Assembly: GCA_018366115.1 (NCBI GenBank)
Contig: JAGZIS010000001.1
Location: 254,118-318,117 of the forward strand
Source: Haemophilus parainfluenzae
GTDB taxonomy: Bacteria; Pseudomonadota; Gammaproteobacteria; Enterobacterales; Pasteurellaceae
Reading direction: 5' to 3'
Length of the DNA stretch: 64,000 nt
Of the stretch, positions 1-64,000 are shown piece after piece (position 1 is the stretch's first letter; each line of letters begins with the position of its first letter). The notes beneath the pieces are model-generated. The model was not told the origin of the DNA and searched no databases. It was given only the letters and a program-made list of their open reading frames with translations. The position numbers and the translations under genes are program-made.

Positions 1-479
1 ATGAAGCATTCTTAAAATTGGCAGACAAAAAAGGCCAAGTATTCGATTATGACTTAGAAGCTTTAGCCTTTATCGATATGCAACAAGGGGATGAGGATCG
101 TTTAGTGTTAGATAAACTTTCTGCACATTCCACTAAAGAATATCCAGCAACTGCGTTTGTTCAAGTGGAATTGGATGGTAAAAAATTAAGCACCTCTTCT
201 ATCGGTGGTAATGGTCCGGTTGATGCAGTTTACAATGCGATCTTGAATTTAACCGGCTTAGATATCAAAATGTCCCACTATAACTTAACTGCAAAAGGCG
301 AAGGTGCTGAAGCCTTAGGTCAGGTAGATATCGTGGTTGAACACGAAGGCCGAAAATTCCATGGCGTTGGTTTAGCGACAGACATCGTTGAATCTTCCGC
401 ACTTGCTTTAGTTCATGCAATTAATGCCATTTATCGTGCACATAAAGTCGCCGATATTAAAAGCCATAAACATCATTAA
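1..479 (+). CDS. leuA: 2-isopropylmalate synthase, C-terminal (regulatory) part. The gene begins upstream of the window.
   Basis: The frame is open from base 3. The translation ...[23 protein letters not shown]...[12 protein letters not shown] matches the LeuA C-terminal dimerisation/regulatory domain, and leuB follows directly. Confidence 0.8.
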
Positions 480-489
480 TTAATTGAGT

Positions 490-524
490 CCCCCTCTTTA
501 GCAAAGAGGGGTTAGGGGAGATTT
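490..524. repeat. Palindromic intergenic repeat unit, copy A (CCCCTCTTTAGCAAAGAGGGG-TTA-GGGGAGATTT).
   Basis: A perfect 9-bp inverted repeat CCCCTCTTT/AAAGAGGGG followed by the GGGGAGATTT tail. It belongs to the same family as 568..601, 32134..32170 and 32267..32299. Confidence 0.7.
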
Positions 525-567
525 AGCAGAAGTAACATCAACCTCAGCAGTAAATTTTATATCGTTA

Positions 568-601
568 AAATCTCCCCCAGCCCCTCTTTACAAAAGAGGG
601 G
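568..601. repeat. Palindromic intergenic repeat unit, copy B, in opposite orientation (AAATCTCCCC-CAG-CCCCTCTTTACAAAAGAGGGG).
   Basis: This is the reverse-complement arrangement of copy A, 43 bp downstream. Together the two form a BIME/MITE-like inverted pair between leuA and leuB. Confidence 0.7.
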
Positions 602-631
602 AGAAAATTAACCGCACTTTAGTGTGACTGA

Positions 632-1723
<1,092 letters not shown>

Positions 1724-1800
1724 TCGTAGGGTGGGCATTTTGTCCACCATTAACAAATTTAATAAAGGGGAGTAAGCGTCCCTAGAAAAAAGGAGATTAT

Positions 1801-2094
1801 ATGTTTATTGTTTCATTAACCTATATTCAACCTTTAGAGAAAATTGAAGAATTTCTAGCTGAACACAGAACATTTTTAGATAAGTTTTATCAACAAGGTA
1901 AGTTTCTAATGTCTGGACGTAAAGAACCTAGAACTGGTGGAATCATTATTATGAATGCAAAAGATCTTGATGAAGTAAATCAAATTATTGAACAAGATCC
2001 ATTTCACCAACACAAAATAGCAGATTATCAAGTGATAGAGTTCTATCCATCTAAAGTTGCGAATGGATTAGAAAAATACCAACAGACAATTTAA
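1801..2094 (+). CDS. YciI-like (Dabb-fold) small protein, inserted between leuB and leuC.
   Basis: 97 aa with a strong AAGGAG RBS at 1789-1794. Its size and pattern fit the YciI family (PF03795-like). Composition is AT-rich relative to the flanking leu genes. Confidence 0.7.
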
Positions 2095-2137
2095 AACTTA
2101 CTACTCTAACAAAGCTCCTAACGAATTGAGAAAAATT

Positions 2138-3547
2138 ATGGCAAAAACTCTTTACGAAAAATTATTCGATGACCATGTGGTGTACGAAGCTGAAGGCGAA
2201 ACGCCGATTTTGTATATTAACCGTCATTTAATCCATGAAGTGACCAGCCCACAAGCCTTTGATGGTTTACGAGTTGCAGGCCGCCAAGTACGTCAAGTCA
2301 GTAAAACCTTCGGTACCATGGATCACAGTATTTCTACCCAAGTACGTGATGTAAATAAACTTGAAGGCCAAGCGAAAATTCAAGTATTGGAACTTGAAAA
2401 AAACACAAAAGCGACTGGTATTCAATTATTCGACATGACCACAAAAGAACAAGGTATCGTGCATGTCATGGGGCCTGAACAAGGCTTAACCTTACCAGGT
2501 ATGACAATCGTCTGCGGTGACTCCCATACCGCCACCCACGGTGCATTCGGTGCCTTGGCATTTGGTATTGGTACATCTGAAGTAGAACACGTATTAGCCA
2601 CACAAACCTTAAAGCAAGCCCGCGCAAAAAATATGAAAATTGAAGTGCGTGGCAAAGTAGCACCAGGCATTACCGCAAAAGATATTATTCTTGCCATTAT
2701 CGGTAAAACCACCATGGCAGGCGGTACAGGCCATGTGGTGGAGTTCTGCGGTGAAGCGATTCGTGATCTTTCCATGGAAGGCCGTATGACTGTATGTAAT
2801 ATGGCGATTGAAATGGGTGCAAAAGCCGGCTTAATCGCACCAGATGAAACGACTTTCGAATACTTAAAAGGTCGTCCACATGCGCCGAAAGGTAAAGATT
2901 GGGATGATGCGGTTGCTTATTGGAAAACCTTAAAATCCGATGACGATGCGAAATTTGACACGGTCATCACATTAGAAGCGAAAGACATTGCACCACAGGT
3001 AACTTGGGGAACAAATCCAGGCCAAGTAATTGGTATCGATCAGCCAGTGCCAAATCCAGCAGAAATGACCGATCCGGTGACTCGTGCTTCAGCAGAAAAA
3101 GCCTTGAATTATATCGGTTTAAAACCGAATACCGATTTAAAAGAAATCCCTGTAGATCAAGTGTTTATCGGTTCTTGCACCAATGCTCGTATCGAAGATT
3201 TACGTGCCGCAGCGGCTGTCATGAAGGGGCGCAAAAAAGCCGACAATGTAAAACGTATTTTAGTGGTGCCAGGTTCGGGGTTAGTGAAAGAACAAGCAGA
3301 AAAAGAAGGTTTGGATAAAATCTTTATCGAAGCGGGCGCTGAATGGCGTAATCCTGGCTGCTCAATGTGTTTAGGCATGAACGATGACCGTTTAGGTGAA
3401 TGGGAACGTTGTGCTTCCACGTCAAACCGTAACTTTGAAGGTCGTCAAGGCCGTAATGGTCGCACTCACTTGGTGAGTCCTGCGATGGCAGCGGCAGCGG
3501 GAATGTTTGGTAAATTCGTTGATATTCGTGACGTCACATTAAACTAA
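2138..3547 (+). CDS. leuC: 3-isopropylmalate dehydratase large subunit.
   Basis: [15 protein letters not shown] aligns to the E. coli LeuC N-terminus. The ORF track extends to 2126 (MRKIMAKT...). Aconitase-family Cys ligands are present. Confidence 0.9.
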
Positions 3548-3557
3548 GGAGCAGAAA

Positions 3558-4160
3558 ATGGCAGGATTTAAACAACTTTCAGGCTTAGTAGTGCCATTGG
3601 ATGCGGCAAACGTGGACACGGATGCAATTATTCCAAAACAATTTTTACAAGCCATTACCCGCGTAGGTTTCGGTAAACATTTATTCCATGAATGGCGTTA
3701 TTTGGATGTAGAAGGCACCAAGCCAAACCCAGATTTCGTATTGAATTATCCACAATATCAAGGCGCGACCATTTTATTAGCGCGTAAAAATCTTGGTTGT
3801 GGTTCTTCTCGTGAACATGCACCTTGGGCATTAGCCGATTACGGTTTCAAAGTAATGATCGCACCAAGTTTTGCGGATATTTTCTATAACAACAGTTTAA
3901 ATAACCACATGTTACCGATTCGTTTAAGCGAAGAAGAAGTAGAAGAAATCTTCCAATGGGTGTGGGCAAATGAAGGCAAACAAATCCATGTGGATTTGGA
4001 AGCGATGACGGTCACTGTAGGTGACAAAGTCTATCACTTTGAACTGGATGAATTCCGCCGTCATTGTTTGTTAAACGGCTTGGATAACATCGGTTTGACG
4101 TTACAACACGAAGATGCCATCAGCGAATATGAAAAAAATATTCCGGCATTTTTACGTTAA
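3558..4160 (+). CDS. leuD: 3-isopropylmalate dehydratase small subunit.
   Basis: 200 aa of LeuD-family sequence. A GGAGCAG RBS precedes the start, 10 bp after leuC. Confidence 0.95.
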
Positions 4161-4200
4161 TCTGTTTTTTTACTCGGACAGCAAATATTGCTAACCATTC

Positions 4201-4228
4201 GGCGGACAATTTGTCCGCCTTTCTTTTT
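4201..4228 (+). terminator. Rho-independent terminator after leuD.
   Basis: The GGCGGACA-attt-TGTCCGCC hairpin is followed by TTTCTTTTT. Confidence 0.75.
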
Positions 4229-4335
4229 GAAAACATTCCATTTTTTTACCGCACTTTCTCCCCTTTTATTTGACAGTACCCATGCTTATCCCTATTATTC
4301 CGACCAATATTGATTGATTTTAAAAAGAGCTGTCT

Positions 4336-7300
4336 ATGTCACATAATCAAACCGAATTACTGAAAAAATCCCTCGCTGAACGCATCCTCATTTTAGACGG
4401 TGCGATGGGGACGATGATCCAAAAATACAAACTCACCGAGGCTGATTTTAGAGGCGAGCGTTTTAAAGAAAGTACGGTTGATTTACGTGGCAATAATGAC
4501 TTGCTCACCTTAACCCAACCGCTGCTAATTTCTGCCATTCATGAGAAATATTTACAAGCGGGTGCCGATATTATTGAAACCAATACCTTCAGTTCGACCA
4601 CCATTGCGCAAGCGGATTATGATTTACAGTCTATTGCCTACGAACTGAATTTTGCAGGTGCAAAACTAGCGCGTTTAGCCGCAGATAAATATAGCACACC
4701 AGAAAAACCTCGCTTTGTTGCAGGTGTATTAGGGCCAACTAACCGTACAGCCTCTATTTCTCCCGATGTAAATGACCCGGGTTTCCGTAATGTGACGTTT
4801 ATGGAATTGGTGGATGCCTATGCCCAAGCAACCAAAGGCTTAATTGAAGGTGGTGCTGATTTAATCATGATCGAAACCATTTTCGACACGTTAAACGCGA
4901 AAGCCGCCATTTTCGCCATTGAAACGGTATTTGAAGAATTAGGTGTGGAATTGCCGATTATGATTTCCGGCACCATTACCGATGCTTCAGGCCGTACCCT
5001 TTCAGGGCAAACCACTGAAGCGTTCTACAACTCGCTTCGTCATGCTAAACCACTGACGTTCGGTTTGAACTGTGCGCTCGGCCCGAAAGAACTCCGCCAA
5101 TATGTTGAACAACTCTCTAAAATCAGCGAAACCTACGTTTCTGTTCACCCAAATGCAGGCTTACCCAATGCTTTTGGTGGCTATGATTTGGGTGCAGAAG
5201 AGATGGCGGCACATCTGAAAGAATGGGCTGAAAGTGGCTTTGTGAACATTGTTGGTGGTTGTTGTGGTACCACCCCTGAACACATCAAAGCCTTTGCCGA
5301 TGCCATGCAAGGTATTGCACCGCGTAAATTACCTGAAATTAAAACCGCGATGCGTTTATCGGGCTTAGAGCCACTCAATATTGATGATGAAAGCCTATTC
5401 GTGAACGTGGGTGAACGTAATAACGTGACAGGTTCGGCGAAATTTAAGCGCTTAATTAAAGAAGACAAATTTGCCGAAGCCATTGAAATTGCCATCGACC
5501 AAGTGGAAAACGGCGCGCAAGTGATCGACGTCAATATGGACGAAGCCTTATTAGACGGCAAAAAATGCATGACCCGTTTCCTCAATATTATGGCGACCGA
5601 ACCCGATGCAGCGAAAGTGCCGGTGATGATCGACTCCTCAAAATGGGAAGTAATTGAGGCAGGTTTGCAGTCGGTGCAAGGTAAACCGATTGTGAACTCA
5701 ATCTCGTTGAAAGAAGGCGAAGACATCTTTATCGAACACGCTAAATTGGTGCGTAAATATGGTGCCGCTGTAGTTGTGATGGCATTTGACGAAGTGGGTC
5801 AAGCCGATACCGAAGATCGTAAAGTGGAAATTTGTAGCCGTGCTTATGACATTTTGGTGAACCAAGTCGGCTTCCCGCCAGAAGATATCATTTTTGACCC
5901 GAATATTTTTGCGATCGGTACAGGGATTGAAGAACACAACAATTATGGTGTGGATTTCATCAACGCTACAGGCCGTATTAAACGCACATTACCACATGCG
6001 AAAATCTCGGGCGGGGTGTCGAATGTGTCTTTCTCATTCCGTGGTAACAACGTGATGCGTGAAGCCATTCACGCCGTCTTCCTCTATCACGCCATTAAAC
6101 AAGGCATGGATATGGGAATTGTGAATGCGGGACAACTTGCGATTTATGACGATCTCGATCCTGAATTACGTGAAATTGTGGAAGATGCGGTATTAAACCG
6201 CAGCCCAGATGCCACCGAAAAATTACTCGATATTGCGGAAAAATATCGTAACCAAGGCAACGATGAAAGTGCGGTCGACTCTGTCGCAGAATGGCGTACT
6301 TGGCCTGTAGAAGAACGTTTAAAACATGCGCTGGTGAAAGGGATTACCACTTACATTGTGGAAGATACCGAAGAAGCTCGCCAACAATTACCAAGCCCAT
6401 TAGATGTCATTGAAGGGCCGCTGATGGAAGGGATGGATGTCGTCGGCGATTTATTCGGTGACGGTAAAATGTTCCTCCCGCAAGTAGTGAAATCTGCGCG
6501 CGTAATGAAACAATCTGTGGCGTATTTAGAGCCGTTTATCAACGCCACCAAACAAAAAGGCTCAAGCAACGGTAAAGTGGTGATTGCCACCGTGAAAGGC
6601 GACGTACACGATATTGGTAAAAACATCGTAAGCGTAGTAATGCAATGTAATAACTTTGAAGTGATTGACTTGGGCGTGATGGTACCTGCAGACAAAATCA
6701 TTCAAACCGCCATTGATGAAAAGGCTGACATCATCGCGTTAAGTGGTTTGATTACTCCTTCTTTAGATGAGATGGAATACTTCTTAGGTGAAATGACTCG
6801 TTTAGGTTTAAATCTGCCTGTGATGATTGGCGGTGCAACCACCTCTAAAGAACATACGGCGATTAAACTTTATCCAAAATATAAAGAACACGGCGTATTT
6901 TATACCTCTAACGCCTCCCGTGCGGTGACGGTGTGTGCGACATTAATGAATCCTGAAAGCCGTGCGGCATTGTGGGAACAATTCAAAAAAGATTACGAGA
7001 AAATTCAGCAATCTTTCTCTAACCGTAAACCACTGCGCAAACAGCTTAGCATTGAAGAAGCGCGTGCAAACCGCTTTGATGGCTTTAGCGGTGAATGGGC
7101 AGATTACGTGCCACCAAAACCAAACCAAACCGGTATTGTGGAATTTAAAAACGTACCGATTGCCACATTGCGTAAATTTATCGACTGGTCACCATTCTTC
7201 CGCATTTGGGGGTTAATGGGTGGCTATCCTGATGCCTTTGATTATCCAGAAGGCGGCGAAGAAGCACGTAAAGTGTGGAATGATGCACAAGTAGTCTTAG

Positions 7301-8028
7301 ATGAATTAGAGCAAAACCACAAGCTCAACCCAAGTGGTATTTTAGGTATTTTCCCTGCAGAACGCGTGGGCGATGATGTGGTGCTTTTCGCTGATGAAGA
7401 ACGTACGCAAACCATTGGCACAGCTTACGGTTTACGCCAACAAACAGAACGTGGCAAAAATAGCAAAAGCCCGTTTAACTTTGCCTTAAGCGACTTTATT
7501 GCCGATCGCGAAAGTGGCAAAAAAGACTGGATGGGTATGTTCGCTGTCTGTGCGGGTATTGAAGAAATGGAATTAGTGGAAGGCTATAAAGCAGCAGGCG
7601 ATGACTACAATGCTATCTTACTACAAGCTGTGGGCGACCGCTTAGCGGAAGCAATGGCGGAATATTTGCACTTTGAGCTACGCACCCGCATTTGGGGCTA
7701 CACGCAAGAAGAATTCGATAACCAAGGCTTAATCAATGAAAACTATGTCGGCATCCGCCCTGCACCAGGCTATCCAAGCTGCCCTGAGCATACCGAAAAA
7801 GCCTTGATTTGGGATTTATTAGAAGTGGAACAACGCATCGGCATGAAACTCACCGAAAGCTACGCAATGTGGCCAGCGGCTTCCGTCTGTGGTTGGTACT
7901 TCACCCACCCTGCAAGTAACTATTTCACACTTGGTCGTATAGATGAAGATCAAGCTCGAGATTATGCCAAACGTAAAGGTTGGGATGAGAGGGAGATGAT
8001 GAAATGGTTGGGTGTGGCGATGAAGTAA
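4336..8028 (+). CDS. metH: Cobalamin-dependent methionine synthase.
   Basis: 1230 aa. [11 protein letters not shown]...[13 protein letters not shown] aligns with the E. coli MetH N-terminus. Homocysteine-binding, pterin, B12 (DxHxxG-like) and AdoMet domains are present in order. Confidence 0.95.
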
Positions 8029-8043
8029 CTATGTTAGTCTATA

Positions 8044-10065
8044 TTGACAAGGGGTCTATCAGTGGAACTAATCAGCGATAATCCAATAAAAGATATTAAT
8101 TCTGACTTATTAGACAGAAAAAATAGTGCAGAAAATTTTGCTAAACATATTTTTTCTTTTAATTATAAAGAAGGATTAGTTGTAGGCATCTGTGGTGAAT
8201 GGGGATCTGGAAAAACATCATATATTAATTTGATGAAACCTGAATTACAGCAGAAGGCTATTGTAGTTGACTTCAATCCATGGATGTTTAGTGACTCCTA
8301 TAACCTTGTATCTCTATTCTTTACTGAAATGGCTGCACAAATCAAAGATTATGATAGAAATTCAAATCTTATAAAAGCATTAGATAATTTTGGTAATTTC
8401 TTCTCAAGCTTAAGAGCTGTTCCATTAGTTGGAGCATATATTGGTACCTTGGGAGGATTATTAAGTACATATGCTAAAAAAAAGAAAGAAGATAATAGTT
8501 TACAGAAGCAACGAAGTAACTTAGTAAAAGAGTTAGAAAAAATAGAAAAGCCTATTGTGGTGATTTTAGATGACATAGATAGACTATCAAGTGATGAATT
8601 ACAGTCTATATTAAAGTTAGTTAGAGTAACAGGTAACTTCCCTAATATTATATATCTTTTATCTTTTGATAAAGATCGAGTAATTAAAACATTAAATGAT
8701 AGTACTATGGACGGAGAGGCCTATTTAGAAAAAATAATTCAAATACCATTTGATATACCAAAAGTATCAAGAGAATTATTAGAGAAACATCTTTTTTCAT
8801 CATTAAATGATATTCTAGGTGATGTAAAATTTGATAGTTATAGATGGTCTCAAGCATATCTAGATATTATTAAACCAACTATAAAAAACATTAGAGATGT
8901 GAGACGCTATATTGCTTCATTATCATATACATATACTCAAATTGGAAATTTCATTAATCCTATCGATTTATTAGTAATTGAAACTATCAGAGTTTTTCAC
9001 CCCAAAACATTCCAAAAAATATTTTCACTTAGAGATTATTTAACAAAATTCGACGGAGGCGAATACACAAAGCAAAAACTAAAAGAATTCATTAAAGAAG
9101 ATGAAATAAACAAAAGCTTATTGAACATACTATTCAATATACACTCAACAAGCTCTTTAGATATATCATTAGATAGCAACGAAAACAATTCATTAAGAGA
9201 AAAACGAATTTCAAATATAATACTTTTAAGCTTTTACTTTGAACAAGTGGAGAATAATGAATTTAAAGATATTATTTTATCGCAAAACCTATGGCCTTAC
9301 ATGTCTTCAGAGCTTTTTAGAATAAAATTATCTGAAATCAATGGAGAAAGACTAAAGTATGTAGTTAATAACCTAAGTGATTATGAGATTTATTTTACAG
9401 AGGAAACAGCATTAAATTCAATTCCCACCTTATATGATAACTTACCAAGAGTTACAGAAAGAGAAGATGATGTTCTTGAGCTTGATACAGATTTTATCTG
9501 GAGTAGATTAGTATATAGATTGCTAAGACAAACGCCCAATAATCACAGATACAATGTAGTATCCAAACTTATGGAGTCATGTAATTTATATGGACAGTAC
9601 GAAATTATGGGGATAATTGGGCATAGAAAAAATAGAGGTCATCAACTTGTATCGAAAGAAGAAGCTACATCTTTTGAAAACACTTTAATAAATAACGTTA
9701 ATAAATCATCCATAGATGAATTATCGAATACTCACAACCTATCCCACATCCTTTATTTTATTGTATCAACTGGAAATATTTTAAAGAATGAAATATTAAA
9801 CTCTGAAAAAATATTTTTATCTGTTCTAGCCTCTTCGGTTTCAGAAATAAGAAGACGCATCGGAATGAATCCAGCTACTATAGAGAAAATTCTAAAATGG
9901 GATATTTTAGTTAAAATATATAATAATGAAGAATTACTAAATAAAAAAATTGAAAACATTGAAAAAGAGCCTGCATTAAGTGAAATAGACTATATAAAAC
10001 TAGCAATCAAATATAAGAATGGATACAGACACAAATTTTCCGTATACGGAGATGATGATAGCTAA
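8044..10065 (+). CDS. KAP-family P-loop NTPase. A GTG at 8062 is a possible alternative start.
   Basis: Walker A GEWGSGKTS is immediately followed by an FNPW motif. A hydrophobic segment (AVPLVGAYIGTLGGLLSTYA) is inserted into the NTPase domain, and there is a Walker B IVVILDDIDRL. The gene is very AT-rich and starts 15 bp after the metH stop. Confidence 0.75.
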   Translation: MTRGLSVELISDNPIKDINSDLLDRKNSAENFAKHIFSFNYKEGLVVGICGEWGSGKTSYINLMKPELQQKAIVVDFNPWMFSDSYNLVSLFFTEMAAQIKDYDRNSNLIKALDNFGNFFSSLRAVPLVGAYIGTLGGLLSTYAKKKKEDNSLQKQRSNLVKELEKIEKPIVVILDDIDRLSSDELQSILKLVRVTGNFPNIIYLLSFDKDRVIKTLNDSTMDGEAYLEKIIQIPFDIPKVSRELLEKHLFSSLNDILGDVKFDSYRWSQAYLDIIKPTIKNIRDVRRYIASLSYTYTQIGNFINPIDLLVIETIRVFHPKTFQKIFSLRDYLTKFDGGEYTKQKLKEFIKEDEINKSLLNILFNIHSTSSLDISLDSNENNSLREKRISNIILLSFYFEQVENNEFKDIILSQNLWPYMSSELFRIKLSEINGERLKYVVNNLSDYEIYFTEETALNSIPTLYDNLPRVTEREDDVLELDTDFIWSRLVYRLLRQTPNNHRYNVVSKLMESCNLYGQYEIMGIIGHRKNRGHQLVSKEEATSFENTLINNVNKSSIDELSNTHNLSHILYFIVSTGNILKNEILNSEKIFLSVLASSVSEIRRRIGMNPATIEKILKWDILVKIYNNEELLNKKIENIEKEPALSEIDYIKLAIKYKNGYRHKFSVYGDDDS

Positions 10066-10080
10066 ATATCAGAGAAATTT

Positions 10081-10115
10081 ATGTTGGCTGTGCTACTTTA
10101 TAGCACAGCCAACAT
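10081..10115 (+). terminator. Perfect 14-bp-stem hairpin after the KAP NTPase gene.
   Basis: ATGTTGGCTGTGCT-actttat-AGCACAGCCAACAT. There is no strong U-tract, so this may be a terminator or an insertion-boundary hairpin. Confidence 0.5.
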
Positions 10116-10262
10116 ATAATTCTAGCCAGTATTTAGCACCAACACCAATTCAATTTGAATAAAATGTTCCAAAATTTGAGTGAACTAGCTCCCCCTTGCA
10201 CAATCTCCAATTTCCGCTATCATAGTCCCTTTCTTATTCACTCTACTCTCGGAACTTTATCG

Positions 10263-10730
10263 ATGAATAAATTTAAAATAGCATTACTGACGGCTGCATG
10301 CGTAGGGTTGTTTGCTTGTACAACAACACAACAACCAAAGAAAACCGTTAAAACACGATACCTTAAAAATAACATTAGCCAAGCGGAATTAAACAATCCG
10401 AAAGATTACAAGCGTTATTATTATTCTTGCCGCAATTCAGAAACAGGTTCAAATTCTTATTTAACCACTTACTTCCCGCTTTCAAGAGAAAGCCGCATGA
10501 AAGATAACTTTGGTATTTATTTCCAATTAGACGGTGGAAAAGCAGTGCCGTTTGACCATGTGGAAAATCGTACCTTGAATGCACGTGGAAATCGCTTTGA
10601 AGTGATTTATCGCTCTTATGAGCCAATTGATGGCAGTTATGTTGATTTAATCGCACGTGAAAATAATTCCGTGTATTACAAAAATAATCAAGGCATGAAA
10701 AGCACTTGGTTAAACTGTCGAGAAGGCTAA
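10263..10730 (+). CDS. Hypothetical lipoprotein.
   Basis: The ORF track starts at the TTG at 10155. The internal ATG at 10263 gives MNKFKIALLTAACVGLFAC..., a typical signal peptide with a lipobox-like Cys. The gene is AT-rich and has no recognisable family. Confidence 0.5.
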   Translation: MNKFKIALLTAACVGLFACTTTQQPKKTVKTRYLKNNISQAELNNPKDYKRYYYSCRNSETGSNSYLTTYFPLSRESRMKDNFGIYFQLDGGKAVPFDHVENRTLNARGNRFEVIYRSYEPIDGSYVDLIARENNSVYYKNNQGMKSTWLNCREG

Positions 10731-10819
10731 TTATCACTGAAAGTGCGGTCATTTTTAGACGCATTTTTCCAAACAAAAAAGCACGAGCTTAAACTCGAGC
10801 TTTTTCTTTTTTATCTTGA

Positions 10820-12241
10820 TTATGCTTTTGCTTGTGCGCGTTTCACGAAAACGACTGAAAGCGTGAATGCCACCACAAATGAAATCACCATACCGATGCT
10901 ATACATCGCAAGGCTATCCGGTTTGATTGATGGAATACCTAAGAAACCTGCGGCACCTAATGCAATAGCTTTTACATTGAAGAATGCGATAAAGGCACTC
11001 GCTAAGCCTGAACCAATCATCGCCGCAAAGAAAGCCTGACGATAGCGTAAGTTCACCCCGAACATTGCCGGTTCAGTAATTCCTAATAATGCAGAGATAC
11101 CCGATGGCACCGCTAAGCCGCGTACTTTTGGATCTTTTAATGCCACTGCCACACCTAAACAGGCTGCACCTTGTGCGATGTTTGACATTGCGGCGATTGG
11201 GAAAATAAAGGTACCGCCTGTATTTGCCATTTCAGCCAATAATTGTGTTTCAACCGCAATGAAGGTTTGGTGCATACCCGTGATAACAATTGGTGCATAG
11301 AACGCCCCGAAGATCGCACCACCAACGAAACCTAAAGTGTCATATAACCAAGTTAAACCTGATGCAATTAATGAACCCGCTTCACGACCAATTGGACCAA
11401 TTACGGTAAATGCTAAGAAGCCCGCAATAAAGAGCGAAAATAATGGGGTAATGAGGTTATCTAAGTAAGAAGGCACAAACTTACGGAAGGTTTTTTCTAA
11501 GGTTGCTAATACCCAAGCAGAAACTAATGTTGGGATAACAGTACCTTGATAGCCGACTTTTTCAATTTCAAGACCGAATACATTCCAGTATTGGATTTTG
11601 CCTTGCGCAAGGGTTAATGCGTAGTTCCAACCGTCTGCTAATGCAGGGTGAACTAATAACATTCCAAGCGCCGCCCCTAAGAATGGGTTACCGCCGAATT
11701 TACGGGTCGCCGAGAAACCAAGTAATACCGGTAAGAACACAAATGGTGCATTCGCGATGGTGTTAATAAAATCCACCAAATCCGCAAGACCCGGGTGCAT
11801 ATCAATCACGCTTAATTCATCAACGAAGAAACCTTTCGCTGTAAGCATGGAGTGAATACCCATTAACAAACCGCCTGCGACGATTGCCGGAATGATTGGC
11901 ACGAAAATATCCGCTAAGCCTTTCACCAAACGTTGCAATAAGTTTTGATTGCCTGACGCCACTTCTGCCACTTCGGCTTTGCTCACATCGCCGATACCAA
12001 GCAATTTGGTGAGTTCAGCATGGACTTTATTCACCGTACCAGAACCAAAGATAATTTGATATTGACCAGCGACAGCAAACTGCCCTTTCACGCCTTCAAT
12101 GTTATCAATACCTTCTTTGTCCACTTTGCTTTCATCGTTTAGCACAATACGTAAACGCGTTGCACAATGTGCTGCTGTGGCGATGTTTTCTTTGCCGCCA
12201 AGCTTATCAATCACTTGCTGGGCAATTTGAGGGAAGTTCAT
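10820..12241 (-). CDS. PTS EIIBC component, glucose-glucoside superfamily (TreB/ScrA-like).
   Basis: 473 aa. The N-terminal EIIB carries the CATRLR active-site Cys. The EIIC contains VITGMHQT, GITEPAMFGVNLRYR and AMIGSGLA, which closely resemble E. coli TreB and ScrA. Confidence 0.85.
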   Translation of the reverse strand: MNFPQIAQQVIDKLGGKENIATAAHCATRLRIVLNDESKVDKEGIDNIEGVKGQFAVAGQYQIIFGSGTVNKVHAELTKLLGIGDVSKAEVAEVASGNQNLLQRLVKGLADIFVPIIPAIVAGGLLMGIHSMLTAKGFFVDELSVIDMHPGLADLVDFINTIANAPFVFLPVLLGFSATRKFGGNPFLGAALGMLLVHPALADGWNYALTLAQGKIQYWNVFGLEIEKVGYQGTVIPTLVSAWVLATLEKTFRKFVPSYLDNLITPLFSLFIAGFLAFTVIGPIGREAGSLIASGLTWLYDTLGFVGGAIFGAFYAPIVITGMHQTFIAVETQLLAEMANTGGTFIFPIAAMSNIAQGAACLGVAVALKDPKVRGLAVPSGISALLGITEPAMFGVNLRYRQAFFAAMIGSGLASAFIAFFNVKAIALGAAGFLGIPSIKPDSLAMYSIGMVISFVVAFTLSVVFVKRAQAKA

Positions 12242-12332
12242 AGTGCTCTCCTAATGGGTTTCTAGAAAAAGAAAATCGACAGATTGTAACCAAAACAGGG
12301 GATAATAACTAGCTATTCAAGCAAATTTTAGG

Positions 12333-12366
12333 CGAAAAAAAACCGACTGGATTAAGTCGGTTTATA
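12333..12366 (-). terminator. Terminator downstream of tRNA-Leu/secG.
   Basis: On the minus strand, ACCGACT-ttaatcc-AGTCGGT is followed by a T-run. Confidence 0.7.
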
Positions 12367-12368
12367 TT

Positions 12369-12454
12369 TGGTGCTCTGGGCGAGACTTGAACTCGCACGG
12401 CCTGCGGCCACTACCCCCTCAAGATAGCGTGTCTACCAATTCCACCACCAGAGC
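12369..12454 (-). tRNA. tRNA-Leu (anticodon GAG).
   Basis: The reverse complement GCTCTGGTGGTGGAATTGGTAGACACG...CTTGAGG...GGTTCAAGTCTCGCCCAGAGCACCA has a long variable arm. It sits directly after secG, as in E. coli. Confidence 0.9.
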
Positions 12455-12474
12455 GTTTATTCTGTTTTTATTCC

Positions 12475-12822
12475 TTATTGCGGAATATCGTTATTTTTGT
12501 TTTCAACTGCTGGAGCAGCTTGTTGTTGCTGTTGTTGAACTTGTTCAGCCGTTTGAGATAAATCGTCAAATGAACCTTTTTGTACGTTACCGCGGTGAGA
12601 GTTGATATTACCTAACACTAAAGCGATGACAAAAAAGCCAGTTGCTAAGATTGCGCTGGTACGGGTTAAAAAGTTACCTGCACCTGCAGAACCAAACATA
12701 GTACCTGATGCACCGCCGCCAAATGACGCACCTGCGTTCGCACCTTTACCTTGTTGAACAAGGATAAAGCCGATTAAGGCGATACAAATTAATACATAAA
12801 CAAATAATAAAATATTGTACAT
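12475..12822 (-). CDS. secG: Preprotein translocase subunit SecG.
   Basis: 115 aa with two TM segments, a Gly-rich loop and a Gln-rich C-terminus typical of SecG. Confidence 0.9.
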   Translation of the reverse strand: MYNILLFVYVLICIALIGFILVQQGKGANAGASFGGGASGTMFGSAGAGNFLTRTSAILATGFFVIALVLGNINSHRGNVQKGSFDDLSQTAEQVQQQQQQAAPAVENKNNDIPQ

Positions 12823-12938
12823 TATTCTTTCTTCTCTAAATTGCGATTTCGCAAGAAAACTGGGAGCAAATGTTATATAAAATTCACGCTTTTCGCAAGC
12901 GCTTTCCCATTTTTTTTACTTAATTGTATTAAGTTTAA

Positions 12939-14882
12939 TCAATTTTCAGCGTTTAAATCTTCCGATTTTTTGACCGCTCTTTTTCGTTTCGTTGCTGGTG
13001 TGCTTAAACCTTTTGAAATCTGACTTAAACGACGTAATGCGGTGAAATCAACAAAACGCACTAAATCCGGCAACATTTGATTGAGTGTAAACATAAATTG
13101 CTGATAACTCGCCTGTTTTTGACTGATATCCGTTAATTGTGCTTCCCAATGTGCCGTCATATCAGGTTGTGTAGCAATATCCGGTAACGCTGAAATGAGG
13201 ATCCGCCCCGTTTCTGTGCTGTGAATATTACGCCCTTTTTTCGTCAAAAAACCGCGTTTAAACAGCAATTCAATAATGCCTGCTCGAGTGGCTTCTGTGC
13301 CAAGTCCATCCGTTTCGCGCAGAATTTTTTTCAATTCTTTATCTTGCACAAAGCGCGCAATACCCGTCATGGCCGAAAGCAATGTTGCATCAGTAAAAGG
13401 TTTAGGCGGTTGCGTTTTTTTGCTTACCACTTCGCCTCGTTCGCAGTACAGGATCTGTCCTTTCTTCACGATCGGCAATAGCGGCTCTTGATTTTCATCT
13501 TCGTCTTCTTTACCAAGCAATTCTTTCCAACCCGCAGTTTGCAAGTTGCGCGCTTGAGCCACAAAAGTACCGCCTGCAATACTTAAGGTAATTTTACTTT
13601 TACGATATTCCGCATCTGGACAGAATTGCAATAAATACTGGCGAGCAATCAATTCATAAATACGCTGTTCATCAATACTTAAATTGATCGAACGTGTATT
13701 AGCCGTCGGAATGATCGCATGGTGCGCTTCCACTTTTTTATCATTCCAACAACGATTACGTTGCTCAGTGTCTACCACCGATGGCAAAGCTTGATAAGTC
13801 TGACAATGCTGTGAAATGGCATTCATCACTTTATGTCGTTCAGCAAAATGCTCTTCCGGCAAATAGCGACAATCAGAACGCGGATAAGTAATCAATCGAT
13901 GGGTTTCATATAAACGCTGACAGGTATCCAACACGCTCTGTGCCGACATGCCAAAACGTTTTGCCGCATCAATCTGCAATGCTGACAACGAATAAGGCAA
14001 AGGGGCGGTTTCTTTCTCGCGCTTGTCCACATATTCAGTCACTTCGGCAGGTTGATCGGTAATTCGTTTCACCACATTTTCGGCTAAGCCTAAAGACAGT
14101 ACGCGACCATCTTCATCTTGGTAGTCTTCGCAAGCTTTACTTGGTTGCCAAAGTGCAGAAAAAAGTGCGGTCGGATTTTCAGACGTTTTTTCGTCTTTCA
14201 CCCATGCCAACACTTCATAGAAATCTTTGGGTTGGAAATTTTCAATTTCCAAATCACGGCGAACAATCAAACCTAATACGGGCGTTTGCACTCGTCCAAC
14301 GGAAAGCACGCCATCATAACCCGCTTGGCGACCGCGAATGGTATAAGCGCGGGTCATATTAATGCCGTACAGCCAGTCCGCACGTGCACGCGCCAGTGCG
14401 GAGGTAGCTAATGGGATAAAGTTACGATTCGGTTGGAGTTTTTGTACCGCTTTTTCGACCGCGCTTGGGTTAAGATCGCTAATCAAACAACGTAAAATGC
14501 CATCACGTTTTTCCGCTGATAAATTGGCATAACTAAACACTTCATCCACCAACAACTGCCCTTCTCTATCCGGGTCGCCTGCGTTAACTAAAACATCGGC
14601 TTGATGAATGAGTTTTTCTACCACAGAAAGTTGCTTTTTCACTTCTTTTCGCGGTAACAGAATCCACTTTTCAGGAATGATGGGTAAATGTTCTAAACGC
14701 CATTGTTTGAATTTAGGATCATAGGCATCCGGTTCAGCCTGTTCGAGCAAATGCCCCACGCACCAAGTCACAACATCATCATTGCCGCATTTAATAAAAC
14801 CATCCCCCCGTTGATGAGGTTTTGGCAATACATCGGCAATCGCTCGCCCAAGACTGGGTTTTTCGGCAATAAACAGGCGCAT
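12939..14882 (-). CDS. topB: DNA topoisomerase III.
   Basis: 647 aa. [20 protein letters not shown] begins the TOPRIM domain, and the type IA topoisomerase domains follow. Confidence 0.95.
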
Positions 14883-14886
14883 AAGA

Positions 14887-15489
14887 TTAGTCGATCTGAC
14901 GACGACCTAAGAAAGAATGGGTTAAGGTAGTACCGTCCACGGTTTCTAATTCCCCACCGACAGGGATCCCGTGAGCAATACGACTTACTTTAATATTATG
15001 TTGATGGCAAATTTCAGCAATATAATTGGCTGTGGCATCCCCTTCCACAGTTGGATTGGTCGCTAAAATCACTTCGTGGAAAGATTCTTCAACCAAACGT
15101 TTTTGCAATAAATCCAAACCAATCTCTTTTGGACCAATACCATCTAAAGGCGATAAGTGCCCCATTAAGACAAAATAACGTCCAGAAAACTGGCCGGTTT
15201 GCTCAATGGCTTGAATATCAGCTGGCATTTCCACCACGCAAAGTAATCCTGAATTTTGACGACGAGGATTGTTACAAATATTGCACGTTTCCTCTTCGGT
15301 AAAATCACGACACTGCGAACAATGCCCAATTTTAGACATCGCTTCCGTTAATGCACGTGCTAAATTCATCCCACCGCTACGATTGCGCTGTAAAAGATGA
15401 TAAGCCATACGCTGCGCTGATTTCGGGCCAACACCCGGCAAGCAACGAAGGTTTTCAATAAGATGTTCTAAAAGTGGACTGCTTTGCAT
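14887..15489 (-). CDS. recR: Recombination protein RecR.
   Basis: 200 aa. The [16 protein letters not shown] zinc finger, TOPRIM and HhH motifs are present. Confidence 0.95.
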
Positions 15490-15550
15490 AGTATTTATGA
15501 TGGGAGAAAATGGATGATGTGTGAACCTATAGATTCACACACCCGATGAA

Positions 15551-15880
15551 TTAAAATGGAAATTTCATTCCTGGAGGTAATGGCATGCCTGCGGTTACAG
15601 AAGCCATTTTTTCTTTTTGCAATTCTTCTGCACGACGGACTGCATCGTTGAATGCGGCAGCAATTAAATCTTCCAACATTTCTTTATCGTCTTCCATTAA
15701 AGAAGGATCGATCTCAATACGACGGCAGTTGTGCGCACCATTAATCGTGATTTTTACTAAACCTGCACCACTTTCGCCAGTTACTTCTAATTGGGCAATT
15801 TCTTCCTGCATTTTTTGCATTTTTTCTTGCATTTGTTGGGCTTGTTTCATTAAGCCGCCTAAACCGCCTTTTCCGAACAT
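15551..15880 (-). CDS. ybaB: Nucleoid-associated protein YbaB/EbfC.
   Basis: 109 aa. [22 protein letters not shown] is a typical YbaB N-terminus, and the gene is upstream of recR. Confidence 0.9.
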
Positions 15881-16015
15881 TGGATTTTCCTTCTTGAATT
15901 AACTAAAACGAGCCGCATTTTAGCGAAAAAATTTGCCTTTGGGAACAGAGAAATTTATTATTCCACACTTCAAAACTGGGTCAAAAATGACCGCACTTTT
16001 ATTTAGGAATCGCTG

Positions 16016-17107
16016 ATGGAAACTCGTTATTACTTTATATTTACGGCAGCTATTATTTTGTTACAACTGCTGATTTATATTTTTAATAAAACGCTGATTT
16101 GGTGGCTTAACAAACCATTCTCCAAAAAAACAAGACGAGCAATCACCTTTACCAGTTTTTTGCTTCCTAATGTCTTGGTTATTTGCCATTTTTTAAAGCT
16201 TTTTACGGTATTTCGACTTATTGCTTTAATGCTCGCGCTACTCCTTTTTTCAGCCTTTGCGAGTATTGTAGTGGGATGTATCCACTTCCTTTTTCGAAAA
16301 TCCAAATCCATCTCAAAAATCGACCGCACTTTGCGCATTGCTTACCCAATTTTATTTATTAGTATCATTGCATTAAGTGTGTATAACGCCTATGTCACAC
16401 GTGTTATTCATTATGAAATTACGCTAGATAAACCGATTAAACCATTGCGAATTGGCATGGCAAGCGATCTCCATTTAGGCAAATTATTTGGTGGGAAAGA
16501 ATTGGATAAATTGGCTGATATTATGCAGCAGGAAAAGGTGGATATCATTTTACTACCTGGCGATATTATGGATGATAACGTCAATGCTTATTTAGCCGAA
16601 AAAATGCAACCCCATTTAGCGAAACTCAAGGCCCCAATGGGCGTTTATGCCACACTAGGCAATCACGATTTATTTGGGGACCAAGATCGAATTGATCAAG
16701 AAATTCGCAAAGCGGGTATTACGGTATTAAGAGATGAAACATTAACATTAAATAATGAATTGGTACTGATTGGACGAAATGACAATCTTGCTCACGATAG
16801 ACCAAGTACCGAGACGTTATTAAAACAAGTGAATACTGACTTACCGATTATTCTATTGGATCACCGCCCAACAGATATCGAAAAACATGCTTCACTCCCG
16901 CTTGATATTCAAGTTTCAGGGCATGCACATAAAGGGCAAGTATTCCCAGCGAGTTTAATCACGAAAATGATGTATCGTTTGGATTATGGTCATGAAAAAA
17001 TTGGCAACCCACATTTTTTTGTTACTTCTGGTTACGGCTTCTGGGGCATCCCAATGCGCTTAGGATCACAGTCTGAAGTAATTATTATTGACGTAAAAGG
17101 GAAATAA
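16016..17107 (+). CDS. Membrane-anchored metallophosphoesterase (calcineurin-like).
   Basis: 363 aa. Four N-terminal hydrophobic helices precede the motifs GMASDLHLG, LPGDIMDD, GNHD and SGHAHKG. Confidence 0.7.
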   Translation: METRYYFIFTAAIILLQLLIYIFNKTLIWWLNKPFSKKTRRAITFTSFLLPNVLVICHFLKLFTVFRLIALMLALLLFSAFASIVVGCIHFLFRKSKSISKIDRTLRIAYPILFISIIALSVYNAYVTRVIHYEITLDKPIKPLRIGMASDLHLGKLFGGKELDKLADIMQQEKVDIILLPGDIMDDNVNAYLAEKMQPHLAKLKAPMGVYATLGNHDLFGDQDRIDQEIRKAGITVLRDETLTLNNELVLIGRNDNLAHDRPSTETLLKQVNTDLPIILLDHRPTDIEKHASLPLDIQVSGHAHKGQVFPASLITKMMYRLDYGHEKIGNPHFFVTSGYGFWGIPMRLGSQSEVIIIDVKGK

Positions 17108-17138
17108 AAAAGAGCGGTCAAAAATGACCGCTCTTTTA
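17107..17138. terminator. Bidirectional terminator hairpin (USS-like variant AAGAGCGGTCAAAAATGACCGCTCTT).
   Basis: A perfect inverted repeat with A/T runs on both sides, lying between the convergent phosphoesterase and sdaA genes. Confidence 0.7.
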
Positions 17139-17152
17139 TTATCAATGAAATC

Positions 17153-18523
17153 TTAAGAACACACTACTTTCACCGCTAAGCCACCTTTCGATGTTTCGCG
17201 ATATTTGGCATTCATGTCTTTACCTGTTTCATACATGGTTTCGATCACTTTATCCAAGGTTACGCGAGGGTTAGTGGTTCGGCGTAATGCCATACGGCTA
17301 GCGTTAATCGCTTTCACCGAAGCAATCGCGTTACGTTCAATACAAGGTACTTGCACTTGGCCACCAACAGGGTCGCAAGTTAAGCCCAAGTTATGTTCCA
17401 TCGCAATTTCTGCTGCGATACATACTTGTACTGGTGTACCACCTAAGATCTCAGTTAAACCTGCGGCAGCCATTGAACATGCCACACCCACTTCACCTTG
17501 GCAGCCGACCTCTGCCCCCGAAATAGATGCATTCATCTTATAAAGGGAACCAATCATACCGGCAGCCAATAAGTAGCGTTCTATGACTTCTGGTGTTAAA
17601 GGTGCGACAAATTTTTCATAATAAGAAAGTACCGCCGGCACAATACCACACGCACCATTAGTTGGTGCTGTTACGACGCGACCACCTGCCGCATTCTCTT
17701 CATTTACCGCAAGAGCAAACATATTCACCCAGTCGATCACATACATTGGGTCATGGGCTAAACGGCCGCTATTCGCCTCCAAGAGACGATAAAGTGATGG
17801 TGCACGACGAGCAACTTTTAATGGTCCTGGTAACACACCTTCTGTTTTAATACCATGTTCAATACAATCTTTCATGGTTTTCCAAACATTCTGTAAATGT
17901 GCTTCAACCTCTTTTTTATCACGTAATGCTAATTCATTTTTCATCATCACCGTAGAGAGCATTAAGCCACTCTCCTGACAATGTTTCAAAATATCTTCAG
18001 CATGTTGATAAGGATACGGCACAGTCACTGGATTTTCTTCCTCTTGACCAAAATGTGCTTCATCCACGATAAAGCCACCACCGATAGAGTAATAGGTTTG
18101 GCGGTAGAGCACATTACGATCAGCATCTAATGCAGTAATGGTCATACCGTTCTCATGCAATGATAAAAAGGAATTATGGAATACCATATTGGCATCCCAA
18201 TCGAAATTAACCTTTTTTTTGCCCTGTGCAATCGACAGTTTTTTAGTTTGTTTAACCTGTTCGATAAAGGTTGGGATTAAATCAATATCCACATCATGCG
18301 GTAGATAACCGGCTAATCCCATAATGATCGCAATATCTGTATTATGACCATGTCCCGTCATTGAGAGAGAGCCATACACATCAACGTGCAAGGTTGCAAC
18401 CGCATCAAATTTACCTTGCTCGATTAAATCGTCAATAAACTGCTTGCCTGCTTTCATCGGGCCAACAGTATGGGAGCTGGATGGCCCAACTCCCACTTTA
18501 AACATATCAAATACACTAATCAT
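17153..18523 (-). CDS. sdaA: L-serine dehydratase.
   Basis: 456 aa. [23 protein letters not shown] is the typical SdaA N-terminus. Confidence 0.9.
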
Positions 18524-18558
18524 ATTATTTTAAATCCTAAGCTAAACTAAAAAGTCGC

Positions 18559-19797
18559 TTATAATAATCCATATACGACCGCGGAGATAGCAATTAATCC
18601 CATAACTGTAACAAATACATTGCTAAAACGACCTTGATAGCGTTTCATTGCTGGAACATTGCGAATCGCATACATAGGCATAATGAAAAGGATCATCGCA
18701 ATGATTGGGCCGCCAAGGGATTCAATTAAGCCTAAAATACTTGGGTTAATGATTGCTACGCCCCATAAAGTGAGTAAGAAGAATACTGCGGTACCGTAAT
18801 TTAATTTTTTACGATTTACACTTTCACCTTTCATTTTGAGGTATAAACCTTCTAAACCTTCACGAGCCCCTAAATAATGGCCAAAGAATGAACTCGTAAT
18901 CGCTAAGAAAGCCACTAATGGTGCAAAATAAGAAATGTATGGATTATCAAATTTGTTCGCAAGATACGACAAGATACTGATATTTTGTGCTTTTGCCTCT
19001 AATAACTCTGCCGGTGTTAAAGTTAATACACAACTAAACACAAAGAACATCACGAAGAAAAGTAATACGGTTGAAGTGCCTTTTTCTGTATGACCAATGT
19101 GATATTCCGTTTTATCAAAATCTTTATATTCACGTTGTTGAGAAAGTGTGAAAGAAGAAATTGCCGGAGAATGGTTAAAAGAGAATACCAACACTGGAAT
19201 AGTTAACCACAATGTCGTCACAAAACCACTCGCTGTAGGAAGCTCATAAAGCATTGATGCATTCCATTGAGGAATGAGATAGATTGATAATGCAAAGAGA
19301 ATCAATACCAATGGATAAACTAATAATTCAGTGATTTTCAACATTACTTTTTCACTGAATAACATTACCGAAATCAAGATCGCAATCAATACAAAAGAAA
19401 GAATGACACGATTTGGTGAAGCCATGCCTAATTGGTTAACAATGAAGGAATCAATGGTATTGGTGATCCCGTTTCCATAAATCAATAAAATTGGAAAGAT
19501 CGCAAAGAAGTACAATAAGGTAATTAATTTCCCCGCTGTCGCACCAAAATGCTCTTCTACCACTTCGGTAATATCACTGCCTGGTTTAGAAGAAGACAAC
19601 ACGAAATAAGCCAAACCACGATGCGCAAAATATGTCATCGGTCCGACTAAAATCGCCATCACAACCAATGGCCAGAAACCGCCCATCCCTGCATTGATTG
19701 GTAAAAATAATACCCCTGCGCCCACCGCAGTACCAAATAAATTTAATACCCAAGCTGTATCAAATTTATTCCATTTTTTATTAGTTTTAGTGCTCAT
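18559..19797 (-). CDS. sdaC: Serine transporter (HAAAP family).
   Basis: 412 aa of polytopic SdaC-like sequence, immediately upstream of sdaA. Confidence 0.85.
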
Positions 19798-19913
19798 AAA
19801 TCACCCTCTAAAGTTAAATTATAAAATCTTTATCCAATGAATATTCATTCATTAAATTAATGGTGGCATTATGATAACGTTAGAGGGTGATCGCAAAGTA
19901 CAAAATAATAAAG

Positions 19914-19951
19914 TGTGATCTTGCTAACAATTTTATGTGACTTTTTTACAT
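19914..19951 (-). promoter_or_regulatory. Two putative CRP-like half-site pairs upstream of sdaC (TGTGA-tcttgc-TAACA and TGTGA-cttttt-TACAT).
   Basis: Each has a TGTGA-N6-TnACA pattern, about 120-150 nt upstream of the sdaC start. The E. coli sdaCB operon is CRP-activated. Confidence 0.3.
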
Positions 19952-20043
19952 AAATATTTATCTAGATCAAAAAACTGCGGTGAGAAATTTGAGCAAATTT
20001 TAAAGAGAGGAAAACAACAGAATAATGCTGAATTCTAAAAAGC

Positions 20044-20074
20044 AAAAAGCCGCTAAATTACTTTAGCGGCTTCT
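20044..20074 (-). terminator. Terminator downstream of tRNA-Asn.
   Basis: On the minus strand, AGCCGCTAAA-gtaa-TTTAGCGGCT is followed by TTTTT. Confidence 0.7.
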
Positions 20075-20081
20075 TAGAATT

Positions 20082-20157
20082 TGGCTCCTCCTGCGGGACT
20101 CGAACCTGCGACATATGGATTAACAGTCCACCGTTCTACCGACTGAACTAAGGAGGA
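20082..20157 (-). tRNA. tRNA-Asn (GTT).
   Basis: The reverse complement TCCTCCTTAGTTCAGTCGGTAGAACGGTGGACTGTTAATCC...GGTTCGAGTCCCGCAGGAGGAGCCA is near-identical to E. coli tRNA-Asn. Confidence 0.9.
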
Positions 20158-20159
20158 AA

Positions 20160-20235
20160 TGGTGCCTCGAGGCGGAATCGAACCACCGACACGGGGATTT
20201 TCAATCCCCTGCTCTACCGACTGAGCTATCGAGGC
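20160..20235 (-). tRNA. tRNA-Phe (GAA).
   Basis: The reverse complement GCCTCGATAGCTCAGTCGGTAGAGCAGGGGATTGAAAATCCCCGTGTCGGTGGTTCGATTCCGCCTCGAGGCACCA matches E. coli tRNA-Phe. Confidence 0.9.
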
Positions 20236-20463
20236 GTTATCGTTATTGGCTACTGCCTGACAACGGAGCGTATTAAACTATTTTTTCGGGTATCGGTCAA
20301 CAATTAAATTCAAAAAAAGTAAAAAAGTTGGTGTGTTTGAGTGGTTAATAACCAAAACGACTATAAAAAGAACGTATTTTGTAAAACTCAATCAAAAATA
20401 ACCGCACTTTCTCAAAAAATAATGCCCGAAATTTCTTTCGGGCATTGTATTTCATCGTAGAAA

Positions 20464-21543
20464 TTATCGTCTTACGCGGAATTTCTTCTGCGCCGCATCC
20501 ACTTTCAACAAGTAGTTTCTTGCTTGTGAGGATGGGTGTGCAGTCGTTAAGATACGATACACTTGTTCTGGATACATCTGGTTGATCTTATAGATCGCCT
20601 CATCTTTATCCTCATCGAATACGCGTAACACTGCACCTGCACCACTATTGTAGGCAGAAATCATTGCAAAACGTTTAGAGGTAGGATTAGTAATACCATC
20701 TAAATATTGATTTTGCAGAATCCATAAGTAAGAGACACCCGCATCAATGTTATTTGCTGGATCATAAAGGTAACGTGCAGATGGTTGTCCACCTTTACCT
20801 TTCATCGCAAATACATCACGACCTGCTGTGCTTGGTACCACTTGCATTAAGCCGATTGCATTCGCATAACTGATCGCATACGGGTTGAAGCTAGATTCTG
20901 TTTGCATAATACCTAAAATCAAGCTTTCATCAATACCATAGCGTTCTGCAGCTTTACGAACTAATGGAATATATTTTTGTGCACGCACTTCAACGTGGTT
21001 TGCAATCATTGAGATCACCACAAATTGCACAGTGTTACCATTTTGTAAGCGGCGAGTTTGTAATTTATTTTGGATTAAATAAGTCGCAAAGTTACTTGCA
21101 ATCACTTGGTTAGCAATTTGCTGACCATTGTTATCCACAACCTGACCTAATAAGAAAGGACGAGTACTAATCGGCACATCGCCAGAAGCAAATAAGTCGA
21201 TCCCTTTTGCATCGGAACCCATCAATAAAGTATGGACAATCGCATTGTGTAAGCGATTAAGATCTTGTTGAGTTTCAACAATAATTGTACCTTCGTCAAA
21301 GCTTACGTGGCTACGCGTATAGAAAGAGTCCGTGTATTTCACGTAGTCTTTACGACTCGCCACTAAAAGCTCATTTACCCCCCAAATACGATCGATATTA
21401 TGGGAGAATTGACCCGTTAAAATATCTAAACCTTGCGTGTCTTTTGAAAACACTTCGTCATAATTAATGCCACGTCGATGGGTTGGCGAGTCGCTACAAG
21501 CATATAAAAGTGGAAGTAGCGCCAATAATAAATACTTTTTCAT
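20464..21543 (-). CDS. mltC: Membrane-bound lytic murein transglycosylase C (lipoprotein).
   Basis: 359 aa. It has a signal peptide with LLYAC and an SLT-domain motif (ESxFNP...AxGLMQ). It lies downstream of yggX, as in E. coli. Confidence 0.9.
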
Positions 21544-21552
21544 AATCTTTTG

Positions 21553-21825
21553 TTATTTAGATGGGGGAACGTAACCTTCAATATGCACATCTTTGCCTTC
21601 AAATAAGAAATTCACCATTTCTTCTTCTAATAATTTACGATGTTCGGCATTCATCATATTGAGTTTTTTCTCGTTCACTAACATGGTTTGCTTTTTGATC
21701 CATTCACCCCATGCTTGTTTACTAATTGAATTAAAAATACGTTTACCTAATTCACCGGGATACAGTTGAAAATCCAATCCTTCCGCATCTTGTTTCAAAT
21801 ATTCGCAAAAAACAGTTCTAGCCAT
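21553..21825 (-). CDS. yggX: Fe(2+)-trafficking protein YggX.
   Basis: 90 aa. [30 protein letters not shown] is the canonical YggX sequence. Confidence 0.85.
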
Positions 21826-22936
21826 AATAATTCCTTACAAATTGCGTTAATAAATTTTTCACAGGCTGAGCTAACCCGATCTGTTCAGGTGACGTTGGAT
21901 CATACCAATATTTGACCGCACTTAATAGACCAGATTGAGATTCTTTTCCTTTTTCTGACAATTTTTTCCAATCTGAACGAGCGCTCTCTTCAGATTTTCG
22001 ATCAACTTCAACATAAATGGGATGAATATCTAAGTGAAAATGACTAAACGTATGACGGAAAGTTACCCATTCTTGATACTCGGTAATCCCTTGTTCTTTC
22101 AGATAATTCAGCAATGTTTGTTTATCATCAAACTGAGGAAAACAATACAATCCGCCCCATAAGCCTTTGCTTTCGCGCTGTTCTAGCCAGACTTTCCCTT
22201 GATAAGATAAAATCAAAAAATAGCTTTGTTTTTCTGGCAACAATTTTTTCGGTTTCTTTCCAGGGAATTCTGTCCACTTTTCGAGTTTATTAGCTAAACA
22301 ATCATTATTTAGAGGACAAAGATCGCATTTAGGTTTTGTTCGAGTGCAAATCGCCGAGCCGATATCCATCATCGCTTGATTAAATTCAGCGACTCTCGTG
22401 GTTGGTGTAACCTGTTCACTCAACTGCCATAATTGATTTTCGACTTTCTTTTCGCCAGGCCAACCCTCAACAGCAAAATAACGAGAAAGAACGCGTTTTA
22501 CATTACCATCTAAAATTGGATAAGGTTGATTTTGTACGGAAGATAAAATTGCGCCAGCCGTCGATCGCCCCACGCCTGTTAATGCCCAAACTTGCTCAAA
22601 TTGCGTTGGAAATTCGCCTTGATATTCATCTCTGATGGTTTGAGCGGCTTTATGCAAATTTCTCGCACGGGCGTAATAACCTAGTCCCGTCCATAAATGC
22701 AATACTTCATCTTGCGACGCATTAGCAAGTGCGGTCACATTAGGAAAGGTTTTAATAAATCGCTCAAAATAAGGGATGACTGTGGAAACTTGAGTTTGTT
22801 GTAACATCACTTCGGAAAGCCAAACACCATAAAGGGTTTTATTTTGTTGCCAAGGCAAATTTTTACGCCCAAACTTTTCATACCATTGTAAAACAGAATG
22901 GGCAAAAGGGGCATTCACAGAGGATTGGGCTAACAT
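21818..22936 (-). CDS. mutY: A/G-specific adenine DNA glycosylase.
   Basis: 372 aa with an HhH-GPD domain, a [4Fe-4S] Cys cluster (CxxxxxxCxxCxxxxxC) and a NUDIX-like C-terminus. Confidence 0.9.
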
Positions 22937-23128
22937 AACTTTCCTAAAGTGCGGTCAAAATAAGCAAAAATTTTGTGATGATTCTATCACTAAAGCACAC
23001 CTCTTGATCAATTTGATTTTTTCAGTATAATTCGCAGTCTATTTGGTGCCGGATTGTCGGCGATTATTAACTCACGCGGTGTAAGTGGAGAGCATTTATA
23101 GCGGCGTGGCTTCAATTTGAGGTTTTCT

Positions 23129-23341
23129 ATGAAACAAGGTATTCACCCAGAATATAAAGAGATCACTGCAACTTGTTCTTGCGGTAACGTGATCAAAACT
23201 CGTTCTACTTTAGGCAAAGACATCAACCTTGATGTGTGCGGTAGCTGCCACCCATTCTACACTGGTAAACAACGTGTTGTTGATACTGGTGGTCGTGTTG
23301 AACGCTTTAACAGCCGTTTCAAAATCCCAGGTACAAAATAA
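23129..23341 (+). CDS. rpmE: 50S ribosomal protein L31.
   Basis: [20 protein letters not shown]... A GAGG RBS lies 6 nt upstream. The ORF track begins at the TTG at 23117. Confidence 0.9.
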
Positions 23342-23360
23342 TTTGAATCTGTGTGAAGAA

Positions 23361-23385
23361 CCCTGCCTATGCAGGGTTTTTTATT
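23361..23385 (+). terminator. rpmE terminator.
   Basis: CCCTGC-ctat-GCAGGG followed by TTTTTTATT. Confidence 0.8.
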
Positions 23386-23420
23386 ACCTGAAATTCACTA
23401 TTTTCCAAATTCAATCAATA

Positions 23421-23453
23421 AAAAAGTGCGGTCAAAATTGACCGCACTTTTTC
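23421..23453. terminator. Inverted USS pair hairpin (AAAAAGTGCGGTCAAAATTGACCGCACTTTTT).
   Basis: A perfect palindrome of the Hin-type uptake signal sequence. It lies between convergent rpmE and the TonB receptor gene and acts as a bidirectional terminator. Confidence 0.8.
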
Positions 23454-23473
23454 TATCAGTTCTAAATGCTCAA

Positions 23474-25729
23474 TTAAAATGAATATTTTACTGTTGCATA
23501 ATACGCACGACCAGGTTCGTTATAAGTATGAGCATTGTAATTTGTACTGCTTGATGAACGATAAATGCGTTTATCAAATAAGTTACTTACGCCGACACGA
23601 ATGCTGATTGTGTCTTTCCAATTATAACCTGCACTTAATCCCCAAACTGCATAGCCACCAATATCTTCTGAGCCAGCAAGTTGATTAACGTATGTATTGT
23701 TACCATTTTCCATACGGTTTTCCGGATTTTTACGGGATTTTTGTTTACCGTATTGCGTATAAGTTAACATTGCATCCAAACTATCGGTAATTTTATAACT
23801 TAAGCTTGAATTCAAGGTATATTTCGGCACGATAGAAAGCGGGTTACCTGTATCTTTATTTTTGGTTTTATGCATATAAGTGAAGTTATTCACCCAATTT
23901 AATTTATCTTGGATTAGTGGTAATGTCAGATTGCCTTCAAAACCTTCAATCACTGCGCGGTTTGCATTACCCCATTTATACACATAGTTACCTAAGTTAG
24001 TTAAACCGATAAATTCACCATCAGACACGATTTTGTTACGATAGTCATTACGGAAGTAAGCCACAGAAGCAAGAACTCCATTTTTATCATATTCAATTCC
24101 GATTTCTTTATTCCAGCTGGTTTCCGGTTTAATGTCGCTATTACCTTGGAAATAACAAGTTTTATTATTTGGTACATTCGTTGGACAACCTTGACCTAAG
24201 GTAAATAGCAAGTAATTTGGGTTAGTTTGATAAAGGTTCGGTGCTTTATAAGCTCTTGCAATCCCACCTTTAATTCTCCAATCATCGTTGAGGCTTTGTA
24301 AGAAGTTTAATCCACCGCTTACATTAGAACCAGAATAACTGTTGTAATCATAACGTAAAGATGGCGTTAGGATAGTAGATTGGGTTGCTGAAATATTATC
24401 TTCAATAAATACTGCCCATTCCGTTTGGCTACTATGACCTCCTCGTACATTTGAGATGCCGGTTGGTAGGCGTTCTTTCAAATCATAAAGCACCTTCCCT
24501 GTTTTTTTATCTCGTCGTCCACCAAGTAACTGTGTCATAGAAGCGTCATCATCTAAACTGCTATGTGCACCTTCAAAACCAACTGTCAGCATATGATCTA
24601 CGCCCAAGGTAAATGGGATATAGAATTCAGAACTAAGGCGTGTATTTTTAAGAATGGAATCACTAAAGGCTGATGTGCTCGAATAGCTGCCCTCTGGACC
24701 ACCTGCTAAGTATTCTGGTAAACGGCTGTTTTTCGTTTTATCAAAAGTAATATAGGTTTTATTGTCAAAATGATCGAATTTACCCTCGTAGGTTAAAGCA
24801 TAGTTTTGACGATACAAACGAGCAGTTTCAGCTTTGCTTCCTGCCAAGGTTTTAGTTTCAGGATAATTTTTATTATTGTAAAGCCCTGCTGAGCTATTTT
24901 GTGTATCACCGTTATAAATATTACCTTGACGGCTAAAACCAGAATCTAAGGTTAATTTATTTTTCTCATTGATATTCCACACTAAACGGCCATTAATATC
25001 TTTATTACGTACACCTTCACGACCGGCAATAGCAGGATCGCCATTAATACCGACTTCATCCGCTTGCGTTTTGTTCCAGTTACCATATAAACGGAATTGC
25101 AATATGTCTTTAATTAACGCTCCGCTTAGATTAAAACCGACACGGTTCGTTGCGCCTTCATCGCTATCTTCTGGTTGGTTGGTGTAATAACTTAAGCTCC
25201 CGTGTAAATCATTGGTAACAGGTTTAGTAATAATATTAACCACCCCACCCATTGCACCTGAGCCATAACGTGCAGCTGAAGGACCACGTAATACTTCAAT
25301 TTTTTCAATCGCTTCAACTGGTACCCAGTTGCTGTCGCCACGAGAGTTACGTTCACCACGTACACCATAACGTTCTGCATTACGAGAGGTGACTGGTTTA
25401 CCATCCACTAAAATCAATGTATTTTCTGGTCCCATACCACGAATATCAATTTGACGTTTATTTCCGCGTTGTCCTGTAGATGAGTTACCCGTCAAATTCA
25501 CACCTGGCATGGTACGTAATACTTCAGAAATATCATTTGTCGCTGGGCGTTTTTCTAAATCTTTTGCTGTCACAAGAGAAGAGCCAAGTGATTGTTTTAC
25601 CTGATCTTCCGCAGTAACTTTAATTTCCTCAAGTTTCTCTTCTGCATAAGAATAGTTTGAAAAAAGCGCGATGGTTAACGCACTTAATGCGAAGAATGAT
25701 GTTGTTTTTAAATGATTGGATTTATACAT
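23474..25729 (-). CDS. TonB-dependent outer-membrane receptor (FepA/CirA-like, iron/siderophore or heme type).
   Basis: Start chosen at MYKSNHLKTTSFFALSALTIALFSNYSYA (signal peptide) with an AGGAG RBS. A TonB box/plug (IDIRGMGPENTLILVDGKPV) and a C-terminal ...YYATVKYSF (terminal Phe) are present. The ORF track extends to 25807. Confidence 0.85.
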   Translation of the reverse strand: MYKSNHLKTTSFFALSALTIALFSNYSYAEEKLEEIKVTAEDQVKQSLGSSLVTAKDLEKRPATNDISEVLRTMPGVNLTGNSSTGQRGNKRQIDIRGMGPENTLILVDGKPVTSRNAERYGVRGERNSRGDSNWVPVEAIEKIEVLRGPSAARYGSGAMGGVVNIITKPVTNDLHGSLSYYTNQPEDSDEGATNRVGFNLSGALIKDILQFRLYGNWNKTQADEVGINGDPAIAGREGVRNKDINGRLVWNINEKNKLTLDSGFSRQGNIYNGDTQNSSAGLYNNKNYPETKTLAGSKAETARLYRQNYALTYEGKFDHFDNKTYITFDKTKNSRLPEYLAGGPEGSYSSTSAFSDSILKNTRLSSEFYIPFTLGVDHMLTVGFEGAHSSLDDDASMTQLLGGRRDKKTGKVLYDLKERLPTGISNVRGGHSSQTEWAVFIEDNISATQSTILTPSLRYDYNSYSGSNVSGGLNFLQSLNDDWRIKGGIARAYKAPNLYQTNPNYLLFTLGQGCPTNVPNNKTCYFQGNSDIKPETSWNKEIGIEYDKNGVLASVAYFRNDYRNKIVSDGEFIGLTNLGNYVYKWGNANRAVIEGFEGNLTLPLIQDKLNWVNNFTYMHKTKNKDTGNPLSIVPKYTLNSSLSYKITDSLDAMLTYTQYGKQKSRKNPENRMENGNNTYVNQLAGSEDIGGYAVWGLSAGYNWKDTISIRVGVSNLFDKRIYRSSSSTNYNAHTYNEPGRAYYATVKYSF

Positions 25730-25799
25730 TGAAATGCTCTCCTGGCATATGTGGAATAAATAATGTCCGAGAATTCTAGTACAATATAATTTTGGTGTA

Positions 25800-25820
25800 A
25801 ATAACAATTCTTATCATTTT
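25800..25820 (-). promoter_or_regulatory. Putative Fur box upstream of the TonB-dependent receptor.
   Basis: The minus-strand sequence AAATGATAAGAATTGTTAT contains the AATGATAA core of the Fur consensus GATAATGATAATCATTATC, about 70-90 nt upstream of the receptor start. Confidence 0.35.
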
Positions 25821-25925
25821 TATTGAATTTAAATAAAATACCTAATTTTTTAACCGCACTTTCTTGCAATCCCAATAAATTCTAGTATTATTCACGGCTC
25901 GCCAATTTGGCGGATTTATTTCTCA

Positions 25926-25964
25926 TGTCGGGTTCCCTACCCCCGATTAACCAACTAAAAAGGT
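25926..25964 (+). ncRNA. preQ1-I riboswitch aptamer (translation-controlling).
   Basis: UCGGG-UUCCCUACC-CCCGA-UUAACCAACUAAAAAGG mirrors the T. tengcongensis aptamer CUGGG-UCGCAGUAAC-CCCAG-UUAACAAAACAAGG: a 5-bp G/C stem, a C-rich loop, and an A-rich tail ending in the AAGG Shine-Dalgarno 7 nt before the yhhQ ATG. Confidence 0.7.
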
Positions 25965-25970
25965 CTTAAA

Positions 25971-26678
25971 ATGAAAATTAATACTCCGATCTTCAATGAT
26001 CAACAAAAACGTTTTGCTTTAATTTTATTAAGCTTATTTCATATCTTCATCATCACAGCCAGTAACTATTTTGTTCAAATTCCCTTTGAAATCAATTTAA
26101 AATTGACCGCACTTGGCTTTGCTGATGATTTTTCCTTCCACAGCACATGGGGCACACTCACTTTCCCATTCATTTTCTTAGCCACTGATTTAACGGTACG
26201 TGTATTTGGGGCAAAAGAAGCTCGTTGGATCATCTTTATCGTGATGCTCCCTGCGCTTATCGTGAGTTACATTGTTTCGGTTGTTTTTTCTGATGGACAA
26301 TATCAAGGCTTAGGTGCATTAAGTGAATTCAATATGTTTGTTTTCCGTATTGCGTTCGCCAGCTTCTGTGCTTATGTTTTCGGACAATTATTAGATGTGC
26401 TAGTATTCAACCGCTTACGTCAATTAAAAACTTGGTGGATTGCTCCGAGCAGCTCAATGACATTTGGTTCCCTTGCGGATACTTTTATGTTCTTTTGTGT
26501 CGCGTTTTATAAAAGTAGTGATCCATTTATGGCAGAACATTGGTTTAGCCTTGGATTCGTCGATTACTTATTTAAATTATTTGTCGGTATTATCTTGTTT
26601 GTTCCCGCTTATGGTGTGGTACTCAGCATGATTTTGCGTAAACTCCAATCTCTTGCAAACTCTCGTCAGTTTGCTTAA
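25971..26678 (+). CDS. yhhQ: Queuosine-precursor (preQ0/preQ1) transporter, YhhQ/Vut_1 (DUF165) family.
   Basis: 235 aa with about 6 TM helices and a YhhQ-like pattern. Its position directly downstream of a preQ1 riboswitch supports the call. Confidence 0.8.
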   Translation: MKINTPIFNDQQKRFALILLSLFHIFIITASNYFVQIPFEINLKLTALGFADDFSFHSTWGTLTFPFIFLATDLTVRVFGAKEARWIIFIVMLPALIVSYIVSVVFSDGQYQGLGALSEFNMFVFRIAFASFCAYVFGQLLDVLVFNRLRQLKTWWIAPSSSMTFGSLADTFMFFCVAFYKSSDPFMAEHWFSLGFVDYLFKLFVGIILFVPAYGVVLSMILRKLQSLANSRQFA

Positions 26679-26692
26679 CTTAAGGAAATAAA

Positions 26693-28009
26693 ATGACTGA
26701 AACCCTTTCTCTTAGAGCCAAAATAGAACAAAGCCCAATGGGGGCTTATCAATGGATGATTGTGGTCATGGCTGCCATCATGAATTTACTTGACGGCTTC
26801 GATGTATTAGCCCTTGCCTTCACGGCAACAGCCATTCGTGGCGAATTTGGTCTCACGGGGATTGAGTTAGGTTATTTATTAAGTGCCGGCTTATTTGGCA
26901 TGACCGCTGGCTCACTTTTCCTCGCACCACTTGCAGATAAAATTGGTCGTCGCCCATTGTTATTAATGGCAGTATCACTCTCCGCTATCGGAATGTTAGG
27001 ATCGGCGTTTATTTCACAATATCAATGGCTTGGTTTCTGGCGCGTTATCACCGGCCTTGGTGTTGGCGGGATTTTAGTAGGCACAAACGTGATCACCAGC
27101 GAATATTCCTCTCGCAAATGGCGTAGCTTCGCGATCAGTGTCTATGCGGCAGGTTTTGGTATCGGTGCAGTATTAGGCGGTATGTTCGCTGTGATGTTGC
27201 AAGGTGAATATGGCTGGCGTTCAGTGTTCCTAGCAGGGGCTATCTTGACCGGTTTACTTTTAGTGGTGTTATTTATTTGGTTACCGGAATCCATTGATTT
27301 CCTCACCTCCAAACAACCTAAAAATGCAGAGGTGCGGTTAAATTTAATCGCAAAAAAAATTGGTTTAGCCGGTGATTGGAAACTTCCAGAAAAAATGGAA
27401 AAAGTTAAGACTAAATTACCTATTAGCCAATTATTCAGCGAAAAATACTTACACTCCACTCTGTTAATTTGGACGGCTTTCTTTGCGATCATGTTCAGCT
27501 TCTATTTTATTAGCTCATGGACACCAGCCTTATTAAAAGAAGCCGGCATGACGACAGAGCAAAGTGTAAGCGTTGGAATGATGATCTCATTAGGGGGCAC
27601 TTGTGGTGCCTTAATCTATGGCTTACTGGCAAGCCGTTGGACAGCACGAGGCGTGTTAATTTTATTCACTGTCTTATCTTCTGCAGCAATCATTACCTTT
27701 ATCTTATCCTCGTCCGTTTTATGGATTGCAATGGTATTCGGTATTTTAGTTGGTGCACTCATGAATGGCTGCATCAGCGGTCTTTATACCTTAAATCCCC
27801 TTACTTATGATGCCGATATTCGTAGCACTGGTGTGGGTTGGTCGATTGGTATCGGTCGTATTGGTGCAATTCTTGCCCCTACGATTGCCGGTCAATTATT
27901 AGATATGGGCTGGGACAAACAGAGTTTATATGTTGGCGTTGGCTTCGTTATGCTGATCTCAACAGTCGCACTCTTTTTCTTAAAAAGCCGCTCAGAAATT
28001 AAAGCATAA
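26693..28009 (+). CDS. MFS transporter, aromatic acid:H+ symporter (AAHS)-like.
   Basis: 438 aa with 12 TM helices. It has an LDGFD motif in TM1 and the MFS motif LADKIGRRPLLL, an AAGGAAA RBS, and starts 14 nt after yhhQ, so it is probably co-transcribed. Confidence 0.85.
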   Translation: MTETLSLRAKIEQSPMGAYQWMIVVMAAIMNLLDGFDVLALAFTATAIRGEFGLTGIELGYLLSAGLFGMTAGSLFLAPLADKIGRRPLLLMAVSLSAIGMLGSAFISQYQWLGFWRVITGLGVGGILVGTNVITSEYSSRKWRSFAISVYAAGFGIGAVLGGMFAVMLQGEYGWRSVFLAGAILTGLLLVVLFIWLPESIDFLTSKQPKNAEVRLNLIAKKIGLAGDWKLPEKMEKVKTKLPISQLFSEKYLHSTLLIWTAFFAIMFSFYFISSWTPALLKEAGMTTEQSVSVGMMISLGGTCGALIYGLLASRWTARGVLILFTVLSSAAIITFILSSSVLWIAMVFGILVGALMNGCISGLYTLNPLTYDADIRSTGVGWSIGIGRIGAILAPTIAGQLLDMGWDKQSLYVGVGFVMLISTVALFFLKSRSEIKA

Positions 28010-28030
28010 TCTTAAAAAAAATATAGCAAA

Positions 28031-28056
28031 AGGCGTGATAAACACGCCTTTTTTAT
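28031..28056 (+). terminator. Terminator after the MFS gene.
   Basis: AGGCGTG-ataaa-CACGCCT followed by TTTTTTATT. Confidence 0.8.
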
Positions 28057-28231
28057 TGCCTTAATAAAGTTCTCATCCCTAGTCTTCAGATCAGAAAGAT
28101 TCTCAAGTTATTTTATGTAACATTTTCTTCTAAAAATCCTTTGTTATCCATCTTGAATTTCAACGCATTATGGTGTTAAATCAGCACACATTATAAGGTT
28201 ATAAAAATATAAAAATAAGTTGTAGGAATTT

Positions 28232-29059
28232 ATGTGCCAATTACTCGGAATGAACTGCAATACGCCGACGGATATTGTCTTTTCTTTTGAAGGTTTCCGT
28301 CGTCGTGCTGGTCTTACTGATTGCCATTCAGATGGCTTCGGTATTGCTTTTTTTGAAGGTCGTGGAGTGCGTATTTTTCGCGATAACCACGCAGCATCAC
28401 AATCCCCTATTGCAGATTGTGTAAAACAATACAAAATTAAATCACTCAATGTGATTGCTCACATTCGTAAAGCAACGCAAGGCGGTGTAACCATTGAAAA
28501 CACCCACCCCTTTATTCGTGAAATTTGGGGACAAAACTGGGTGTTTGCTCACAACGGTAATTTAAAAGACTTGCCGGATATGTCTGAGAGTTTCTGCCAA
28601 CCGATTGGCTCAACTGATTCAGAAACGGCATTTTGTTATATGGCGGAATATTTGAAAAATCGCTTCCGTCGTAAACCGTCTGAAATGGAAATTTTTGAAG
28701 CCATTCAAGACATTACCAGAGAGCTCTCAAAAAAAGGCACCTTTAATTTCATTCTTTCAAACGGAGAATGGATGATCGCCCACTGCTCAACCAATTTGCA
28801 TTACTTAACGCGCAAAGCTCCTTTTGGTAAAGCTCACCGCATTGATGATGATGGTGTCATTGATTTTAATGATTATGCAAAAGATGGCGACAAAGTCACC
28901 ATCATTACGACGTTCCCTCTCACCAAAGATGAGCCTTGGGTCAAAATGGAACATGGTGGTTTCGTCTTCTTCAAAGAAGGAGATAAAATTGCTGAGGTAG
29001 TAGGCGTGGCAAAAGAAATGGAAGATGACGGTACATTAGGCAATCGTGCAGCAGCCTGA
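28232..29059 (+). CDS. yafJ: Class II (Ntn) glutamine amidotransferase, YafJ-like.
   Basis: 275 aa beginning MCQLLGMNCNTP, with the catalytic Cys at position 2 typical of Ntn-type GATases. Confidence 0.85.
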   Translation: MCQLLGMNCNTPTDIVFSFEGFRRRAGLTDCHSDGFGIAFFEGRGVRIFRDNHAASQSPIADCVKQYKIKSLNVIAHIRKATQGGVTIENTHPFIREIWGQNWVFAHNGNLKDLPDMSESFCQPIGSTDSETAFCYMAEYLKNRFRRKPSEMEIFEAIQDITRELSKKGTFNFILSNGEWMIAHCSTNLHYLTRKAPFGKAHRIDDDGVIDFNDYAKDGDKVTIITTFPLTKDEPWVKMEHGGFVFFKEGDKIAEVVGVAKEMEDDGTLGNRAAA

Positions 29060-29074
29060 TAACAAATCAAAATA

Positions 29075-29118
29075 AAAAGTGCGGTCAAAAACATCAGAGA
29101 TTTTGACCGCACTTTTTT
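29075..29118. terminator. USS inverted-pair hairpin between convergent yafJ and gor.
   Basis: AAAAAGTGCGGTCAAAAA...TTTTGACCGCACTTTTTT. Confidence 0.8.
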
Positions 29119-29126
29119 ATCTACAA

Positions 29127-30497
29127 TTAACGCATTGTGACAAATTCTTCTGAACCTGTTGGGTGAATCGCCACTGTATTATCAAAGTCTGCTTTGGTTG
29201 CACCCATTTTGATTGCCACAGCAAAACCTTGAATCATTTCATCCACACCAAAACCAATGCCGTGTAAGCCCACGATTTTCTCTTCTTTGCCAACGCACAC
29301 TAATTTCATCCGGCAAGGCTGGCGATGTTCAGTGACAGCGGTATACATTGCCGTGAAAGAGGACTTATACACTTTCACATTTTCTTCACCATATTGCTCA
29401 ATCGCTTGTGGTTCAGTTAAACCGACTGTACCAATTGGCGGATGGCTAAACACGACAGTTGGCACAAGATTGTAATCTAAATGCTCATTCGGTTTGTTAT
29501 TGAATAAACGCTCGGATAAACGACGACCTGCCGCCACGGCAACTGGTGTTAATTCAATACCACCTTCGATAATATCACCCACAGCATAAATGCCAGGTAC
29601 GTTTGTATTTTGATATTTATCGACAATAATTTGTCCGCGTGAATTGGTTTTCACACCGGTTACTTCAAGATTAATCACATCCGTTGCTGGTTCACGACCG
29701 ATTGCCCAAATTAACGTATCCACTGTGGTTTTACGGCCATCTTGTAATTTCAAGGTAAGTGAACCATCCGTATTTTTCACTACTTCTTCAGGCAACGCTT
29801 TGGTGTGCAGTTGGATACCATCTTGTGCTAACACTTCAACTAAAGTCTCGACAATCAATGGATCTTGATTACGCAATGGGGCATGTTGGCGTACAAACAA
29901 ATGTGTTTCGCTGCCTAAGCTATTTAAAACACCCGCTAATTCAACAGCAATATACCCTGCGCCTACTACTGCGACACGTTTTGGTAACTCATTTAAAGCA
30001 AACACACCATTTGAATCAATCCCGTATTCTGCGCCTTTTACCGCTGGAATACTTGGACGACCACCCGTAGCAATTAAGATATGATCTGCAGTCACTAATT
30101 CTGTTGAACCATCTGCATAGCTCACTTCAATCGTTTTCGTATCTTTAAAACGTGCAAAACCATTAAGCACATCGACATTATTTTTCGCTAATACATTATT
30201 GTAAGAGGTATGAATACGACCGATGTAAGCTTGACGACTTTCGACTAATTTCGCGTAATCAAACTTTTTCACTTCTACATCAAAACCATAAGCCGGCGCA
30301 TAACTATTAATCGCTTCTGCAATTTGAGCACCATAAAACATCACTTTTTTCGGTACACAACCCACATTTACACAAGTACCACCGAGATGTTTTGCTTCAA
30401 TAATCGCACATTTTTTGCCGTAGCTTGCCGCACGGTTAATTGAGGCTATCCCGCCGGAACCACCACCGATAGCAATATAATCATAATGTTTAGTCAT
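29127..30497 (-). CDS. gor: Glutathione reductase.
   Basis: 456 aa. Present are the FAD site (GGGSGG), the redox-active [13 protein letters not shown], and the C-terminal HPT...E dimerisation motif. Confidence 0.95.
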
Positions 30498-30729
30498 TGT
30501 AATGATCCTTTTTTTACTTACTAGAATTTTCTCCTATTTTGCCTAAAACTAAAGAAGAAAGCTATAAATTGATTTAATTGGGATTGTCTATATGAAAAGA
30601 AAGATCCTCATTTTCAGCATAAATATCAACATACAAAGTAGATTTTCGTTATAATGCCAGCTTACCTCCAGCAAAAAACAAGCATAAATCATCTTAAAAA
30701 CTAATCAGCTTACCAAAGGAAAAACCGAT

Positions 30730-31149
30730 ATGGCAATCTGGAAAAAAGCATTCACACTTAAGCAGCTCAATGAAATGGGAAAACATTGTGCCGTTGGGCA
30801 TTTGGGGATTGAGATTTCGGCTTATGGAGAAAACTGGATTGAAGCAAAAATGCCCGTTGATCATCGCACTACTCAACCTTTTGGCTTATTACATGGTGGT
30901 GTGTCTGTTGCTTTGGCTGAAACTATTGGTTCATTAGCGGGATTTCTCTGTATAGAAGAAGGTCAATCTGCCTTAGGATTAGATATCAACGCCAATCACC
31001 TTCGCCCAGTAAAACAAGGCGTTGTGATCGCTAAGGCAATGCCTATCAGTTTAAGTAAAAATATCCATGTCTGGCAAATTGACATTCGTGATGAACAAGA
31101 TAAACTCTGCTGCGTTTCTCGATTAACGCTTTCTATCAAATATTTATGA
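30730..31149 (+). CDS. Hotdog-fold thioesterase, PaaI/YdiI (MenI) family.
   Basis: 139 aa. The pattern resembles 1,4-dihydroxy-2-naphthoyl-CoA hydrolase / EntH-type thioesterases (HGG motif: [12 protein letters not shown]). Confidence 0.8.
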
Positions 31150-32117
31150 CTATAACTCAAAAAATTGGCATCATTTTAGCAAACCTTGGTACGCCTGATG
31201 CCCCGCAACCCGCTGCGATCTCCCGTTATCTGGCCGATTTTTTAATGGATCCCCGTGTGGTCGATTTACCTCGTTGGAAATGGTATCCCCTTTTAAAAGC
31301 CATTATTTTACCTATGCGTTCTAAACGCATTGCACAAAATTATCAATCTATTTGGACAGAACAAGGTTCTCCCCTGCTTGCGATTACAAAGCAACAACAA
31401 GCCGGTTTACAAGCTTATTTAAATGAAAAAGGCATCAATGCACAGGTCGAAATTGCTATGACTTACGGCAATCCATCGATGCAAAGTGCGGTCAAAAATT
31501 TACTTAAAAATGACGTGGAACGCATAATTGTGTTGCCACTTTACCCGCAATATTCCAGCACAACAACCGGTGCATTGATTGATGCGTTCAATCGTGCCAT
31601 TGCACAAGAACGTAATATTGTGCCTTTTGAGTTTATTCATTCCTATCATCTTAATGAAAACTACATTAATGCCTTAGTGGATTCGATTAAAGTGCGGTTA
31701 AAACCGGATGAGTTTTTGCTTTTTTCTTATCATGGCATTCCATTGCGTTATGAGAATATGGGCGATTATTATCGCCAGCACTGTAAACAAACCACGATTG
31801 CGATTGTGGATAAACTTGGCTTAACAGAAAACCAATGGAATATGACATTCCAATCACGCTTTGGGCGTGAAGAATGGTTACAACCTTATACGGATCACTT
31901 TTTAGAAGAAGCGGCTTCTCAAGGCATTCAGAAAATAGCTGTGATCTGCCCGGGCTTTTCGGTGGATTGCTTAGAAACCTTAGAAGAAATAGAGGTTGAA
32001 AATAAAGAGAAATTCTTGACACATGGCGGCGTTTCTTATCACTACATCCCTGCATTAAATGCAGAAAAAGCCCATATTGAAATGATGGGAGAATTGATTT
32101 TGGATAAGTTGCAGTAG
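31146..32117 (+). CDS. hemH: Ferrochelatase.
   Basis: 323 aa. The N-terminus begins [14 protein letters not shown]. The gene overlaps the preceding gene by 4 nt. Confidence 0.95.
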
Positions 32118-32133
32118 TAAATCTCCTTTAATT

Positions 32134-32170
32134 AAATCTCCCCCTAGCCCCCTCTTTACTAAAGAGGGGG
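32134..32170. repeat. Palindromic intergenic repeat unit, copy C (AAATCTCCCC-CTAG-CCCCCTCTTTACTAAAGAGGGGG).
   Basis: Same family as 490..524 and 568..601. Confidence 0.7.
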
Positions 32171-32190
32171 TATTTTATTGGCAAATAAAT

Positions 32191-32218
32191 GCTCTATGTT
32201 CTATGCTCTATGCTCTTA
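32191..32218. repeat. Heptanucleotide tandem repeat (GCTCTAT-like) x4 between the palindromic units.
   Basis: GCTCTATGTTCTATGCTCTATGCTCTTA: four near-identical 7-mers. Confidence 0.6.
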
Positions 32219-32266
32219 GTCCTCTCAAATACTCCCATAAAATATTAAAAGTAACTCATAAAAAAG

Positions 32267-32299
32267 CCCCTCTTTTGTAAAGAGGGGTTGGGGAGATTT
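32267..32299. repeat. Palindromic intergenic repeat unit, copy D (CCCCTCTTTTGTAAAGAGGGG-TT-GGGGAGATTT).
   Basis: It is in inverted orientation relative to copy C. The C and D pair flanks about 96 bp. Confidence 0.7.
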
Positions 32300-32310
32300 A
32301 AAAAGATAAA

Positions 32311-32341
32311 CAAAAAGGCGAACCTTTCGATTCGCCTTTTA
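32311..32341. terminator. Bidirectional terminator (hemH / ompP2).
   Basis: AAAAAGGCGAA-cctttcga-TTCGCCTTTT. Confidence 0.8.
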
Positions 32342-32362
32342 AGATTTCTTTCTAATCAAAGA

Positions 32363-33406
32363 TTAGAAGTATACACGCATACCTACGCCGATAGCTCTGT
32401 CTTTAACTTTACCAGTATAAGCATCGTCTTTGTAAGATTTAGTTGTTACGTATTTACCTTCTAAGAACACTACAACTTGTTTATGAAGTTTGTAGTCTGC
32501 ACCAAGTAAGAAACCGTGAGTTTTATCTTTATTAACGTCACCTTTCACACGTTCGTATAGGTAGTTACCATACACTTTAGACGCTGGCACAACTTGATAT
32601 GCGAAACCAGGAGACACATAGAATTTGTTTGTTTTTGCATCATTCAATTTTTCATGTGCGTAACCGAAGTCACCAGTTACTGTGAAATCAGCAAATTTAT
32701 AACCTAATGATGCTAAAACACCATCTAAACGGTGAGCATATGACGCATTAGTTTCAAAGTTTGTGTGACCATAAGCTAAACGCGCATCTAAGTCACCCAC
32801 TGTGTATAATGCACCTACAGCATAAGCATTTTTGATACCTGGATCAAGCGGTTTGCCTTTTTCATTATTTTTTTGACCAAAGTTATAGTTTGCACTTAAT
32901 TGTAAACCTTCAATACCTTTATAGTCATAACGAATTACGCCTGTACCTGCAGTTGGAATATATTCTTCTTTTGGAATTAAACCATATTCATAATCAACTG
33001 CTTGACTTAAATCATCTGCAATAGTTAATTGACGACCAAATGTGATATCGCCAGTCGCTTTGCTACCTAAACCTACATAGGCACGTTTAGCGTAAAGTCT
33101 ACCAAATTTATCACGAGAATCAGTATCATCAAAACGGAATTCTAAACGACCTAATGCATAGAAATCGTTATCTAAGTTATGTTTTACAGTGATGCCGAAA
33201 CGTGAACCTGCATTACGTAAAGCAGAGTTAGCTTTTTTAGTTGATTTACCAGCGCGGTCGTACTCTTTTTTATCCGCTTTTTCCATAATTAAACGAAGAG
33301 AACCGTTTAACTCAACTTTAGTACCTTCGTTATCATAAACTACTGCTGCGTTTGCTGCTGAAGCGGCAAATGCAGAAACAATTAATGCTGCTAGTGTCTT
33401 TTTCAT
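32363..33406 (-). CDS. ompP2: Outer membrane porin P2.
   Basis: 347 aa. MKKTLAALIVSAFAASAANAAVVYDNEGTKVELNGS is near-identical to the H. influenzae OmpP2 N-terminus. The C-terminus is ...VGMRVYF, with a terminal aromatic residue. Confidence 0.9.
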   Translation of the reverse strand: MKKTLAALIVSAFAASAANAAVVYDNEGTKVELNGSLRLIMEKADKKEYDRAGKSTKKANSALRNAGSRFGITVKHNLDNDFYALGRLEFRFDDTDSRDKFGRLYAKRAYVGLGSKATGDITFGRQLTIADDLSQAVDYEYGLIPKEEYIPTAGTGVIRYDYKGIEGLQLSANYNFGQKNNEKGKPLDPGIKNAYAVGALYTVGDLDARLAYGHTNFETNASYAHRLDGVLASLGYKFADFTVTGDFGYAHEKLNDAKTNKFYVSPGFAYQVVPASKVYGNYLYERVKGDVNKDKTHGFLLGADYKLHKQVVVFLEGKYVTTKSYKDDAYTGKVKDRAIGVGMRVYF

Positions 33407-33598
33407 AATTGTTATTCCTTTTGGTTGTTACCGATGATTTTTGATTGAAGCAATTTTTAATAAAAAGTTCAATCTCCGAAATAGACGTCGCAAATATTAC
33501 AAAATAAACCTATAGTGTCAATGGAGGATCCCGACCAATGTTCTAAAATCCGATCAAGATCACATTTTTTGAACAAAAAAGGATATTTTTTGAGCAAA

Positions 33599-34600
33599 CT
33601 AAGCGCATTCCACCGAAAATGAAATCACCTCTTTAATGCTTTTAGCGCCTAATGCAATCATAATTAAACGATCAACACCTAAAGCAACGCCTGACGTATT
33701 CGGAATGCCCGCTTGTAATGCAGCAAGAAAACGATGATCAATTTCACGTTGTGGCAAACCAGCTCTTGCACGTAGGCGATTATCTTGCTCAAAACGATGT
33801 TGCTGTTCACGAGCATCTGTAAGCTCATGAAAACCGTTGGCTAGCTCTAATCCTTTATAATAGAACTCAAAGCGTTCTGCTACTCGGCTATCTTCAGGAC
33901 TAAGCTGCGCAAGTGCCGCTTGGGAAGAAGGGAAATGATAAACGGCGACTGGCGTCTCCTGACCAATTTTAGGTTCTACCACTTCACTGAATAGAAATTG
34001 TAATAAAGTATCACGATCCTCATCTTCATCTGCCATAAAGTTGTATTTACGTGCAACTTCCACCAATTCTTGACGAGTCGCTGATAATGGATCTAATCCT
34101 ACATATTCTTGGAAGACAAATTGATAACTTAACGTTTCTGCGGGTTTACAATCGAGAATCTGTTGTAGTAAATCATCGACTTCATTCATCAGACGGTACA
34201 TATCAAAGTGCGGTCGATACCATTCGAGCATAGTAAATTCCGGATTATGGCGATTGCCCGCTTCTTCATTACGGAATACTTTACCAATTTGAAAGATCGG
34301 TCCACTGCCTGCCGCCAGTAAACGCTTCATGTGATATTCCGGACTTGTGGAAAGCCAGAGCGTTTTCGACAGTTCATCAAAAGGGGCAACAAATTCTGTA
34401 TTAAAGGTGGAAAGATGAAGATCCGTCACGCCAAATTCACTTAAAACTGGAGTTTCTACTTCTAGTAATCCACGTTCAGTAAAGAACTGGCGAATATCAG
34501 CAATAATTTTGGCTCTCGCCAATAAGTTTTTAATTGATGCGGAAGGTTGCCATTCTATTTTTTTATCGCTAAGTGCGGTCATTTTTTTCTCCGTTTTCAC
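33599..34600 (-). CDS. epmA: EF-P--(R)-beta-lysine ligase (PoxA/GenX).
   Basis: A class II aaRS-like core with [13 protein letters not shown] and GVALGVDRL motifs. The gene is adjacent to frd, as in E. coli and H. influenzae. The start could be the internal M at 34582. Confidence 0.9.
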
Positions 34601-34715
34601 CTTTAAAATGAATTAGGCTATTGTAAACAAGAGTAATTTTTAACTCAATAATCCGACTAAATCATTCTTAAACGAAAACGGTTATCATCTAAAAATATAT
34701 AAAAAAGTAACTTTT

Positions 34716-34729
34716 TTGAGTTAGATCAC
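34716..34729 (+). promoter_or_regulatory. Putative FNR box upstream of frdA (TTGAG-ttag-ATCAC).
   Basis: It matches the TTGAT-N4-ATCAA consensus at 8 of 10 positions, about 135 nt upstream of the frdA start. frd operons are FNR-activated. Confidence 0.3.
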
Positions 34730-34861
34730 ACTTTTGATATTTTATCCGTTTATTCAGGAAAAAAGGTTACTAATTTGTGAACAAAAGTGGCAGAATGACA
34801 GCGTATCACCTATTTATTTAGGGCATCTTATTTTTTTACTTTCTATTGATTGGAGGACATC

Positions 34862-36661
34862 GTGCAAACGGTTAATGTCGATATTGCTATTGTTGGCGCT
34901 GGTGGTGGCGGTTTACGTGCCGCAATTGCAGCAGCAGAAGCAAACCCTAACTTAAAGATCGCATTAGTTTCTAAAGTTTATCCTATGCGTAGCCATACGG
35001 TTGCAGCAGAAGGCGGTGCGGCCGCAGTAATTAAAGAGGAAGATTCCTACGATAAACACTTCCACGATACCGTTGCCGGTGGTGACTGGTTATGTGAACA
35101 AGATGTGGTGGAATATTTCGTTGAACATTCTCCAGTGGAAATGACTCAACTTGAACGTTGGGGCTGCCCTTGGAGCCGTAAAGCCGATGGTGATGTAAAC
35201 GTGCGTCGTTTCGGTGGGATGAAAATCGAACGTACTTGGTTCGCAGCAGATAAAACCGGTTTCCACTTATTACATACTCTTTTCCAAACATCCATTCAAT
35301 ATCCACAAATTCAACGCTTTGACGAGCACTTCGTTTTAGACATCTTAGTTGATGATGGTCATGCTCGTGGTATGGTTGCGATGAATATGATGGAAGGTTC
35401 ACTTGTTCAAATCAACGCAAATGCGGTTGTGATTGCAACGGGTGGTGGTTGTCGTGCATTTAAATTCAATACCAATGGCGGTATCGTAACTGGTGATGGT
35501 TTATCAATGGCATATCGTCACGGTGTCCCTCTTCGTGATATGGAATTCGTCCAATACCACCCAACCGGCTTACCGAACACCGGTATCTTAATGACGGAAG
35601 GTTGTCGTGGTGAAGGCGGTATCTTAGTGAATAAAAACGGCTATCGTTATTTACAAGATTATGGTCTAGGCCCTGAAACCCCAATCGGCAAACCTGAAAA
35701 CAAATACATGGAACTTGGTCCACGTGATAAAGTTTCACAAGCATTCTGGCAAGAGTGGAAAAAAGGTAACACCTTAAAAACAGCAAAAGGTGTTGATGTG
35801 GTTCACCTTGACTTACGTCACTTAGGTGAAAAATATTTACATGAACGTCTTCCATTCATTTGTGAATTAGCCAGTGCTTATGAAGGTGTAAACCCAGTTA
35901 ATGAACCAATTCCAGTTCGTCCGGTTGTTCACTACACCATGGGTGGTATCGAAGTGGATTTCAACAGCGAAACTCGTATTAAAGGTTTATTTGCTGTGGG
36001 TGAATGTGCGTCTTCTGGTTTACACGGTGCAAACCGTTTAGGTTCTAACTCGCTTGCTGAATTAGTGGTTTTAGGCCGTGTTGCCGGTGAATATGCCGCA
36101 CAACGTGCAGCGGAAGCACAACCAGCAAACCGTGCAGCAATTGATGCTCAAGCGCAAGATGTTGTGGCTCGCCTTAAAGCGCTTTATGACCAAGAAGGTA
36201 ATGAATCTTGGTCTGAAATTCGTGATGAAATGGGTACCGTGATGGAAGAAGGTTGTGGTATCTACCGTGACCAAGAAAGCATGCAAAAAGCAGTAGATAA
36301 AATTGCTGAGCTTAAAGAACGTTATAAACGTATTCGTGTTGCAGACCGTTCAAGCGTATTCAATACCGATGTACTTTACACCGTAGAATTAGGTTACATC
36401 CTTGATGTAGCACAATCTATTGCCAACTCTGCGATTGAACGTAAAGAGTCTCGTGGTGCACACCAACGCTTAGACTACACTGAACGTGATGATGTGAATT
36501 ATTTAAAACACACCCTTGCTTACTACAATGGCGATGATGCACCGCGTATTGAATACAGTCCGGTGAAAATCACTAAATCTCAACCAGCAAAACGTGTTTA
36601 TGGTGCTGAAGCAGAAGCGGCAGAAGCGGCTGCGAAAGCTAAGGAGCAAGCAAATGGCTAA
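34862..36661 (+). CDS. frdA: Fumarate reductase flavoprotein subunit.
   Basis: A GTG start follows the [30 protein letters not shown] aligns with E. coli FrdA, and the covalent-FAD His region is present. Confidence 0.95.
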
Positions 36662-37367
36662 TTCACCAGTAATGACTGTAGAAGTATTACGCTACAACCC
36701 AGAAAATGATCAAGAGCCACATTTAAGCTCTTATCAAGTACCTTATGATAACCAAACCTCTCTTTTAGATGCGTTAGGTTACATTAAAGATAAACTTGAA
36801 CCGTCTCTTTCTTATCGCTGGTCTTGCCGTATGGCGATCTGCGGTTCTTGTGGGATGATGGTGAATAACAAACCTAAATTGGCTTGTAAAACGTTCTTAC
36901 GTGATTACAGCGGCCATATGCGTATTGAACCATTAGCAAACTTCCCGATTCCTTATATTATTGGTAACGAAGCACCACCGTTAGATGGTAAACCACATCC
37001 ATCAAAAGAATTGCAAGTAAGCCGTACTAAACAAACGCCGGCACAACTTGAAAAATATCGTCAATTCTCAATGTGTATCAACTGTGGTTTATGCTATGCG
37101 GCGTGTCCACAATTTGGTTTAAACCCTGAATTCTTAGGCCCTGCAGCGATTACTATGGCACACCGTTACAACCTTGATAACCGTGACCATGGTAAAGCAC
37201 AACGTATGCCATTATTAAATGGTAAAAACGGTGTTTGGAGCTGTACTTTCGTGGGTTATTGTTCTGAAGTGTGTCCAAAACACGTGGATCCAGCTTCTGC
37301 AATTAACCAAGGCAAAGTGGAAAGTGCCAAAGATTATGTTATCTCAATGCTAAAACCAAAAGGCTAA
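36654..37367 (+). CDS. frdB: Fumarate reductase iron-sulfur subunit.
   Basis: [16 protein letters not shown] follows an AAGGAGC RBS. The 2Fe-2S, 4Fe-4S and 3Fe-4S Cys motifs are present. The gene overlaps the frdA end by 8 nt. Confidence 0.95.
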
Positions 37368-37377
37368 GGGGAAGAAT

Positions 37378-37788
37378 ATGTCAGTAACAGTAAGTAAACG
37401 CAAAAAATATGTTCGCCCAATGACGGCTACTTGGTGGCAAAAATTGGATTTCTACAAAGCTTATATGGTGCGTGAAGCAACCTCTATCTTTGCTGTATGG
37501 TTCTGTGTCGTATTGCTTTATGGTGTACTTTGTCTTGCAAGCAATCCTGTACCGGGCTTAGGCATTGTTGATTTCATTGCCTTCTTAAGAAATCCAATTG
37601 TAGTGTTCTTAAATATCATCACATTAATTGCGACTTTATATCACACTGCAACTTATTTTGTGATGACACCAAAAGTGATGAACATCATTGTTAAAAATGA
37701 GCGTTTACCACATCACGTGTTAAGAAATGCACTTTGGGCAGTGACGGCAGTGATTAGTGTTATCGCATTAATTTTAGTTTATATGTAG
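37378..37788 (+). CDS. frdC: Fumarate reductase membrane anchor subunit C.
   Basis: 136 aa with 3 TM helices, FrdC-like. Confidence 0.9.
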
Positions 37789-37799
37789 GGAGAGAAAAA

Positions 37800-38144
37800 A
37801 TGGTCGATCAAAATCCAAAACGCTCTGGTGAACCACCAGTATGGTTGATGTTTGGTGCTGGCGGGACTGTCAGTGCGATTTTCTTCCCTGTTGTGATCTT
37901 AATCCTTGGTTTATTGTTACCATTCGGATTAATTGATCCACATAACCTAATTACATTCGCTTATTCTTGGATCGGAAAATTAGTTATCTTAGTTTTAACA
38001 ATTTTCCCTATGTGGTGTGGTTTACACCGTATCCATCATGCGATGCACGATCTTAAAATCCACGTGCCAGCAGGCGGATTTATCTTTTACGGCTTAGCCA
38101 TGATTTACACAATCTGGGTATTATTTGCTGTATTAGGTTTGTAA
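37800..38144 (+). CDS. frdD: Fumarate reductase membrane anchor subunit D.
   Basis: 114 aa with 3 TM helices, FrdD-like. Confidence 0.9.
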
Positions 38145-38168
38145 TTTAAAACACTAAAGTGAAGAAAT

Positions 38169-38200
38169 AAAAGTGCGGTCAAAAATGACCGCACTTTTTT
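38169..38200. terminator. USS inverted-pair hairpin after frdD.
   Basis: AAAAGTGCGGTCAAAAATGACCGCACTTTTTT. Confidence 0.8.
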
Positions 38201-38292
38201 ATTATCGAAGAATAACCCAAATATTTTCTTAATCCAGAAAAACAAAAAACCCGACATTACGTCGGGTTTTCTTTTATCAAAAACTTTGATAA

Positions 38293-38742
38293 TTATTCTG
38301 CAACAACGATAACATCTAATGTTGCAAATACTTCGCCGTGAAGTTGGAAACGAACATCGTGGTCACCAAGAGTACGGATTGGACCGTTTGGTAAACGAAC
38401 TTCGCTTTTCGCAATTTCAACACCAGCTGCAGTTACTGCTTCTGCTACATCACGAGTAGTGATTGCACCGAATAAACGACCTTCATCACCAGCTTTAGAT
38501 GCGATAGTTACAGAACCTAATGCAGTCACTTGTGCTGCGCGAGCTTGAGCTGCTGCTAAACTTGCAGCTGCCGCTGCTTCTAACTCTGCACGACGAGTTT
38601 CAAAGTGTTCAATGTTAGCTTTAGTTGCCATAACTGCTTTACCTTGTGGGATTAAGAAGTTACGAGCGAAACCAGATTTAACATTAACTTGATCACCTAC
38701 GTTACCTAGGTGAACGATTTTATCTAAAAGAATTACTTGCAT
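38293..38742 (-). CDS. rplI: 50S ribosomal protein L9.
   Basis: 149 aa. [36 protein letters not shown]. Confidence 0.95.
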
Positions 38743-38756
38743 TTCCTAACTCCTTC

Positions 38757-39311
<555 letters not shown>

Positions 39312-39325
<14 letters not shown>

Positions 39326-39689
39326 CCTCAAAATCGTTGTTTTCAACTTCAGCTAAAGGTTTACGTTCTTCTTTAGCCGCTTTCATTGGGGACGCTTCGG
39401 TTACGGCGTGCTTAGTATGGATAACAAGACTGCGTAATACAGCATCGTTATAACGGAAAGTCGTTTCTAGCTCGTCGATGACTTGTTGAGGCGCTTCTAC
39501 ATTCATAAGCACATAGTGTGCTTTGTGTAATTTGTTAATTGGGTACGCTAATTGACGACGACCCCAATCTTCTAGGCGATGAACTTGACCACCAGCTTCT
39601 TTAACAGAACCTGTGTAACGTTCGATCATACCTGGTACTTGCTCGCTTTGGTCCGGATGAACCATAAACACGATTTCGTAGTGACGCAT
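39312..39689 (-). CDS. rpsF: 30S ribosomal protein S6.
   Basis: 125 aa. [25 protein letters not shown], with an acidic C-terminal tail. Confidence 0.95.
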
Positions 39690-39878
39690 TACTGCTCCTT
39701 ACGGGTTAATCAGCCTTTGACGTAGATTAGCCACCAATCTGCAAAGGCAAGGAACGAAAAAATGAACGTGGCTAAGAGCGCTGATTATACAGATTTTTTT
39801 CCAGACTTCAAATAATTTGTACGCTTTTCAAACAAAAAAAGCCGATATCAACATATCGGCTTTTCTTTTATTTCTAAA

Positions 39879-40163
<285 letters not shown>

Positions 40164-40425
40164 TTATAGCCGTTTTTAATGTTAGACGAAAGATTAAAAT
40201 GGTATTTTGTTTAAATGCACATTATTTTTTTAATAATTCGATTATAATGTTCCACTAAAGTCGATTAGATAAAGAATTTAATTTAGCATACGAGGCCAAG
40301 ATGTAGCCTTATGCGGTATTACCTTTCTCAAGGTGGCACCCTATCTACTAAAAAGCTAAAGCAAACTTTACTATAATGTTCGTTAATCTGTATGTAAAAC
40401 AATAACTTCAACCCAAGGGTTATTT

Positions 40426-41103
40426 ATGGCTATACCTAAAATAATTGTAATTAGTTTAAAACATTCAACAAGAAGAGAAAATATTGCTAAGCGCCTTTCT
40501 GGTTTGGGGTTAGACTTTAGTTTTTTTGATGCGACAGATGGGAAAAAACTTCCTGCTTCCGTATTAGAATCTGTCGATTATGATTTCTATCCGAAACACT
40601 ATTTATCACCTAAGCCCTTAACGCTCGGCGAAATTGGCTGTGCAATAAGCCATATTAAAGTTTATGAGCACATGGTAGAAAACAATATTAAAAGTGCCAT
40701 TATTCTTGAAGACGATGCGATCGTTTCACAGCACTTTAAGGAAATTGTTGAAGATACGCTCAATAAAATTAATAAAAATCATGAGTTGATCTTTTTTGAT
40801 CACGGAAAAGTTAAATCCCATTTCTTTAAGAAACGGATCGTGGAAGGATATAGACTTGCACATTACAAGGCACCTTCAAAAAATTCAAGAAGATGCATTA
40901 TCTATGCAACCGCTTATTTAATTACACTATCAGGTGCTAAAAAATTACTTAATTACGCTTATCCAATAAGACTGCCTGCAGATTATCTAACGGGATTAAT
41001 CCAAAAAACACGCGTTGATACCTATGGTATTGAACCTCCATGTGTATTTAGAGGATTAAACAGTGACTCAGAAATAGACAAAATTGAGCATCGATATGAA
41101 TAA
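40426..41103 (+). CDS. Glycosyltransferase family 25 (LOS biosynthesis; Lic2A/LpsA/Lex-like).
   Basis: 225 aa. The N-terminus IIVISLKHSTRRENIAKRL...FFDATDG and the EIGCAISHIKVY motif are typical of GT25. The gene is AT-rich. Confidence 0.8.
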   Translation: MAIPKIIVISLKHSTRRENIAKRLSGLGLDFSFFDATDGKKLPASVLESVDYDFYPKHYLSPKPLTLGEIGCAISHIKVYEHMVENNIKSAIILEDDAIVSQHFKEIVEDTLNKINKNHELIFFDHGKVKSHFFKKRIVEGYRLAHYKAPSKNSRRCIIYATAYLITLSGAKKLLNYAYPIRLPADYLTGLIQKTRVDTYGIEPPCVFRGLNSDSEIDKIEHRYE

Positions 41104-42127
41104 GCTAAAAGCCCTAAGGTTAAAAGTGGGGAAATGGATACTTGATAAATCCTCAAGATCCAACAATCCCCAAAGTTTAGAACATCCTAAGAGTTTCTTA
41201 TTTTTGCGACAAGATGGGAAAATTGGCGACTATATCGTGAGTTCTTTTGTTTTTCGGGAAATAAAGAAATTTAACCCCTTGATAAAGATTGGTGTCATCT
41301 GCACGAAACAAAACGCTTATCTGTTTCAAAGAAACCATAACATTGATGAGATTTATCTTGTAAAGAAAAGAAACATTCTCGACTACATCAAGACGGCACT
41401 GTTTATTAGAAAAGAAAGATACGATGTTGTCATTGATCCAACTCTTGTACTTAGAAACCGAGACTTGTTGCTATTGAGAATACTCAATGCCCGTAGTTAT
41501 ATCGGCTATAGAAAAGCAGATTATAATATTTTTAATATAAATATTACTAAAGACGGCCATTTTTCAGAAATTTACAAAGAAGCTTTAGCTCAGTCAAATA
41601 TCAGTCTAAGTGATGATCGCTATGACATTCCACAAGATGACTTAATTAAAGAAGAAATTCTTAAGTTTATTACGGACAACAAGTTAAATAACTTTATTAC
41701 AATTAACTTCTATGGAAATGGCAAAAATAGAAAGTTTGATGACTCTCACATTGTAGATTATTTAACATATATTAGAGACTCGAATAAACATCAGCTAATC
41801 TTACTTGCAACACCTGATACTTATGAGCATTTAAGTAGAATAGCTAATCAATTTAATGATGTATTTGTTTATCCAAATCCTCACATAACGATCTATCATA
41901 CAATTGAGTTGATTAGAAATTGTGCTCTGCTTATTTCGGTTGATACATCAACGATTCATATTGCTTCGGGGTTAAATAAACCTATGATTTGTTTTTACTC
42001 GCAAGACAAAGAAAATTTTACGCATTGGCATCCCAATTCTAAAAATGTATGCCATATTATTCATTACCGTGATAATGTTAATGCTCTCTCTCCGAGAGAA
42101 ATAAAACCAGAGTGGCTAGATATTTAA
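41096..42127 (+). CDS. Glycosyltransferase family 9-like (heptosyltransferase-fold) LOS glycosyltransferase.
   Basis: The N-terminal Rossmann segment FLFLRQDGKIGDYIVSSF is present. The C-terminal motif LISVDTSTIHIASGLNKPMICFY resembles the GT9 D(S/T)GxxH nucleotide-sugar site. The ATG overlaps the GT25 stop (ATGAATAA). The ORF track begins at the TTG at 41084. Confidence 0.65.
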   Translation: MNKLKALRLKVGKWILDKSSRSNNPQSLEHPKSFLFLRQDGKIGDYIVSSFVFREIKKFNPLIKIGVICTKQNAYLFQRNHNIDEIYLVKKRNILDYIKTALFIRKERYDVVIDPTLVLRNRDLLLLRILNARSYIGYRKADYNIFNINITKDGHFSEIYKEALAQSNISLSDDRYDIPQDDLIKEEILKFITDNKLNNFITINFYGNGKNRKFDDSHIVDYLTYIRDSNKHQLILLATPDTYEHLSRIANQFNDVFVYPNPHITIYHTIELIRNCALLISVDTSTIHIASGLNKPMICFYSQDKENFTHWHPNSKNVCHIIHYRDNVNALSPREIKPEWLDI

Positions 42128-42168
42128 AGATACCAACCACAAACTGTATCATTTATTAGATTATTTTT

Positions 42169-43029
42169 ATGAATTCAAAAAAACACTTAGGTCATACCGC
42201 CCGTAAACGCTTTGGACAAAACTTTTTACATGATACTTCTGTGATTCAAGGTATCGTGGCGGCAATTTACCCACAACCCAATCAATTCTTAGTAGAAATT
42301 GGTCCAGGACTCGGTGCATTAACAGAGCCTGTTGGAGAGCTTGTCGATCATCTTACTGTAGTAGAACTTGACCGAGATTTAGCTGAACGTCTACGTCATC
42401 ATCCATTTTTACATCAAAAGCTCACCGTTATTGAAACGGATGCCATGCAATTTGATTTTGGTGAACTTTATACAAAAGAACATTTAGCAGAAAAAGGTCA
42501 GAAATTACGTGTATTTGGTAACTTGCCTTACAACATTTCTACCCCATTGATGTTCCACTTGTTTAAGTATCACGATGTGATTCAAGATATGCACTTCATG
42601 CTGCAAAAAGAAGTAGTCAAACGGTTATGCGCAGGGCCAAATAGTAAAGCTTACGGTCGTTTAACCATTATGGCGCAATATTTCTGCCAAGTGATGCCTG
42701 TGCTTGAAGTGCCACCTTCCGCATTTAAACCAGCACCGAAAGTAGATTCAGCTGTTGTGCGTTTAATTCCGCATAAAGAATTACCTCACCCTGTAAAAGA
42801 TCTATATTGGTTGAACCGTGTTTGCTCCCAAGCGTTTAATCAACGTCGTAAAACATTGCGTAATGCGCTTTCAACACTATTTTCACCTGAAAATCTGACC
42901 GCACTTGGTATTGATTTAAATGCACGAGCAGAAAATTTAGCTATCGCAGATTATGCACGCCTAGCCAACTGGTTGGCAGATAATCCACCAGTAGATGTCA
43001 ATAAAGATGAAATCTTAGATTCAGAATAG
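42169..43029 (+). CDS. rsmA: 16S rRNA (adenine1518/1519-N6)-dimethyltransferase.
   Basis: 286 aa aligning throughout to E. coli KsgA ([21 protein letters not shown]). Confidence 0.95.
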
Positions 43030-43046
43030 TAAAAGAGCGGTCAAAA

Positions 43047-43874
43047 ATGGCAACCTATTTCGTCGGTGATTTACAAGGCTGTTATGATGAATTACAGCTT
43101 TTATTAGAACGAGTAAACTTCAATCCTGTGCAAGATAAACTTTATCTTGTGGGGGATCTTGTGGCGCGTGGCGATAAATCACTTGAATGTCTTCGTTTTG
43201 TAAAATCACTTGGAAGTGCGGCACAGACTGTCCTTGGTAATCACGATCTGCATCTAATTGCAACCGCACTGGGTATTAAAAAAGTGAAGCCTCGTGATCG
43301 TGTCGATGCTATTTTTAATGCGCCCGATTTTGATGAACTTATTGACTGGTTACGCCATCAACCCTTACTTGTGCATAATGAAAAATTAAACTTCCTGATG
43401 GCACATGCAGGCATTTCGCCAGATTGGGATTTGGAAACCGCGAAATCTTGTGCAGCTGAAGTGGAACACATTTTACAGCATGGTGATTTTTATTATCTCA
43501 TTGAAAATATGTATTCAGAACAACCCAATCGTTGGTCGCCAGATTTGCAGGGCTTAGCACGTCATCGTTACATTATTAATGCGTTCACTCGAATGCGTTT
43601 TTGCTATTCAGATCATCGCTTTGATTTTGCCTGTAAATCCTCTTTGAAAGATGCGCCGGCGGAGCTTATACCTTGGTTTAATTTGGATAATCCTCTTTAT
43701 AAACAGATCCCGATTGTATTTGGGCACTGGGCAAGTTTAGTCGATGAGAATCTCCCTCAAGGTATTTATGCCTTAGATACAGGTTGTGTGTGGAATAATC
43801 GAATGACTATGTTGCGTTGGGAAGATAAACAGCTCTTCACACAAAGTGCGGTCAAAAATTACTGTGATTTTTAA
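43047..43874 (+). CDS. apaH: Bis(5'-nucleosyl)-tetraphosphatase (symmetrical).
   Basis: 275 aa. [16 protein letters not shown] and the GNHD metallophosphatase motifs are present. Confidence 0.95.
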
Positions 43875-43883
43875 GGAAACACT

Positions 43884-44507
43884 ATGCTCTCACTTAATGC
43901 TGAATCTTGCGAACTGTTCAATATTCCGTTCTACCAATTCGCCCAGATGAAGAAATTTTGTCCGGAAGATATTCCGGCAATTAAAGCTGATTACAAATTA
44001 CATTGGGATAACTGGAAAGCGATTATTCAAGAAGTGGCAAAGCAACTTGGCATGCCTTTTGCGAAACCGCATATTGAAAGTTGGACCAATGGCTGGCAGG
44101 TTCGCGCGCATTTCTTCGCTTATTTTAAATACGAGTTTAACCAAAATTCTGCAGCTATTTTTTCTGTGCTATTAAATCGTCGCCGACTAAGAGTATGTTT
44201 AGATTGGCATTGCTATCGTGCAAATCGCTCACAAATTAATGTGCAACAATATAATCAGTGGCTTGACCAATTTGACTTCAAACAATTTGCCGATTTTGAT
44301 ATTTGGCGAGAAGATGAAAGCGAATATGGTGACTTTCGCCAAGTGAAACAAATTGCTGAAAAAGATCTCTTTTTACGATCAGAGGAAGATTTTTGGTGCA
44401 TTGGTAAAAGCATTGAAAAAGCTGAACTTCATCAAATTGATCCCGTTTCATTTATCACAAAAACCATTCAACAGTTACAACCGCTTTACGATCGCTGCCA
44501 TCAATAA
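43884..44507 (+). CDS. Hypothetical cytoplasmic protein, Trp/aromatic-rich, of unknown function.
   Basis: A 207-aa ORF immediately after apaH in the same orientation, with no recognisable catalytic motif. A USS at 44505 abuts the stop. Confidence 0.55.
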   Translation: MLSLNAESCELFNIPFYQFAQMKKFCPEDIPAIKADYKLHWDNWKAIIQEVAKQLGMPFAKPHIESWTNGWQVRAHFFAYFKYEFNQNSAAIFSVLLNRRRLRVCLDWHCYRANRSQINVQQYNQWLDQFDFKQFADFDIWREDESEYGDFRQVKQIAEKDLFLRSEEDFWCIGKSIEKAELHQIDPVSFITKTIQQLQPLYDRCHQ

Positions 44508-44607
44508 AGTGCGGTCATTTCCATTAAATTTTTTCGTCTTGTTTATTTGTTATGCTATCATTACATTAGTTTAACATTTTTAACAATTTTGCTTTTAGGA
44601 GTACTTT

Positions 44608-45942
44608 ATGAAAAACGTCGTTATCGTTGGCGGTGGCGCCGGCGGCATAGAGTTAGCGACATTTTTAGGTGACAAATTAGGTCGTAAAAAACAGGCTAAA
44701 GTGACGCTTGTGGATCGCAATGCGACCCACTTATGGAAACCCTTATTACATGAAATTGCTACAGGTGTGATGGATGATGGTACAGATTCTCTGAGCTATC
44801 GTGCACACGGGAAAAACCACCATTTCAGCTTTGAGCAAGGCTCAATCACGCGTATTAATCGTGAGCAAAAATATGTTGAACTTGCCCCAGTTTATGGGCA
44901 AGAAGGCGATATGCTCGTGGTTGCGCGCCGTATTCCTTATGATTACTTAGTGATTGCGATCGGCAGTAAATCGAATGATTTCAATACAAAAGGCGTTGCC
45001 GATAACTGTATTTTCTTGGATAGCTCAGATCAAGCACTTCGCTTCCAACAAAGAATGTTGGAACTATTCCTTAAATTCTCTGAAAACCGCGCATTAGATG
45101 ATATTGGTGAAGAAGAATTTAAACAGAAATTAGTGGATGAAAGTAAAGTCAATATTGCGATTGTTGGCGGCGGTGCAACTGGTGTGGAATTAACTGCTGA
45201 GCTTTATCATGCGACTGAAGACTTGTCTTCTTACGGTTACGGTAAAATTGATAATTCTTGCTTGCAAGTCACCTTAGTTGAAGCAGGTCCTCGCTTATTA
45301 CCGGCTCTACCTGAAAATTTATCTGCAGCGGTATTAGATGAATTGCAAGAAATGGGGGCAAATGTGAAATTAAATACCATGATCACGGAAGCCCAACCAA
45401 ATACACTTATCACCAAAGATGGCGAAGAAATCAAAGCTGACCTTATTGTTTGGGCGGCGGGTGTTCGCACTTCAACGGTGACACAGCAATTCGATGGATT
45501 AGAGCTTAACCGTATCAATCAATTAGTGGTAAAAGATACCCTTCAAACTACGGTGGATGACAGTATTTTTGCCATTGGTGACTGTGCGGCATTAATGCAA
45601 CCAAACGGTAAATTAGTTCCGCCAAGAGCGCAAGCGGCACACCAAATGGCAAAAGCTTGTGCAAAAAATATCTTTGCACTTTTTGAGCAAAAACCATTAA
45701 AAGCCTTCAAGTACAACGATAAGGGAACCTTGGTTTCTCTTTCAAGCTTTACCGCATTGGGTAGCATTTCAAATAAATTTGGGAAAAACCCACTGACTGT
45801 TCAAGGTAAATTTGCACAGTTTGCGTACGTGTCTTTATATCGTATGCATCAACATGCTTTGCATGGATGTATTAAGATTGGCTTGATTATTTTAGTAGAT
45901 AAACTTAACCACTATTTAAAACCAAGATTGAAATTACATTAA
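44608..45942 (+). CDS. ndh: Type II NADH:quinone oxidoreductase.
   Basis: 444 aa with two GxGxxG dinucleotide-binding motifs (VIVGGGAGG and AIVGGGATG). Confidence 0.9.
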   Translation: MKNVVIVGGGAGGIELATFLGDKLGRKKQAKVTLVDRNATHLWKPLLHEIATGVMDDGTDSLSYRAHGKNHHFSFEQGSITRINREQKYVELAPVYGQEGDMLVVARRIPYDYLVIAIGSKSNDFNTKGVADNCIFLDSSDQALRFQQRMLELFLKFSENRALDDIGEEEFKQKLVDESKVNIAIVGGGATGVELTAELYHATEDLSSYGYGKIDNSCLQVTLVEAGPRLLPALPENLSAAVLDELQEMGANVKLNTMITEAQPNTLITKDGEEIKADLIVWAAGVRTSTVTQQFDGLELNRINQLVVKDTLQTTVDDSIFAIGDCAALMQPNGKLVPPRAQAAHQMAKACAKNIFALFEQKPLKAFKYNDKGTLVSLSSFTALGSISNKFGKNPLTVQGKFAQFAYVSLYRMHQHALHGCIKIGLIILVDKLNHYLKPRLKLH

Positions 45943-45945
45943 GAC

Positions 45946-45978
45946 AAAAAGTGCGGTCAAATTTAGCCGCACTTTTTT
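45946..45978. terminator. USS-derived hairpin between convergent ndh and folD.
   Basis: AAAAAGTGCGGTCAAATTTAGCCGCACTTTTTT. Confidence 0.75.
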
Positions 45979-45983
45979 ATTTC

Positions 45984-46841
45984 TTAAACCAGTTGATTGT
46001 TACGCTCATAGGCATAAAGTGTATTAAACATCAGCATGGCAACTGTCATTGGTCCTACTCCACCCGGTACTGGCGTAATATAAGCCGCTTTTTGTATCGC
46101 CACATCATATTCCACATCGCCCACTAATTTGCCATTGATACGGTTAATCCCCACATCAATGACTGTTGCCCCTTCTTTAATCCAATCGCCCGGAATAAAA
46201 CGAGGTTTACCCACAGCTACCACTAAAACATCCGCCTGACGAATATGATGTTCTAAATCTTTGGTAAAACGGTGCGTTACCGTGACAGTAGCGCCTGCCA
46301 ATAATAATTCAAGCGACATTGGACGCCCTACAATATTTGATGCACCAACGATCACGGCATGCTTACCGTGTAAATCAATACCTGTAGTTTCTAATAATTT
46401 CATCACACCATAAGGGGTGCAAGCGCGTAAAGTTGGAATACGCTGACATAAGCGTCCCACATTATAAGGATGGAAACCATCCACATCTTTTTCAGGGCTA
46501 ATACGCTCAATCACTGATGTGCTATTAATTTGTTTAGGCAATGGAAGTTGCACGAGAATACCATCAATGGTTTCATCGGCATTCAATTGATCTATCAGTT
46601 GTAGTAATTCTGCCTCCGACGTTGTTTCAGGTAAATCATAGGATTTTGAAACCATCCCGATTTCCTCACAGCTTTTTCGTTTACTGCCTACATAAACTTG
46701 AGAAGCGGGATCTGCCCCCACCAAAATTACCGCAAGTCCTGGCGCACGTTTACCTTGAGCACGATAATGTTCAATTTTATTGGCAACATCCGATTTGATT
46801 TTTTTTGATAGTTCAGTACCTGAAATAATTTGAGCAGTCAT
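45984..46841 (-). CDS. folD: Bifunctional methylene-THF dehydrogenase/cyclohydrolase.
   Basis: [14 protein letters not shown] follows a GAGGA RBS and aligns with E. coli FolD. The ORF track extends to 46856. Confidence 0.95.
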
Positions 46842-47019
46842 GCGTTTTTTCCTCAAGATGGCATTAAGTAAACGTTTGCTATTTTAACTGACAACGCCTT
46901 ATTTTACAAAGACAACAAAAGTGCGGTTGAAAAACTGGAATAATTTTGAGCAATTGAAAGAGGAATCTAAAAAATTAATTGACTGAAAAGAAAAGCTCAC
47001 TATAATTGTGCTCAATCGT

Positions 47020-47096
47020 CGGCGAGTAGCGCAGCTTGGTAGCGCAACTGGTTTGGGACCAGTGGGTCGTAGGTTCAAATCCTATCTCGCCGACCA
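47020..47096 (+). tRNA. tRNA-Pro (TGG).
   Basis: CGGCGAGTAGCGCAGCTTGGTAGCGCAACTGGTTTGGGACCAGTGGGTCGTAGGTTCAAATCCTATCTCGCCGACCA is near-identical to E. coli proM. Confidence 0.9.
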
Positions 47097-47148
47097 CTTC
47101 TTTTATATTTCCCTCGAAATTCCATACAAAAGATGTAACCCTTAAAAT

Positions 47149-47225
<77 letters not shown>

Positions 47226-47416
47226 TTATATACATTCTCAAAAAATCAAATCATCTCACAAAGTCATAAGTCATTGTTTTGCAATGTAAATATTTGTAAA
47301 TTTTTACATTAAAATATTTACCAAATTATTTCATACCAGTATTATTCATTTCGTTTCATACCGAATGAAACTTTTATGATATTTCGGAGATTTTTTATTT
47401 AAAGGAATTAAACCTA

Positions 47417-48637
47417 ATGAAAAAAACACTATTATTTGTATGTTTATTTGGAAGTGCATCTCTTGCTTTCGCAGAAGATACCGCAACAAAAACTGAAGTT
47501 TATACTCAAGTAGGAAGACTCGACGAGCGTATTACTGAAACTCGTTCAGTTCTTGATAATCGAATTACAAATGAGCGTAAAGAACTTGACGATCGCATCA
47601 CGGGTGTCGATGTTCGACTAAATCAAACGGACAAAAGTTTAAACGATCGTATTAATGAAACAGATAAAAATCTCAACAACCGCATTAATGACGAAGTAGG
47701 GCGTTTAGATAGAGATATCACAGAAAATCGCCGAGCATTAGATGAACGCATTACGAATACTCAAACTGAAATTGATAATCGTGTAACAACTGAAGTGGGA
47801 CGTCTTGATGATCGCATCACCAATGCTCAGAAAGATTTAAATAATCGTATTACTGGCGTTGATGAACGTTTAAACCAAACAGATAAAAATCTAAACAATC
47901 GCATCAATGATGAAGTGGGTCGTTTAGATGGTCGCATTACTGAAGATCGCCGTGCACTGGATGAAAGAATTACTGAAAATCGCAAAGATTTAGATAATCG
48001 TATTACGGAGAATCGCAAAGATTTAGATGAACGAATTACAGAGAATCGTAAGGATTTAGATAATCGTATCACGGGTGTAGAAGAGCGAGTTAGGGATACC
48101 CAAAAAAATCTAAATAACCTAGATAACCAAGTAAAAAATAATACAAACAATATTCAAACGAACAGAACTGATATCGATGATCTAAAAAATAGAATCAGCC
48201 ATAATTCATCAAGTAATACTCAAAACACCAAAGCACTTGCTGATAAAGTAAACAATAACGTGCAAAATATTGCGAATAACGCTTCACGTTTAGATCACTT
48301 ATCAAATCAAGTGATGACAAATACAAAAGAGATTTCTGATTTACGCTCTGAAATGACACGTTCTACTGAATCATTACGCTCAGATTTGAAACACAACGTG
48401 AAAAAATTACGCGCAGGTATTTCAAGTGCCATTGCATTAACACAAGTACCTCAAGCTATTACCTCTGGGGAAAGCGTGCTTGGTGTAGGTGCAGGAACTT
48501 TCCGTAATGAAAGTGCACTAGCAGTCGGTTATTCTCGTGCATCTGATAATGGTAAACTGCTATTTAAAGTAGGCGGTACTGCAAGTAGCCGTGGTGATTT
48601 TGGTGCGGGTGCAGGTGTTGGAATACGTTGGCGCTAA
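47417..48637 (+). CDS. Trimeric autotransporter adhesin (YadA-like anchor; NadA/DsrA-sized) with a repetitive coiled-coil stalk.
   Basis: A signal peptide MKKTLLFVCLFGSASLAFA is followed by many 11-aa repeats (e.g. DNRITENRKDL / DERITENRKDL). The C-terminal segment GISSAIALTQVPQ...LAVGYSR...GAGAGVGIRW is a typical YadA-type beta-barrel anchor. Confidence 0.8.
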   Translation: MKKTLLFVCLFGSASLAFAEDTATKTEVYTQVGRLDERITETRSVLDNRITNERKELDDRITGVDVRLNQTDKSLNDRINETDKNLNNRINDEVGRLDRDITENRRALDERITNTQTEIDNRVTTEVGRLDDRITNAQKDLNNRITGVDERLNQTDKNLNNRINDEVGRLDGRITEDRRALDERITENRKDLDNRITENRKDLDERITENRKDLDNRITGVEERVRDTQKNLNNLDNQVKNNTNNIQTNRTDIDDLKNRISHNSSSNTQNTKALADKVNNNVQNIANNASRLDHLSNQVMTNTKEISDLRSEMTRSTESLRSDLKHNVKKLRAGISSAIALTQVPQAITSGESVLGVGAGTFRNESALAVGYSRASDNGKLLFKVGGTASSRGDFGAGAGVGIRWR

Positions 48638-48660
48638 CTAAATACTCGTATAAATAACAA

Positions 48661-48686
48661 AAGCACGCTTAATGCGTGCTTTTTTA
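48661..48686 (+). terminator. Terminator after the adhesin gene.
   Basis: AAGCACGC-ttaa-TGCGTGCTT followed by TTTTTAT. Confidence 0.8.
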
Positions 48687-48755
48687 TATCCATAAAATAT
48701 CGGAATCTATGATTTAAAAAATGATCGGGATATTTATAAAGGATTGTAATTTGAA

Positions 48756-48845
48756 TGGCGGTGAGAGGGGGATTCGAACCCCCGATGCACTTTCGCACAT
48801 ACACGCTTTCCAGGCGTGCTCCTTCAACCACTCGGACATCTCACC
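48756..48845 (-). tRNA. tRNA-Ser (GGA).
   Basis: The reverse complement GGTGAGATGTCCGAGTGGTTGAAGGAGCACGCCTGGAAAGCGTG...GGTTCGAATCCCCCCTCTCACCGCCA has a long variable arm. Confidence 0.9.
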
Positions 48846-48970
48846 GTTTTGAAGTGCGTGAAATATAAAGATTTATCCAAGATTAGTCAAGTTTTTTGAG
48901 CTAGAACATAAAAAATCCTTTTCCTTTTAGCTAAAATATAAACTTATCTCTTTTCTATCGTCGTATTTTT

Positions 48971-50713
48971 ATGCAAATCAAATCACTCTTTTCTAAAAAT
49001 GTGTTTTTGGCCGTAAAACCATTTAGCGCATTGAAAGAATCTTTCCGTGAAGGTTACGGAAAACAAAAATTGATAAAAGATATTATCGCGGGCCTCACCG
49101 TGGGAGTTATTGCGATTCCCCTCTCCATGGCCTTGGCAATCGCCAGCGGTGTTCCGCCACAACACGGTCTTTATACTGCTATCGTGGCTGGTATCGTGAT
49201 TGCATTAACCGGTGGATCACGTTTTAATATTTCTGGGCCAACCGCCGCATTTGTCGTGATTTTATATCCCGTTACCCAACAATTTGGGCTCAGCGGGTTA
49301 CTTATGGCGACACTACTTTCGGGGATTATTTTAGTTATTATGGCCTTATCGCGATTAGGGCGATTAATTGAGTACATTCCTCTCCCCGTTACACTTGGCT
49401 TTACCTGCGGAATTGGGATCACCATTGGCACCTTGCAAATCAAAGATTTCTTAGGTTTAGACATTGCTCAGATGCCACCTCACTATATTGAAAAAGTGCA
49501 AGCTATTTTGACCGCACTTCCTACGATTAACTGGGCAGACACCGCTGTTGGTGTGGTCACTTTATTTGTACTCACCCAATGGCATAAGCTTCGTTTACCC
49601 GTGCCAGGTCATTTACCTGCGGTCATTATTGGGACTCTCATGGCATTAGCCTTAGGGCAATTTGGTTTATCCGTTGAAACCATTGGTACAGCATTCCAAT
49701 ACACCTTATCTGACGGTACAACAGGACATGGTATCCCTAATGTCTTGCCTGAATTTGCCTTACCTTGGAATATTCCTAACGCACAAGGTGAAGTCATCAA
49801 TTGGAATTTTGATCGCATACAAGATATCTTGCCTGCAGCCTTTTCAATGGCTGTATTAGGTGCGATTGAATCGCTACTTTGCGCAGTCATTTTAGATAAC
49901 ATGACGGATACTAAACATCATTCCAATAATGAATTACTCGCCCAAGGTTTAGGGAATATTATTTCACCATTCTTAGGCGGCATTACGGCAACTGCAGCAA
50001 TTGCACGTTCCGCAGCCAACGTTAAATCTGGAGCAGTATCACCAATAGCCAGTGTAATTCATGCACTCTTAGTTTTATTCTCGCTATTATTCTTTGCGAA
50101 TGCCCTGTCTTATTTGCCACTCTCTTCTATGGCTGCATTGCTATTAATGGTAGCTTGGCATATGGCGAATGTACCTGAAATCATTCGTTTGGCGCGTCGC
50201 TCAACAAAAAATGAAATTGCTGTGTTGTTCACTTGCTTAATTCTCACCGTGTTATTTGATATGGTAATCGCCATCTCTGTCGGCGTATTATTAGCGAGCC
50301 TCTTATTTATCCGCACCATTGCAGAAATGACAAAAACGATTGAACAACCCGTGCCAGAAGATCTAGATGATGTGTTAGCTTATCGTATCAGTGGTCCATT
50401 GTTCTTTGCGGCGGCAGATAAACTCTTTGCGGATTTGCACGATAAAACCGTACATACTGATCACGAGATAAAACATATCGTATTACAATGCGATGCCGTG
50501 ACTGTTCTGGATACAGGGGGCATTCATGCACTCACCCACTTTGTACAACATATGTTGCCACATCAACAAATCTACTTGTGCAATATGCAATTCCAACCAC
50601 TCAGAATGTTAGTAAAATCTAACTCTGTGCCTGAATTGCAAAAAATTAACTATGGTACAGATTTACAAGATGTGTTTAATAAAATTCGTGAGTTTGAACA
50701 AGCAAATCCATAA
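48971..50713 (+). CDS. dauA: SulP-family C4-dicarboxylate/anion transporter with a STAS domain (DauA/YchM-like).
   Basis: 580 aa. Long stretches match E. coli YchM ([30 protein letters not shown]...), followed by a C-terminal STAS domain. Confidence 0.9.
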
Positions 50714-50720
50714 AACACTA

Positions 50721-50751
50721 AAAAGCGTGCTAAAATAGGCACGCTTTTTTA
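50721..50751 (+). terminator. Terminator after dauA.
   Basis: AAGCGTGC-taaaatag-GCACGCTT followed by TTTTTAT. Confidence 0.8.
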
Positions 50752-50775
50752 TCAATAAAAATAAAGGAATTCAGA

Positions 50776-51492
50776 ATGCGTCCAAATAATCGTGAAAATC
50801 ATCAATCTCGTCCAATTAAAATCACCCGTAATTACACGAAACATGCTGAAGGCTCAGTATTGGTGGAATTTGGTGATACTAAAGTTTTATGTACGGCGAG
50901 TGTTGATGAAAGCGTACCGCGTTTTTTAAAAGGACAGAATCAAGGTTGGGTGACAGCAGAATATGGCATGTTACCTCGCTCTACACACAGCCGTATGCAA
51001 CGTGAAGCAGCAAAAGGCAAACAAGGTGGACGCACCATGGAAATTCAACGTTTAATCGCTCGTTCATTACGTGCCATGGTTGATTTAGAGGCTCTTGGCG
51101 AACGTTCTATTACCTTAGACTGCGACGTGATTCAAGCGGATGGCGGTACAAGAACCGCTTCTATCACTGGTGCAGCAGTGGCTTTATGTGATGCTATCAA
51201 CGGTTTAATCGCGAACGGCACATTAAAAACCAATCCAATCAAAGGTCTCGTTGCTGCAATTTCAGTTGGAATTGTTGAGGGTGAGGCTGTATGTGATTTG
51301 GAATACGTAGAAGACTCAGCTGCCGAAACAGATATGAACGTTGTGATGATGGAAGATGGTCGCATGATCGAAGTGCAAGGTACTGCAGAAGGCGAACCAT
51401 TCAGCCACGAAGAATTACTCACCTTATTAGGCTTAGCAAAACAAGGCTGCGAACAAATCTTCGCTGCACAACGTGAAGCATTAGGTTTATAG
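50776..51492 (+). CDS. rph: Ribonuclease PH.
   Basis: 238 aa. [42 protein letters not shown]. Confidence 0.95.
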
Positions 51493-51501
51493 GAACAAAA
51501 A

Positions 51502-52143
51502 ATGGAAAGCTACAAAATCGAATTTATTAAATTCGCCTTGAGCCGTAATGTGCTTAAATTTGGTGAGTTTGCACTAAAATCAGGTCGAAAAAGCCCTTAT
51601 TTTTTTAACGCAGGATTATTCAGCACGGGGGCAGATCTTGCTCGCTTAGGTGAATTTTACGCAAAGGCAATTCAATCAAGTGCGGTCGGCTTTGATGTCA
51701 TTTTTGGGCCTGCCTACAAAGGTATTCCAATTGCGACGAGTGTTTCCATTGCATTATTTAATCAATTTAACCGTGATACGCCTGTTTGCTTTAACCGCAA
51801 AGAAGCCAAAGATCACGGTGAAGGCGGTAATTTGATCGGTAGCCCATTAACCGGCAATGTGTTGTTAGTTGATGATGTTATTACAGCTGGCACAGCCATT
51901 CGTGAATCCATGGCGCTTCTTGAAGCCAATCACGCGAAATTAGCCGCTGTCTTTATTGCATTAAATCGTCAGGAAAAAGGCAAAGGGGAACTGTCTGCCA
52001 TCCAAGAAGTAGAACGAGACTATCAATGCCAAGTGCTTTCCATTATTGATTTAGATGATTTAATGCAATTCATTGAAAAAGAACCCGATTATCAGCAATA
52101 TTTACCTGCGATGCGGGCTTATCGTGAAAGTTATGGTGTGTAA
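51502..52143 (+). CDS. pyrE: Orotate phosphoribosyltransferase.
   Basis: 213 aa with the PRPP-binding motif [13 protein letters not shown]. It lies downstream of rph, as in E. coli. Confidence 0.95.
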
Positions 52144-52184
52144 TTCATCACTTGAAAAATAAGAATAAAGCCATATTAATGTAA

Positions 52185-52210
52185 GGGCAGACATTTGCGT
52201 CTGCCCATTA
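52185..52210 (+). terminator. Hairpin after pyrE.
   Basis: GGGCAGAC-atttgc-GTCTGCCC followed by ATTATTG, a weak U-tract. Confidence 0.55.
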
Positions 52211-52249
52211 TTGTCAAAAGACCTTTTGACCGCACTTTAGGGGAAGAGA

Positions 52250-53116
52250 ATGTATTTTTTTGGAAAGATTATCGGCGTTTTTCTCGGTTTTAAATGGGGG
52301 GGCTTTTTTGGCGCTATCGCTGGACTTATTTTAGGCTCTATCGCAGATAAAAAACTCTATGAGCTTGGTTCAGTTAACTCTAGCTTTTTTAAGAAAAAAA
52401 CGACTCGACAAGCACTCTTTATGCAAACTACTTTTGCAGTACTTGGACATTTAAGTAAATCCAAAGGTCGTGTGACAGAAGAAGATATTCAACTGGCGAA
52501 TCAGTTGATGAACCAGATGCAATTAGATGAGAGCCATCGCAAACTTGCTCAAGAAGCCTTCCGTCGTGGTAAAGAAGCGGATTTTCCATTGCGTCAGGTG
52601 ATTCGTGAGTTCCGCATTGGATGTGGACAACGCGCAGACTTGCTGAGAATGTTTTTACATGTGCAAGTGCAGGCTGCATTTGCTGATTCTCAATTACATG
52701 AGTCGGAAAAAGAAGTGCTTTATGTGGTAGCCGAAGAACTTGGTCTTTCCCGTATGCAGTTTGAGCAAATGCTGGCCATGGAAATTGCAGCTCGTCAATT
52801 TACCCAAGGTGGATTCTATCGCCAATACCAACAAGGCAGCTATCAACAGCAAGGTGGTTACCAATACCAACAACAAGGCGGATACCAACAATCTTCAGGC
52901 CCTACATTAAGCGATGCTTATAAAGTATTGGGCGTGAGTGAAAGTGATGATCGCAATGCGGTAAAACGTGCATATCGTCGTTTAATGAATGAACATCACC
53001 CGGATAAATTAGTCGCGAAAGGCTTACCGCCAGAAATGATGGAAATGGCTAAAGAAAAAGCGCAACAAATCCAAGCCGCTTATGATTTAATTTGTAAAGC
53101 AAAAGGCTGGAAATAG
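52250..53116 (+). CDS. djlA: Co-chaperone DjlA (membrane DnaJ-like protein).
   Basis: An N-terminal TM segment is followed by a Q/G-rich linker [15 protein letters not shown] and a C-terminal J-domain ([25 protein letters not shown]). Confidence 0.9.
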
Positions 53117-54048
53117 TGCGCGTTATCCTCGCCCCTATGCAAGGAGTGCTTGATCCTTTTGTTCGCCAGCTTTTAACCGAAGTGAATGAATACGATCTCT
53201 GCATCACCGAGTTTGTTCGCGTGGTGGATCAACTCTTACCCGAAAAAGTCTTTTATCGTCTTTGCCCAGAACTCAAAAATCAGGGCTTTACCCCTTCTAA
53301 AACACCTGTTCGTGTCCAACTTTTAGGTCAACATCCAAACTGTCTTGCTGAAAATGCTAATCGCGCCATTGAGCTTGGCTCACATGGTATTGATTTAAAT
53401 TGTGGCTGTCCATCCAAAACCGTTAATGGGAGCAACGGAGGAGCAGCACTTCTCAAACAACCTGAATTAATTTATCAAGCGACTCTAGCCTTACGAAAAA
53501 CCGTACCTAGTCATTTACCTGTCAGTGTGAAAGTAAGATTAGGTTGGGATTGTACTTCACAAGCGTTTGAAATTGCTGATGCCGTACAACAAGGTGGCGC
53601 CACTGAAATCACTATTCACGGTCGAACTAAAGCCGATGGCTATCGTGCCGATCGCATCAATTGGGAAAAAATCGGTGAAGTGAGATCTCGCTTGACGATC
53701 CCTGTGATTGCTAATGGTGAAATTTGGCGCTGGGAAGATGGTCAAGCATGTTTGAAAGCGACCGGCTGCGAAGATCTAATGGTCGGGCGTGGTGCATTAA
53801 ATATCCCAAACTTAAGCCTTGTACTCAAACAAAATTGCGAAAAAATGCCTTGGGTGGATATTCAAAAAATCTTGCAAAAATATGCGGAAATGGAAAATTT
53901 CCATGATTCTGGTTTTTATCATGTTGCCCGAATCAAACAATGGCTACGCTATCTCAATAAAGAATATCCTGAAGCAGATATCGTTTTTGAGCGAATTAAA
54001 ACCAGCAAAACAGCAGAAGAGCTGAGAGAACGACTCTGTCAGAGCTAA
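53116..54048 (+). CDS. dusC: tRNA-dihydrouridine(16) synthase.
   Basis: 310 aa of Dus family sequence with a TIM barrel (LNCGCPSK). The start overlaps the djlA stop. Confidence 0.9.
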
Positions 54049-54202
54049 AAAAGTGCGATCAAAATAGACGGCTTTTTTAGCATTATCCCCACTCGTACGA
54101 TGAGTGCTTACAGTCAAACAAAACTTGACCAAAATCAAAAAGCTATCATGCAGAATCAGTAGAATCGATGAGGCATATACCACAAAAAAGGAGAGGTGCC
54201 TT

Positions 54203-54955
54203 ATGAAGACTCGTCTATTGCTTTCAAGCTTACTTATCGCATTAAGTGCAACATCATTTGCCCAAACGCATAAAGCGCATTGGTCTTATAATGGAAAAGA
54301 AAGCCCTGAACATTGGGGTGATTTGCTCACCGAATATCAAACCTGTAAGCTAGGGAAGGTTCAGTCGCCTGTTAATCTCGAAGCTGATAACAGCATGAAA
54401 GTGGCAAATAAACCACTTAAGATGAATTATTTCCCTGCAGCTTATCAAGTAGAAAACAATGGACATACTGTGCAAGTCAGTGTTACACAAGAAAATGCAC
54501 CATTTATTACGCTCAACAATAAACCATTTTATTTAAAACAATTTCACTTTCACACACCAAGTGAACATACCTTTAAACGTCAACATTATCCTTTAGAAAT
54601 TCATTTTGTCCATCAAAGTGAAGATAAAGCATTAGCGGTTGTTGCCGTAATGGTCAATGAAGGTGAAGCTAATCCAGCATTAGCGCCAGTCGTTGAGAAA
54701 AAACTTACCGTTGGACAAAAAGAAAAATTGACTCAACAGATTGATATTAAAGCGCTAATGCCAAAAGAAATGGCACGCTTCCGCTTAAATGGATCGCTCA
54801 CTACTCCACCTTGTAGTGAAAACGTGGCTTGGACCATTTTTAAAGCACCAATTCAAGCAAGCAAAGCACAAATTGCTGCGATAGAAGAAATGGAAGGGAA
54901 AAACAACCGCCCGACGCAACCATTAAATCAGCGTGATGTGGAAGTTGAACAATAA
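54203..54955 (+). CDS. Periplasmic alpha-type carbonic anhydrase.
   Basis: A signal peptide MKTRLLLSSLLIALSATSFA follows an AAAGGAGAGG RBS. HWSYNGKESPEHWG, QSPVNL and FHFHTPSEHT are alpha-CA zinc-ligand motifs. The ORF track begins at 54104. Confidence 0.85.
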   Translation: MKTRLLLSSLLIALSATSFAQTHKAHWSYNGKESPEHWGDLLTEYQTCKLGKVQSPVNLEADNSMKVANKPLKMNYFPAAYQVENNGHTVQVSVTQENAPFITLNNKPFYLKQFHFHTPSEHTFKRQHYPLEIHFVHQSEDKALAVVAVMVNEGEANPALAPVVEKKLTVGQKEKLTQQIDIKALMPKEMARFRLNGSLTTPPCSENVAWTIFKAPIQASKAQIAAIEEMEGKNNRPTQPLNQRDVEVEQ

Positions 54956-54964
54956 ATAAAAAAT

Positions 54965-54990
54965 ACGTGGATAATCTCCACGCATTTTTT
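54965..54990 (+). terminator. Terminator after the carbonic anhydrase gene.
   Basis: CGTGGA-taatc-TCCACG followed by CATTTTTTATT. Confidence 0.8.
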
Positions 54991-55006
54991 ATTCAGATTA
55001 GAAAGA

Positions 55007-55831
55007 TTAAAGGTGAATATTGCCATCATAGATATGAGTCGCATCGCCAGTCATATAAAGCGGTGAGCCTACGCCTTCCCACTCAATAAGCAAGCTACCA
55101 CCAGGTAAATCAACTTGTACTTTATTATCAAGTAAACCTTGCATCATTCCTACTGCCGCTGCTGCACAAGCCCCACTGCCACAAGCTTGTGTCTCACCTG
55201 CACCACGTTCATATACACGCAATTTAATGTGGTTACGATTGATGACTTGCATAAATCCAGCGTTTACCCTTTCAGGAAAACGTTCGTGGCTTTCTAAGAG
55301 TGGACCTAACTCTGCTACATTAGCCGTTTCAATATCGTCCACTTGAACAACACAATGTGGATTGCCCATTGATACTGCACCACAAAGCACCGTTTGCACA
55401 TCGGTACGTAAAATATAGTTTTTTTCAAATTTATTGGCTGTAAAAGGAATTTTATTGGGTTCCCAAATCGGTTCGCCCATATTGACGCGAATTTGCCCAT
55501 CTTCTTTTACCGTTAAAACCATTTTCCCTTTTTGTGTGCTTACTGCAATATCCTTTTTATTGGTCAGCCCTTTTAAAGTCACAAAACGCGCAAAACATCT
55601 TGCCCCGTTTCCACATTGCGATACTTCACTGCCATCTGCATTAAAAATACGGTAATGGAAATCTAAATCTGGATCATAAGGTGGCTCAACAATTAAAAGC
55701 TGATCAAAACCAATGCCACGATGACGATCAGCTAAGCGTTTAATGGTTTCAGGGGTAAAATAGGCATTTTGTGTCACAGCATCAACAACGACAAAGTCAT
55801 TGCCAAGACCATGCATTTTGGAAAACTGCAT
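55007..55831 (-). CDS. dapF: Diaminopimelate epimerase.
   Basis: [17 protein letters not shown] aligns to the E. coli DapF N-terminus, with an AAGGAAGG RBS. The ORF track extends to 55891. Confidence 0.95.
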
Positions 55832-55952
55832 GTTTCCTTCCTTGATTTGAAAAGTTTTTGGCATTATAGAGAGCAATAAGCCGAATGGCAAATAGCCATA
55901 AGAGACAAAGTGCGGTCACAAAACACTTTATTTTCTCACCGCACTTTCATCA

Positions 55953-56585
55953 TTACATCCAGGCGTTATTACGAATGATCCCTACTGCAATCCCTTCAAT
56001 TTCAAAATGAGGTTGTTCTTCAAGATTAACGACAATCGGCTGAAACTCTTCATTTTCTGCATGCAGATAAATAACTGAACCTTTGCGCTCTAAGCGTTTT
56101 ACTGTTACTTCATCTTCAATTCGTGCGACAACAATCTGTCCATTTCTCACATCTTTTGTACTATGAACAGCAAGAAGATCACCATCTAAAATACCGATAT
56201 CTTTCATAGATTGGCCATACACTTTTAATAAAAAGTCAGCTTGTGGTTTAAACATATTGGCATCAACACGATAAGTGCCTTCAATGTGTTGCTCAGCCAA
56301 AATTGGCTCCCCTGCGGCCACGCGACCAATGAGTGGTAAGCCCTCTTCTTCCTCATCATTTGCACTGTCATCAATAATGCGAATACCACGAGAAGCCCCC
56401 GCAACAATTTCAATTGCACCTTTGCGGGCAAGTGCTTTTAAGTGTTCTTCCGCCGCATTAGGGGATTTAAAACCTAATTCGCGAGAAATTTCTGCACGAG
56501 TAGGCGGCATACCCGTGGTTTCTAAATGGCGTTTTAAGAGTTCCAGCACTTCTTGTTGTCTGGCAGTTAATGGTCTCATATACAC
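55953..56585 (-). CDS. lexA: LexA repressor.
   Basis: The HTH is followed by the Ala-Gly cleavage site (VAAGEP) and the S24 peptidase Ser/Lys motifs. The start could be the ATG at 56579 ([11 protein letters not shown]). Confidence 0.95.
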
Positions 56586-56587
56586 TC

Positions 56588-56603
56588 CTGTTACTTTATA
56601 CAG
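56588..56603. promoter_or_regulatory. SOS (LexA) box 1: CTGT-tactttat-ACAG.
   Basis: A perfect CTGT-N8-ACAG directly upstream of lexA, overlapping the AGGAG RBS. Confidence 0.8.
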
Positions 56604-56608
56604 AATAA

Positions 56609-56624
56609 CTGTTAGTATATACAG
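56609..56624. promoter_or_regulatory. SOS (LexA) box 2: CTGT-tagtatat-ACAG.
   Basis: A second perfect CTGT-N8-ACAG 5 bp from box 1, a tandem operator like that of E. coli lexA. Confidence 0.8.
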
Positions 56625-56797
56625 AAAGATGGCGATTGCAACAACTATTTTCTAGTCATAAAAGTGCGGTCAATTTTTTTCATATTTTTGCGTGTTCATC
56701 ATAAATCTCAAATGTAAATTTTTAGAATTTGACTGGTCGAATGTGTTAAAATGCCTGACAATACCTAGAAATGTCTAACAAAAAGAGAATATTAATT

Positions 56798-59254
56798 ATG
56801 TCTGGCATCGTAAGTACTTATCGTAAATTATTAGAATTACCGCTTTCGGTTTTAGTAAAAAATAATCCTATTCCCGCTCAACCCATCGAAGAGCTTCAAC
56901 TCAATATCAATCAACCTATTCTTTATGTTTTGCCTTATACCTCTCAAACTGACTTCGTGATTTTCCGTCGTAACTGTTTGAGCGTCGGTCTGCCTGATCC
57001 AGCTGAAAAGAATGTGATTGATGGCATAGCATTACCACGTTATGTCTATTTAGACGAAGGTCGCCGCTTTTTTAAATCAAAAGGCGCAAAAGATGAAACT
57101 GCCAAAGTCTTCAATAAATATTTAGAGTTGCACCGTGATGTTGCTGATTTAGATGTACAACTGATCCCTGTTTCTGTGCTTTGGGGGCGTTCACCAGGTA
57201 AAGAAGATAAAGCAAGCTTACCTAATCTTCGCTTATTAAATGGTCTTCAAAAAACCTTTGCGGCAATTTGGTTTGGACGTGATACTTTTGTGCGTTTTTC
57301 TCAGGCACTTTCTTTGCGTTACATGGTAAATGAGCACGGTTCAGATGAAAAAATTGCACAAAAACTGGCTCGCGTGGCTAAAATGCACTTTGCTAAACAA
57401 CGCATTTCCGCGACAGGGCCTCGTTTGCCAAACCGAGAAGCGATGTTTAATAAGCTCTTAAATTCTCAAGCAATTCAAAATGCCATTGAAGATGAGGCAA
57501 AATCAAAAAATATCAGCCGCGAGAAAGCCTATGCTGAAGCCGAAAAAATTCTTCATGAAATCGCAGCTAATGTAAGCCATTCCAGCCTTCGTGCAGCGGA
57601 TCGTTTCTTACGTTGGCTATGGAACAAACTGTACTCCGGTATTGATGTACAAAATGCGGACCGTGTGCGTAAACTTGCGCTAGAAGGTCATGAGATTGTT
57701 TATGTGCCTTGTCACCGTAGTCACATTGACTATTTATTACTTTCTTATGTGCTCTATCACCAAGGTCTTGTACCGCCACATATTGCAGCAGGGATTAACT
57801 TAAACTTCTGGCCAGCGGGTCCTTTATTCCGTAGCTGGGGGGCATTCTTTATTCGCCGTACGTTTAAAGGTAACCGCCTTTACTCTGCAATTTTCCGTGA
57901 GTATTTAGGGGAATTATTCCACCGCGGTTATTCCGTCGAATACTTCATTGAAGGTGGTCGTTCTCGTACAGGTCGCTTGCTTGCACCGAAAACAGGTATG
58001 ATGTCGATGACGCTACAAGCACTACAACATAACCAAACCCGTCCAATTTCTGTGGTGCCCGTGTATATCGGTTATGAGCACGTATTAGAAGTAGACACTT
58101 ACGCAAAAGAATTACGTGGTGCAGCGAAAGAAAAAGAAAATGCGGGCTTAGTTTTACGTGTAATTAAAAAATTACGTAATTTAGGTCAAGGCTTTGTGAA
58201 TTTCGGTGAGCCAATCACGCTTTCTAATTACCTAAATCACCATTATCCAGAGTGGAAAGAACAACATCATGAAGATAAACCACACTGGTTTAACCATGCA
58301 GTTGGGTCTGTTTCTAATCAAGTAATGGTGAATATTAATAAAGCTGCAGCCGTCAATGCGATGAATTTAGTAGGAACCGCTCTACTCTCTTCTCGTCAAC
58401 GTGCGCTTTCTCATGAGCAACTATTAGAACAACTCTCTAGTTATCAAGAAATGTTAAAGAACGTACCGTATTCTACTGATGTGGTACTCCCAACTGATAC
58501 ACCAAAAGCGATGCTTGACCACGTATTAAGCTTAGACCGTGTGGGTGTATTAGTTGAAAAAGATAACTTTGGGGAAATTATTCGTTTAGAACGTAATTCC
58601 GCTGTTCTCATGACGTATTACCGCAATAATATTCAACACTTATTTGTGTTGCCTTCACTTGTTGCGAGTATCGTTTTACATTATGAAGCTATCCAAAAAG
58701 ATTTATTATTGGATGCGATACGTAAAATTTATCCATTCTTAAAAGGCGAACTCTTCCTTCATTTCAATGAAGAAGAATTAGATACACAAATTAAAGCTAT
58801 TATTGATGAATTTGCACGTCAAGAAGTTATTCAATCCAATGATAATTTCTTATCTATCCACCGCTCTAAAGTTCGTATTTTACAACTTTGGTCTGCAGGT
58901 ATGCGTGAAATCTTACAACGCTACTATATTACTGTAAGTATTTTACGTAGAGATCCTGAAATTGCCCGTGGTTTATTGGAGAAAGAAAGCCAATTGGTAG
59001 CACAGCGTCTTTCTGTATTACACGGTATAAATGCGCCAGAATTCTTTGATAAAGCAGTATTCTCTGCCTTCATTGCTCACTTAAAAGAAGAAGGTTACTT
59101 CGATGATGACAAAGAAAAATTACATGAACTTGCAACAATCTTAGAACATTTGATTTCTAGCGAGATTTGCTTAACGATCAATGGTGCGGCAGATAAAGCA
59201 GATGAAGTTGAGATTGAAGTAGAAGAAGAGGATAAATCAAATAAAGATGAATAA
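56798..59254 (+). CDS. plsB: Glycerol-3-phosphate 1-O-acyltransferase.
   Basis: [20 protein letters not shown] aligns with E. coli PlsB [20 protein letters not shown], and the HxxxxD acyltransferase motif ([13 protein letters not shown]) is present. The ORF track begins at 56771. Confidence 0.95.
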
Positions 59255-59270
59255 TCTTTACTGACATAAT

Positions 59271-59310
59271 AAAAGGGCGTGTTGAATATATCCAATACGC
59301 CCTTTTCTTT
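59271..59310. terminator. Bidirectional terminator between plsB and the DASS transporter gene.
   Basis: AGGGCGT-N16-ACGCCCT followed by TTTCTTT. Confidence 0.7.
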
Positions 59311-59316
59311 ATACGA

Positions 59317-60702
59317 TTAATTTAACCAGAAATAATATCCTATTGTCGCGATAACCAATATACACACAATATTTAAGATAAACCCAGCTTTAACCATATC
59401 ACTTTGGCGGACCTCACCTGTACCAAATACGATAGCATTTGGCGGTGTTGCTACCGGCAACATAAATGCACAAGATGCACCTAAACCGATGATTAACGCA
59501 AGACCAATTTCTGGCATACCAAGAGATTGTGCAATAGAAATAAAGATTGGTACTAATAATGCTGCACTCGCGGTATTGGAAGTAAATTCAGTTAAGAAAA
59601 TAATAAAGGTTGCGACCAATAAACCAATGAGGTAGTAATGTTGTCCTTGAACTAAGAATACAATACCGTCAGCTAAAACTTTACTTGCACCAGAATCTTT
59701 TAACACTGCACTCAAGGTTAAACCACCACCAAAAAGCATTAATACGCCCCAGTCAGTACTTTCTTGAATTTGTTTCCAATTTGCCACACCCGTTGAACAA
59801 ATAATGACAGCGGCAAGTAATGCGACTACGCTATCAAAACTACCGATATTTTTGGCAAGACCAAACACACCTGAAATCATTGGATTAATATAGCTACTAA
59901 ATACCCAGCAAAGCGCAATTACCGCAAAAATTACAAGCGTTAAAACGCGTTGGCCATTCATTTCAATACGTTCAAAGTTTTGCTCAAAACGTAAGTTAAG
60001 TTTTGGTTTAAATACAATGAAAAGTGTACCAACCATTAATGGCATCAAAATAATCATAATTGGCAAGCCATACCATAACCAATCAGAGAAGGTTAAATGT
60101 AAGTTACTTGCTACGATAGCATTTGGTGGACTACCCACTAATGTTCCCATCCCACCAATACTCGCACTGTATGCAATACCCAATAATACGAAGACATAAG
60201 TATTGTGTTCTTTTTCTTTATCAAGTTGGCTTAAGATCCCCATGGCTAAAGGTAACATCATTGCAGCTGTCGCAGTGTTACTCATCCACATAGAAAGGAA
60301 AGCAGTAATAGAGAAAAGGTACATCACAGCAACCAATAAATTACCACGAGCCATTGCCATGATTTTATTAGCAATCATTTTATCAAGCTTTTGCATATGC
60401 AAAGCCGTCGCTAAAGCAAATCCACCAAAGAATAGGAAAATGGTTGGATCTGCAAAGGCGACCAAAGCTTGTTTGGTTGTCACCAAATCAAGTGCAATCG
60501 CAAGCAATGGCACCAAAAGAGCGGTCACTGTGACATGTAATGCCTCAGTTAACCAAAGAATCGCCACAAAGGCTAATAATGCTAAACCAGCATTTTCCTT
60601 AGGTGCGAAAGGTAAAGATTTTAATAAAATAAAAAAACAGGCTATCGCCAGCAGAAAGATAATCCCACTTTTATAATTTTTTGTTGTGTTTGTTTCGTTC
60701 AT
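59317..60702 (-). CDS. DASS/SLC13-family anion:Na+ symporter.
   Basis: Start chosen at MNETNTTKNY with a GGAGGG RBS. About 12 TM helices are present, and SNTA motifs (SNTATAAMM and TSNTASAALL) occur in both halves. Confidence 0.8.
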   Translation of the reverse strand: MNETNTTKNYKSGIIFLLAIACFFILLKSLPFAPKENAGLALLAFVAILWLTEALHVTVTALLVPLLAIALDLVTTKQALVAFADPTIFLFFGGFALATALHMQKLDKMIANKIMAMARGNLLVAVMYLFSITAFLSMWMSNTATAAMMLPLAMGILSQLDKEKEHNTYVFVLLGIAYSASIGGMGTLVGSPPNAIVASNLHLTFSDWLWYGLPIMIILMPLMVGTLFIVFKPKLNLRFEQNFERIEMNGQRVLTLVIFAVIALCWVFSSYINPMISGVFGLAKNIGSFDSVVALLAAVIICSTGVANWKQIQESTDWGVLMLFGGGLTLSAVLKDSGASKVLADGIVFLVQGQHYYLIGLLVATFIIFLTEFTSNTASAALLVPIFISIAQSLGMPEIGLALIIGLGASCAFMLPVATPPNAIVFGTGEVRQSDMVKAGFILNIVCILVIATIGYYFWLN

Positions 60703-60813
60703 GCGTCCCTCCAAACTGATTACAGATGAACTATTTGCGATGTTAAATGAATGTTACAAACTTTCAACCAACAAATGTTTAAAATGTGATCTTGTTCAAA
60801 AAAATTTTAACAA

Positions 60814-60848
60814 AAAAAGTGCGGTTATTTCTAACCGCACTTTAAAAA
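60814..60848. terminator. USS inverted-pair hairpin downstream of rraA.
   Basis: AAAAAAGTGCGGTTATTTCTAACCGCACTTTAAAAA. Confidence 0.75.
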
Positions 60849-60864
60849 GGTCAATAATTTAAAA

Positions 60865-61365
60865 TTATTCTTCTTCGACGTCTTCTAAATCTAATGCTTC
60901 TTGTGAAAGAATAATACCTGTTAAATCGGCATAAATGTAATCTTCAGGGAAGAATGTTACACCACCAAAATTCACTGGAAGATCACTTTCACCATGATTA
61001 TTTTCATCTGCACCAACTGGAATTGGGGCAAGTGCATGAATACCAATATCAATATTTTCAAGCTGTTGAATTTGACGCACGGCACCATAAACAATAATGC
61101 CCGCCCAGTCATTATCTGCGGCAAGTTGTGCAAGCTCTGCATCAATTAAAGCACGGCGTACTGCACCACCACCATCTACGACAAGCACTCTGCCTTCACC
61201 ATTTTCTTCAAGGATCTCGGCAATTAATCCATTATTTTCAAAACATTTTACTGTCGTCACTTTGCCGTAGAAATTACTGACGCCACCAAAGCTAGAAAAA
61301 ATGGGCTCAACCACATCCACTTGATCAGCATAAATATCACAAAGTTCTGAAGTATCGATATACAT
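60865..61365 (-). CDS. rraA: Regulator of ribonuclease activity A.
   Basis: 166 aa. [12 protein letters not shown]...VLVVDGGG aligns with E. coli RraA. Confidence 0.9.
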
Positions 61366-61410
61366 AATGTACCCCTTGTCGTTAAAATTTTTTCTCTAGT
61401 ATAAGCCGAT

Positions 61411-62322
61411 TTAGCCGATAAGCAAGCCTAAACTAAACAAGATATTGATAAATAAAGAAATCATAGACATCTGAGCCAACATCGGACGCAACACTGCGGG
61501 CTCTTTGCTGCGATAAACAAATAATGCGTGTTTTAATAACAATGGAAATGCCAATAAAAATAAGAAATGCCAAGGGCTAAATGCTGTTGATGCAGCAAAT
61601 AGCACATAACATAAAGCGGCAACGCTTAATAAAATACAATGATAAATACGTCCTTTCTTCGGGCCAATACGCACAACCAGAGTATTTTTCCCTACTTTCG
61701 CATCTTGCTCAATATCACGTAAATTATTGATATTTAAAACGGCTGTTGCTAATAAACCTGAGCCTAACGCAGGTAAAATAATTAAGCTATCAATGCTGTG
61801 AGTTTGGAGATAATAAGTTCCACCCACACCTAATAGTCCAAAAAAGAGCAAAACAGACAAATCGCCTAAACCTAAATAACCATAAGGTTTAGCGCCTACG
61901 GTATAAGTAATGGCAGCAATAATGGCAAGAATACCCAAACCAGCAAAGACCAATAAATCAGTCAGACTTTGATATGCGATACCAATTAAGAATGCACCTG
62001 AGAAAAATGCCCCTACCGCCATTAAAATTAATCCCCATTTAAGCTCATTCGCAGAAATTGCACCTTGCTGAATACCACGTAAAGGCCCAATACGTTCTTC
62101 GGTATCTGACCCTTTTTGATGATCGCCGTAATCGTTAGCAAAGTTAGAAAGTACTTGCAATAAAATGGTAGTAAGTAAGCAAAGTAACATTACGGTAAGA
62201 TTAAAACTCTCTTTATCCGCCCAATATGCCAATGCAGAGCCGGTAAAAATAGAAGCTAATGCCAAAGGCAAGGTTTTTGGGCGAGCGGTTTCCCACCACA
62301 TTTTCAATTTATGATTTGTCAT
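61411..62322 (-). CDS. menA: 1,4-dihydroxy-2-naphthoate octaprenyltransferase.
   Basis: A UbiA-family protein whose NDYGD motif aligns with E. coli MenA. Start chosen at [19 protein letters not shown]. The ORF track extends to the GTG at 62337. Confidence 0.9.
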
Positions 62323-62383
62323 TTTTTTTGACCGCACTTTTGATTACAATAAAGAGCGTATTTTACACGGAAATTGCCTTTTT

Positions 62384-63121
62384 ATGAATGATTTAACACT
62401 GACTCTTCACCCAATTGCGGTGATTCACACCCCTTACAAAGAAAAATTCTCAGTACCACGACAGCCAGATTTAGTACAGGATGGCATTGGTATTGTGGAA
62501 CTGCTCCCCCCTTATAATTCGCCAGAGGCGGTGCGAGGCTTAGAGCAATTTAGCCATATTTGGCTTATTTTCCAATTCGACAAAGTACCCCATGGGAAAT
62601 GGCAATCCACTGTTCGCCCCCCTCGTTTAGGAGGCAATCAACGTATCGGCGTATTTGCTTCTCGCGCTACACATCGTCCAAATCCGCTAGGCTTGTCTAA
62701 AGTTGAATTACGCCAAGTGGAATGCATTCATGGGCGTGTTTTTCTGCATTTGGGTTCCGTGGATCTTGTCGATGGCACACCTATTTTTGATATTAAACCT
62801 TATATTGCCTATGCTGATAGCGAGCCTGAGGCAAAATCAAGTTTTGCACAAGAAAAACCACCTGCGAAATTAAGCGTTGAATTTACAAAAATCGCCCAAA
62901 GTGCGGTGGAAAAATATCATAAAAATCGACCGCACTTAGCAAGATTTATTACGGAAGTGATCGCACAAGATCCCCGTCCCGCTTATCAACAAGGTAAAGA
63001 AACTGATCGTATTTATGGTATTAGTCTGTACGAATTTAATATTAAATGGCGTATTAAAGCAGGGACAACAGATTGTGTCGAAATTCTGGATATCCAAAAA
63101 TTAAAAGAACAAAAAAGCTGA
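62384..63121 (+). CDS. trmO: tRNA (adenine37-N6)-methyltransferase TrmO (TsaA/YaeB family).
   Basis: The N-terminal TsaA domain ([28 protein letters not shown]) is followed by a C-terminal extension. Confidence 0.85.
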
Positions 63122-63140
63122 CTTTCGTCAGCTTTCTTTT
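63111..63140. terminator. Bidirectional terminator between trmO and the AI-2E transporter gene.
   Basis: AAGCTGAC-tttc-GTCAGCTT followed by TCTTTTTAT. Confidence 0.8.
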
Positions 63141-63157
63141 TATCGTTTTAATCCTGT

Positions 63158-64000
63158 CTAATCCGGCAATGCATTTATCACAGCTTTGACGAGCGTTGCC
63201 AATGGAATCGCAAAGAATACGCCCCAGAATCCCCATAACCCGCCAAAAATCAGCACTGAAATAATGATGACTAAAGGGTGTAAATTAACGACTTCAGAGA
63301 ATAAATACGGTACTAACAAGTTTCCATCCAGAAGTTGACTCACCGCAAAGGCCACAATTAAATACCAAAACGTTGGGGAAATGCCAAACTGGAACATCGC
63401 CACTAACGCAACAGGAATCGTCACCAATACCGCGCCGATATAAGGCACTAATACAGACAACCCAACGGCAACAGAAAGCAACAGCGGATAATTTAAACCA
63501 AAGCTTAAAAAGATGATGTAAGTTACCACGCCGACAATCAAAATTTCCAACAGCTTACCATGAATATAATTCGCAATTTGTTGCTGCATTTCATTCCATA
63601 CTTTAGAGGCTAAAAGACGATTTTTAGGTAAAAAGCGACTCACGCCAGCAAGAAGCTCAGTTTTATCTTTCAGCATAAAGAACATCATTAATGGCACTAA
63701 AAACGCATAAATACCCAGTGATACAAGGTTCATTAATGAGGTAATCGACAATTTCACCGCAGATTCACCGAAGCCCAAAATCTTCGCACGAGCAGCACTA
63801 AAAAAGGTGTCAATCATGGTGTAATCAATGAGTTCAGGATAATGCTCAGGAAGGGCTAACAACCATTCATGTAACTTATTGAACATGGCTGGCAAATCGC
63901 TTAATAAGGAAATCGTTTGATTCCATAATGTTGGCACAAGCCCGAAGAAAATTAATAATGCCAAGGTTATAAATCCACCAAAAATAACTAGCGTAGCGAG
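63158..64000 (-). CDS. AI-2E family transporter (PerM/TqsA-like). Its N-terminus lies beyond the window end.
   Basis: A polytopic membrane protein whose frame is open to the window edge. Conserved AI-2E C-terminal helices are present (...[27 protein letters not shown]). Confidence 0.75.

Follow-up and report, generated by a model that had tools for sequence, protein, structure and literature searches.

Since the gene for a queuosine-precursor transporter, yhhQ, is preceded in Haemophilus parainfluenzae by a small hairpin with an A-rich tail that runs into the Shine-Dalgarno (SD) sequence, we wondered whether this leader is a preQ1 riboswitch, to which type it would belong, and how far along the transcript its control would reach. 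The analysis covered a stretch of 64,000 nucleotides of the H. parainfluenzae genome (the window, to which all coordinates refer). An initial annotation, made from the sequence alone, had proposed a preQ1-I riboswitch modeled on that of T. tengcongensis (Tte) and acting on a yhhQ-MFS operon. The riboswitch itself is supported, since the element is collinear with the yhhQ leader of E. coli, and we hold with high confidence that nucleotides 25928-25963 constitute a class I type III preQ1 riboswitch in the yhhQ 5' leader. This assignment is carried by the architecture of the sequence, its conservation and covariation, its linkage to yhhQ and its identity with the validated E. coli element. Type III is said to have been described originally by McCown et al. 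2014.

Class I preQ1 riboswitches comprise three types (PMC10622847). Type III is nearly confined to gamma-proteobacteria, where it regulates yhhQ (PMC10622847; PMC11625349), and we took the consensus criteria for this type from the same two papers. It has 4-5 conserved adenines before the P2 helix, a linker of 'variable length', and an AAGG Shine-Dalgarno sequence that doubles as the 3' half of P2 (PMC10622847). Its loop is short and rich in pyrimidines, opens with UU and continues into the anti-SD CCCU (PMC10622847; PMC11625349). Binding of one preQ1 with nanomolar affinity and repression have been demonstrated in type III representatives from E. coli, Shigella and Enterobacter only (PMC10622847). 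The feature is already known: the riboswitch type has been described and its structure solved, and the element is an ordinary representative of it, found before the gene where this type is normally found. A summary of all features and of the roles that would fall to single nucleotides can be found in Table 1.

Table 1. Features of the yhhQ leader and of the genes behind it. Roles of single nucleotides are those expected from the E. coli riboswitch; E. coli numbers refer to the 36-mer.
Feature	Sequence	Position	Strand	Counterpart or expected role	Basis
Predicted sigma-70 promoter	-35 TTGCAA (25864-69), 16-nt spacer, -10 TATTAT (25886-91)	25864-25891	+		Consensus scan
5' stem-loop	UCGCCA-AUU-UGGCGG then AUUUAUUUCU	25899-25913	+		Fold and terminator-like scan call
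P1 5' strand	UCGGG (DNA TCGGG)	25928-25932	+	E. coli positions 2-6	Direct reading
G25932	G	25932	+	E. coli G6; pocket floor (G6-C16 = 25932/25942)	Match to E. coli leader
Pyrimidine-rich loop, 9 nt	UUCCCUACC (DNA TTCCCTACC)	25933-25941	+		Direct reading
U25933, U25934	UU	25933-25934	+	E. coli U7, U8; predicted ligand and A33 contacts	Homology
C25935	C	25935	+	E. coli C9; predicted ceiling base	Role from PMC10622847
C25936, C25937, U25938	CCU	25936-25938	+	E. coli C10, C11, U12; anti-SD strand of P2	
A25939	A	25939	+	Variable loop position (13)	Alignment
C25940	C	25940	+	Stands in place of consensus A14	
C25941	C	25941	+	E. coli C15; specificity cytidine	Invariant in 34/34 distinct sequences
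P1 3' strand	CCCGA	25942-25946	+	E. coli C16-A20	
L3 linker, 10 nt, variable	UUAACCAACU	25947-25956	+		Direct reading
A-tract and Shine-Dalgarno	AAAAAGG	25957-25963	+		Direct reading
A25957-A25959	AAA	25957-25959	+	Predicted A-minor contacts with P1	Role from E. coli structure
A25960	A	25960	+	E. coli A33; first SD base; predicted reader of the preQ1 edge	Homology
A25961, G25962, G25963	AGG	25961-25963	+	E. coli A34, G35, G36; P2 3' strand, pairs with U25938, C25937, C25936	
yhhQ, queuosine-precursor (preQ0/preQ1) transporter		25971-26678	+		NCBIfam NF008406, TIGR00697, Pfam Vut_1
MFS transporter, aromatic-acid:H+ symporter type		26693-28009	+		Pfam MFS_1, Sugar_tr; TIGR00895
Hairpin, likely yhhQ-MFS terminator	GGCGUG-AUAAA-CACGCC then UUUUUUAUU	28030-28058	+		Direct reading

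Read directly from the sequence, the layout that had been proposed for this leader (UCGGG, loop, CCCGA, A-rich tail) turned out to be correct to the base, and the AAGG Shine-Dalgarno lies 7 nt before the yhhQ ATG at 25971, as had also been noted, with TCTTAAA as the spacer between its GG and the start codon. The interval 25926-25964 consists of the aptamer, two nucleotides (UG) before P1 and one (U) after the GG, and the tail behind P1 reads TTAACCAACTAAAAAGG (25947-25963). Its features are those of type III: the last three pairs of P1 are G-C, as this type requires, and the A-tract AAAAA (25957-61) and a variable-length linker are both present. Eight of the nine loop nucleotides in UUCCCUACC are pyrimidines, the first six being the same as the E. 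coli UUCCCU, and nucleotides 25936-38 are complementary to 25961-63, which is the sense in which we speak of P2 pairing in this RNA. One consensus feature is absent, namely the A before the specificity cytidine (the 'AC motif'), which is replaced by C at 25940; this A is a consensus and not a universal feature.

The location is likewise that of type III, in the 5' leader of yhhQ (COG1738) of a gamma-proteobacterial host. The downstream open reading frame of 235 aa had been named as YhhQ, and this identity was confirmed: it scores 343.2 bits with NCBIfam NF008406 (cutoff 252), the family of the '7-cyano-7-deazaguanine/7-aminomethyl-7-deazaguanine transporter', and 199.5 bits with TIGR00697. The protein is 97-99% identical to many H. 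parainfluenzae records.

The closest relative of the element is the yhhQ riboswitch of E. coli. The leader of E. coli K-12 reads UUGGG-UUCCCUCAC-CCCAA-UGGUUAAUC-AAAAAGG, and we take it to be the wild-type 'Eco' 36-mer of PMC10622847, because the GGUUAAUC linker is present and the residue numbering fits. This 36-mer binds preQ1 with a KD of 58 nM, its co-crystal structure with preQ1 is available (Schroeder et al., J Biol Chem 2023, PMC10622847), and in cells it gave 6.1-fold repression with an EC50 of 291 nM (PMC10622847). Common to both leaders are a 5-bp P1 that ends in three G-C pairs, a 9-nt loop UUCCCUN-C whose specificity cytidine adjoins the 3' strand of P1, a variable linker, and an AAAAAGG in which AGG can pair with the loop CCU. 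In both, the Shine-Dalgarno lies within the aptamer, the start codon follows 6-7 nt further on, and the gene downstream is yhhQ in a gamma-proteobacterial host. The function of the E. coli riboswitch is lost with U7C, C15U, C16U or A33C (PMC10622847), and U7, C15, the G6-C16 pair, A33 and the CCU/AGG pseudoknot bases are all the same in H. parainfluenzae; C15 is 97% conserved (PMC10622847). By homology, preQ1 binding, pseudoknot formation and the size of the repression in the H. parainfluenzae RNA would be expected to resemble those of its E. coli counterpart.

The two leaders differ in a limited number of places. The second P1 pair shows a compensatory change (C-G in H. parainfluenzae, U-A in E. 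coli), and loop position 13, a variable site, is A in the former and C in the latter. Position 14 is C in H. parainfluenzae and A in E. coli, a difference that we take up below. The linker has 10 nt (UUAACCAACU) as against 8 nt (GGUUAAUC), the H. parainfluenzae leader has an extra 5' hairpin, and the gene that follows yhhQ encodes an MFS protein in H. parainfluenzae and is dcrB in E. coli.

We then considered how far this likeness extends among relatives. A scan with one genome per species gave 80 Pasteurellaceae loci, with YhhQ identities of 76-99%, and the element was found directly before the yhhQ start, exactly once per locus, in 80/80, as well as in E. coli K-12, and it also precedes yhhQ in six further genera. 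Across 34 distinct sequences from Pasteurellaceae and E. coli, no change occurs in the core GGG-UUCCCU-N-N-C-CCC or in AAAAAGGU. The loop varies at positions 13 and 14 and nowhere else, and the A-tract/SD AAAAAGG is identical in 34/34. In all, some 29 nucleotides do not change from Pasteurellaceae to E. coli. In these same sequences there is free variation in the linker, in the spacer before the start codon and in the leader further upstream, and the linker ranges from 5 to 24 nt among the sampled genera, with variation in its sequence as well. A blastn search with leader plus yhhQ against E. coli genomes returned no match, the yhhQ coding DNA being too diverged.

These sequences also bear on the reality of the P1 helix. 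Its GGG/CCC pairs are invariant, and the second pair is C-G in 21 and U-A in 13 of the 34 distinct sequences with zero breaks. At the outermost pair, 27 sequences have U-A and 7 a mismatch. P2 is paired throughout (100%) and, like the pocket bases, shows no variation in the samples, so that P2 and the pocket contribute no covariation evidence. A larger sample came from a metagenome scan with the pattern GGGTTCCCTNNCCCC...AAAAGG, in which the two outer P1 pairs were left free and the P2 pairs were fixed. A YhhQ open reading frame lies immediately downstream of 100 of the 115 matches (phmmer), and several of the others were too short to tell. Of the 84 distinct YhhQ-linked sequences, 83 can form the inner free pair, as U-A, A-U or C-G (shuffled mean 54.8), and 64 the outer one, with all four Watson-Crick types (shuffled mean 30.0); the observed pairing was reached in 0/2000 shuffles. 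P1 is therefore backed by real covariation.

Within the species, 39 H. parainfluenzae sequences have polymorphic sites at 1/19 positions of the aptamer and 0/7 of the A-tract/SD, the corresponding values being 27-43% in the neighboring segments of the leader and 53% at third codon positions. Since the aptamer is far less polymorphic than its surroundings, selection on the element is ongoing in H. parainfluenzae. We also built a covariance model (R1) from 22 Pasteurellaceae sequences from outside H. parainfluenzae together with E. coli. With this model, 25928-25964 is matched at 43.6 bits with an E value of 3.4e-8 (64 kb, both strands). It is the sole match with an E value below 0.1, and the next best in the 64 kb scores 13.8 bits.

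A mechanism can be proposed by transferring the E. coli structure to this RNA. The P1 hairpin UCGGG/CCCGA would carry the 9-nt pyrimidine loop, and a bound preQ1 would be contacted by C25941 (through a Watson-Crick face), U25933 and A25960. The ligand would stack on the G-C floor of P1, beneath a ceiling of C9, U12 and A34 (E. coli numbering), and its binding would lock A33 against U8 and preQ1 (same numbering). The A-tract would then occupy the minor groove of P1, and the Shine-Dalgarno bases A25961, G25962 and G25963 would pair with U25938, C25937 and C25936, which in E. coli numbering are the P2 pairs U12-A34, C11-G35 and C10-G36, so as to close an H-type pseudoknot. All four Shine-Dalgarno bases would thereby be buried, translation initiation would be blocked and YhhQ output would fall, so that precursor import would be repressed by feedback. 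In the unbound state, the tail would be free and yhhQ would be translated. The control is expected to be translational because the gap between aptamer and ATG is only 7 nt and leaves no room for a terminator. The initial annotation had likewise predicted translational OFF control, and this prediction is borne out to the extent that AAGG is placed to supply the pseudoknot with its 3' strand. As in other gamma-proteobacteria, the uptake of queuosine precursors in H. parainfluenzae would thus be under feedback control by the smallest known natural riboswitch; as a finding this adds little.

The reading that competes best with a standard type III sensor concerns C25940. This C is present in all 42 sequences of the H. 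parainfluenzae group (loop UUCCCUACC), and the loop of every other sampled Pasteurellaceae genus and of E. coli is UUCCCUNAC, with A at position 14. It could be that the fold is the same and the ligand response has shifted, the A-to-C change weakening preQ1 binding or altering selectivity or stoichiometry. The target could then be preQ0 or another 7-deazapurine, and the element would be a functional variant. Such a view gains from what is known of the equivalent adenine in E. coli (A14, or A13 in crystal numbering), which contacts the base U11 of the pocket ceiling, has been proposed as a gatekeeper and was not among the tested mutants (PMC10622847). It gains also from the poor tolerance of the E. 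coli aptamer for pocket mutations and from the divergence of the subtypes at just this position, with U in type I, which binds two ligands, and A in types II and III.

On the other hand, all bases that would contact the ligand directly are unchanged, and the variant, which has gone to fixation in its clade, is subject to purifying selection there; this argues for a working element. The beta site of type I would need a loop longer by 3 nt and a CUA directly before the Shine-Dalgarno, neither of which is found here. In addition, CC is present at this site in 13 of the 84 distinct yhhQ-linked metagenome sequences (UUCCCUCGCC in 9, UUCCCUCACC in 2 and UUCCCUACC in 2). Since the UUCCCUCGCC sequences (9/84) are a separate yhhQ-linked group with a 10-nt loop, a C at this site is tolerated in nature. 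We consider a shifted ligand response unlikely, and C25940 does not disqualify the element from type III, although the affinity or selectivity of this variant may differ from that of E. coli. What the site offers is a natural A-to-C variant at the proposed gatekeeper that can be compared with E. coli.

A second question is whether the element is a type III riboswitch or belongs to one of the other two types, given that the initial annotation had likened it to the type II riboswitch of T. tengcongensis. As far as the general H-type layout is concerned, this comparison holds. Common to the two are a 5-bp P1, a cytidine as specificity base and an A-rich L3 tail; Tte also forms an H-type pseudoknot, binds one ligand per RNA and shuts off translation through its Shine-Dalgarno, and our element would do likewise. 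The subtype, however, is not type II, as judged by the 9-nt pyrimidine loop and the AAGG Shine-Dalgarno inside P2. The Tte loop is longer and contains the purines G8, A10 and G11, which build P2 and the ceiling and are not found in H. parainfluenzae; in Tte only two Shine-Dalgarno bases are sequestered and the Shine-Dalgarno makes no contact with the ligand. Moreover, type II controls queT-type genes, whereas the H. parainfluenzae element precedes yhhQ.

Type I, known from Carnobacterium antarcticum, H. influenzae ('Hin') and N. gonorrhoeae and thus occurring in the same bacterial family (PMC8752633), shares with our element the UU after the 5' strand of P1 and the overall fold. It is set apart by three more loop nucleotides, by a U in front of the specificity C and by a CUA that adjoins the Shine-Dalgarno, and it binds two stacked preQ1 molecules cooperatively (PMC8752633). 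At 25928-25963 the distinguishing features of both types are absent. With regard to type II, the loop has 9 nt with no G and a single A; with regard to type I, the specificity C is preceded by C, and the CUA at 25954-56 is kept from the GG by A residues.

The Rfam model for preQ1-I, RF00522, might be thought to settle the matter. It gave nothing at the gathering threshold in the whole 64-kb window (cmscan, Rfam 15) and nothing at E<=10 in a 201-nt stretch. Applied to 51 nt, it produced a full-length alignment in the expected register at 9.7 bits, against a gathering score of 39. The consensus of RF00522, with its 12-nt loop and CUAAGGA tail, follows the pattern of types I and II. Under the same search conditions, the validated E. 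coli yhhQ leader was not matched either, nor were three other Pasteurellaceae elements. A negative result with RF00522 is therefore uninformative for type III, because the crystallised E. coli element is missed as well. The initial annotation had proposed that the lack of a covariance-model hit should count as a refutation; formally this is what was observed with RF00522, but the check is unsound, as the E. coli positive control fails it too. Since RF00522 is blind to type III preQ1-I riboswitches, the absence of an Rfam hit is no ground for dismissing candidates before yhhQ.

Taken on its merits, an assignment to a Tte/Bsu-like type II or to a type I riboswitch can point to the common H-type layout, to the presence of a type I preQ1-I riboswitch in the H. 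influenzae genome, and to RF00522, which was built on types I and II and gives a full-length alignment in this register. This alignment, however, reaches just 9.7 bits. The sole purine of the 9-nt loop is an A, whereas type II needs purines and type I three extra nucleotides; the aptamer includes four Shine-Dalgarno bases, which is the type III arrangement; and the gene context is yhhQ, which is neither queT nor one of the que biosynthesis genes. We regard types I and II as very improbable for this element and retain type III.

Thermodynamic and statistical comparisons with random sequence were less telling. The minimum free energy (MFE) of the P1 hairpin was not significantly better than that of shuffled sequences (z-score -0.9), and the same was true for the whole leader (z -1.3). 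These MFE results are uninformative because the 19-nt hairpin draws its stability from the ligand-bound pseudoknot. By chance, a match to the 13-base core that allows up to 2 mismatches would turn up 0.38 times per window; the match here is exact. Thermodynamics alone fails to separate the element from chance; the other evidence puts it far from chance. Least credible of all is the idea that the element is no ligand sensor, being either a conserved leader hairpin plus Shine-Dalgarno that serves stability or the binding of a protein or sRNA, or else a chance likeness: it would accommodate a hairpin that is thermodynamically unremarkable and curated RNA families that all stay below threshold, but it has to face near-identity to an RNA that has been crystallised with its ligand and switches in cells, the approximately 29 nt that are invariant to E. 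coli despite yhhQ DNA beyond the reach of blastn, and a metagenome motif that is exclusively tied to yhhQ starts.

With the element read as a type III preQ1-I riboswitch, we asked how far its control would extend along the transcript. The MFS gene begins 14 nt after the yhhQ stop codon and has a Shine-Dalgarno of its own (AAGGA at 26682-86); its product scores 345.8 bits with TIGR00895, which is below the cutoff of 418.55. A terminator scan of the + strand found no strong terminator-like site between yhhQ and the MFS gene. From the aptamer to 28030, it found no + strand terminator comparable in strength to the hairpin that begins there, the only call being a weak site at 27643-27657 inside the MFS gene. 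The two genes are probably co-transcribed. The scan called the hairpin at 28030-28058 on the minus strand (28052-28028), and it looks bidirectional. As to the proposed control of a yhhQ-MFS operon, the part that concerns yhhQ stands, this gene being regulated directly. Control of the MFS gene, with its own AAGGA, is a matter of deduction, and an effect of preQ1 on it would be indirect, through polarity or through decay of the untranslated mRNA.

The arrangement of riboswitch, yhhQ and MFS gene is conserved as a module in at least 10 Pasteurellaceae lineages, in which the flanking genes differ. We found it in H. parainfluenzae, H. seminalis, Pasteurella langaaensis, Pasteurella bettyae and Avibacterium volantium, and in Necropsobacter, Volucribacter, Caviibacterium, Conservatibacter and Exercitatus. 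Stand-alone orthologues of the MFS gene, in Actinobacillus pleuropneumoniae, Gallibacterium anatis and Lonepinella, have no riboswitch in front. Among approximately 100 metagenome loci, the pairing of yhhQ with the MFS gene was absent outside Pasteurellaceae-like sequences.

Because the three-part module is fixed despite different flanking genes, co-repression of the MFS gene by preQ1 is possible. We tentatively raise the idea, which we think more doubtful than not but worth stating, that the protein encoded at 26693-28009 is a second importer of a compound of the queuosine pathway, co-repressed by preQ1, with the CC aptamer tuning affinity or selectivity. Candidate substrates in this case would be preQ0, preQ1, queuine or queuosine. 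Import of preQ0/preQ1 was recently demonstrated for an MFS protein from Bartonella (PMC11130926); the MFS preQ1 transporter of Bartonella henselae is UniProt A0A0H3LX18. In the conserved module, the MFS protein is a candidate for a further queuosine-precursor transporter that can be put to the test.

Upstream of the aptamer, the predicted sigma-70 promoter would place the transcription start near 25897-25899, at the foot of the 25899-25913 stem-loop. The leaders of Haemophilus, Rodentibacter and Pasteurella have TTGCAA and TATNAT hexamers in corresponding positions, and the E. coli yhhQ leader has a similar arrangement (TTGCAT-17-TATCAT). The stem-loop has a predicted stability of -7.3 kcal/mol (z -2.35), and its four stem positions that are polymorphic among the 39 H. 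parainfluenzae sequences all keep pairing, with changes of C-G to U-G or U-A and of U-G to U-A. It lies outside the aptamer and is probably a stabiliser of the 5' end, or, less probably, a leaky terminator. A role for this hairpin as ligand-controlled terminator or expression platform was rejected, as it sits upstream of the aptamer. The divergent gene on the other side of the leader (23474-25732, minus strand) encodes a TonB-dependent receptor of the FepA family.

We found that the type III preQ1-I subtype lies outside the reach of the curated Rfam model RF00522. At positions 25923-25964 of the window this model scored 9.7 bits, whereas its gathering score is 39; the crystallised type III riboswitch of the E. 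coli K-12 yhhQ locus (L081, 14171-14221) gave no RF00522 match at all.

Type III riboswitches usually carry an A where the H. parainfluenzae element has a C (25940, forward strand), a substitution specific to the H. parainfluenzae clade that contrasts with A14 of E. coli, the proposed gatekeeper. Among 115 motif matches in the metagenome scan the C variant occurred five times, exclusively in H. parainfluenzae-like sequences. We also observed a yhhQ-linked variant with a 10-nt loop, UUCCCUCGCC, in 9 of the 84 distinct metagenome sequences (for example at loci L095, L126, L129, L140, L157, and L196), and found no description of it in the accounts of type III consulted.

The leader hairpin upstream of the aptamer was scored as terminator-like in the terminator scan. 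Every within-species polymorphism preserves its pairing, and Pasteurella and Aggregatibacter leaders have hairpins of different sequence at the equivalent place; H. influenzae and Rodentibacter leaders have none there. This hairpin is more probably a 5'-end stabiliser than a terminator.

Features around the yhhQ riboswitch and other Rfam matches in the window
Feature	Position	Strand	Remarks
L31 (rpmE) ribosomal-protein leader	23073-23123	+	~2.8 kb upstream of riboswitch
FepA-family TonB-dependent siderophore receptor gene	23474-25732	-	between L31 leader and riboswitch-yhhQ-MFS
Small conserved hairpin, then AUUUAUUUCU	25899-25913, tail to 25923	+	between predicted promoter and aptamer
MFS transporter	26693-28009	+	counterparts at L086-L088, L208-L210, L045, L068, L073, L079 (Pasteurellaceae loci)
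RpsF leader and tRNA matches	39687-39772 (-), 20085-20235 (-), 47020-47222 (+), 48759-48845 (-)		Rfam

In at least 10 Pasteurellaceae lineages, with varying flanking genes, riboswitch and yhhQ are followed 10-100 nt on by the MFS transporter, which is possibly a further queuosine-precursor transporter. A. pleuropneumoniae, G. anatis, and Lonepinella carry the same MFS gene as a solitary gene that the riboswitch does not accompany. Since rpmE directly adjoins the riboswitch-yhhQ-MFS module in Volucribacter (L088), whereas the receptor gene separates them on the opposite strand here, the arrangement suggests an insertion or rearrangement. The remaining Rfam matches in the window were routine: the RpsF leader scored 42.5 bits, and the others were five tRNA genes.
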